IMG/VR virus record: IMGVR_UViG_3300033067_001151
Location: 1-38,874 of that record
Direction: 5' to 3' (one strand)
Source of the DNA: a virus
Lineage: Duplodnaviria; Caudoviricetes
Length of the DNA: 38,874 nucleotides
Below are positions 1 through 38,874 of the stretch, piece by piece. A program made the position numbers and the translations under genes. Numbering within the stretch: position 1 is the stretch's first letter; the number at the start of each line of letters is the position of its first letter. The notes below the pieces were generated by a model. That model was not told the origin of the DNA. It saw only the letters and a list, made by a program, of their open reading frames with translations, and did no database searches.

Positions 1-77
1 GTCACATGTTACAATACAGTGAACTTTAGTCGCCGTATCTAACAGCCCATTGGCTTCTATATCAACAACAGTAAAGT
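1..77. repeat. Exact 77-nt direct repeat, copy 1 (circularisation/assembly overlap)
   Basis: Base-by-base identical to 38145-38221; first mismatch at 78 versus 38222. Confidence 0.95.
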
Positions 78-93
78 CAATCAACTTATGCAT
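1..93 (-). CDS. 5' end of DNA polymerase A, alternative allele (MHKLIDFTVVDIEANG...), truncated at window edge
   Basis: ATG at 93 with AGAGGGG SD; nt 1-77 identical to 38145-38221 in the polymerase gene; first six residues MHKLID versus MYNSAN. Confidence 0.85.
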   Translation of the reverse strand, partial: MHKLIDFTVVDIEANGLLDTATKVHCIVTCD

Positions 94-123
94 TATCCCC
101 TCTAAGGTAAACTGTAGTTTACG

Positions 124-360
124 TTATTCTACGATATTGTTTGTTATTTTCCAATTTTCGTACTCTTCTAAGTTTTCAAAAAACCCCGGTATCTGATCAA
201 CTGGAACTTCTTTTAATTTTGGAGCATCTTCTCTATCATTGACAGTACTAAAACAACCCATTATATCGAACCTCATTGGCTTATTTGTTGTTGTGTTTAT
301 TGTTTGAACTGATAGTATAGACCACTCCCAACTATAATATGCACTTTTTATTTTGTACAT
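124..360 (-). CDS. Hypothetical protein (allele A only)
   Basis: 78-aa ORF with AGGGGG SD; absent from the homologous segment at 38222-38874. Confidence 0.65.
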   Translation of the reverse strand: MYKIKSAYYSWEWSILSVQTINTTTNKPMRFDIMGCFSTVNDREDAPKLKEVPVDQIPGFFENLEEYENWKITNNIVE

Positions 361-379
361 TATACCCCCTAAGTTAAGA

Positions 380-544
380 TTAGTTTAATTCCCAGATATC
401 TGTAATTGTATAACCCTTCTCAATAAACTCTTGTTGTATTTTTCTAAGTGCCGATTTACCATATATATACATTTCTAACACTGCTGTGTTGTAAGTATTT
501 TCATATGTAATAAGGTAGACTGGTGTTACTGTATTGTATTTCAT
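380..544 (-). CDS. Hypothetical 54-aa protein (MKYNTVTPVY...WELN; allele A only)
   Basis: Hand-translated; ATGA overlap with the stop of 541-771. Confidence 0.6.
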   Translation of the reverse strand: MKYNTVTPVYLITYENTYNTAVLEMYIYGKSALRKIQQEFIEKGYTITDIWELN

Positions 545-771
545 ACTACTTTAATTGTGGTTTTACTTGGTTTACTCGGTTCTACATCCTTCGGTTTCCC
601 AAAAGCATTGATCTTTTTCATAAAGATCTTTCCTATTTCACCAAGGTTTGTTTCTATGTTACTTAGAACTATTTTACGTTTTTCTACTGCAGCATTGGCA
701 ATCTCAATATCTGTTGCACGATTCAGCAGGTTTTGTAGTACTATTTGATAACTTCTTTCATCTAATGCCAT
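541..771 (-). CDS. Hypothetical protein MALDERSY..., allele A
   Basis: First 33 aa nearly identical to 38258-38509, with mostly synonymous DNA differences, supporting coding status. Confidence 0.85.
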   Translation of the reverse strand: MALDERSYQIVLQNLLNRATDIEIANAAVEKRKIVLSNIETNLGEIGKIFMKKINAFGKPKDVEPSKPSKTTIKVV

Positions 772-772
772 A

Positions 773-1015
773 TTAACTTACCCCCGTATTGTCATTCTTT
801 TTAGCATCGCCCTTTACTTGTTCCATATACAAGAAATCAATATCCTCATCTATCGGCGCTTCCATAACGCCGTCAGCTAACACTTGTAGTTGTTGTCTAG
901 TCAAGTTAGGGAACTCTCTAGATTCCTTACCAAACTCCAGCCTGAGCGTATAAAAGCCGTCGAGTTGTCTAATACTTTTAATGTTTATAAATTTATATAA
1001 TTCTGATACTGTCAT
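773..1015 (-). CDS. Hypothetical protein (ends KKNDNTGVS)
   Basis: GGGGGG SD before ATG at 1015 (alternative start 1033); C-terminus conserved in the fragment at 38840-38874. Confidence 0.75.
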   Translation of the reverse strand: MTVSELYKFINIKSIRQLDGFYTLRLEFGKESREFPNLTRQQLQVLADGVMEAPIDEDIDFLYMEQVKGDAKKNDNTGVS

Positions 1016-1034
1016 AATGTCCCCCCAATTCATA

Positions 1035-1238
1035 TTAATATAATCCCTCTATAATTCTACAATACTCTTTAAAGTCATCGCTGTCAAGAAATATTTTAGC
1101 ACTTTCTTGTAATTCTTTATCGGAACTTTGAAAGTCCAATAGTGCTTGTGTAATAACGGCTTTTAATAACCTTATTTCGCCCATATCATTTAATTCACCT
1201 CCATAAAAATAAGGTCGATTATATTTTTGGATAGACAT
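1035..1238 (-). CDS. Hypothetical phage protein
   Basis: 67-aa ORF tightly packed in the operon; LLKAVITQALLD...FLDSDDFKEYC pattern resembles small phage proteins. Confidence 0.7.
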   Translation of the reverse strand: MSIQKYNRPYFYGGELNDMGEIRLLKAVITQALLDFQSSDKELQESAKIFLDSDDFKEYCRIIEGLY

Positions 1239-1887
1239 GTGTCACCGTGCTTGGTAAAAGTTCTAATACTCTTTTTTTATCGGCTTGGTTCACTTTGTAC
1301 TTCTCCCCATTACTTATATTATCCCAGAATCTATCTATTGTGTCAACTATTATTTTACTTAATTCTTTGTTGTGCGCCACTTTAAAAACCTGTAAAGGAA
1401 ATGGGTCAAATATCCCCAGGCAAGCCAGATAGCCGTAATCATATCCAATAATATCTAATCCCGAATGAACTTGAAGTAAATAAGGAATAGATAAATCTTT
1501 ATCTTCCCACTTTTGAAATTTACTTGGTGATATAGTAGTTTTACACTCTACTAAATATTTTTGATCCCGATTAATGGCATCAAGTGATACCGACCTTTTT
1601 CCTTTTTGGAAAACACTCACTTGCTTATGTGGTGCTGCCGGCTCACAATGAATTCCTATTTCGTCCAGTGCCACAAGTACAGAACTTTCAAATAATCTTC
1701 CAGCCCGCATGAATACATTGTCATCAATCTTATCGGATTTGCCGGAGGTTTTTTCTTCTTGTAGTTTTACGGCGGATTTATATTGGTTGAAAGCAAATAG
1801 AGATGCTACTTCCGTACCCGTAATGCATTTGCTCCTGACCTTAAACCACTCGGGACTTTGTGCTTGGAAGAAATATTCTTTTTTCAT
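1219..1887 (-). CDS. YqaJ/lambda-exonuclease family nuclease
   Basis: SPEWFKVR...ITGTEV, G.LFE, SLDA, VECKT and YLLQVH motifs of the YqaJ PD-(D/E)xK family. Confidence 0.85.
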   Translation of the reverse strand: MKKEYFFQAQSPEWFKVRSKCITGTEVASLFAFNQYKSAVKLQEEKTSGKSDKIDDNVFMRAGRLFESSVLVALDEIGIHCEPAAPHKQVSVFQKGKRSVSLDAINRDQKYLVECKTTISPSKFQKWEDKDLSIPYLLQVHSGLDIIGYDYGYLACLGIFDPFPLQVFKVAHNKELSKIIVDTIDRFWDNISNGEKYKVNQADKKRVLELLPSTVTHVYPKI

Positions 1888-1930
1888 AAATTAACCGTGT
1901 AAAATCCAAGTTTAAGTTTTAAATTGCAAC

Positions 1931-2305
1931 CTATTTCTTCTTTTTTTCTTTAAGCCAGCTGTCAGGTATCTCTTTGCTGGCATATTTAAAGCCGTACTTA
2001 TCACACCAATCCCCGTAAGTTGTTTTTGATGAGGAATGTATTCTGTTATTGGCGTTCATAAAAACAAATCTTAAATCTAATTCGGGATATTGTTCTTTAA
2101 TTGCGCGATGTAGTTGTCTATCGGCAGGTCGGAAATATCCTTTTAATTCTACTATAATGCCGTTTTCTAAGGCTATGTCAGGGGTATATATCCGAGCAGG
2201 AAGAAGATACTTTATGTGCATCGACTCATACTTGAATTTAACCCCTGCCTTTTCTAATTTGGCTACAGTGTCCTTTTCAAATTTACTTCGTACTTTTATA
2301 GCCAT
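1931..2305 (-). CDS. T7 gp3-like endonuclease I (Holliday junction resolvase)
   Basis: RSKFE, YE, YTPD, VELKG.F, LDLRFVF and TTYGDWCDKYGF motifs. Confidence 0.92.
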   Translation of the reverse strand: MAIKVRSKFEKDTVAKLEKAGVKFKYESMHIKYLLPARIYTPDIALENGIIVELKGYFRPADRQLHRAIKEQYPELDLRFVFMNANNRIHSSSKTTYGDWCDKYGFKYASKEIPDSWLKEKKKK

Positions 2306-2313
2306 TTATTACC

Positions 2314-2523
2314 TTAGTTATTATAAGTTGTTACGTGTATATATTCGACCACATTAGAAGCCAACAAATAGCTTTCTAGATGCTCAATAAAGCCGCCTTC
2401 TGGTTTTACACTGTCAAGAACATCGGCAACATTAAAGGAAAAAGGCTTGCTGAACATAATGTTCACCTTATTATCACCAATATCGAGTACTACCAGTTCG
2501 CCTTTTTTAGCTTTAATATACAT
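2314..2523 (-). CDS. Hypothetical protein
   Basis: 69-aa ORF with AAGG SD, packed in the operon. Confidence 0.65.
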   Translation of the reverse strand: MYIKAKKGELVVLDIGDNKVNIMFSKPFSFNVADVLDSVKPEGGFIEHLESYLLASNVVEYIHVTTYNN

Positions 2524-2532
2524 GTTATTACC

Positions 2533-2940
2533 TTAAAAAACGTTTTCATCTTCATCAGTAGATGTTGTAGCAGATACATTTACTGTGTTTCCTTGTGTAG
2601 CGCCGGTGTCCTTGGCTTCTATAGTATATTTAGTAGCCGTTGGAACAAAGCGCATTTTTTGAAGATTACCAGTAGCAAAGTCTGCCGCTTTTCTTAATCC
2701 TTTATATTTAATAGAAACGCTGTATACTTCATTTCCGTTTTCATCTACAACGGCTTTTTTAGTAAAGTTGTTGATAATTGGTGATGAAGATACAAACATT
2801 TTTAATCCAATATGGTCGCCAGTTTTTGGATCAAGTATGAATGCTTCTATTTGGTCGTACACAACGCCTTTAGCTGATTTTTTCCCTTTGGTTAGTTTAC
2901 CCTTTCCAATTGTGGGATGTGTTACGTATTGTCCTTTCAT
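2533..2940 (-). CDS. Putative single-stranded DNA-binding protein
   Basis: Beta-rich basic body and acidic tail ending DEDENVF, like SSB/gp2.5 tails; lies near endo/exonuclease genes. Confidence 0.5.
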   Translation of the reverse strand: MKGQYVTHPTIGKGKLTKGKKSAKGVVYDQIEAFILDPKTGDHIGLKMFVSSSPIINNFTKKAVVDENGNEVYSVSIKYKGLRKAADFATGNLQKMRFVPTATKYTIEAKDTGATQGNTVNVSATTSTDEDENVF

Positions 2941-2941
2941 T

Positions 2942-4231
2942 TTATTTACCTTTTAACATTTGTTGAATATACACTTTTTCTGTCAGCGTCGACAATCCAC
3001 GAACCCCTAATCCGAGTTCCTGAGATTCCTTTATTATACTCTTAATTTGCTTAGGAGTCAACGAAAATGTTTTGCCGTTATAGTACGCCAACATTTTAAA
3101 TTGCTTCACTATTGCTTCTCTTGAGTATAAAAGAATTTGTGTTAGGGCTTCTTCATTTAGCTTATTGAGGCGAACAACTTGTCCAATACGCCCTGCAATT
3201 TCTGGTATAATACCTGCCCTTATTAAATCTTTTTCAGTTAGTTCTTCACTTTTTGCATCATTTAAATTAACAAACCCTATTGACGGCTTATTACTTCTCT
3301 TTGTATTTTCTTCAAATATGGCAAATGATCCGCCAAGAACAATGATTACATTCCCCAGGTCTACGCCATCTATCGCCCCTTTTTGCTTACTATATGAGTC
3401 TGAGCGCAAATACCCTGTCTCAAGTATTTTTAATAGTGTTTTCTGACCGCCGTAAGTATGCATGTTATTGTCGTTGGTGCATAATTTATCAAATTCATCT
3501 AAAAATAATAATTGCGTTTTTCCCTCAGCTTCCCCTAATTGGTCTATAATATCAGAATAATCTTTGCCAACATAACCAGTTGATGTTAACTCAGATGCGT
3601 TAAAGTACGTGTAGTGGATACCTAAATGCTTTGCGATCCGCTCCATCATAAATGTCTTACCTGTACCAGTTCCGCCTTGTATAAGCAAATTTTTCTTGGG
3701 AATAGGTATTCCTTTGTTTAAATTGTGCGTAATAACCTGTAAGTTGGTATAAATATTAAACATTATATTTGATAGCGGGTCATCTTGACCTATAATAGTC
3801 TCTTTAAGGACATCTAGTGACTTATTTAACTCACTATAAAGGCTCATATGCTCGTTATCTTGCTCAACTGTAACATCGAACGCCAACCAAAAGTCCGTGT
3901 GGAACGGCGATTTATGTTTAAGTGCCTGTGCTACACTGCCTACATCTAGCTCTAGAAAATCGGCTTTTACTAATAGTCCTTCATTTTCAACAGTAATGTG
4001 TAGATTAAAGAATTTTTGTAGTATTTTAAATTCTCCAAGTGTTAATGCTGACTCTCCTGTGCTTTTTGTGTGCAATTTAGTGAGCCATTCTTGTCCTTTT
4101 ATTCCGCTGTAATACTCTAATTCATCTAGACAATCAAGTTTTTCAATTTCTTCTCTAAAAGACACTAAAACCCAGTTTGTATCGGAATTTAGAAAGGCTT
4201 GTGTTAGTTTTTGAGCTAAAGTTAGAGACAT
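2942..4231 (-). CDS. clpX: ClpX-like AAA+ unfoldase with a non-canonical N-terminal domain
   Basis: IIGQD, Walker A GGTGTGKT, pore loop TGYVG.D, Walker B LFLDEFDK, LLKILE, IGF loop (KPSIGF), G.IPE..GR, GVRGL; no C4 zinc-binding domain. Confidence 0.9.
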   Translation of the reverse strand: MSLTLAQKLTQAFLNSDTNWVLVSFREEIEKLDCLDELEYYSGIKGQEWLTKLHTKSTGESALTLGEFKILQKFFNLHITVENEGLLVKADFLELDVGSVAQALKHKSPFHTDFWLAFDVTVEQDNEHMSLYSELNKSLDVLKETIIGQDDPLSNIMFNIYTNLQVITHNLNKGIPIPKKNLLIQGGTGTGKTFMMERIAKHLGIHYTYFNASELTSTGYVGKDYSDIIDQLGEAEGKTQLLFLDEFDKLCTNDNNMHTYGGQKTLLKILETGYLRSDSYSKQKGAIDGVDLGNVIIVLGGSFAIFEENTKRSNKPSIGFVNLNDAKSEELTEKDLIRAGIIPEIAGRIGQVVRLNKLNEEALTQILLYSREAIVKQFKMLAYYNGKTFSLTPKQIKSIIKESQELGLGVRGLSTLTEKVYIQQMLKGK

Positions 4232-4233
4232 GC

Positions 4234-4833
4234 TTACCTCGCTAATTCAGTTTTTATGCGTTTTTCAGAAAATAAATTCTGTGCGTAGGATATTAATATT
4301 TGTTGTATCTCATGCCGTACTACTGATGTAAATAATGTTGTGCTGATATTCATTGGTGTTGTGTCGGCTAAAAATATAACTCTTTCTATCTCGCGGCGTT
4401 TAACTAGTCCTGCCGACGGCTTTGGTTTTCCGTTAACATTGCCGTAAATCCACCTACCAAACTCTTTTGAAGCGCCGTCAATATCATTTTGTAGCAATTT
4501 TTTAAGTAAAGTGCTGTTTTTAAAGTTTCCGATGCCTAAATTAAAGGTAAAATCAAATAAAGCGTCAAACTGTACTTGACTTAGTTCAATATTTTTACAT
4601 ATTTCACATAAAAGCCGTTCATGATGTGCCCTGTCTATCTCAAAAAGTTGATTCGCCATCTCAAAAGTCAAGTTATTTATGTCAATTCCTATTTCTTTTA
4701 AACCGGCTTCTTCACCAGACTTAATTGCATGTCCGTAACCAACAGTCATGACGCCTACTGCATCTGAGTATATCCTAAGGCTCAATCCCTCCATTTCTTT
4801 AACAACTGCACAAATAGCGTTACTTGCTTTCAT
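4234..4833 (-). CDS. Endolysin, GH24 phage lysozyme
   Basis: E-x8-D-x5-T triad (EGLSLRIYSDAVGVMT), GYGH, FDALFDFTFNLG, STLLKKL, GLVKRR..E; start at 4833 chosen for its AAGGGGG SD. Confidence 0.92.
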   Translation of the reverse strand: MKASNAICAVVKEMEGLSLRIYSDAVGVMTVGYGHAIKSGEEAGLKEIGIDINNLTFEMANQLFEIDRAHHERLLCEICKNIELSQVQFDALFDFTFNLGIGNFKNSTLLKKLLQNDIDGASKEFGRWIYGNVNGKPKPSAGLVKRREIERVIFLADTTPMNISTTLFTSVVRHEIQQILISYAQNLFSEKRIKTELAR

Positions 4834-4960
4834 TGGTGAATCCCCCTTCATAAATTTGTCGTAAAATTTCGTTAAAATCTTCTTCACTTAAATTTCCCTC
4901 TAAATATTCTTGTTGTAAAGTTATTAAATACGCCCGAATCTCTGGTGGATACTTAATCAT
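4820..4960 (-). CDS. Hypothetical small protein (MIKYPPEIRAY...)
   Basis: Fills the gap between neighbouring genes; ATG just after the upstream stop. Confidence 0.55.
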   Translation of the reverse strand: MIKYPPEIRAYLITLQQEYLEGNLSEEDFNEILRQIYEGGFTNESK

Positions 4961-4961
4961 A

Positions 4962-5297
4962 TTAAAACGATGGAAAATCACACGGCGGTATTGAATTATA
5001 CTCATTTACCATAAGCCTTGCTTTTGGGGACGGGTTTTTTATAAGTTTAAGTATAGATGGCGGTTTATATTTATACTCCCACTTTTTTAAACCACGGGCT
5101 ATAGCCGCCACCTGAACCTCTTCACTTGGGTTTTTAATATTTTTGATATTGCGCGGATTATCGGTCACTGACTCCAGTTGTTCGAACAGCTCTAATTGGT
5201 CTGTTTCAAATTTAGTCAGTTTACCCTTTTCTATTAGTTTTTTTAGCAACCCAGCGGTTACTTCCCTATATGGATTAACAAATTTATCTGTTGACAT
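4962..5297 (-). CDS. Hypothetical protein with IKNPS repeats
   Basis: AGGAGG SD; IKNIKNPSEEVQVAAI and LKLIKNPS short helical repeats. Confidence 0.75.
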   Translation of the reverse strand: MSTDKFVNPYREVTAGLLKKLIEKGKLTKFETDQLELFEQLESVTDNPRNIKNIKNPSEEVQVAAIARGLKKWEYKYKPPSILKLIKNPSPKARLMVNEYNSIPPCDFPSF

Positions 5298-5322
5298 TAC
5301 ATACCTCCTTTTGTTTAGTTAT

Positions 5323-5646
5323 TTATCTGAAATAAAATTTTACTTTATCTAACATTTTTAGGTGTTCGTATTTATTTCCTTGATTAGAAATAGTTCTACA
5401 CACCAGCCCTCTTACTATAAAAGCCGTACGTTTCAATTGCTGTTCGGTTTGAAGCCATACAGATGGCATCTCTTTAAGTTGGTCAAGATATTTCCACACT
5501 AACGGATCTTTTTTTGATGTATTCGCCGTAATATACTTCTTTACTGACTGATACACGGTGTCTATTAGTTCTTTATTACTTTCTACTCGCTCATTATGAG
5601 ATTTGACCATACGTTTAACCGATTCAATTGATTCCATGACTTTCAT
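5323..5646 (-). CDS. Hypothetical protein
   Basis: 107-aa ORF packed in the operon. Confidence 0.7.
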   Translation of the reverse strand: MKVMESIESVKRMVKSHNERVESNKELIDTVYQSVKKYITANTSKKDPLVWKYLDQLKEMPSVWLQTEQQLKRTAFIVRGLVCRTISNQGNKYEHLKMLDKVKFYFR

Positions 5647-5647
5647 A

Positions 5648-5818
5648 TTATTTCTTTAAACATTTGTTTATTTTACAGCTAGCACATCCTCTGCCACAAC
5701 TTGCTTTAAGCTTTTCTTGCAGTTCACGATTAGTTATTGCTGAGCTTAGTATTACGGCAAGCAATGTTACTGTTAAGCCGTATCCCGCAATTCCTGCCAA
5801 TAATAATAGTTCATTCAT
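5648..5818 (-). CDS. 56-aa membrane protein with Cys-rich tail (CGRGCASC...C)
   Basis: Hand-translated MNELLLLAGIAGYGLTVTLLAVILSSA...SCGRGCASCKINKCLKK; GAGG SD; fills the gap exactly. Confidence 0.7.
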   Translation of the reverse strand: MNELLLLAGIAGYGLTVTLLAVILSSAITNRELQEKLKASCGRGCASCKINKCLKK

Positions 5819-5820
5819 AT

Positions 5821-6057
5821 TTACCTCTCTAATACATACATTAATCTTTTTTTAACGCCACCTAGATAATCGGACTTGGCATCATAGTCTTCAGCGGATA
5901 CCGTTCCGTTTTCCCAAGCTAAATATAATTTATTTAGTTCTTTATTTACTTCCGACAACTCAAATTCAAATTCCTCTTGCTGTGACTCTGTAAGTCCGCG
6001 AAAGTCGTTATATTTACCTTGCATTCTTTCTTGTTCAATGTAGTTATCGTATCCCAT
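5821..6057 (-). CDS. Hypothetical acidic protein
   Basis: 78-aa ORF with GGGGGAG SD. Confidence 0.75.
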   Translation of the reverse strand: MGYDNYIEQERMQGKYNDFRGLTESQQEEFEFELSEVNKELNKLYLAWENGTVSAEDYDAKSDYLGGVKKRLMYVLER

Positions 6058-6058
6058 A

Positions 6059-6211
6059 TTATTCTCCCCCTTGTATTAAGTTTATTAATAACAAATGTAA
6101 TTTTAAATCTTTTTCATCAGCTTTTATCTCACCATGAAAGTATTCATTGAGAATATTATCATACTCTTCTTCATACATCTGTTTTAATTCTTTTGTTAAT
6201 TTTGTTCTCAT
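6059..6211 (-). CDS. Hypothetical 50-aa protein, probably leaderless
   Basis: Hand-translated MRTKLTKELKQMYEEEY...IQGGE; ATG follows a -10 box after 6 nt. Confidence 0.6.
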   Translation of the reverse strand: MRTKLTKELKQMYEEEYDNILNEYFHGEIKADEKDLKLHLLLINLIQGGE

Positions 6212-6217
6212 ATATTA

Positions 6218-6246
6218 ATCCTAGCACGGCTTATAACCGCCGTCAA
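6218..6246 (-). promoter_or_regulatory. Sigma70-type promoter
   Basis: TTGACG-N17-TAGGAT with extended TGn. Confidence 0.7.
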
Positions 6247-6249
6247 CAT

Positions 6250-6546
6250 TTATTTAAATATTTTATTACATTTTATAGCATGGTGTGCACGTTCAATTTG
6301 TACTTCATTTCTTACATAACCGTTATTTAAATAATTTCTAACGGCCACAAAGCAAGCTACAAGTCCAGCAACTAAAAAAGCTAATATCATGAACCTCCAG
6401 CCAAGATAGAAGGTTTCAGTAAATACACCAAAGTGTGTACATAATTCACCAACTAACCATAATATATCAGCGGCTATTGCAGAAGCACCAGCTACAGTTG
6501 CTACTGTAAACGGGCTTTTGCTTAAAAATTTTGTTTTTGTATTCAT
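6250..6546 (-). CDS. Hypothetical two-TM membrane protein
   Basis: 98 aa with two hydrophobic segments; AAGG SD; own upstream promoter. Confidence 0.75.
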   Translation of the reverse strand: MNTKTKFLSKSPFTVATVAGASAIAADILWLVGELCTHFGVFTETFYLGWRFMILAFLVAGLVACFVAVRNYLNNGYVRNEVQIERAHHAIKCNKIFK

Positions 6547-6579
6547 ATTAGTAACCTTATTTGTTGTCCTTATATATTA

Positions 6580-6612
6580 AGTATAACGCCGTTTTGGTTA
6601 ATAAAGTGTTAA
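6580..6612 (-). promoter_or_regulatory. Promoter with CtrA-type box in place of -35
   Basis: Minus strand TTAA-CACTTTA-TTAAC (6612-6597), 11 nt, then -10 TATACT (6585-6580). Confidence 0.65.
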
Positions 6613-6657
6613 ATTTTACAGATTTTTTCATTTTTTACTCAAATAATTTAATTATTT

Positions 6658-6795
6658 TTAGTGTAAATCTACTATTTCTACTTCAAACCCGTTGGCAACT
6701 TCTAAAGCGGCGATAACTGCTAGTATTCTTTTGTCGGTTATTGAAGTTTCTTTATAAATAACTTTATTGTTTTTCTTTAAGATAAACATTTTCAT
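6658..6795 (-). CDS. Hypothetical 45-aa protein (MKMFILKKNN...VDLH)
   Basis: Hand-translated; AGGT SD-like sequence upstream. Confidence 0.55.
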   Translation of the reverse strand: MKMFILKKNNKVIYKETSITDKRILAVIAALEVANGFEVEIVDLH

Positions 6796-6838
6796 ATTAT
6801 TACCTATTTTGTGTTGCAAAGCCTTTGATAATTATTAG

Positions 6839-6901
6839 CTATTTGCTGCTGCAAACTGCTATTATTACAAGTGCAATTACTGCTAAAATACCAAAATCCA
6901 T
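6839..6901 (-). CDS. 20-aa hydrophobic peptide MDFGILAVIALVIIAVCSSK
   Basis: GGGG SD; starts 2 nt after the upstream micro-ORF stop. Confidence 0.45.
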   Translation of the reverse strand: MDFGILAVIALVIIAVCSSK

Positions 6902-6903
6902 AG

Positions 6904-6969
6904 TTACCCCACTATTTTTGTTAGTATTATTAAATTTATCATCATTACTATAAAAATTATTGTAGTCAT
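6904..6969 (-). CDS. 21-aa hydrophobic peptide MTTIIFIVMMINLIILTKIVG
   Basis: In tandem with flanking micro-ORFs; weak SD. Confidence 0.4.
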   Translation of the reverse strand: MTTIIFIVMMINLIILTKIVG

Positions 6970-6974
6970 ATACG

Positions 6975-7100
6975 TTATTTCACCCTTTTGTTTAAAATTT
7001 CTTCTTTTGTTAAATGTCTTTTCTCAGAAGATACAACAGTTATTGTACTATAAGAAAAACATTCTTTTATAAATTTTGCTATTGTAATTAAAGTAATCAT
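6975..7100 (-). CDS. Hypothetical 41-aa protein (MITLITIAKF...)
   Basis: AAGGAG SD; first ORF after the 7147-7179 promoter. Confidence 0.6.
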   Translation of the reverse strand: MITLITIAKFIKECFSYSTITVVSSEKRHLTKEEILNKRVK

Positions 7101-7146
7101 TTTGTTTCTCCTTTGTTTGTATAGAGTTTCTGCGCCCTATACATAT

Positions 7147-7179
7147 AGAATAGCACGAAAAGTGTTAAGAAACCGTTAA
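7147..7179 (-). promoter_or_regulatory. Promoter with CtrA-type box in place of -35
   Basis: Minus strand TTAA-CGGTTTC-TTAAC (7179-7164), 11 nt, then -10 TATTCT (7152-7147) preceded by TGC. Confidence 0.65.
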
Positions 7180-7214
7180 TATTTTGATTTATTTTGAGAT
7201 TTTACTAAAATAAT

Positions 7215-7403
7215 TTAGTTATTTGGTGAATTATCGTTCGCCGTATCGCCGTCATCTATGTCTAATTCTATTATTTCGCCGTTGTCAAGCTCTATTTCAA
7301 TTATTTTCATAGTTTGTTCCTTTAATTTCTCTTGCATTTTTATTGAAAATTCATGCAATTCTTCTTTTGATAAGCCGCCAAATAAATCTGTAAACTTACT
7401 CAT
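7215..7403 (-). CDS. Hypothetical acidic protein (MSKFTDLF...)
   Basis: GGAG SD before ATG at 7403; overlaps the end of the upstream gene. Confidence 0.65.
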   Translation of the reverse strand: MSKFTDLFGGLSKEELHEFSIKMQEKLKEQTMKIIEIELDNGEIIELDIDDGDTANDNSPNN

Positions 7404-7905
7404 TTGATGACTCCGCCGGTGATGATAAATTATCAATAGTGAATGTATTGTCGGTTATTGCTTTAATATCATTATCACTTAATTGCTCAACTAATTTTGG
7501 GTCTTGTTTATAAATAGACTCTAATTGCGACATTGCCTCGGGCATTACCATGTGGAATTCAATCTTTCTAAAGTCGGTAATCTTGGTTTCAATAGATGCT
7601 TTCTTTGGTGTTTGATAAGGCAATAGTTCTTTGGCTATTTGTTTCATTTCCGTTCTATTTTGAGCCGTTTTTAAAAGCTCTTCCATTGCTTTCTTTGCTT
7701 CACCCGATTGAGCCGCCGCTAATAACTCAGGTGATAATGTCTCTTTCTCAGCAACTATCTGTTTGATGTCGACTTTCTTTGGTCTGCCTTTGGGATTACC
7801 ACTAACACCTTTAACAAATGCTCCTTTACGCGTTCTTACTTCGCCGGATGCCGTAATGGTCAGGTCATCAATACTAAGCTTAGGCTTTTTATCTTCTTTG
7901 GTCAT
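7396..7905 (-). CDS. DUF5681-type protein, putative terminase small subunit
   Basis: G.FVKGVSGNPKGRPK signature, helical body with ELLPYQTPK. Confidence 0.7.
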   Translation of the reverse strand: MTKEDKKPKLSIDDLTITASGEVRTRKGAFVKGVSGNPKGRPKKVDIKQIVAEKETLSPELLAAAQSGEAKKAMEELLKTAQNRTEMKQIAKELLPYQTPKKASIETKITDFRKIEFHMVMPEAMSQLESIYKQDPKLVEQLSDNDIKAITDNTFTIDNLSSPAESSNE

Positions 7906-7908
7906 ATA

Positions 7909-8280
7909 TTATGTATTTTGTTCTATTTTGGTTAATAGTCGTTCTATCTCTGCTTGTAATAGCTTGAGGTCATCAATATGGTTATTTGATGCCAAACCGT
8001 GTAATATTTCTAATGCCGTACTAAAGGCTATTGGATAGGTAAGCCGTAAGCCTATTGTGTCTATATCAGTTCCGTTAGTCTTTAATTCCATTGTGCCTTT
8101 CATCAACTCATTAGGTTGTGCTGGGTTCTTTACGGCTTTCAATGTGGTAGGGGCGTATTGAAGGCATATATTCTTTTCTCTTATTACACTACCTTTGAAG
8201 CCATCGGGATAAGCGGCAACATGGCATGAGTAGCTATTTAAAGGGTATATTTTATGTATTCTGGGTCTTTTATCAGCCAT
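7909..8280 (-). CDS. Hypothetical protein
   Basis: 123-aa ORF directly behind a strong promoter. Confidence 0.7.
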   Translation of the reverse strand: MADKRPRIHKIYPLNSYSCHVAAYPDGFKGSVIREKNICLQYAPTTLKAVKNPAQPNELMKGTMELKTNGTDIDTIGLRLTYPIAFSTALEILHGLASNNHIDDLKLLQAEIERLLTKIEQNT

Positions 8281-8320
8281 AACACTTATATAATAACAGG
8301 TGTAATATCAATTTAATAAC

Positions 8321-8349
8321 AGTATAGCATGGCTATCAAATGATGTCAA
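8321..8349 (-). promoter_or_regulatory. Sigma70-type promoter
   Basis: TTGACA-N17-TATACT with extended TGn. Confidence 0.8.
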
Positions 8350-9073
8350 TAGTTATATCTTTGTGTTGATGTAATGTACTTGGATTAGAATTAAATGAAC
8401 ACTGGTTTTTCTGACACGGAATGTGGCTCAAAGGCAGGCAGTGTATGGTCTAGCGCAATATAGTGCTTGGCACGTCCTTGTAGTCCGTTGGACTTAATTA
8501 CGAGAGAATAAGGTTAGAAAATAATAGAGATGATTGAACCCCACACACACTAACCCTTGCAGAATATACCTGGGTATCAGGAAATCACGGAAATGTCAAG
8601 GTAATTATTTGCTGTTAGCAAAAATATTTGTGTTGATTTTTCTAAAAGACACCCCCTATGCCCCCCATTGGGAACTTCATCTAAAAGAGACCCATCAACA
8701 CTCAAGATTTTCAGAATTCGGCCCCTGATTCGCCAATTAAAATTTTGGGCAGTAGAAATATGTCGCCTGATATTACACCAACCAGATTAAGGGCGGCAAG
8801 CCGTAAGCTTTACTAATAATACCTGCTGTGGTAATTTCGGCAGAAAGCCGTATTATTTAAGAATATACATTATAGAGGAGGGTTGAGAGATAGAAATAGA
8901 ACAAGAGATGAAACAAAAAGATTTATTATATAATTACTCGGAAACCGAGAATATTTATAATATTTATTTTTTGTTGGAGTAAAGAATCGATATAGAAGAC
9001 TTAATCACCATTTCTTCTATTTTTAAGAGATTTAGCGATACTCGCTTAATTTCTTACTTCTAGGTATATTCCT

Positions 9074-9102
9074 AGGTTATCACATTTTTGCCTTTTTGTC
9101 AA
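9074..9102 (-). promoter_or_regulatory. Sigma70-type promoter (leftward)
   Basis: TTGACA-N17-TAACCT with extended TGn. Confidence 0.6.
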
Positions 9103-9263
9103 GGGGGTAAATTCATTTTTGTTGATGTTTTTTACATTTATTTTATCTCGGCTTCCGGCTTCTCAACGGAAAGTTACACTAAATGAAACCTTGTGTGGAT
9201 ATCCCTTCTTTTGGCGACAACAAAAGTAATTATAGCCAATAGAGTTTGGAACGTAGTGATACT

Positions 9264-9292
9264 TGACAAAGAAGGTTTGTTGTGTTATTATA
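9264..9292 (+). promoter_or_regulatory. Sigma70-type promoter upstream of candidate small RNA
   Basis: TTGACA-N17-TATTAT. Confidence 0.7.
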
Positions 9293-9321
9293 TAATTAGA
9301 GTGGTATTCACTCGTTCACGT

Positions 9322-9366
9322 ACGGCTTTCTAGTCTCCCCCTCACCCTTTCCCACTGGAGAGCCGT
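9322..9366 (+). ncRNA. Candidate small RNA hairpin with C-rich anti-SD-like loop
   Basis: 13-bp stem ACGGCTTTCTAGT/ACTGGAGAGCCGT with two G-U pairs; 19-nt loop CTCCCCCTCACCCTTTCCC. Confidence 0.55.
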
Positions 9367-9390
9367 CTCCTTAAACCAATATCTTCTTCC

Positions 9391-9419
9391 TTGACAATCT
9401 CCTTGTGTTGGTGTATAAT
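9391..9419 (+). promoter_or_regulatory. Consensus sigma70 promoter for the terL leader
   Basis: Perfect TTGACA-N17-TATAAT. Confidence 0.85.
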
Positions 9420-9427
9420 AAATATTA

Positions 9428-9612
9428 ACAGTAGTTGAAGCGGGATCCTTAAAAAAGACCGAACTATGTCAACTCATTTTGGGGAGCGACTGCGTAGCGG
9501 GGACTCCTATCACTAGGAACAGTGGACGAGGGACTGATCACCCTGACGCTGTTTTTTACAAGAGGGGCGGTAGGGTCTGACACAAACCGAGAAGACCTAA
9601 CTAAGCCGCCCT
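9428..9612 (+). ncRNA. Candidate structured RNA/leader with four hairpins upstream of terL
   Basis: GC-rich island; stems at 9431-9467, 9483-9507, 9518-9553 (ending in a T6 run) and 9564-9612. Confidence 0.5.
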
Positions 9613-9634
9613 ATATTGTTATTTTAGAGGGGCA

Positions 9635-11008
9635 ATGGAATTTATTAAAAACCAAACTAAACACATCTTCTTCCCCTGGGCATTCAGACCATGGCAGCTT
9701 GAAGTAGTTAAGAAGATGGGCAGGTTCAACATGCTAGTAGCTCATAGACGTGCCGGTAAGACAGTTATGGTTTTACTACACATGATCCTTAGTTCATTAA
9801 ATTGTAAACAAAGGAACGCTAGATACCTTTATATTACACCAAAGAAACTAACAGCTAAGACAAACGTATGGGACGAATATCTAAAGCCGATGGCTCAATA
9901 CCTCCCTAACGCCGAAATAAGTGAAACAGACCTAGATATAACCTTCGACCCTCTTGACGGCTTTGGAGTAAGAAAGATAATGATTAGAGGTGCTGATGAG
10001 GGCGGTGTATCTATTAAAGGTTCGTATCTTGACGGCGTTGTAATGGATGAGATGAGGGAACACCAAGCTAAGACATGGTCAGAGGTAATCCGTCCCATGT
10101 TAGCAGATAGAAAGGGATGGGCTATTCTGACAGGTACAGTAGGTCAAGGGTACTGGTATGACATGTTTCACCAAGCTAAACAAGACCCTAGAAAGCAATG
10201 GAATATCTTTACACTACTTCCACAAGACACAAAAGCGATAGATGAAGCGGAGCTAACCAACCTACAGGAGACTATGTCGCCCCATGACTATGCCCGAGAA
10301 TATATGTGCGACTGGTTTGCCGTAGATTCTGGCTCTGTATATAGCCATGCGCTGATAGCCCTTCAAAATGCCGGTAAAATAGAAGATACTTTAGAGTTGG
10401 TGAACAATGTCCCAGTAATAACGGCTTGGGACTTAGGTAAATCGGATATGACAGTAGTATGGTTTTTCCAGATAACCAATGGAGAATATCGAATAGTCGA
10501 CTATCTTGAGGTAAATAAAGAGACAATTAACTCTAAATTTGGTCACGGCGACCTAAATGAAGCATTTGACGTCAGGGTGTTCAAGCATATTTCCAAAAAA
10601 CCTTACAATTATGGTATGCATATCCTTCCTCACGACTCAATGCACGGTCATATTAGTGCTGAAATTAGTACTTTTAAAAAGTTTGAGACTATGGCAGGCA
10701 ATACAAAGGTGATTGTAGCGCCAAAATTGAGTGTACAGAGTGGTGTAGAGGCTGTGGCTAACATACTACCGCAATGTAGGTTTGATCGCTCTCATTGTGC
10801 CGAAGGAATCGCCGCATTACACTCTTATATTCCTCCGTATTCTACCGAAGCTAAACGTTCTAACAAGTGGGCATCACATAGTGCCGATGCTTTACGTACA
10901 TTTGCCGTTTCTATACCGCATTTAACTACCACATTTGCTAGTAGAATTGGTATTAACCAAAGGCAACCAAATACAACAAGAGTTTTAAGTACTTACGATC
11001 CACTATAA
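9635..11008 (+). CDS. terL: Terminase large subunit
   Basis: RPWQ, Walker A VAHRRAGKT, Walker B VVMDE, IRPMLADRKGWAILTGT, nuclease AWDLG, LPHD, SHSADA. Confidence 0.95.
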   Translation: MEFIKNQTKHIFFPWAFRPWQLEVVKKMGRFNMLVAHRRAGKTVMVLLHMILSSLNCKQRNARYLYITPKKLTAKTNVWDEYLKPMAQYLPNAEISETDLDITFDPLDGFGVRKIMIRGADEGGVSIKGSYLDGVVMDEMREHQAKTWSEVIRPMLADRKGWAILTGTVGQGYWYDMFHQAKQDPRKQWNIFTLLPQDTKAIDEAELTNLQETMSPHDYAREYMCDWFAVDSGSVYSHALIALQNAGKIEDTLELVNNVPVITAWDLGKSDMTVVWFFQITNGEYRIVDYLEVNKETINSKFGHGDLNEAFDVRVFKHISKKPYNYGMHILPHDSMHGHISAEISTFKKFETMAGNTKVIVAPKLSVQSGVEAVANILPQCRFDRSHCAEGIAALHSYIPPYSTEAKRSNKWASHSADALRTFAVSIPHLTTTFASRIGINQRQPNTTRVLSTYDPL

Positions 11009-11010
11009 GC

Positions 11011-11039
11011 TTGACAAGTATATAAAAATAATATATAAT
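11011..11039 (+). promoter_or_regulatory. Consensus sigma70 promoter
   Basis: Perfect TTGACA-N17-TATAAT directly after the terL stop. Confidence 0.85.
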
Positions 11040-11172
11040 GATATAATCGTGGCTATGCTCTGATGGATAATCCCATTTATCAAAATCCACAAGGTACGAG
11101 TTAAGGATTTACCTACCCCGACTACAATCCACGGACTCAGGTAAAGATCGGGCGGAATTTTATAGAGGACAA

Positions 11173-11976
11173 ATGGCATACGTCAATAACTTAGCACAAT
11201 TAACATCAGCACAAAAAGCCAAGCAACTAGCAACATATCAAAGTAGATTAAATACAGATTTAGCGGCTTTGGCGAATAGCCCAGATCAATTATCGGCATA
11301 TAAAGCATCAGACTACTATGCCAACCTAACCGGAACAATAAAAGAGCTAGGAGGTGGAGGAACTACGGTACCAGCGCCATCTATTCCGGCTGCACCAAAT
11401 CCAAACGACCCATTCTACCAAATGGCAGCGGGTGTTGATCCAGCACAGAAAATATTAGATACACAAGTTGTATCACAAGGTGACGCAGCAGCATTAAATC
11501 AAGTACAAGGATCTGCCCCTCCATTTGTTGATCCAACTTCTATGGGTGGTACCGCTAAGGCTACGGCAACACCAACTGCAGATCCAATGAAGCAATTAAT
11601 GGACGCTTATAACGGTGCATTAAGAGCAGGAACACAACAAACCCAAAATCTTGTTAATAACATGGTTGCTGAACAACAAAGGGCAAACTCAATAAACCAA
11701 CAAAATCAAGCCATGTTAAATGGACTAATTGCACAGTCTACGGCGGCTTCTCAACAAAGTGCAGATGCATTAAAAGCGGCATTAACTGGAATATCTTCAG
11801 GAAAGAACGCTGGGGCTCAAACACAATATACGGCAACCGATGTATCGGCTCAAATGGAGCAGCAAGCAAACGACAGAAAAAGACTTAGAGCAGCAAGTGG
11901 CGGGACAGAAAGTACTAAAAGCAAAATTCTAGCTCAAAAAGCATTATTAAGTAAACCAACTCTATTAGGAAGCTAA
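11173..11976 (+). CDS. Gln/Ala-rich pre-portal protein, probably virion-associated
   Basis: GAGGA SD; low complexity; C-terminal KPTLLG resembles podovirus proteins encoded just before the portal. Confidence 0.6.
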   Translation: MAYVNNLAQLTSAQKAKQLATYQSRLNTDLAALANSPDQLSAYKASDYYANLTGTIKELGGGGTTVPAPSIPAAPNPNDPFYQMAAGVDPAQKILDTQVVSQGDAAALNQVQGSAPPFVDPTSMGGTAKATATPTADPMKQLMDAYNGALRAGTQQTQNLVNNMVAEQQRANSINQQNQAMLNGLIAQSTAASQQSADALKAALTGISSGKNAGAQTQYTATDVSAQMEQQANDRKRLRAASGGTESTKSKILAQKALLSKPTLLGS

Positions 11977-11980
11977 CACT

Positions 11981-13585
11981 ATGGAAAATAAAGAATTGTC
12001 TGTAATACTTCAGACACTAGAAAAGCTCAAGTCCTATCGCGCACAATACCACACTGAATGGGAAGAGTTAGGTCAAATATTTGCACCAGGCACACAAAAC
12101 TTTACATCATCTAGTAAACCTTGGAAGAAACTGAATAGCTCAATTGATGGTCATGCGCCGTACTTTGCACAAAGATTAGCGGCACATATTTTTGGAAGTG
12201 CCGTTAACCCAGCAACTAAATTCGTACGTTTTGTTATTGACGAGTATAAAGCCAAATTAAGCAAACAAGAAGAAGATGAATTAGAAATAATTAACGACAG
12301 AGTATTAAGGTCGTATATTTGTGCTAAATCTGGATTCTCATCATCAATCTTAGAAGCCATATCTTCGGCTATTATCTTTGGTTCTGGAGCTTTATACCTA
12401 AATAATAAATTAGGTGACGATATCATATTTAAATCTTTGCCGTTAAGCCAGATATATATTGCTGAAAACGATGCAGGACAAGTTGACACGCTATTTAGAT
12501 GCTTTAAACTATCAGCAAAACAATTAGTACAGGCTTTTGGAATAGATAACGTATCAGAAAATGTTAGAACGGCAGCAGCACAAGAACCAGAATCCGAATT
12601 CGAAGTCGTACATTGCACCAGACCTAATTTATTTGCGAAAAAGAAATCAGAGAAATTTGAATCTTATTATGTTGAAGTAGAAAATAATCATATTCTTGAA
12701 AAAGAAATGTCTTCTACATTCCCATTCATTGTATTTAGATGGGCAAAGCATATAGGAGAAAAATACGGTCACGGACAAGGTAAATTAGCTTTAACGGCTA
12801 TTAGAGCATTATCACATATCCGTAGAGAAAATGCAAAAAGCCTTTCTTTCGCCAACAATCCAGTAGTATTATTAGCAGATGACGGCGTTATTATACCTGA
12901 CCAATGGTCTCCAGGCGGAGTAATTCAAGGTGCTATGTCTAGCTTAGACGGTCAAAAACGTTTAGAAACATGGTCCCCAGCCGGCAATAGCCAAGCAGGT
13001 TTAGCACTATATGAATCTGAAAAAGACTTATTAGGTAAAATATTCTTCGCAGAAGATATTACAATGCCGATAGATAAAACCCGTAGAACGGCTACTGAAG
13101 TTAACATGATCAAGAACGACCAAATTAGGTTCTTAGTTGGACATATTGCTAGAATGGTTGATGAGCTATTGGTACCAATGGCAGAACTTCATTTACAAAT
13201 GTTAGTAGAAAACGGTGAATTTGCAGACCTTAAAACTAAGATAATGGACAAAGAGCTTAAACCTGAGTTTGTAGGTTCTATGACCAGCTTGTTAAAAATG
13301 GAAGACGTTAGAGCAACACAAATGTTCTTACAATCCGTATTGCCGTTAAGCCAATTAGACCCATCAGTAATAGATAGGGTTAATATTGATAGAGTTGTAT
13401 TAGATACACAAAAAGGTACAGGTACTCCTTCATATATCTTAAGAAGTGACGAAGAATTCCAAGCTTTACAACAACAAAAACAAGCGGCTCAACAACAACA
13501 AATGCAAATGCAAAACGCTTTAGCGGCATCTGAAGCAACTAAAAATATAAGTCAAGCTAATAAATACGACCAAGGGGGAATGTAA
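11981..13585 (+). CDS. Portal (head-tail connector) protein, T7 gp8/BPP-1-like
   Basis: 534 aa; GQVDTLFR, FPFIVFRW...GEKYG.G, TATEV motifs; Gln-rich tail; synteny. Confidence 0.93.
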   Translation: MENKELSVILQTLEKLKSYRAQYHTEWEELGQIFAPGTQNFTSSSKPWKKLNSSIDGHAPYFAQRLAAHIFGSAVNPATKFVRFVIDEYKAKLSKQEEDELEIINDRVLRSYICAKSGFSSSILEAISSAIIFGSGALYLNNKLGDDIIFKSLPLSQIYIAENDAGQVDTLFRCFKLSAKQLVQAFGIDNVSENVRTAAAQEPESEFEVVHCTRPNLFAKKKSEKFESYYVEVENNHILEKEMSSTFPFIVFRWAKHIGEKYGHGQGKLALTAIRALSHIRRENAKSLSFANNPVVLLADDGVIIPDQWSPGGVIQGAMSSLDGQKRLETWSPAGNSQAGLALYESEKDLLGKIFFAEDITMPIDKTRRTATEVNMIKNDQIRFLVGHIARMVDELLVPMAELHLQMLVENGEFADLKTKIMDKELKPEFVGSMTSLLKMEDVRATQMFLQSVLPLSQLDPSVIDRVNIDRVVLDTQKGTGTPSYILRSDEEFQALQQQKQAAQQQQMQMQNALAASEATKNISQANKYDQGGM

Positions 13586-13860
13586 TGTTTACGCAACTGA
13601 CTAAGTTATTTAAGACCAAAGTGGTCAACAAAGAAATGGCAGATAAATATAGACAAGTATTTACTGGAAAAGTAGGGGAAGAAGTTTTAGAGGATATCCT
13701 AAGGCACTGTCACCTAGACCAATCGTCTTTTGTCCCCAACGATCCAAATTATACGGCATTTAAAGAGGGTAAACGAAGAGTCGGACTACAAATATTATCA
13801 TATTTAAATTCTGAAGTAAAGGAGAAAAAACAAAAACCCTTGACACAAGATATTATATAG
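13585..13860 (+). CDS. Bbp19-like conserved phage protein
   Basis: YRQVF...G.EVL.D....C...S......TAFKEG.R.VGL.I pattern between portal and scaffold. Confidence 0.8.
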   Translation: MFTQLTKLFKTKVVNKEMADKYRQVFTGKVGEEVLEDILRHCHLDQSSFVPNDPNYTAFKEGKRRVGLQILSYLNSEVKEKKQKPLTQDII

Positions 13861-13868
13861 TGTATAAT
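13840..13868 (+). promoter_or_regulatory. Consensus sigma70 promoter for scaffold/capsid genes
   Basis: Perfect TTGACA-N17-TATAAT. Confidence 0.85.
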
Positions 13869-13895
13869 ATATAGATTAACAAAAAAGGAAATATA

Positions 13896-14711
13896 ATGAC
13901 AACCGAAGTAATACAAAATACAGCCGCTCCAGAAGCGACAACTGTTACAGAAAATACAACTGTTGCAGCCCCAGTAACCGAAGTACCAGCATCTGACATA
14001 CTTTCAATGGTATCAGAAGATTTACGCACTGTCAAGTCTTTAGAAAAATTTAAAGGAAAAGACGTAAACGAATTGGCTAAAAGTTACACCAACCTTGAAT
14101 CTCTTATTGGTAAAAAAGTATCTGAATTACCAGAAGATGTAGTTAAACAATATTTAAAAGTACCGACTAAACCTGAAGAATATAAATTGGCAGATGAAGC
14201 TAAGAATATCATCAACGGCAAATTATTAGAAGTCGGATTAAAAGCAAACGTAAGCCAAGAACAAATGAAAGAACTTACAGATGCACTAGTAGAAATACAA
14301 AGGTCAGAAATGGCTGTAGCTGAAGAAGAAGCAAATAAATTAATTGAATCTGGTAAAAAAGAACTAGAAGCAGAATTTGGTATTGCTTTAGAAAAACGCC
14401 TAGACGCCGTCAAAAAGATTATGACTCAGTTTGGTGACCCAGCTTTACATGATGAACTAGCAAAAACTGGATTGTTACACAATGCAAAGTTTGTAAAGTT
14501 CTTAGACAAGATTACACAAGAAGCTTTGTCGGTTAAAATGGTTGGCTCAGATTTTGTAGCACAACAGTCATTAACACCAACAGAAGCTAAAGCGTTAATT
14601 AATAAAAAATACGCTGATAAGGAATTTAACGAAGCCTATTTTGACAGTTTCCACCCAGGTCATAAAAACGCCGTGGCGGAAATGAATCGTCTAATAGAAT
14701 TCGTTGCATAG
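13896..14711 (+). CDS. Capsid scaffolding/assembly protein
   Basis: LAKSY.NLE..IG, VP.KPEEY and HPGHK.AV motifs; directly before the capsid gene. Confidence 0.85.
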   Translation: MTTEVIQNTAAPEATTVTENTTVAAPVTEVPASDILSMVSEDLRTVKSLEKFKGKDVNELAKSYTNLESLIGKKVSELPEDVVKQYLKVPTKPEEYKLADEAKNIINGKLLEVGLKANVSQEQMKELTDALVEIQRSEMAVAEEEANKLIESGKKELEAEFGIALEKRLDAVKKIMTQFGDPALHDELAKTGLLHNAKFVKFLDKITQEALSVKMVGSDFVAQQSLTPTEAKALINKKYADKEFNEAYFDSFHPGHKNAVAEMNRLIEFVA

Positions 14712-14793
14712 GACACGGAATCGACCTCCCCCTAGAAGTTTAGTCGCAGTAACCACTGATAGGCAGAACAGCCCCGAAAGGACAAGCAAGTTC
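14709..14793 (+). promoter_or_regulatory. Structured leader of the major capsid gene
   Basis: Two hairpins sharing a GG-ACA(A/C)-G / C-C-CC internal loop; the second has a GAAA tetraloop. Confidence 0.4.
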
Positions 14794-14838
14794 GAAAATA
14801 CTAAAACAAAACTTTAAACAACAATTATAGGTTAAACA

Positions 14839-15705
14839 ATGACTATATCAATAAACCAAAACTATGTAAATAAGTTTAGTGGTGACCTGTACCATCTAGT
14901 TGGTTCGTACGGATCTAAACTAAAAGGGCTTTTCGGCGAAGAAATCGCTAAAGGCGAAAAACACTTCTTTGACAGATTAGGAAACTTCTCTGTATCTGAA
15001 AGAGTACAAGCCAGCCAAGCTACTGTATTGCAAGATGCAACACACAGCAGACGTATGGCAACTGTAAAACTATACGATGCTTTCGTTGGTGTACACGCTC
15101 TTGACGTAAACAAAATGTTACTAGACCCTACAAGTGACTATATCAAGAAACTTGCTGGTATCCACGGTCAAAACTATGACAGCGTTCTTTTAGCTGCATT
15201 AATTGGGACTGCTGCAACTGGTGCTGATGGTTCAGGCTCACAAGCTTTTGACACCACTAACAACCAAATTGCACACGGTGGTACTGGATGTACTGTTTCT
15301 AAATTCAACCAAGCTCTAAGAATCCTACAATCTAATCGTGTAGACATCATGAGAGACGAAGTTGTATTAGTTGCAAACGCTAGGGCTATCGAAGATCTAC
15401 TTGGTGAACAACAATTCACTTCATTCGACTATCAAAACTCTAAGGCACTTGCTGGTAAAAACTTACCTATGTTCCGTGGTGTTAAAATCGTTTGGTCTGA
15501 AGATGTTCCTGACTATACTGCTGGTTCTGTTTACAGGGCTATCATGACTACTCGCGATGCATTAAAAGTTGCAATCTCTGAGAACTTAAACGTGTCTGTT
15601 GACAAACGTCCTGACTTGTCTAACTCTATGCAGATTGGTACTTCAATGATGTTTGGCGCAGTCCGTATGGAAGAAGCTAAAGTAGTTGATATTTTATTCC
15701 AATAA
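14839..15705 (+). CDS. Major capsid protein (HK97 fold, Bbp17-like)
   Basis: GSKL, HSRR, D..KMLLDPTS.Y, TSFDY...KAL, GAVRMEE.KVV motifs; codon bias of a highly expressed gene. Confidence 0.93.
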   Translation: MTISINQNYVNKFSGDLYHLVGSYGSKLKGLFGEEIAKGEKHFFDRLGNFSVSERVQASQATVLQDATHSRRMATVKLYDAFVGVHALDVNKMLLDPTSDYIKKLAGIHGQNYDSVLLAALIGTAATGADGSGSQAFDTTNNQIAHGGTGCTVSKFNQALRILQSNRVDIMRDEVVLVANARAIEDLLGEQQFTSFDYQNSKALAGKNLPMFRGVKIVWSEDVPDYTAGSVYRAIMTTRDALKVAISENLNVSVDKRPDLSNSMQIGTSMMFGAVRMEEAKVVDILFQ

Positions 15706-15728
15706 TAATTAATTAATGAGGTAACACA

Positions 15729-16274
15729 ATGGCTGCAGGAACTAAAAAATCTGACAACATTACTAATATCGAGACCGCTGCAATATCGGCTCTTGATAAA
15801 AAAGTAGCTCGCGTTCATCAAATGATAGACGAATGCGAAGTTGCAACAACTAACATCGACGATGTAGGTGATATCATCCTTTTTGGACCTATCCCGTCAA
15901 ACGCAGTAATCACATCTGTTCAAATCTTTAACGATGACTTAGACTCTCACGCAACACCAACTTTGGCTGCTGACGTAGGTCTATACTACTCTGGTCTTGG
16001 TAACATTGTTTCTGGTGTGAAAAAAACATCTGGAACTGTTATCAGCGCTACTTGTATCGGTACTGCTATCACTACACTTCAAGCTGCTAACGTTTCTGGT
16101 GTAGAACTTAGATTCGAAGCTGCAAACATCGACACAATCGATAAAGAAGCTTGGGAACTAGCTGGTCTTACTGAAGACTGCGGTGGTAAACTATACCTTG
16201 GACTTACTGTTACTACTGCTGCTGCAACTGCAGCTGCTGGTGGTATTAAAGTAGTTGTTCAATACATGGTTTAA
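15729..16274 (+). CDS. Capsid-associated (decoration/cement-like) protein
   Basis: Directly after the capsid gene; beta-rich (IPSNAVITSV, DVGLY); GAGG SD. Confidence 0.7.
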   Translation: MAAGTKKSDNITNIETAAISALDKKVARVHQMIDECEVATTNIDDVGDIILFGPIPSNAVITSVQIFNDDLDSHATPTLAADVGLYYSGLGNIVSGVKKTSGTVISATCIGTAITTLQAANVSGVELRFEAANIDTIDKEAWELAGLTEDCGGKLYLGLTVTTAAATAAAGGIKVVVQYMV

Positions 16275-16285
16275 TACTTACTATC

Positions 16286-16354
16286 GGGACAATATCGGCA
16301 TTGTAGCCGTGAGTCCCAAACGTATTGGCGGAGAATACGTTAAATAATCTCCGC
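16286..16354 (+). other. Intergenic RNA structure (hairpin plus possible pseudoknot)
   Basis: GGGAC/GTCCC enclosing CGGC/GCCG; AACGTATT/AATACGTT whose loop GCGGAG matches CTCCGC at 16349-16354. Confidence 0.45.
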
Positions 16355-16375
16355 ACAGAATTTTAAGAGGCAGTG

Positions 16376-16951
16376 ATGGCAAGTAAAGCAGCAATATTTA
16401 ATATGACACTGACACTATTAGGGCAAGACCCAATAAGTGATCCTGATGGAACTGGAACTGCAGAGACGGCTTGCAGACAAGTTTATGACATTTGTAGAAA
16501 AGCACTATTAGAACAACACCCTTGGAACTTTGCAATAAGCAGAGCCAGTCTAGATTTAGAGACAGACGCCCCGGCTTTTGAATATACTTCCGCATTCGGA
16601 CTTCCAACAGATTGTTTAAGAATAATAAAAGTTTATTCGCCTTCTTCAGTATATAAAGAAGAAGCAGGGCTTATACTAAGCAACGACAGCACAATGAGCC
16701 TACAATATGTTAGAAATGAAGAAGACACTTCTATCTTTAGCCCGTTATTTGTACAACTGTTAGCCGTTGATATGGCTTTGTTAGTAGAATACAAAATTAC
16801 TAACCAGTCTTCTCTTCAACAAATGTTGATGATGAAAAGACAAGAGCTAATGGTTAAAGCTAAAATGATAGATGCACAAAAAGATTATAATAGCAAATCA
16901 TCTAGGAATACAGCAATAGAGTCAAGAGACTACCCATACGGAGATATCTAA
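16376..16951 (+). CDS. Tail tubular protein A / adaptor
   Basis: L..LG..PI, HPWNFA..R..L, LP.DCLRI motifs; synteny. Confidence 0.85.
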   Translation: MASKAAIFNMTLTLLGQDPISDPDGTGTAETACRQVYDICRKALLEQHPWNFAISRASLDLETDAPAFEYTSAFGLPTDCLRIIKVYSPSSVYKEEAGLILSNDSTMSLQYVRNEEDTSIFSPLFVQLLAVDMALLVEYKITNQSSLQQMLMMKRQELMVKAKMIDAQKDYNSKSSRNTAIESRDYPYGDI

Positions 16952-16952
16952 C

Positions 16953-19568
16953 ATGACAGCAAGTTTTCAAAAGCAATTTAGTTTTAACACTGGATTAGTA
17001 TCCCCAAGGCTTTTAGGAAACACTAATGTTCAGAAATATCAGAATGCTTTAGCCGATTCAATTAATTTAGTTTGTGGTCAATACGGCTTTATTACGGCTA
17101 GACCCGGGTTTCAATATATTGCACAAGCAAATAGCAACAGTGTAAAGTCTTATTTATATCCTTTTCAATATTCAAACGAACAAACTTATGTTCTTGAGTT
17201 TACTGAAACTTCTATCAGATTCTTTAAAGACAGTGGTCAAATATTACAAGGTCGTGGTATTACTAACGGAACATTTACATCTGATTTAAGTGGATGGACA
17301 GAACGCAACAGCGGCACAGGAGACGTAGCTCAATCTGGGGGAAAAGCATCATTTACCTCGACTGGTGCAGGAAATGAAGCAAGAATGTATCAAACAATTG
17401 CAAGAGCCGGTATAAACCAATACACAGTTACTTGTGATGTAGCAACAAATTCAATTACATATAGAGTTGGAACATCTTCCGGCGGATCATCCCTAGGCAC
17501 TGGTACATTAACTACGGGAACTGGAAAAACATTTACATTCACGCCCACAACAAACGGAACTGTTTATATAGAGTTTGAAGCAACGGCTAACGCAACCCTA
17601 GATAACGTTGTTTTATCTTCCCCAGTATATAAAATTGACTCTCCATATGCAGTAGCAGATACTGCTGAATTGTGTTTGGCACAATCTTTTGATACAGTAT
17701 ATATTACCCACCCGTCTTACGCACCACGTAAATTAGTTAGATATGGGCATGATAACTGGGAACTATCTACAGTATCTTTTAAAGACGGACCATATTTAGA
17801 CGAAAATACGACAACTACAACTATAACGCCATCCGGAACATCAGGCAGTATAACCCTTACGGCCTCTAGTGCAATTTTTTCTTCTACAGATGTAGGTCGA
17901 TTAGTTCGTTGGAAAAGCGGACCAGATAACGAAGATGCAGTATTATACGGCAGCCCAGGAGCATCACAGGTATACTTTGATATACCATTTTACCCGCAAA
18001 CCTCTGCTGATGTTGAAGTATATAGAATTGCTACTACAGGGGCAAAAACATCTTTAACCTACACTGCTGGAGCACCAGGGGCTAACGAATTTACAATAAC
18101 TGGCGGGCAAGTTCAAATTAACTCAGCCCTAGCATCAGGTGTGCAGCTACTGGTACAAAGAAAAAATACTGGCTCAGGAGAATGGTCATATTTAACAATT
18201 ACAGCATATACTTCTAGTACACAAGTTACGGCTACTGTAAGCGGGGACGATCTTGGTGGCACTAACGCATCTACTTATTGGCGACTTGGTGCATTTTCTG
18301 CAACAACTGGTTATCCTAAACTTTGTTTATTCCACGCACAAAGATTATGGTATGCAAATACCACAACACAACCAGATGGGCTGTGGGCATCTAGAATACA
18401 AAGCTTTGAAGATTTTTCACCAGACAACGATTTAAATAAAGGTCAAATAGATTCTGATACGGCATTCAGTGTTGTTGTATCTGGTATTATTGCAATACAA
18501 GCCATGAAAGCAACAAATGTAATGCTTTTAATGGGAGAAGGAATTTATTCTATAAATAAAAGTAATGCTTCTATTTCTGCTGGAACAATTAGTATATCTA
18601 AAGAAGAATCTACAATAGCATCGGATATAATCCCAATTACGACAGCCAATGAGATTGTATTCGCGGAAAACCAGAGAAAAGCTATACGAAGTGTCGGGTT
18701 TACATTCCAATCTGATGCATATACTACATTTAATATTAATTTATTAGCCGACCAAATATTTGAAGAAAGCCCAGTAAATAAAATCGTTTACCAAACATCC
18801 CCTTTCCCAATAATATGGGCAATTAAAGATGACGGCTCTTTAGTATCTTGTACATATGACAAAGAACAAGAAATATATGCTTGGAATAAGCACACAGTAG
18901 GTGGGACATCTGTAGCCGTAGAAAGTATAGCCGTGATACCACAAGGCAACTCATCCCAATTATGGGCTGTAGTTAAGCGTACTATTAACGGTGGAACTAA
19001 AAGATATGTTGAACTAATGGCAGATTTCTTCTATTTAGATACTCAAGAAACAGCCGCATTCTCTGATTCCTATCTAGTATATGATGGTGTATCTACTTCA
19101 ACACTATCTGGTTTATCTCATTTAGAAGGGCAATCTGTTAGGGTTCAATCTGAAGGCGGGATGCAAACGTCTAAAACTGTTAGCGGCGGCTCTATTACTT
19201 TAGACCTGGCGACTACTTATGCTGTTGTCGGACTATCTTATGATATGTACGGAGAGACAGTGCCTTTAGATATGGGCAAACCAAATGGTCCAGCTATAGG
19301 AAGTAAAGCCAGGGTTTCAGAGGTTATATTTGATTTATATGAAACATATGGTATTGAAGCTGGATATACATCTAGCAATACACAAGAAATTAACCTAAGA
19401 CCTGCGGGATTAACTGGTGGAAGCGCATACCCATTGTACACAGGTCAGAAAAGAGTATTATTAAGCGGCAATACAGAAAGTAACTATAAAGTATATTTTA
19501 GTAACCCATATGCCTTGCCGTTTACAATAAGAAACTTAACGTACAAAGTAAATGTATCTCCTAATTAG
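16953..19568 (+). CDS. Tail tubular protein B / nozzle with inserted domains
   Basis: SFN.G.VSP.L, RPG..Y, YVLEF, W.LGAFS..TGYP, L.HLEG..V, VVGL.Y motifs. Confidence 0.88.
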   Translation: MTASFQKQFSFNTGLVSPRLLGNTNVQKYQNALADSINLVCGQYGFITARPGFQYIAQANSNSVKSYLYPFQYSNEQTYVLEFTETSIRFFKDSGQILQGRGITNGTFTSDLSGWTERNSGTGDVAQSGGKASFTSTGAGNEARMYQTIARAGINQYTVTCDVATNSITYRVGTSSGGSSLGTGTLTTGTGKTFTFTPTTNGTVYIEFEATANATLDNVVLSSPVYKIDSPYAVADTAELCLAQSFDTVYITHPSYAPRKLVRYGHDNWELSTVSFKDGPYLDENTTTTTITPSGTSGSITLTASSAIFSSTDVGRLVRWKSGPDNEDAVLYGSPGASQVYFDIPFYPQTSADVEVYRIATTGAKTSLTYTAGAPGANEFTITGGQVQINSALASGVQLLVQRKNTGSGEWSYLTITAYTSSTQVTATVSGDDLGGTNASTYWRLGAFSATTGYPKLCLFHAQRLWYANTTTQPDGLWASRIQSFEDFSPDNDLNKGQIDSDTAFSVVVSGIIAIQAMKATNVMLLMGEGIYSINKSNASISAGTISISKEESTIASDIIPITTANEIVFAENQRKAIRSVGFTFQSDAYTTFNINLLADQIFEESPVNKIVYQTSPFPIIWAIKDDGSLVSCTYDKEQEIYAWNKHTVGGTSVAVESIAVIPQGNSSQLWAVVKRTINGGTKRYVELMADFFYLDTQETAAFSDSYLVYDGVSTSTLSGLSHLEGQSVRVQSEGGMQTSKTVSGGSITLDLATTYAVVGLSYDMYGETVPLDMGKPNGPAIGSKARVSEVIFDLYETYGIEAGYTSSNTQEINLRPAGLTGGSAYPLYTGQKRVLLSGNTESNYKVYFSNPYALPFTIRNLTYKVNVSPN

Positions 19569-19571
19569 GGG

Positions 19572-19600
19572 TTGCGTAATTTATATTAATGTGGTATAAT
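19572..19600 (+). promoter_or_regulatory. Sigma70-type promoter, probably giving a leaderless mRNA
   Basis: TTGCGT-N17-TATAAT with TGn; ATG follows after 7 nt with no SD. Confidence 0.7.
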
Positions 19601-19607
19601 AAAACCT

Positions 19608-20201
19608 ATGAACCAAGATCAACAAACACAATACATGCAATTTCAAGCGCAACAAGCAATGGCTCAGGCTATGTTGCAAGCCAAACAATTAGCGGCACAA
19701 GCTAATCAAGTTAAAACACAGGTTGCTCAACAGCAATTAGAAGGTGCTTCAGCCAATGCCAGAGCGGCGTTTAGCGCACAAGAAGCCATTAAAAGACAAC
19801 AAGCATATGTACAAAGCCAGTATAAAGCCGAGCAAACTAGACAAGATATGATTGCCGAGCAATATAACATTGTTCTTCAAAATGTACAACAACTAAATAA
19901 AAACCTAGTATTAGACCAACAAATGTATACTAAAGTTATGTATGCACAAGCCGGTCAAATTAAAGCCGATTCGGCAGCTAGAGGCGTACAAGCTGGTACT
20001 GGAACAGAGCAAGATATTATTAATATGATGGTTGATGAAACTACTAAAACGGCAAATAACGCTCAACGTAGGACATTAAACGACATAAGCGCCATGAACG
20101 ACAAAGCACTACAATTACAAGTAGAAAAGGCATTTGGTAAGTGGAATTTAGATACTCAAATTAATTTCAGCAACATGATTATTAAAGACGGAGCGTTTTA
20201 G
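19608..20201 (+). CDS. Putative internal virion (ejection) protein
   Basis: Gln/Ala-rich helical protein with AARGV..GT motif; first of three genes after the nozzle. Confidence 0.65.
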   Translation: MNQDQQTQYMQFQAQQAMAQAMLQAKQLAAQANQVKTQVAQQQLEGASANARAAFSAQEAIKRQQAYVQSQYKAEQTRQDMIAEQYNIVLQNVQQLNKNLVLDQQMYTKVMYAQAGQIKADSAARGVQAGTGTEQDIINMMVDETTKTANNAQRRTLNDISAMNDKALQLQVEKAFGKWNLDTQINFSNMIIKDGAF

Positions 20202-20203
20202 TT

Positions 20204-22261
20204 ATGGTAAAGATTTCTGATTTTCTCAGTACAGAGCAAAGAACGGCGTTACAAGATAACATAGGCGTACAAGAAACGGCTAAGCAATTAAATGCACAAT
20301 CTACCCAAGCTGAAGGTCAGTATGTAGATGCAGCACTGCAAAAAATGGCGCAAGCTCAATCTATAGCCAGACAAGAAAACATCCAAGCAATACAACTAAA
20401 AGCACAAGAACAGTATCAACTAAATAATATATTCTCTAATATGCAGGAAGTCGGATTAAAAACGACTGGGGTATTAGCTGCAATAGATGAAACCAATCGT
20501 AGACAACAAGAAAACACAATAGCATCCTCATGGGTTGGTGCTAAAACGGCAGAATTAACACTAGGGATAAAACAAGGTTATAAAGATATTTTAAGCCAAG
20601 CTAATCCAGACGGCTCTGATTTATTTGAAAAAGTTCAAAGTTTTGTTAACACTAAATTAGCGGAAGCTGAAAAATCTGCACCTAACGGGGCTGCTATAGC
20701 CGATTTTAAAAAAGTTGGTATGTCTATGTTTACCCAGACATTAGGTAGTGCCATAGAAGATGCTGACAAACTCAGAACTAATTATACATTAAATAATATA
20801 CAAAAAACTATTAATATAAAAGCAGATGATTTAAGAGCTAATCCCAAAGATCCAACAGCTTATGAGTATTTACAATCTATCGGGGCTACACTTAAAAATA
20901 GCAAAATAAGCCCTCTTATCGCGGATGAAGCAGTCAAGAATGCAGCAGAGCAATTGTTAGCCGCCCAAACGGATGGATATGTTGCTTCCCATGAATTTGC
21001 TGGGGCATATGACACTATTAACGGAGGGGCTTTTAGTTCCGTGTTATCAGATACGAAAAAGCAAAAGATGATGGAATCTGTTTTTACAGCAGAAGTAGAG
21101 TACAGAAAAAGACTGAAGGAAGATGTATTTAAAGCTGAAGTCGCTACTAAAGTGTTTAATAATCAAATATCTGAATTTGCTTCTTCAAAAGAAAAAGAAG
21201 TCGCCGGAGAAATAGCTTTAGGGACATTTCAAACACTAGTTGCCGGTCTTGAATCTAGACAAATAGATGCCAACGGATTTGTCTCGGGTATTTTAAATTA
21301 CGCACAACAAACAAATAGATTTATACCAGATAACTTATCTAAAGCTGTTGGGGATACGGTTATGTACGGTCAAAATCCGGAAACCGTTGCCTATACAAGT
21401 AGAGCCATAACTCAATCTGGAAAGCAAGCAGACACTAATTCACTATTTAAATCTTTAAGTTCTCAAGCAAAAGCAGAGGCAGCCCTAATAACTGGATATC
21501 TAAATACAATGCCACCAGAAGAAGCTATTAAAAAAGCCAGATTCTTGACCAGAGAGTACGATGAAAAAATGGCGGCAGCCAACGTACAAGACGGCATAAA
21601 ACAATTAAATAATCTTACTGATTATAATATTTATACAGATTTCCAATTATTTGATGATGACCGAGGACAAGCTCAATACGCCACAGAAGTTAGAGCAAAA
21701 GTAAGAGATTATTTAGCCGTTAACGTGCCTTATAAAGAGGCACTAGATTTGGCAAAAAGTGATGTAAACGCGCATTATGTATCATCCTCAATAAACAAAA
21801 ATACAGTAATGTCTGATAAAACAAAGTACGGCACTGCCACAGTTAGATACGGAGTAGAGCAATTTTATAAAACCACAGAGGAACTATCAGCATTTAGAAA
21901 CTTGTTTTTAAATAAAGTTGTTGATACTATTGGAACAGCTGGAACTGTTGATATTGATAATCAAAATATAATCATGACACTGGCTGACGGAAGTAAGCAG
22001 TATACACCATTTATTGTTGAGCCGGTACCAATGCAAACGGAATATGAAGCCCAATTTCCTAATATGCCAAAAACATTCAGAATAGTTAATCCTGAAAAGC
22101 CATATGAAGATCCGATTGCTATTTTAAAAGTTGATGACGCGGCTTTAAAAGATAAATCTATTCAACAACTAAAAGATAAATTTTCGGAAGAACTTAAGTG
22201 GAAAGAGGCACGTTCTACGGCACTTTATAAAATGTACGGAATAACAGTAGAGGGGAAATAA
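20204..22261 (+). CDS. Putative internal virion protein
   Basis: 685-aa helical protein at the T7 gp15-equivalent position; function from synteny only. Confidence 0.6.
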   Translation: MVKISDFLSTEQRTALQDNIGVQETAKQLNAQSTQAEGQYVDAALQKMAQAQSIARQENIQAIQLKAQEQYQLNNIFSNMQEVGLKTTGVLAAIDETNRRQQENTIASSWVGAKTAELTLGIKQGYKDILSQANPDGSDLFEKVQSFVNTKLAEAEKSAPNGAAIADFKKVGMSMFTQTLGSAIEDADKLRTNYTLNNIQKTINIKADDLRANPKDPTAYEYLQSIGATLKNSKISPLIADEAVKNAAEQLLAAQTDGYVASHEFAGAYDTINGGAFSSVLSDTKKQKMMESVFTAEVEYRKRLKEDVFKAEVATKVFNNQISEFASSKEKEVAGEIALGTFQTLVAGLESRQIDANGFVSGILNYAQQTNRFIPDNLSKAVGDTVMYGQNPETVAYTSRAITQSGKQADTNSLFKSLSSQAKAEAALITGYLNTMPPEEAIKKARFLTREYDEKMAAANVQDGIKQLNNLTDYNIYTDFQLFDDDRGQAQYATEVRAKVRDYLAVNVPYKEALDLAKSDVNAHYVSSSINKNTVMSDKTKYGTATVRYGVEQFYKTTEELSAFRNLFLNKVVDTIGTAGTVDIDNQNIIMTLADGSKQYTPFIVEPVPMQTEYEAQFPNMPKTFRIVNPEKPYEDPIAILKVDDAALKDKSIQQLKDKFSEELKWKEARSTALYKMYGITVEGK

Positions 22262-25200
22262 TGAAAGATCGTTCACAACCGTTACTAAAAGAATATGTTG
22301 CGCCTGCGCTATTAAGTTACAACGTAAATGATAGGATCGAAGCCCCCGACAACAATAATCCATTGGTAGATAATTACGGCGCTTTAGAACAAGCCAAGGC
22401 GGCATATTTCCAATTAGGGGGTAGCTCATGGTTAGGTTTCAAAAATATTATTGCAGACCAATTAGAGCCAATTCAAAGCGGATTCAATGCCTACGATGAT
22501 GTAAAAGTCAAATCATTATCTTCAGAAGACCAACAAAGGTTTTCCAAAAATATAATGAGAGCTAGAAACCAAGACCATTTAAACAGTATACTAGATGAAA
22601 TAGATTCTATAAAAAAACTAGATGCAGTTTGGAATACGGAGTCAGGAGTAGTTAATACGGCAGCCGCCACATTTGGCGGTATTGCAGGAATGATCACAGA
22701 CCCAACAAATATTATAGTAGGTGCAGGGGCGTTTACAAGAGTCGCTAAAGGATTAGAACTAGCTTTAGGGGTTGGTGCAAGAACGGCTAGCACAGTGGGA
22801 CTGGCTGGTTTAGGGGCTACCAGTGCTGTTGCTAGACAGGGATTAGCAGAAGGAACTGCTGGAAGAAGCCACGATGAGTTCTTATTAGACCTTACATTGT
22901 CTACAGTAGTAAGTGGGGCTATAGGAAATCTTATAGGAAAAAGTACTAGGTCTTTAGCAGAAGCCGAGCAAATATTAAAAGATATGGATGCTGGAAAAAA
23001 TCCTACGGCAACAGAAACTGTGTCTAATGTAAAACATGATTTTACAACTGCACCTAACCCAAGCATCTCTAATTTAGAAGTGCAAATGGGCAGTGTACCG
23101 CATAAAATGGATCTAAATACCTATAATAAGTTACAACGGGAATTATATGCGCAACAAAAAGCGGAATTCCCAAATGAGCCTATGAAATGGACGGCAGCTG
23201 TTATAAGCCCAAATGACTGGAAATCTTCGTCGGAACTATACAAGAATCACTTATTTAAAAAGCTAGCAAATTCTAAATATGGCTTATCTGCTAAACCAAT
23301 GGTTGCAACAGCGGGTGTACAAAGTAATTTAAAAATAATAGAAAATATTAGGTCGTCTATACCAGACGTGGTTAAAACTGAAGACAGGTTAGGGGAAACC
23401 GTAGATTTTAAATTAATCGACAAAGATAACCTTGATTTGCAGATAAAAAAACCAGAGGGAATTATGGGGGCTATATTCGGAGGTGCATTGAAAGTGGCAT
23501 CTTGGGTAGAGCCGATATATAACTTAGGGACTTCGCAATCAAAAATGGCTCGCACATTAGGGCATCATTTAGTAGGGTATGAAGTATCGACAAATGCCGC
23601 TGAAAAAGGATTACAATCTATACCAGTAGAAAAAATGGTACAATCTGGAATCCATACAAAAGTCCACCAACATTTAATGTTTTATGATACGGCATTAGAA
23701 AAAGTCGCTAAACGGGGTATATCACAAAAAGAGTTTGATGCAGAAATTAAAGATGTTATTTTTAATAATAAGCCGTCAAAAATAGCTGAGGTAAACGAAT
23801 ATGTCGCTAATAGACAAAAGATGCTTGACGACATGGGTGATGAAGCAGAAAAACTTGGTTTGTTCGGAAAAGACGCCGACGGAATACCATTAGCCAGGGT
23901 TAAAAAGAAAGGAAATTATGTTGCAGTTGTTCATGATTATGACAAAATTGCTAGATACCCTACCAGAGCATTCCAAGTGTATGGAGATGCTTTATTAAAA
24001 AACGCAAAAAACCAACTAGCTGACTTAGAGGCACAGGTCAAACAAGGGAAAGTTTTAGATGAAAAACTACAATCTGATTATAATGAACTAAAGAAGTTAA
24101 TAGCCGAACATAATACTAATCCTACAAAGTCACCATTTAAGGATATGGGAAAGAAATTTGTAGACGATCATACTGGAGAAAGGGCTAATATAGTGCGGTC
24201 TACGGTATTTAGCTCTTCTCAATTTAAAAAAATATCTTTAAATGTCGACCATGCAGATATTAGAGAATTTATAGTGGATAGGCATCCAATTGACATGTTT
24301 AATATGTATGTACATGACCATGTAAACGCAGTTGAATTTACCGCCAGATTTGGTGATGCCAATATGGATGAAGTATTTGATATGTTTAACAAAGAGTACG
24401 CTGAATTAATTTCTAAAGCCGAAGCCGAAGGAAAAGATACTTCAAAACTCGTAGCTGAACAAGCTAAAATGGGTGAAAATATCCGAGGAATTAAATTCAG
24501 AATTCAGGGCAAACGTACTGACGGAACAAGAGGATACGGAGCAGCCGATTTAATTGTTGATGCAATTACTACATTGACATCCCAAAAACTTATGTGGGCA
24601 GGTGCTATATCACAGATACCTGACTTAGCAACACTTACAGTAGAAATGGCTAACGGCACAATGGGTAAATTATCAACGGAATTTGTAGCACAACACGGTG
24701 CTTTGCTTAAGGCTTTAGACCCAGAAGTAGCTCAAATGATAGGTTTAGTAAGCGAAAACCTTGATACAAGAGCTTTGGCTATGTTTGAGTCAGGTACTGA
24801 AGGCAAACAATTTAGTGAAATGGCTAAAGTAATGTCTAAAGGCAGAGAATGGGTTTACAAACTCAATTTTATGCAAGCCGTAAATAATGTCTCTAAAGCA
24901 TGGGCTGGAGAAGTGACTACTAAAAAAATTATAGACAGCGCTTATAAACTGGCGGCTTACGCTAAAAAATATGATGTAACTGGAGATTTACCAGACGATG
25001 TTACAAAACTATTAGACAAAGAATTAGCGGGTCACGTACTGGAATTTAGAAAATACGGCATGGATTTAAGTGACGCCCGACGTATCATCGATGAATTTGA
25101 TAAACACGCCATAACAATTGACGGTGTTAAAATGGCAAATATGACTAAATGGGAGCACAAAATAAGGGGCAAAGTTTTTGGGGCAGTAAAAAGTATAGTA

Positions 25201-25800
25201 GATAACCATTATATTATTGAACCAAATTCTGGGAATAAACACTTTTGGTTTGACTCGCTTGTAGGAAGGTTAATATTCCAGTTTAAAGGGTTTTGGGCTA
25301 AATCATTTGCCGCATACCTACTAAAAGATTTACAAGCTGCAAACTCTGAAGCCGTTGCTAAATTTGCATTTAGGAGTATATTAGGTACATTGGCTTATCT
25401 AGCTAGGGGTGCTGCCAGAGCGCCGTTAGACCAAATAGATACTGATCCTAAAAAATTAGTATACGAAGGTATTACTAGAGGGGGTTCGCTTTCTGGTCTT
25501 GATGGTATAGCTGGATTACTAGATACAATTGGGGCTATGACCAACACACCAGTTGGACCTGCATATTGGATGGGATTAAGAAAAGAACGTAGATATGGTC
25601 AGGACAACCAAATATCTGATTTAATGCTAGGTGCTTCTGGGGTGTTTATTAAAGACGCCGATGCCATATTAAAATCAGTTGGAACTGGTAAATTCCAAGA
25701 AACATTGGCTAAAAAAGGAATACCGTATTTACCAATACTTAATACATTCTATGCAAAGCCTATATTAGACTTTGCTATAGGAAAAAGAGATAGAATATAG
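22261..25800 (+). CDS. Putative large internal virion protein
   Basis: 1179 aa; DPTNII, LIFQFK.F pattern; T7 gp16-equivalent position. Confidence 0.7.
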   Translation: MKDRSQPLLKEYVAPALLSYNVNDRIEAPDNNNPLVDNYGALEQAKAAYFQLGGSSWLGFKNIIADQLEPIQSGFNAYDDVKVKSLSSEDQQRFSKNIMRARNQDHLNSILDEIDSIKKLDAVWNTESGVVNTAAATFGGIAGMITDPTNIIVGAGAFTRVAKGLELALGVGARTASTVGLAGLGATSAVARQGLAEGTAGRSHDEFLLDLTLSTVVSGAIGNLIGKSTRSLAEAEQILKDMDAGKNPTATETVSNVKHDFTTAPNPSISNLEVQMGSVPHKMDLNTYNKLQRELYAQQKAEFPNEPMKWTAAVISPNDWKSSSELYKNHLFKKLANSKYGLSAKPMVATAGVQSNLKIIENIRSSIPDVVKTEDRLGETVDFKLIDKDNLDLQIKKPEGIMGAIFGGALKVASWVEPIYNLGTSQSKMARTLGHHLVGYEVSTNAAEKGLQSIPVEKMVQSGIHTKVHQHLMFYDTALEKVAKRGISQKEFDAEIKDVIFNNKPSKIAEVNEYVANRQKMLDDMGDEAEKLGLFGKDADGIPLARVKKKGNYVAVVHDYDKIARYPTRAFQVYGDALLKNAKNQLADLEAQVKQGKVLDEKLQSDYNELKKLIAEHNTNPTKSPFKDMGKKFVDDHTGERANIVRSTVFSSSQFKKISLNVDHADIREFIVDRHPIDMFNMYVHDHVNAVEFTARFGDANMDEVFDMFNKEYAELISKAEAEGKDTSKLVAEQAKMGENIRGIKFRIQGKRTDGTRGYGAADLIVDAITTLTSQKLMWAGAISQIPDLATLTVEMANGTMGKLSTEFVAQHGALLKALDPEVAQMIGLVSENLDTRALAMFESGTEGKQFSEMAKVMSKGREWVYKLNFMQAVNNVSKAWAGEVTTKKIIDSAYKLAAYAKKYDVTGDLPDDVTKLLDKELAGHVLEFRKYGMDLSDARRIIDEFDKHAITIDGVKMANMTKWEHKIRGKVFGAVKSIVDNHYIIEPNSGNKHFWFDSLVGRLIFQFKGFWAKSFAAYLLKDLQAANSEAVAKFAFRSILGTLAYLARGAARAPLDQIDTDPKKLVYEGITRGGSLSGLDGIAGLLDTIGAMTNTPVGPAYWMGLRKERRYGQDNQISDLMLGASGVFIKDADAILKSVGTGKFQETLAKKGIPYLPILNTFYAKPILDFAIGKRDRI

Positions 25801-25801
25801 G

Positions 25802-25830
25802 TTGACAACCTAATAAGAATAGTGTATAAT
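25802..25830 (+). promoter_or_regulatory. Consensus sigma70 promoter for the fibre/lysis module
   Basis: Perfect TTGACA-N17-TATAAT. Confidence 0.85.
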
Positions 25831-25851
25831 AAACAGATACAGAGGATTTAA

Positions 25852-26574
25852 ATGACAGTAACTAATACAACTCCGCTAGTAGAAAATAAGACAGGGAACG
25901 GCTCTTGGTCAACAATTGCGGTTACTCCAGGGCTTATTTATCAGAATTCAGACGGCACACATGCTATTAAAGTTATTAAAACTACTATAGCAGGCGGAAC
26001 TACAAGTACATTAGCCGAAACCACAGATTATACTGTTGCTCTAGACAGCACTTCACCAAGCACAGGAACTATTACACTAGTAGCTGGCGCACCATCATCT
26101 GCATACAGATATACCGTACTATCTAATCTTACGGCATCCCAAGAAGTCGACCTGCAAAACGGCACTGTTGTGGATATGAACGATATTGAAGGGGCTTTAG
26201 ATAAATTAACTCTTTTACACCAAACTCAGCAAGAAAAGCTTGAAAGAGCAATTATATTGGCGGAAGATACACTAGTCAGAAACTTAACACTAGACTCACT
26301 GGATTCTCAAGCTGGCAAATTACTTGTTGTAAATAGCACTGAAGACGGTTTTGAGTATATTGATGTCACTACTCAGGTTTCTACGGCTTCTTTTATAATT
26401 AATGATTTAACGGCTGAATCATCACCAGCTACAGGAGATTATATCCCAATACATGATACCAGTGCTTCTGCACAAAGGAAAGTGTTGTTGTCGGATTTAA
26501 TAACATTAGTCGGCTCTAATACCCCAGGTATCGGAACTAACTATTATATTAACAACTTTTTATTTACTTATTAA
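25852..26574 (+). CDS. Tail fibre adaptor protein (T7 gp17 N-terminal-like)
   Basis: GNG, TDYTV, IEGALDKLTLL.Q motifs; short. Confidence 0.8.
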   Translation: MTVTNTTPLVENKTGNGSWSTIAVTPGLIYQNSDGTHAIKVIKTTIAGGTTSTLAETTDYTVALDSTSPSTGTITLVAGAPSSAYRYTVLSNLTASQEVDLQNGTVVDMNDIEGALDKLTLLHQTQQEKLERAIILAEDTLVRNLTLDSLDSQAGKLLVVNSTEDGFEYIDVTTQVSTASFIINDLTAESSPATGDYIPIHDTSASAQRKVLLSDLITLVGSNTPGIGTNYYINNFLFTY

Positions 26575-26583
26575 GGAGATACA

Positions 26584-26988
26584 ATGGCAACTTCACCACA
26601 ATTTACGGCTACACCAAAACTAGCTTGGTCTGGTAACTTAACTACTGGAACAAACACTTATGACGGAACCTCAGGAACTACATTATTATTGACTGCAGGA
26701 TCTTCTGGGTCTTTCGTAAGATCAATAATTGCAAAAGCTGCTGGTACTAACGTAGCATCAAACGTTCGTATATTTGTAAACAACGGCTCTACAAATGGTA
26801 CGGCTTCAAACAATGCTTTGATTGCAGAATATTCTTTACCGGCTACTACTGCTGCTACAGCGACTGCTACTGCTCAAATTGAAATCCCAATGAACTTACC
26901 AGTAACGGCATCTTATAAAATATACGTAGTTCTTTCTACTACTGTATCTGCTGGTTGGCAATTTACGGCTGTATACGGCGACTACTAG
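26584..26988 (+). CDS. Tail-fibre-associated structural protein
   Basis: AAGGAG SD; Thr/Gly/Ala-rich beta protein ending GDY. Confidence 0.65.
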   Translation: MATSPQFTATPKLAWSGNLTTGTNTYDGTSGTTLLLTAGSSGSFVRSIIAKAAGTNVASNVRIFVNNGSTNGTASNNALIAEYSLPATTAATATATAQIEIPMNLPVTASYKIYVVLSTTVSAGWQFTAVYGDY

Positions 26989-27013
26989 AACTTAAACATT
27001 TTAAGGTAAACAC

Positions 27014-28012
27014 ATGACACCTATTATTGATTCATTCACCTCTTATTTTGATCGTACCAAACTTATTACTGGGGCAGCTACCTTAAGTGCCGATACGGAT
27101 TGGCAACCTATAAAATTACCAAAAGACTGCTCATTAGTGTATGCAGTTGCAGTTGGAGGGGGTGGAGGAGGTGGAGGCGGAAGAGGGTCGTTGGCGGGTA
27201 CTGCTGCATCGGGCGGAGGAGGTGGTGCAGCCGGTGGTGCAATGTACGGTTTGTTTGCAAGAGCAATGTTGCCAGATGTTATTTATGGATTGTGTGGCAA
27301 AGGCGGTGTAGGCGGGGCTGGAAACACCGGAGCCAACGGATCTAATGGTAGTACTGGAGAATCGACATATTTATCTATGTTCCCAGCGTCTATTGGAGCA
27401 CTGCTAGCTGGAAACGGTGGTACAGGCGGCACTGGAGGAACAACTGCATCAGGAACTGGAGGCACATCTATTACAATGACACCATTAGGAGGAAGTTTTC
27501 CAACGAACTTTAACTTAATACCTGGTGCATCTAGTGCAAATGTCACAAATCCAAGTTGGGCAGGAATTGCGGGAAACACTACAAATGGTGGGTCACTAAG
27601 CTTAGAAACCATTTATACAGCGAATTACCATAATTTTGCGACAGGCGGTTGTGGCGGAGGCGGGTCAAGCGCCGCTAACACCCCTGGGACAGGTGGTGCT
27701 TTTACATCATCTTCCAGTGGTATTTTTAAAAACTATGTAACGGCTGTTGCACCAGCCACAGGTGGTAACGGTTCTGGTGGTAAAAATATTACTATTAATA
27801 GAGGTGAATCGGCTAATTACCCAGCTTTATCAACAGGCGGAGCTGGTGGCGGAGGCAATGCTGGGGCTAGTACTGTAGGCGGTATTGGAGGAAATGGAGG
27901 GTACGGAGCTGGTGGCGGAGGTGGAGGAGGGGCTAACGGATCTACCGGGACGGCTACTGGAGGCTTAGGAGGTGATGGTGGTAACGGATTTATTATGTTA
28001 ATTTTTATCTAA
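27014..28012 (+). CDS. Glycine-rich fibre/receptor-binding-type protein
   Basis: AVGGGGGGGGG, GGGGGAAGG and C-terminal GGDGGNGFIMLI of the phage glycine-rich domain. Confidence 0.75.
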   Translation: MTPIIDSFTSYFDRTKLITGAATLSADTDWQPIKLPKDCSLVYAVAVGGGGGGGGGRGSLAGTAASGGGGGAAGGAMYGLFARAMLPDVIYGLCGKGGVGGAGNTGANGSNGSTGESTYLSMFPASIGALLAGNGGTGGTGGTTASGTGGTSITMTPLGGSFPTNFNLIPGASSANVTNPSWAGIAGNTTNGGSLSLETIYTANYHNFATGGCGGGGSSAANTPGTGGAFTSSSSGIFKNYVTAVAPATGGNGSGGKNITINRGESANYPALSTGGAGGGGNAGASTVGGIGGNGGYGAGGGGGGGANGSTGTATGGLGGDGGNGFIMLIFI

Positions 28013-28022
28013 AAGGTATATT

Positions 28023-28277
28023 ATGCGTAAAGATGAACTAAGAGAAATGCTGATAGCAATTGAAGTATCTCTTGGTAAGATTGATGTGCATATGCAAGAT
28101 ATAAAACAAGATATAAAAGACCTAAAAGATAAAGAACATGAAAATGAAAAACGTATTAAAGAACTTGAAGAGTTTAAATCAAAAGCTGTAGGGGCAACAA
28201 CCATCCTAGTCCCTTTTATAGCGTTTATAGCGGCAATTGGGCACGATATAATCAAAAAATTCATGGGATGGGGTTAG
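28023..28277 (+). CDS. Coiled-coil plus C-terminal TM protein (holin/XhlA-like)
   Basis: Heptads ending RIKELE followed by one hydrophobic helix. Confidence 0.55.
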   Translation: MRKDELREMLIAIEVSLGKIDVHMQDIKQDIKDLKDKEHENEKRIKELEEFKSKAVGATTILVPFIAFIAAIGHDIIKKFMGWG

Positions 28278-28286
28278 GAGTTAAAA

Positions 28287-28376
28287 ATGATTAAGAAAAT
28301 AATAGAAGTAATCAAAGGTAGATTAAAAGAAAGAGTTGCAAAACTTAAATTAAAAATAATCGACCTTTTAAAATAG
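28287..28376 (+). CDS. 29-aa cationic amphipathic peptide
   Basis: AGGAG SD; MIKKIIEVIKGRLKERVAKLKLKIIDLLK; fills the intergenic gap. Confidence 0.6.
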   Translation: MIKKIIEVIKGRLKERVAKLKLKIIDLLK

Positions 28377-28383
28377 GTATCAC

Positions 28384-29073
28384 ATGGGTCAACCTGTATC
28401 AGCACAAACGCCTTACGGCTCTAATGTATCATACGTAGATAATACGGATTTTACTGGTACATCTAGTGGAACTAATACAGGTGACCAATTAACTTTCAAA
28501 ACCATTGCAGTTAGCGGGCAATCAGATATAGTTGCGGATACAACCACAGATACACTAACAATAGCTGCTGGAACAAATATAACTTTAACTACAAATGCTA
28601 CAACAGACACATTAACTATCTCTGCCTCTGGCGGGGCGGCACTTAGTGACGGGGATTATGGTGACATTGTAGTATCTGGTACAGGGTCTGTATTTACAAT
28701 AGACACAGGTGTTGTTACAACAACTAAACTTGGTGGTGATATCACTACGGCGGGTAAGGCGCTATTAGATGATGCTACGGCTGCCGACCAAAGAACCACT
28801 TTAGGATTAGGGACGCTAGCTACACAGTCAGGAACATTCTCAGGAACTTCTTCAGGAACTAATACTGGAGATCAATTAGTATTTAAAACAATAGCTGTTT
28901 CTGGACAATCTGATGTTGTTGCGGATACGGCTACGGACACTTTAACATTAGCAGCCGGAACCGGAATTACAATTACTACTGACGCAACTACAGATACAAT
29001 TACAATAACAAATTCAAGCACTTCTTCGTATGGGTACGGGCAAGTTGCAGCACAACGATTTACAATGTATTAG
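28384..29073 (+). CDS. Thr-rich fibre-like protein with an internal duplication
   Basis: Two ~58-aa copies of F.GTSSGTNTGDQL.FKTIAVSGQSD.VADT.TDTLT.AAGT. Confidence 0.75.
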   Translation: MGQPVSAQTPYGSNVSYVDNTDFTGTSSGTNTGDQLTFKTIAVSGQSDIVADTTTDTLTIAAGTNITLTTNATTDTLTISASGGAALSDGDYGDIVVSGTGSVFTIDTGVVTTTKLGGDITTAGKALLDDATAADQRTTLGLGTLATQSGTFSGTSSGTNTGDQLVFKTIAVSGQSDVVADTATDTLTLAAGTGITITTDATTDTITITNSSTSSYGYGQVAAQRFTMY

Positions 29074-29081
29074 AGGATAAT

Positions 29082-29525
29082 ATGCCAATCATAGGATTAT
29101 TAACATCAGTATTTAGTTTAATAGGCTCGGGGGTTCAAGGATTCTTCGGGATTAAACAATCTCAACTTCAAAACATAGATAAAGTTATAGAGACAATTAA
29201 TCAGTCTAATATATCTTCTGGAGAGAAAGAAAAATCAATTGCTGCTGTAATAGCCGCTGAAACATCAAATGGATATTGGTTAAGTGCCGTATGGCGACCT
29301 TTATTTATGTTATTCCTTTGTGTTGTTGTTGGAGCTTATGTTTTAGGTTACACTACCCCTAATTTACTTGTACCCATGCCACAAGGCTCTATGATGTCTG
29401 AGCTATTTGAATTACTTAAGGTTGGTATAATGGGGTATATGCCTTTAAGGACTGTAGATAAAATAGTTGAAGCTGTTGCTAGAGCCAATGTCCTTAAATC
29501 ATTAGTAGATAGAATAGGTAAATAA
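29082..29525 (+). CDS. Holin, GTA 3TM-like family
   Basis: AE....WL...WRP..M and GY...RT.DK motifs with hydrophobic helices. Confidence 0.75.
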   Translation: MPIIGLLTSVFSLIGSGVQGFFGIKQSQLQNIDKVIETINQSNISSGEKEKSIAAVIAAETSNGYWLSAVWRPLFMLFLCVVVGAYVLGYTTPNLLVPMPQGSMMSELFELLKVGIMGYMPLRTVDKIVEAVARANVLKSLVDRIGK

Positions 29526-29526
29526 C

Positions 29527-30366
29527 CTATTTATTTAACTCTCTAATTCTCTTATAAGATGCCAATGAACTTGTAATGTACGGATATAGGTTAACTAAGA
29601 CTGTAGTATTGCTTACAAGTAGGTCAAAAGTCGTTACACCCCCAATTAACACCTTAAAATCGATAATTCCTTGCATATAAAGCGGTATTAAAACAAAGAA
29701 TGGTATTGCGACGCCAAAAAGCATCTTTATAGAAGCAAACGTTCTGAAGGCTGTCATAACACCTAAACACTTCAAAGTCGTGCTGTACACGTAACTATAG
29801 AGGTCAATTATTTTTGATTGGCTTCTATTTTCAATAACATCCCTAATATCACCCCTAAAAGTCTGTTCTGAAGCTTGAATATTATACTGAGTACTTACTA
29901 ACGGCTTATTAAAGATAAAAGCTAATAAAGTAACTAAACACGTATAGCCGACAGTATACCAAAATAGGGATGGATGAACTTGTCCTATTAATCCTATTAC
30001 GGCAAATAGTGCAATGGTAACATCTAATACTACACTAAACATTGAGTCTACAAAGTTTTTAACGTCACAAGCAACTCGCCCACAAGCATTCTCTTGTAAG
30101 CACACTGGTTTTGATGTTATTTTATTTATTAGCCACAATCGTATCTCTAATCCCATTAATCCTACGATAAAAGGTCTTATGCTATCTATTGTGTAATATG
30201 TAAATAAAGCCCCCATAAATACAGCGAATGCATGTGTATATTCTGGGGATTTTTCTATTAGGTCATTATAGAACCCGCCTCTCATATCTGGTATTACTAT
30301 TTGTATCCAAATTGATACACCAACTACAAGTAATAAGCCTAAGCTTAAAGAGATCTTTTTTACCAT
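29527..30366 (-). CDS. SbmA/BacA/YddA-like ABC transmembrane domain without ATPase
   Basis: FYNDL, IR.WL, N...RVA.DV..F, Q..E..FR, P.Y..G.I.F..L, ASY.RI.E motifs; several TM helices; no Walker motifs. Confidence 0.7.
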   Translation of the reverse strand: MVKKISLSLGLLLVVGVSIWIQIVIPDMRGGFYNDLIEKSPEYTHAFAVFMGALFTYYTIDSIRPFIVGLMGLEIRLWLINKITSKPVCLQENACGRVACDVKNFVDSMFSVVLDVTIALFAVIGLIGQVHPSLFWYTVGYTCLVTLLAFIFNKPLVSTQYNIQASEQTFRGDIRDVIENRSQSKIIDLYSYVYSTTLKCLGVMTAFRTFASIKMLFGVAIPFFVLIPLYMQGIIDFKVLIGGVTTFDLLVSNTTVLVNLYPYITSSLASYKRIRELNK

Positions 30367-30698
30367 TGATTATAATCCTGCTCATTCCAGTATTTATTAT
30401 TCGGCTTTTTTTCTTCTTTTAGCTTTACTAGCTCTACTGCCATAGCCAAGCTACATAAAGCATGTTCTAAATGCAATAAGCCAGACTCAGGGTCTTTTTC
30501 TTCTTTCATTGCTAACTTAAGTAAATGTCGTTTAGTCGCCTCTATATACTGGTCTGGTGTAGTGTGCTCCAGCCACCCCCAAGGAGAGTTATATTTATTG
30601 TTTCCAAACTCCCTAACCTTAGCTATTGATGCATAAGCCCTAGGCGGCACTAAGTTAAGCGGTAGCTTACCTTTTGTATCTTTATGTCCTTTTGTCAT
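30360..30698 (-). CDS. DUF5664 (dATP/dGTP diphosphohydrolase-like) protein
   Basis: K...GK....LVP, FG..KY, RHL, DPESGL.HL.HA motifs. Confidence 0.85.
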   Translation of the reverse strand: MTKGHKDTKGKLPLNLVPPRAYASIAKVREFGNNKYNSPWGWLEHTTPDQYIEATKRHLLKLAMKEEKDPESGLLHLEHALCSLAMAVELVKLKEEKKPNNKYWNEQDYNQW

Positions 30699-30889
30699 TA
30701 TTCCCCCACATCATTTATTTCATTATAATATTCTTCTTCTGTAATATATGGTATGTTGTGTTCAGTGAATATATGACTATATTCTTTTCTTATTATACAC
30801 ACGTCTAATAAACCAACAAAACCTACATGATCCCCGGATACTTTGTCATATATGAAAGAATCTTCTAGTAAAAAAAGATCTTTTAACAT
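30698..30889 (-). CDS. Hypothetical protein
   Basis: 63-aa ORF; TAATG overlap with the next gene. Confidence 0.65.
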   Translation of the reverse strand: MLKDLFLLEDSFIYDKVSGDHVGFVGLLDVCIIRKEYSHIFTEHNIPYITEEEYYNEINDVGE

Positions 30890-30896
30890 TATAAAC

Positions 30897-30971
30897 CTAC
30901 AATAATGCGATTAAAATTAATACGGCTATTGTAACTATTAATCCAGTAACTATTTGTACTAAATGTTCCAT
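30897..30971 (-). CDS. 24-aa single-TM peptide MEHLVQIVTGLIVTIAVLILIALL
   Basis: GGAGGGG SD; fills the gap between dUTPase and the next ORF. Confidence 0.55.
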   Translation of the reverse strand: MEHLVQIVTGLIVTIAVLILIALL

Positions 30972-30979
30972 ATCCCCTC

Positions 30980-31435
30980 CTATTTTGTTGTACTTCCAAA
31001 TCCACCTGTACCTCTACTAGTATCATCTAGTTCTTGTACAATGTCAAGATTTATTTTTTCTACTTTTTGTATTATTAGTTGAACAACTCTAGTACCGCCT
31101 ACCAGATGAACCCCAAACGGAACTTGAAGTAATACACATAATTCGCCCCTATAGTCGCTATCTATTGTTGCCGGTGCATTAGGTATTGTAACACCTTTTT
31201 GAGCCCAACTACTTCTCATACGTAATTGCCCTTCGTAACCTTCTGGTATAGCCAATGCAAATCCTAGACGTATTTTGTAAACACTATATCCTTGTTTGAT
31301 ACAAGTTTGCTCCGCCGTATCCATAAAGTTATTAGGCAGTGTTATATCATATCCACTACTTCCAACTGTACCTTGTGTTGGAAGAAATGAGTCTTCCCTT
31401 AGTTTTTTTATTTTAATTTTTATTTCGTTAGTCAT
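30980..31435 (-). CDS. dut: Trimeric dUTPase
   Basis: SGYD, RSS, TIDSDYRGE, R.VQL and RGTGGFGST motifs I-V. Confidence 0.95.
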   Translation of the reverse strand: MTNEIKIKIKKLREDSFLPTQGTVGSSGYDITLPNNFMDTAEQTCIKQGYSVYKIRLGFALAIPEGYEGQLRMRSSWAQKGVTIPNAPATIDSDYRGELCVLLQVPFGVHLVGGTRVVQLIIQKVEKINLDIVQELDDTSRGTGGFGSTTK

Positions 31436-32127
31436 TATAATACCTCTATATCACAATCATAATCACATCCTGGGCTATTATCAGCAGCAGCCGTTACGGC
31501 AGCCTCTAATATATCCTCGGCATCCATATCTAAGTAAGTGTAGATAGGCTCAATAGATACGCATTCTTTTCCACCTATCATTGTTTTTGGTAGAGTATCT
31601 ACTGGCTTATAGAAATTAAGTTTCTTACAGAATTGTAATATTGCTAAAGCAAAACTTCCTCCGCAGCCATGGGCATAGTCCAATGGAACTCTATCTAGAG
31701 TAATCATGTCAGCTGTTAGCTCCATTTCAAACACAAACCTTTCTTTCTTACTTTTGACCCCAATTAATACTACGGCATGTAAGTCGTCGGATTCTTTTAA
31801 GTTACGGCTTACTAATCGGCGTTCTTTAGCATCTACATATCCTTTGTGCCTTAAGTCCCCGATAATAGCAGGGAGCAGTTTGTCATATACATATTTCTCT
31901 ACACTTTGTTTACCTTCATACACAGGTATTTTACTCCTATGTATTATTTCAAATATAAGAGAAGCGCTACCTGTACCAGACATTAATATGCCGTTACGTT
32001 TAACAACCTTTTTAGTTGGAGTCGAGGCAGCTTTGCCCCAACCCCAAGAGATTCTCCTATCGGCAGCAAAGTATAGCTTTTTACCTAGCTCCATTGTTAC
32101 AAGTACTGTACCAGATTTTATAGCCAT
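31435..32127 (-). CDS. HslV/proteasome-beta-like Ntn threonine protease
   Basis: MAIKSG|T propeptide junction; from Thr1: Asp17 (AAD), Lys33/34, Gly47; GCG in place of the GSG motif. Confidence 0.75.
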   Translation of the reverse strand: MAIKSGTVLVTMELGKKLYFAADRRISWGWGKAASTPTKKVVKRNGILMSGTGSASLIFEIIHRSKIPVYEGKQSVEKYVYDKLLPAIIGDLRHKGYVDAKERRLVSRNLKESDDLHAVVLIGVKSKKERFVFEMELTADMITLDRVPLDYAHGCGGSFALAILQFCKKLNFYKPVDTLPKTMIGGKECVSIEPIYTYLDMDAEDILEAAVTAAADNSPGCDYDCDIEVL

Positions 32128-32137
32128 AGTTTACTCC

Positions 32138-32905
32138 CTATTGTTTATTATACAGCTCTGCAATACCTAAGTCAATCAATTGTTGACCAGTAAATACAAC
32201 ATCTTCTTTAAAATCCGCAAAGATTTCTTTTTTAACATAAGTATAAGTATATTTAGGGTCTACTTTCTTCAAGTGGTCAGATACAGTTTGTACCATTTCG
32301 GCATTACCTGCTTTTACCATTGAAAGCATAGTGTGTAGTGTTTGTCTCAATCCGTTAAGTCCAGAGCCTTCCATAATAACCTTAGCAACTTCAATAGCTT
32401 TAATCTCTTCAAGTGTTAAGTCTGCTGGAGGAGCTTTACCTGTCATCAAATCTTTAATTATGGACTCTAGTCTACCTTTCTCTAATTGTACTACGGCATT
32501 CTCGATTGTTATCTCAGTTAAAGCATATGTACCAAAGTGACCGCCGTGGAATAAAATCCTAGCATTTGGTGTTACGTATCGGTGCTCTCCCAAAATAAAA
32601 GATACAGCCCCTGCGCTAGCAGCTTCGCTGGTGACCAATGTATCTACTGGAACTTTAGAACTAGCCACAATAGATTCTATTTGAGCCATAGTTTTTCCAG
32701 AACCTCCTGGGCTATCTATCACCAACAGGATTCTTTCGTCTTTGGTTACTACATAATTGAACAAATCAAAATCGGCTTTTAAATGTTCGGCAGTAGATTG
32801 GTCTACATCTCCTAATATTTCTGTAACGTTATCGTTAGCGGCACATGAGGTCAATATCACAAGAGATATAATTCCAGTTGCCAGTAATAATAAAAAGTTT
32901 TTCAT
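32138..32905 (-). CDS. ClpP-family serine protease with a lipoprotein signal peptide
   Basis: Lipobox LTSC at residue 21; IDSPGGS, AASAG (Ser), ILFH (His), EDVVFT....DLGIAE (Asp). Confidence 0.8.
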   Translation of the reverse strand: MKNFLLLLATGIISLVILTSCAANDNVTEILGDVDQSTAEHLKADFDLFNYVVTKDERILLVIDSPGGSGKTMAQIESIVASSKVPVDTLVTSEAASAGAVSFILGEHRYVTPNARILFHGGHFGTYALTEITIENAVVQLEKGRLESIIKDLMTGKAPPADLTLEEIKAIEVAKVIMEGSGLNGLRQTLHTMLSMVKAGNAEMVQTVSDHLKKVDPKYTYTYVKKEIFADFKEDVVFTGQQLIDLGIAELYNKQ

Positions 32906-32913
32906 GTTTTCTC

Positions 32914-33690
32914 CTAAGTTAATTTAATTGGGTCTTCTTGGTTAATTGGGTGCTTACCTGCATATCCTTTATGCTCTGTACAAGCATACATTTGGTATTT
33001 AGTTCCACCACTTATTCTTGTTCCGTTTTTAATTATAGCCGTACTACCACATGTTGTACATGATATGCAGCCGTTAAACACAGACTTATTGAATTTTGGA
33101 GTACAATATGGCATTAATCTGTAGTATAGCTCTCTTGTATCCTCTACATCTTTTCCACCGTATTTGCACATTCTATCAAAAGCTTTTTGACCTTTGATAG
33201 GATCTCTTTCTAGAATGCTAATCCAGTCATCTAAATCCATTTTAAGTTTACCGCCTAATCCCAGCTCATTAGATATATAATCTAAGCTGTGACTTGGTAG
33301 GTAGAAATGCCGTCTCATCTGTGACTCTAAATCATCAGTGGTGCCAACAAGCTTTTTAAGTATAGGAAGACCGTGAAACATCATCTGAGCATTGATGTGT
33401 TTATCATCAAACCTCTTGTTGTTTTTCCCTATAACTATATCGGCTTCATTAACAACTTTCATGAACTCCATTAGCATCTTTTTTTGACACTGTGTTTTAA
33501 AGTCGAATTTTAGGACCGTCGCTTTCTTTTTGTCGTTCCAACAATACTGAATGGTCATTATTTTATATCTAGAATAATCTTTCACTAACTGTTGATGGCG
33601 TACGACTTGCTTACCTAAGCCCCATACATAGGCTTTAAGTGGCAATGTCTCAATATCGTAGAATAGTATTCTTGGTTTTTTGATGGTCAC
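32914..33690 (-). CDS. RNase H-like (YprB/DEDD-type) exonuclease with C-terminal Zn ribbon
   Basis: ILFYDIET, N.KRFD, SLDY, Y...DV; CTTCGS...YAC..H. Confidence 0.85.
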   Translation of the reverse strand: MTIKKPRILFYDIETLPLKAYVWGLGKQVVRHQQLVKDYSRYKIMTIQYCWNDKKKATVLKFDFKTQCQKKMLMEFMKVVNEADIVIGKNNKRFDDKHINAQMMFHGLPILKKLVGTTDDLESQMRRHFYLPSHSLDYISNELGLGGKLKMDLDDWISILERDPIKGQKAFDRMCKYGGKDVEDTRELYYRLMPYCTPKFNKSVFNGCISCTTCGSTAIIKNGTRISGGTKYQMYACTEHKGYAGKHPINQEDPIKLT

Positions 33691-33692
33691 TT

Positions 33693-33944
33693 TTACCTCT
33701 TATGAAAAAGATTAATTACACCTGCGCATATTCCAGCTATACAGCCTACGCATATCATGTAGGGAATTATTATACTTAGATCCCCCATACGGCATCCATA
33801 ATATATAAATGCTACGGTTTTTACTGGGTGAACTATTGGGTATAAATTTGGGTTTGATACATACTCTAATCCAAACATAAATAATAAAGCAGACAGAATA
33901 AGTATGGTAAAAATAATAATTGTATCTCTTAATACATGTCTCAT
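33693..33944 (-). CDS. Hypothetical membrane protein
   Basis: 83 aa with two to three hydrophobic segments; GGGGGG SD. Confidence 0.65.
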   Translation of the reverse strand: MRHVLRDTIIIFTILILSALLFMFGLEYVSNPNLYPIVHPVKTVAFIYYGCRMGDLSIIIPYMICVGCIAGICAGVINLFHKR

Positions 33945-34120
33945 AGTCGTGTAGACCCCCCTGTAGCTTGTAAGTACTCCAGCAGTTTCTGCTTTCTATT
34001 CTGCACTTCTTTTTCTACATTATTAAGTTTAATTAATTCATCTAGTAATTCCGCATGAATTTCTTTAATAGCATTTGTAGACCTTTCAATCTGTTCAAAT
34101 GTTTCTTTATTCTTTTTCAT
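33941..34120 (-). CDS. 59-aa coiled-coil protein (MKKNKETFEQ...)
   Basis: Hand-translated; AGGAG SD embedded in the HNH 3' end; ATGA overlap downstream. Confidence 0.7.
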   Translation of the reverse strand: MKKNKETFEQIERSTNAIKEIHAELLDELIKLNNVEKEVQNRKQKLLEYLQATGGSTRL

Positions 34121-34121
34121 T

Positions 34122-34643
34122 TTAGTACTCCTGATTACTTAAGTCTACCACATACGGCTTCAAATTACAACTGTTATTTTTGCTTCTGTGATAATGTTCT
34201 CGTTTCTTTCTTTTTATTTCCTCGTTATTCAATAGCCTATATTTGTTTACAGACTGTAGAATTCTTTTTCTATTCTTTAAATAATACTGCTGTGCATAAT
34301 CAGCAGCTTTAGGGGGTCTTTTAGGAACTAAGCCAGTTTTATAAGCGTGTTTAATGTTCTCCCCTCGTGTTACCAGTTCTAAATTGCCCAAAGAGTTATT
34401 TCTTTTATTACCGTCCCTATGATTTACACACAAAGTATGTCCTTGCCAAAAATACTCGGCAATTATTTTGTGGATTCTTTTTTGATAGTTTTTTCCGTTT
34501 TTCCTTAATTGAACCCTTAAATACCCATATTTATCTATATAAATAGATAGCTGCCGTTTAGTATTAGTGTTAGTAACTTCAGTTACCCCTGTTTGCAGGT
34601 CATAACCAACCGTATATTTATTTAAGATATCCCACTTTATCAT
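34122..34643 (-). mobile_element. Free-standing HNH homing endonuclease gene
   Basis: GYL.V.L, IH..IAE.F, VNHRDGNKRNN...NLE.VT..EN..HA; ATG overlaps the helicase stop (TAATG). Confidence 0.88.
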
Positions 34644-36343
34644 TAATACTCCTGCGTAGATAAATCTACTGTATATGGTTGTAGACAACAGCCATTAGGG
34701 CTTACAAAGCCAAACTTTTTACCATTAGCATTTGACTGTCTGGCTTTTTCTACAATCAAAACAATATCACCCCCTACATCATCATAAGAAGTGTCTTTCT
34801 TTTCGGCGGCTTTAAGTTTATTCCACACTTTAAAGTGTAGTGCTGCCGTAAATTCTATGTCTTTAGATTCCCTTACAGAATCTTGATATCCAGTTTGCCC
34901 ACTAGTAAGCTGTGAACCGCCGATTAACAATTGATTATTTTTATTTGCCACCAACCTAATCTTTTCTACCATTTCTTTTAGTTGAAGATAACGTTGTGAG
35001 GTGTTTGACGGCAAAGGAATAACTTGTAAATAGTCGATAAATACGGCTACCGGCTTTCCTAGCGCAGCTAGTCTATTCATAGCAGATAATACTTGGTCAA
35101 TTGTAGTTTGACTATCTACTACTCTTAGTTTTCTGGATGCTAATAGCTCTGCATATTTGTGACACGCAGGTAGTGACATATCTCTAATAGCTTGGTCTAT
35201 AAATAAGTCTTCTTCCCAGCCAGATTCTGTGTGCATTGTGCCGTCTAATGTCTTTACCATACGTATATTTAATTCCGATATAGGAAATTCGTAAGACAAA
35301 TACATTACCGTTAAATCTGTGTTCTGAGCAAGGTTTAGCGCCATATTAATCATCATAGCGGTTTTACCGTGGTTAGTTCTACCAGAAATAACTACAAGTC
35401 CTGAGTTTGGAAACTGAACAAACCTATCTACATTAGAAAACCCAGTTGGATAATACTTATATTGGCGGCTGTGTAAAGCTTGCAAATCCATAGGATTAAG
35501 TTCGCCGTCTAACGGCTGGTCTAGTTCTACTTCTTCTTTTCCTAAGAATAAACTTTTAATTAATTCCATATCGGCTATATCAGCAATATCAAATCCTTTA
35601 GGAAGCTCGCTGACGTTTATTTTATATAATTTAGAAGGAGTAGCCGTTTCTATTAATATTGTTTGAAGTTCTTCCATAGCTTTTAATCCTGCTTCATCGG
35701 CATCAGCCCATAAAGTTACTTCAGTACCTTTTAAAATACTCCAGTCTGTCTTAGATACATTATTACTACCACCAACCCAGGATAGTACATTAGATTTCTT
35801 GGCTATTTTTGCCGCGTAATCTGCTGCCTTCTCACCTTCCACAATGAGCGTCGGCTTGCTAGGGTCAAAGGATTCAATTCTATAAGGCATATTAATGCCA
35901 GATGGGCGCGAAAGGACATATTTATTATCAAGTCCCAAGGATATGGGGCGTATTTGTTTCTCATCTTTATCTCCAGTCCTAAGTATATAGAACATTAGTT
36001 GTTCATCCCTATTGTAGTAAGGGTATTTAATTGATTTATCGAAGAGTTCTTTTAAGTCGCCAGTCCAAACTCCTTTGTCGTTCCACGGCTTAAATTTCTC
36101 TTCTGGTACTTTAATAGTGGTTTTCATCTGACCCTTTTTAAAATAATGTACTTGCCGCTTTGCCCACTCGCATGAGGAGTTGTTGCATTGCCATACAACA
36201 CATTCTTCTTCTCCAAATACGCTAAGGCACTTTTGGTTAGCTTTATGTCGTTTAGTTCTATTAGCTTCACACTGAGGGCATGTTGTGTTATATTTGCTCT
36301 CGGCTTTGTATTCAATTCCATTGTCCTCCAATATGTTTTTCAT
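34643..36343 (-). CDS. Primase-helicase (Zn finger, TOPRIM, DnaB-like SF4 helicase)
   Basis: CPQC...C....C; VEGEKAA, DADEAG; SGRTNHGKT, YLSYE, FIDYLQ, SQL. Confidence 0.93.
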   Translation of the reverse strand: MKNILEDNGIEYKAESKYNTTCPQCEANRTKRHKANQKCLSVFGEEECVVWQCNNSSCEWAKRQVHYFKKGQMKTTIKVPEEKFKPWNDKGVWTGDLKELFDKSIKYPYYNRDEQLMFYILRTGDKDEKQIRPISLGLDNKYVLSRPSGINMPYRIESFDPSKPTLIVEGEKAADYAAKIAKKSNVLSWVGGSNNVSKTDWSILKGTEVTLWADADEAGLKAMEELQTILIETATPSKLYKINVSELPKGFDIADIADMELIKSLFLGKEEVELDQPLDGELNPMDLQALHSRQYKYYPTGFSNVDRFVQFPNSGLVVISGRTNHGKTAMMINMALNLAQNTDLTVMYLSYEFPISELNIRMVKTLDGTMHTESGWEEDLFIDQAIRDMSLPACHKYAELLASRKLRVVDSQTTIDQVLSAMNRLAALGKPVAVFIDYLQVIPLPSNTSQRYLQLKEMVEKIRLVANKNNQLLIGGSQLTSGQTGYQDSVRESKDIEFTAALHFKVWNKLKAAEKKDTSYDDVGGDIVLIVEKARQSNANGKKFGFVSPNGCCLQPYTVDLSTQEY

Positions 36344-36345
36344 TA

Positions 36346-36447
36346 TTATAGTTCTGAATTAGTTTCTTCACAGCTATTCACAGCAGTTTCGTTTAATTCA
36401 TCATGTTCTTCTTTATTGTAACACCCGCATGTTGTTCCTAAGCACAT
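36346..36447 (-). CDS. 33-aa Cys-rich acidic peptide (MCLGTTCGCYNKEEHDEL...)
   Basis: GGAGG SD; fills the gap between polymerase and primase. Confidence 0.5.
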   Translation of the reverse strand: MCLGTTCGCYNKEEHDELNETAVNSCEETNSEL

Positions 36448-36455
36448 ATTTCCTC

Positions 36456-38237
36456 CTATTTTGTTTCTTTCCAGTTATTTCCAACTTTAGCTTCACCTTT
36501 TAGTGGTATCCGAAGTTTGAAATGCTCACCTGATTCTACAATAGCACGCTCAATAAGCTGTGTCAACAATTTTATTTGCTCTGCATCATCTTTTATTATT
36601 ACTTGAAATTCATCATGATAAAACATTACTATTCTAGCATCAAGATTATTTTCTTTAATATAGTCATATAACCTACAATACGCCCATTTCATAGCTATTG
36701 ATCCTGCAGATTGTATTAAAGTATTTTTTAATTTGTGCATACCTCGCACATATAATTTTCTTTTGTCAAGCCCTATTATCCACGGATTTTTACTTTCATC
36801 TAAATCTTTTTTACCCCATTTTCCGGCTTTTAAAAATCCTCTTTTTTGTAGTGCCCACTCAATATCATCCAACAACATCTTAAGTCCATACCACGTTTCG
36901 TAGTGCATGTCAATAATTTCTTTTGCGCGGCTTTCAGAAACATTTAGTAGTGATGCCAGTTTAGTTGCTCCGCAGCCGTAAGCCATAGCATAGAACGGCG
37001 CTTTAGCCTCATTTCTAGTTACGCCCCAAGCATCGGCATTAAATTGGTGTACGTCCATTTCAAGCAAGTATTTGCCGTATAACCCATTGTCGTATTTTTG
37101 TGTATAATGACCTTCAATTCTAGCCTCTAATTGGCTGGCGTCACAACCAACTAATTTATATCCTTCTGGTACAGTAAATAAATCTTTAAACTCTGGCTGT
37201 ATGTTGGCGATAACGGCATGCCTAAAACGAGCCGTGTTTGTACCACAAGTGTATGAAAACATCTTTAGTTTACCAGTAATAGGGTCTGCTTTCTTTTTAA
37301 ACCCCTCTAATACACCTCGGCGATGTATGGCGTCTCTAAAATCCGATATAACTGCTGCAATGTGTAGTGGAACTCCGATAAGTGGGTCGTCCCTAAGACT
37401 TGGTGCTCCTTTTGGAGTCTTACTTTCTGGCTTCCAACCAACAGATAGTAGGTATTCAACTAGTTGCTTTACACTTGACGGCTCAAATTCTTTAGAATCT
37501 ATTTTGCAAAAATCCCCACAAGCATTGTATATAGTTGATGCAACTGAAGGTTTTCCACTTTTTGTTAAGTAGGAAATCTCTTTTCCTTGTATTACTTCTG
37601 GTTTTTTTAGGCTCTTTAATTGATAATTGATCTTCTCGTAAAGTTTGTTGTAGATATCCAGTTTGACATCTAGTTCCGTTAAATCGACTTGCCATTCTGA
37701 CCCCATTTCGCAGTTTATTTCGTATACTTTTTGTTCTAGCTTAATTGATTGACTCCAATCCCAGTTATCTTCCGAGAATTTATTCAAGCACTTATCTAAA
37801 AGCCGTTTATTGATTTTTACGTCTTCCGTACACCTATGTAGCATATCGGCGTTAAATATTTCCCACTGTTCTTGCTTCGGCTTCTCAATACCAAATACCT
37901 TGCCCCATTCGCCTAATCCATGTGTTGCTCTTTCGTTGGCGTATAACATCTGGCTACAAATAAATGTATCAAGGAAATTTGTTGGCGACCAATTAAATAG
38001 TTTTTTTAATAGTGGAAAATCGTACCCAATGATATTATGACCAGCAATTATAGATTTTTTACCCAAGTAATTAAGTGCATCTTTTATATTACCTTGCCTA
38101 GGAAGTAGTGGGGATTCATGCCATTGCTTTATAGTACCGTCAGGGTCACATGTTACAATACAGTGAACTTTAGTCGCCGTATCTAACAGCCCATTGGCTT
38201 CTATATCAACAACAGTAAAGTTAGCTGAATTATACAT
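36456..38237 (-). CDS. Family A DNA polymerase, T7-like
   Basis: Exo DIEANG, HNIIGYD; motif A DASQLEAR, motif B RNEAKAPFYAMAYG, motif C YHDE. Confidence 0.96.
   Translation of the reverse strand: MYNSANFTVVDIEANGLLDTATKVHCIVTCDPDGTIKQWHESPLLPRQGNIKDALNYLGKKSIIAGHNIIGYDFPLLKKLFNWSPTNFLDTFICSQMLYANERATHGLGEWGKVFGIEKPKQEQWEIFNADMLHRCTEDVKINKRLLDKCLNKFSEDNWDWSQSIKLEQKVYEINCEMGSEWQVDLTELDVKLDIYNKLYEKINYQLKSLKKPEVIQGKEISYLTKSGKPSVASTIYNACGDFCKIDSKEFEPSSVKQLVEYLLSVGWKPESKTPKGAPSLRDDPLIGVPLHIAAVISDFRDAIHRRGVLEGFKKKADPITGKLKMFSYTCGTNTARFRHAVIANIQPEFKDLFTVPEGYKLVGCDASQLEARIEGHYTQKYDNGLYGKYLLEMDVHQFNADAWGVTRNEAKAPFYAMAYGCGATKLASLLNVSESRAKEIIDMHYETWYGLKMLLDDIEWALQKRGFLKAGKWGKKDLDESKNPWIIGLDKRKLYVRGMHKLKNTLIQSAGSIAMKWAYCRLYDYIKENNLDARIVMFYHDEFQVIIKDDAEQIKLLTQLIERAIVESGEHFKLRIPLKGEAKVGNNWKETK
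38145..38221. repeat. Exact 77-nt direct repeat, copy 2
   Basis: Identical to nt 1-77. Confidence 0.95.
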
Positions 38238-38257
38238 TATCTCCCTTAGTGCAAATG

Positions 38258-38509
38258 TTAGTTTACTTTAACAGTATTCTTTGGCTGTTTAGTCCCAGCC
38301 CCACTTTCCTCAACTACTTGTGCTTGTTTCGCCTTTCCAAACGAATTAAGTTTTTTCATAAATAAAGCACCTATAATACCTAAATTCTTTTCTATTTGCA
38401 CTATATCTACTTTACGTTTCTCTACGGCTGCATCAGCAATCTCAATATCTGTTGCACGGTTTAGTAGATTTTGTAAAACAATTTGATAACTTCTTTCATC
38501 TAATGCCAT
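38258..38509 (-). CDS. Hypothetical protein MALDERSY..., allele B
   Basis: Homologue of 541-771; start set at 38509 by homology and AAGGG SD. Confidence 0.85.
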   Translation of the reverse strand: MALDERSYQIVLQNLLNRATDIEIADAAVEKRKVDIVQIEKNLGIIGALFMKKLNSFGKAKQAQVVEESGAGTKQPKNTVKVN

Positions 38510-38510
38510 A

Positions 38511-38843
38511 TTAACCCTTCCTACTACGTAAAAAATTAAATAAAATACGATCATCATTTTTATCAACAGAGTCCCTTATAACACCTTCCACTTCTTCTAT
38601 CAATACAGTAGCTCTGGTGTGCTCATCAACCCCTTCTAAATACCCGCATATGTCTATATACCTAATGTCAATCCCTAGTTCAACATCTAAAGAAAAAATA
38701 TCAAATGTTGTTAGAACTAACCAAATCTCTCGGCATTTTTTTAGTTGTGTGTACCTGCTCAGTTTGTTAAGTTCTTTCTGTTCTAAGATTGCTAGTTCGT
38801 TGTTTAGCATCTTAATTTTATCTTTAATCCGCTTAATTTTCAT
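38511..38843 (-). CDS. Hypothetical protein (allele B only)
   Basis: 110-aa ORF, ATGA-coupled to the upstream gene, GGGG SD; absent from allele A. Confidence 0.65.
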   Translation of the reverse strand: MKIKRIKDKIKMLNNELAILEQKELNKLSRYTQLKKCREIWLVLTTFDIFSLDVELGIDIRYIDICGYLEGVDEHTRATVLIEEVEGVIRDSVDKNDDRILFNFLRSRKG

Positions 38844-38874
38844 GAGACCCCCGTATTGTCATTTTTTCTAGCAT
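38840..38874 (-). CDS. 3' fragment of the allele-B homologue of 773-1015 (...ARKNDNTGVS*)
   Basis: Matches the AKKNDNTGVS C-terminus of the allele A gene; truncated at window edge. Confidence 0.75.
   Translation of the reverse strand, partial: ARKNDNTGVS

What the first reader, a model, noticed from the sequence alone, without database searches (positions are those of the whole stretch)
29527..32905. Phage-encoded proteolysis toolkit: lipoprotein ClpP, HslV-like protease, SbmA-like importer, plus ClpX at 2942-4231
Seen: a 38-kb podovirus-type genome carries two unrelated protease folds side by side (ClpP-type at 32138-32905, Thr/Ntn-type at 31435-32127). An ATPase-less SbmA/BacA-like membrane domain lies about 1 kb downstream and a ClpX-like unfoldase is on the same strand. 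All are outside the head module, so they are unlikely to be capsid maturation proteases. Established: ClpXP and HslUV are ATP-dependent proteases, and SbmA/BacA import peptides without an NBD. Inference: these form one system that either scavenges peptides (envelope ClpP cuts, SbmA-like imports, HslV-like finishes) or remodels the host proteome. I know of no characterised small-phage system with this combination, but cannot verify novelty without a search.
Basis: partly seen in the sequence, partly recalled or inferred. Interest (0 to 1): 0.85.

Follow-up and report, generated by a model that had tools for sequence, protein, structure and literature searches.

The report
Phage envelope protease plus peptide importer
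This small bacterial virus carries a membrane-anchored ClpP-fold protease, a stripped-down SbmA-like membrane transporter, a proteasome-fold peptidase and a ClpX-like unfoldase; the same four kinds of gene recur in three other, partly unrelated uncultured phages, and they likely help the virus turn proteins into peptides and amino acids for building new particles, which is untested.

Summary
All four genes are real, at the stated coordinates (profiles, folds, catalytic residues). The linkage recurs. Four phage records carry all four kinds (window, G002, G019, and G001, which shares no structural gene with the window). Of 8 long records with the SbmA-like gene, 7 also carry an N-terminally anchored ClpP-fold protease, in three cases next to it. 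It is not an obligate four-gene system: 0 of 7 near-complete relatives picked by capsid alone have the transporter, while 5 of 7 have ClpX plus the anchored ClpP. Among 13 records with the anchored ClpP, 5 have the HslV-like gene, 7 a cytoplasmic ClpP, none both. Corrections: the lipobox is rare in the family (a hydrophobic anchor is what is kept). The transporter lacks TM0, most of SbmA's glutamate ladder and both ABC coupling helices, so it is a separate viral family, not SbmA. ClpX keeps the ClpP-docking IGF loop, so it likely uses host ClpP. Best reading: a modular proteolysis and peptide-uptake kit. Host, substrates and activity are unknown.

The parts
32138..32905 (-). N-terminally anchored ClpP-fold (S14-like) serine protease; lipobox at Cys21 in this copy; triad Ser97-His120-Asp235; about 70-residue helical insert between His and Asp
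31435..32127 (-). Ntn/proteasome-beta-fold (HslV-like) peptidase; Thr7, Asp23, Lys40, Gly53 match Thr1, Asp17, Lys33, Gly47; six residues precede Thr7; Cys155 and Cys221 sit where the proteasome has Ser129 and Ser169 (numbering recalled); about 30-residue insert between helices 3 and 4
29527..30366 (-). TMD-only SbmA/YddA-like inner-membrane protein; no NBD, no TM0, both coupling helices deleted
2942..4231 (-). ClpX-like AAA+ unfoldase: Walker A and B, GYVG pore-1 and IGF loop kept; no zinc-binding domain, RKH loop or ClpX pore-2 motif; unrelated 130-residue N-terminal region
4234..4887 (-). Phage lysozyme directly upstream of ClpX-like; the same order holds in G003, G004, G005a, G007, G008, and G002 has an RlpA-like lytic transglycosylase there
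30360..31435 (-). dUTPase, two small ORFs and a dATP/dGTP diphosphohydrolase between HslV-like and SbmA-like (context, not part of the kit)
29082..29525 (+). GTA-type holin-like gene convergent with SbmA-like; same arrangement in G002 (context)
32147..32175 (-). Best sigma-70-like site of the region (11 of 12 matches) just upstream of the HslV-like start; lead only, since the site count (40) is near chance (37.6)

Best explanation
The four genes are likely a modular proteolysis and peptide-uptake kit in which the anchored ClpP-fold protease would cut proteins in the cell envelope, the NBD-less transporter would bring the peptides in without ATP, and a cytoplasmic stage (the ClpX-like unfoldase, predicted to dock on host ClpP, plus the HslV-like peptidase) would break them and host proteins down to amino acids for virion synthesis. 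Shown: folds, catalytic residues, lost coupling helices, kept IGF loop, recurrence of the gene kinds, and that HslV-like and cytoplasmic ClpP genes never co-occur in the records seen. Inferred: periplasmic location, proteolytic and transport activity, peptide cargo, ClpX docking on host ClpP, and the nutritional purpose. The kit is modular: anchored ClpP plus ClpX is the common core in this capsid clade, and the transporter and HslV-like gene are optional.
For: All four kinds in 4 records: the window, G002 (within 5.5 kb; capsid 65% identical), G019 (capsid 26%) and G001 (no structural gene shared). ClpX, HslV-like and SbmA-like of these are mostly 24-38% identical pairwise (SbmA of window and G002 49%), so this is not one recent cassette. 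7 of 8 long SbmA-bearing records carry an anchored ClpP; gaps are 3 bp (G016), 25 bp (G018) and a 13-bp overlap (G001); the miss, G020, is a 68% fragment whose SbmA start matches G017's. 2 of 4 metagenome loci over 10 kb (L070 dropped as a copy of L069) also have it; in the two misses SbmA lies at most 1.5 kb from the upstream edge. Background is low: no SbmA-like or HslV-like match among 50,697 GenBank phage records, and only partial generic Clp matches or none for anchored ClpPs. SbmA-bearing records add other peptidases: M17 in G001 (in a run ClpX, HslV-like, a small ORF, M17) and G016, M24 in G016 and L066, M48 in L066. 13 records with anchored ClpP: 5 HslV-like only, 7 cytoplasmic ClpP only, 1 neither, 0 both (Fisher p 0.005, uncorrected for kinship). 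SbmA and YddA-like proteins are peptide importers, and loss of coupling helices marks ATP-independent SbmA (PMC8442886, PMC13316013, passages).
Against: 0 of 7 near-complete capsid-selected relatives carry the transporter and 1 of 7 an HslV-like gene (G009, without ClpX or ClpP); 5 of 7 have anchored ClpP without any transporter. G016, G017 and G018 have the transporter without ClpX or HslV-like. The genes are interleaved with nucleotide-metabolism genes, not a tight operon. Only 1 of the 5 SbmA ladder glutamates (E276) is clearly kept in the window's protein, so the energy source is unclear. In G016, G018 and L067 a B12-dependent ribonucleotide reductase lies next to the transporter or its ClpP neighbour, which suggests another cargo. 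G001, G002 and G016-G020 were found through one of the genes under test, and related phages are not independent. The host is unknown. No activity was measured.
Confidence: 0.42

Rival explanations
1. Host takeover or counter-defence: ClpX-like redirects host ClpP to host regulators or defence proteins, HslV-like or phage ClpP adds capacity, and the envelope protease and transporter alter the membrane (for example destroying receptors or incoming phage ejection proteins). Nutrition is incidental.
For: ClpX-like keeps the IGF-type loop and a pore-1 aromatic in 12 of 12 but lacks the zinc domain, RKH and pore-2 motifs that set ClpX specificity, which fits new substrate choice. All four lie in the replication arm. 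G001 also carries PrkA-YeaH-SpoVR.
Against: Does not by itself explain the repeated adjacency of an importer-type TMD to the exported protease, or the aminopeptidases in the same genomes.
Confidence: 0.25
2. The transporter carries a non-peptide solute such as cobalamin and is unrelated in function to the proteases.
For: Its structural kin Rv1819c and ABCD4 are cobalamin transporters (PMC13316013 passages). Class II RNR lies beside it, or beside its ClpP neighbour, in G016, G018 and L067.
Against: G017, G020 and L069 have class I RNR, and the window, G001, G002 and G019 gave no RNR match, yet all carry the transporter. The anchored ClpP tracks it better than RNR II does.
Confidence: 0.12
3. 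The genes are separately useful accessory genes drawn from a pool shared by phages of one host group, and co-occur because of shared host and shared replication module, not a shared pathway.
For: Patchy distribution within the capsid clade. All these phages share a PolA, primase-helicase, YqaJ and exonuclease module. Phage proteasome-fold genes are common on their own (PPH and AAH in PMC8665760, passages; Atlas clusters 76-92% viral).
Against: Direct adjacency of transporter and anchored ClpP in three records with different capsids, the ClpX, HslV-like and M17 run in G001, and no record with both HslV-like and cytoplasmic ClpP.
Confidence: 0.13
4. Lysis or envelope remodelling: ClpX times the neighbouring endolysin, and the anchored protease weakens envelope proteins at release.
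For: Lysozyme directly precedes ClpX in 6 records and an RlpA-like hydrolase does so in G002. SbmA-like abuts the holin-like gene in the window and G002.
Against: The adjacency is confined to one subclade and absent in G001, G010 and G019. It gives no role to an importer.
Confidence: 0.08

Closest known systems
SbmA/BacA (SLiPT) and YddA/BclA/Rv1819c transporters
   Same: Type IV ABC TMD fold (Atlas TM 0.90 over all 279 residues; SbmA E 1e-5); no NBD; coupling helices absent as in SbmA; D194, E276 and R280 equivalents kept.
   Different: No TM0, ladder largely absent, 270-310 aa; a separate family of about 90 clusters at 50% identity, seen here only in phage-like contigs. In 301 sampled bacterial genomes all 14 matches lay in open frames of 472-656 aa. 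The SbmA phylogeny of PMC13316013 used proteins of 300 aa or more, and 'phage' does not occur in its main text.
ClpP / ClpXP (S14) and ClpP-type prohead proteases
   Same: Fold, Ser-His-Asp triad; ClpX with Walker motifs, GYVG and IGF. ClpX-like genes are annotated in large phages such as Atu_ph07 and Phosso.
   Different: ClpP-like has an export or anchor signal and a helical insert and lies outside the head module; ClpX-like lacks ZBD, RKH and pore-2; the genome is only 38 kb.
SppA (S49) and NfeD membrane-bound ClpP-fold proteases
   Same: ClpP/crotonase fold behind a membrane anchor (Z 13-16; PF25145 under its cut-off).
   Different: It has the ClpP triad with His rather than the Ser-Lys dyad of S49 (recalled), and scores higher against ClpP.
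HslV, BPH and the phage proteasome homologs PPH and AAH (PMC8665760)
   Same: Ntn fold; Thr1, Asp17, Lys33, Gly47 equivalents; found in phages.
   Different: No HslU in the genome; Cys at the two accessory serine positions (10 of 11 and 11 of 11 rows); 230 aa against about 140 for PPH; H3/H4 insert; short leader before Thr. Assignment to AAH was not tested.

Membership tests
ClpP (S14) | ClpP fold | tested here: met
   Z 19.1, rmsd 3.8, 172 aligned to human ClpP
ClpP (S14) | Ser-His-Asp triad | tested here: met
   S97, H120, D235 invariant in 6 of 6; by alignment, geometry not measured
ClpP (S14) | Score over the housekeeping ClpP model cut-off | tested here: not met
   TIGR00493 25.9 bits vs 308.6
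ClpP (S14) | Cytoplasmic tetradecamer gated by an AAA+ ring | not testable with these tools
   The N-terminal hydrophobic anchor argues for export
ClpP-type prohead protease | Gene in the head module next to portal and capsid | tested here: not met
   Opposite strand, over 16 kb from the capsid gene
Lipoprotein | Lipobox Cys after a signal peptide, conserved | tested here: inconclusive
   Present in the window and P0002, absent in 30 of 32 rows, of which 10 are cytoplasmic-type
HslV (T1B) | Ntn fold with Thr1, Asp17, Lys33, Gly47 | tested here: met
   triad as defined in PMC8665760 section 3.3
HslV (T1B) | Accessory Ser129 / Asp166 / Ser169 (numbering recalled) | tested here: not met
   Cys155, Ser218, Cys221 instead
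HslV (T1B) | HslU partner encoded alongside | tested here: not met
   The AAA+ protein is closer to ClpX (E 1e-30) than HslU (1e-11 to 1e-13) and has an IGF loop
HslV (T1B) | Double-ring assembly | not tested
   The model has an H3/H4 insert, a site where inserts could block double rings
SbmA/BacA (SLiPT) | TMD without NBD and without coupling helices | tested here: met
   Deletions of about 12 and 11 residues against 10 full-length ABC proteins
SbmA/BacA (SLiPT) | TM0 domain | tested here: not met
   Profile position 17 aligns to SbmA residue 100; 279 vs 406 aa
SbmA/BacA (SLiPT) | Glutamate ladder E193, E203, E276, E287, E378 | tested here: not met
   Only E276 clearly kept; the E193 position is Cys here but Glu in 62% of 96 family rows; E203 alignment unsure
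SbmA/BacA (SLiPT) | Proton-driven peptide import | not testable with these tools
   needs a transport assay
ClpX | Walker A/B, pore-1 aromatic loop, IGF loop | tested here: met
   IGF-type loop in 12 of 12 phage rows
ClpX | N-terminal zinc-binding domain, RKH loop, pore-2 motif; equivalog cut-off | tested here: not met
   (157 vs 359 bits)

The most novel reading that the evidence does not exclude
A guild of small uncultured phages encodes a complete trans-envelope protein-harvesting pathway: an exported ClpP-fold protease feeding an independently evolved, minimal, ATP-independent peptide importer (a second origin of an SbmA-like transporter from YddA), finished by a cytoplasmic ClpX-like unfoldase for which a proteasome-fold peptidase and ClpP are interchangeable downstream proteases.
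Probability: 0.3. Interest if true: 0.88.

Novelty: new variant of a known kind. Interest (0 to 1): 0.68.

Why it matters
It gives a natural 279-residue test of how an ABC transporter domain works after losing its ATPase, coupling helices and most of the SbmA proton ladder, a question the SbmA papers raise. If the kit works as proposed, phages would supply their own nitrogen by importing peptides, a role not found in my literature searches. The either/or pattern of HslV-like and ClpP genes also gives the first functional lead I found for the uncharacterised phage proteasome homologs.

Tried and rejected
Complex prediction of two HslV-like chains with the ClpX-like AAA domain gave no verdict (score 0.00, controls not folded); it says nothing about binding either way. 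No RNA holder was listed. Host search failed: the genome-collection capsid scan gave one MAG contig at 33% identity, covering head and tail genes only; genome handles carry no taxonomy; nearest cultured capsid and PolA matches are about 30% (pelagiphages). Single-protein and narrow-alignment scans of viral contigs for ClpP and helicase found nothing. Sequence search of the HslV-like protein against PDB was uninformative. A search for a small secreted pro-peptide (arbitrium-like signalling) found no candidate in the window or G002 and only unconvincing short membrane ORFs in G001 and G019; an integrase match was seen only in G003, so signalling is set aside. Capsid-maturation protease was rejected by position. 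Assembly artefact: no public contig spans the region, but G002 has the same order (exonuclease, ClpP ... HslV-like ... SbmA, convergent holin), so it was rejected. A hydropathy scan found only 4 clear TM segments in the transporter; the six-helix core rests on structural match. Three look-ups in earlier findings of this scan returned nothing. Rows left out of counts: the second part of G005 (genes identical to G004), L070 (copy of L069), fragments G011-G013; G014, G015 and 11 short capsid loci were not fetched whole or analysed.
Full report
Setting. The window is one 38,874-nt phage contig, 37% G+C, with a plus-strand podovirus head and tail arm (terminase, portal, PF19821 capsid, tail) and a minus-strand arm with PolA, primase-helicase, exonucleases, endonuclease I, dUTPase and lysozyme. 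Its ends overlap imperfectly (78-93% alike), so it is likely a circularly permuted genome whose ends come from different strains. The ClpX-like gene then lies about 8.2 kb upstream of the ClpP-like gene in the same arm. Short, near-identical contig pieces occur in a freshwater metagenome run (X3, one study). No close cultured relative was found (capsid and PolA about 30% to pelagiphages), and the host is unknown.

The four proteins. ClpP-like: ClpP fold, triad Ser97-His120-Asp235 invariant in 6 of 6, and an N-terminal hydrophobic segment. The lipobox is present only in this copy and P0002 (2 of 32 rows), while the anchor is general in the non-cytoplasmic group. I infer an exported or membrane-anchored protease. 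HslV-like: proteasome-beta fold. Thr7, Asp23, Lys40 and Gly53 match the triad and oxyanion residue defined in PMC8665760 (section 3.3 read). In G002 and G019 the Thr follows the initiator Met directly, which supports Thr7 as the nucleophile behind a short leader. Cys stands at two accessory serine positions in 10 of 11 and 11 of 11 rows. Phage proteasome-fold genes are already known but uncharacterised (PPH, AAH; passages). SbmA-like: a type IV ABC membrane core with no NBD and no TM0. Both coupling-helix segments are deleted against 10 full-length YddA-type proteins. Only E276 of the five ladder glutamates named in PMC8442886 (passages) is clearly kept. It belongs to a large family of 270-310-residue proteins (96 rows aligned) that the Atlas shows in mostly viral clusters. 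The family profile hit only long ABC frames in 14 of 301 bacterial genomes. It works like SbmA by inference but fails membership. ClpX-like: closer to ClpX than HslU. The IGF-type loop is kept in 12 of 12 phage rows; ZBD, RKH and pore-2 motifs are lost. Established ClpXP biology (recalled) makes the IGF loop the ClpP docking element, so host ClpP is the likely partner here.

Co-occurrence. G002, found by SbmA, has anchored ClpP, a divergent HslV-like, ClpX-like and SbmA-like within 5.5 kb. G001, found by HslV, shares no structural gene with the window. It has ClpX next to HslV-like with an M17 aminopeptidase one small ORF further on, and SbmA-like between two anchored ClpP-like genes. G019, found with a distant SbmA profile, has all four. 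Of 8 long SbmA-bearing records, 7 have an anchored ClpP, adjacent in G001, G016 and G018; these include phages with different capsid and tail types. Against a fixed system: a capsid scan gave 25 loci, and 13 records were searched. In the 7 near-complete ones not used to build the query (G003, G004, G005a, G006-G009), anchored ClpP and ClpX occur in the same 5, cytoplasmic ClpP in 4, HslV-like in 1 and SbmA-like in 0. Among 13 long records with anchored ClpP, none has both HslV-like and cytoplasmic ClpP (5, 7 and 1 neither; naive p 0.005, not corrected for kinship or selection). As background, tblastn over 50,697 GenBank phage records gave no match for two SbmA-like and two HslV-like queries, and only partial generic matches or none for three anchored ClpPs. 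tblastn misses distant members, so this shows rarity, not absence.

Mechanism. The anatomy splits into an envelope stage (anchored protease, importer-type membrane domain that cannot couple to an NBD in the usual way) and a cytoplasmic stage (unfoldase plus either a ClpP or an HslV-like peptidase, sometimes with M17, M24 or M48 peptidases). I commit to protein turnover and peptide uptake for amino-acid supply at 0.42. Selective host takeover (0.25), separate accessory genes (0.13), cobalamin import (0.12; class II RNR is next to the module in 3 records but absent from the window, G001, G002 and G019) and lysis control (0.08; lysozyme precedes ClpX in 6 records) are the rivals. Every functional step is inferred.

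Novelty. Seven full-text searches aimed at this combination or its parts in phages returned no describing paper, judged from listings and abstract starts only; led to the proteasome-homolog paper. 'Phage' does not occur in the main text of PMC13316013 or PMC12912959 (passages). The library lacks most subscription journals, and supplements were not read. The parts are variants of known kinds. The viral minimal transporter family, its link to an exported ClpP-fold protease, and the HslV-or-ClpP pattern appear undescribed. Verdict: real, recurrent, modular; interest 0.68.

Noticed in passing
window 1-807 and 38145-38874: Contig ends are homologous but only 78-93% alike, suggesting two strains joined at a circular overlap.
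   Followed up: partly
window 4234-4887; G003, G004, G005a, G007, G008; L002:7823-8212: A cell-wall hydrolase sits directly upstream of ClpX-like in 7 records (lysozyme in 6, RlpA-like in G002); the window's lysozyme has a C-terminal tail of about 45 residues beyond the Pfam domain.
   Followed up: partly
G001:22962-29066 (L010:4962-11066): PrkA, YeaH (DUF444) and SpoVR genes in a 44-kb phage record, together with the proteolysis genes and a zincin-like metallopeptidase.
   Followed up: no
G009:15423-16876 (L051): Two tandem, very divergent HslV-like genes in a relative with no ClpX or ClpP.
   Followed up: no
G005 (L042-L044): The 54.7-kb record appears to join two phages; its last 16 kb carries genes identical to G004.
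   Followed up: partly
L079:11455-11814 (G017), L069:15771-16178; similar small ORFs upstream of the helicase in G003, G004, G005a and near PolA in G007, G008: S-adenosylmethionine decarboxylase-like genes recur in these phages (Pfam hit for the first two; the others by eye).
   Followed up: no
window 6250-6546(-): A 98-residue hydrophobic protein without a family, kept in G002, G003 and G004 at 42-50% identity.
   Followed up: no
window 34122-34688(-): HNH endonuclease gene overlapping the end of the primase-helicase gene.
   Followed up: no
L073:2846-3778: Patatin-like phospholipase in the replication arm of an SbmA-like-bearing phage contig.
   Followed up: no
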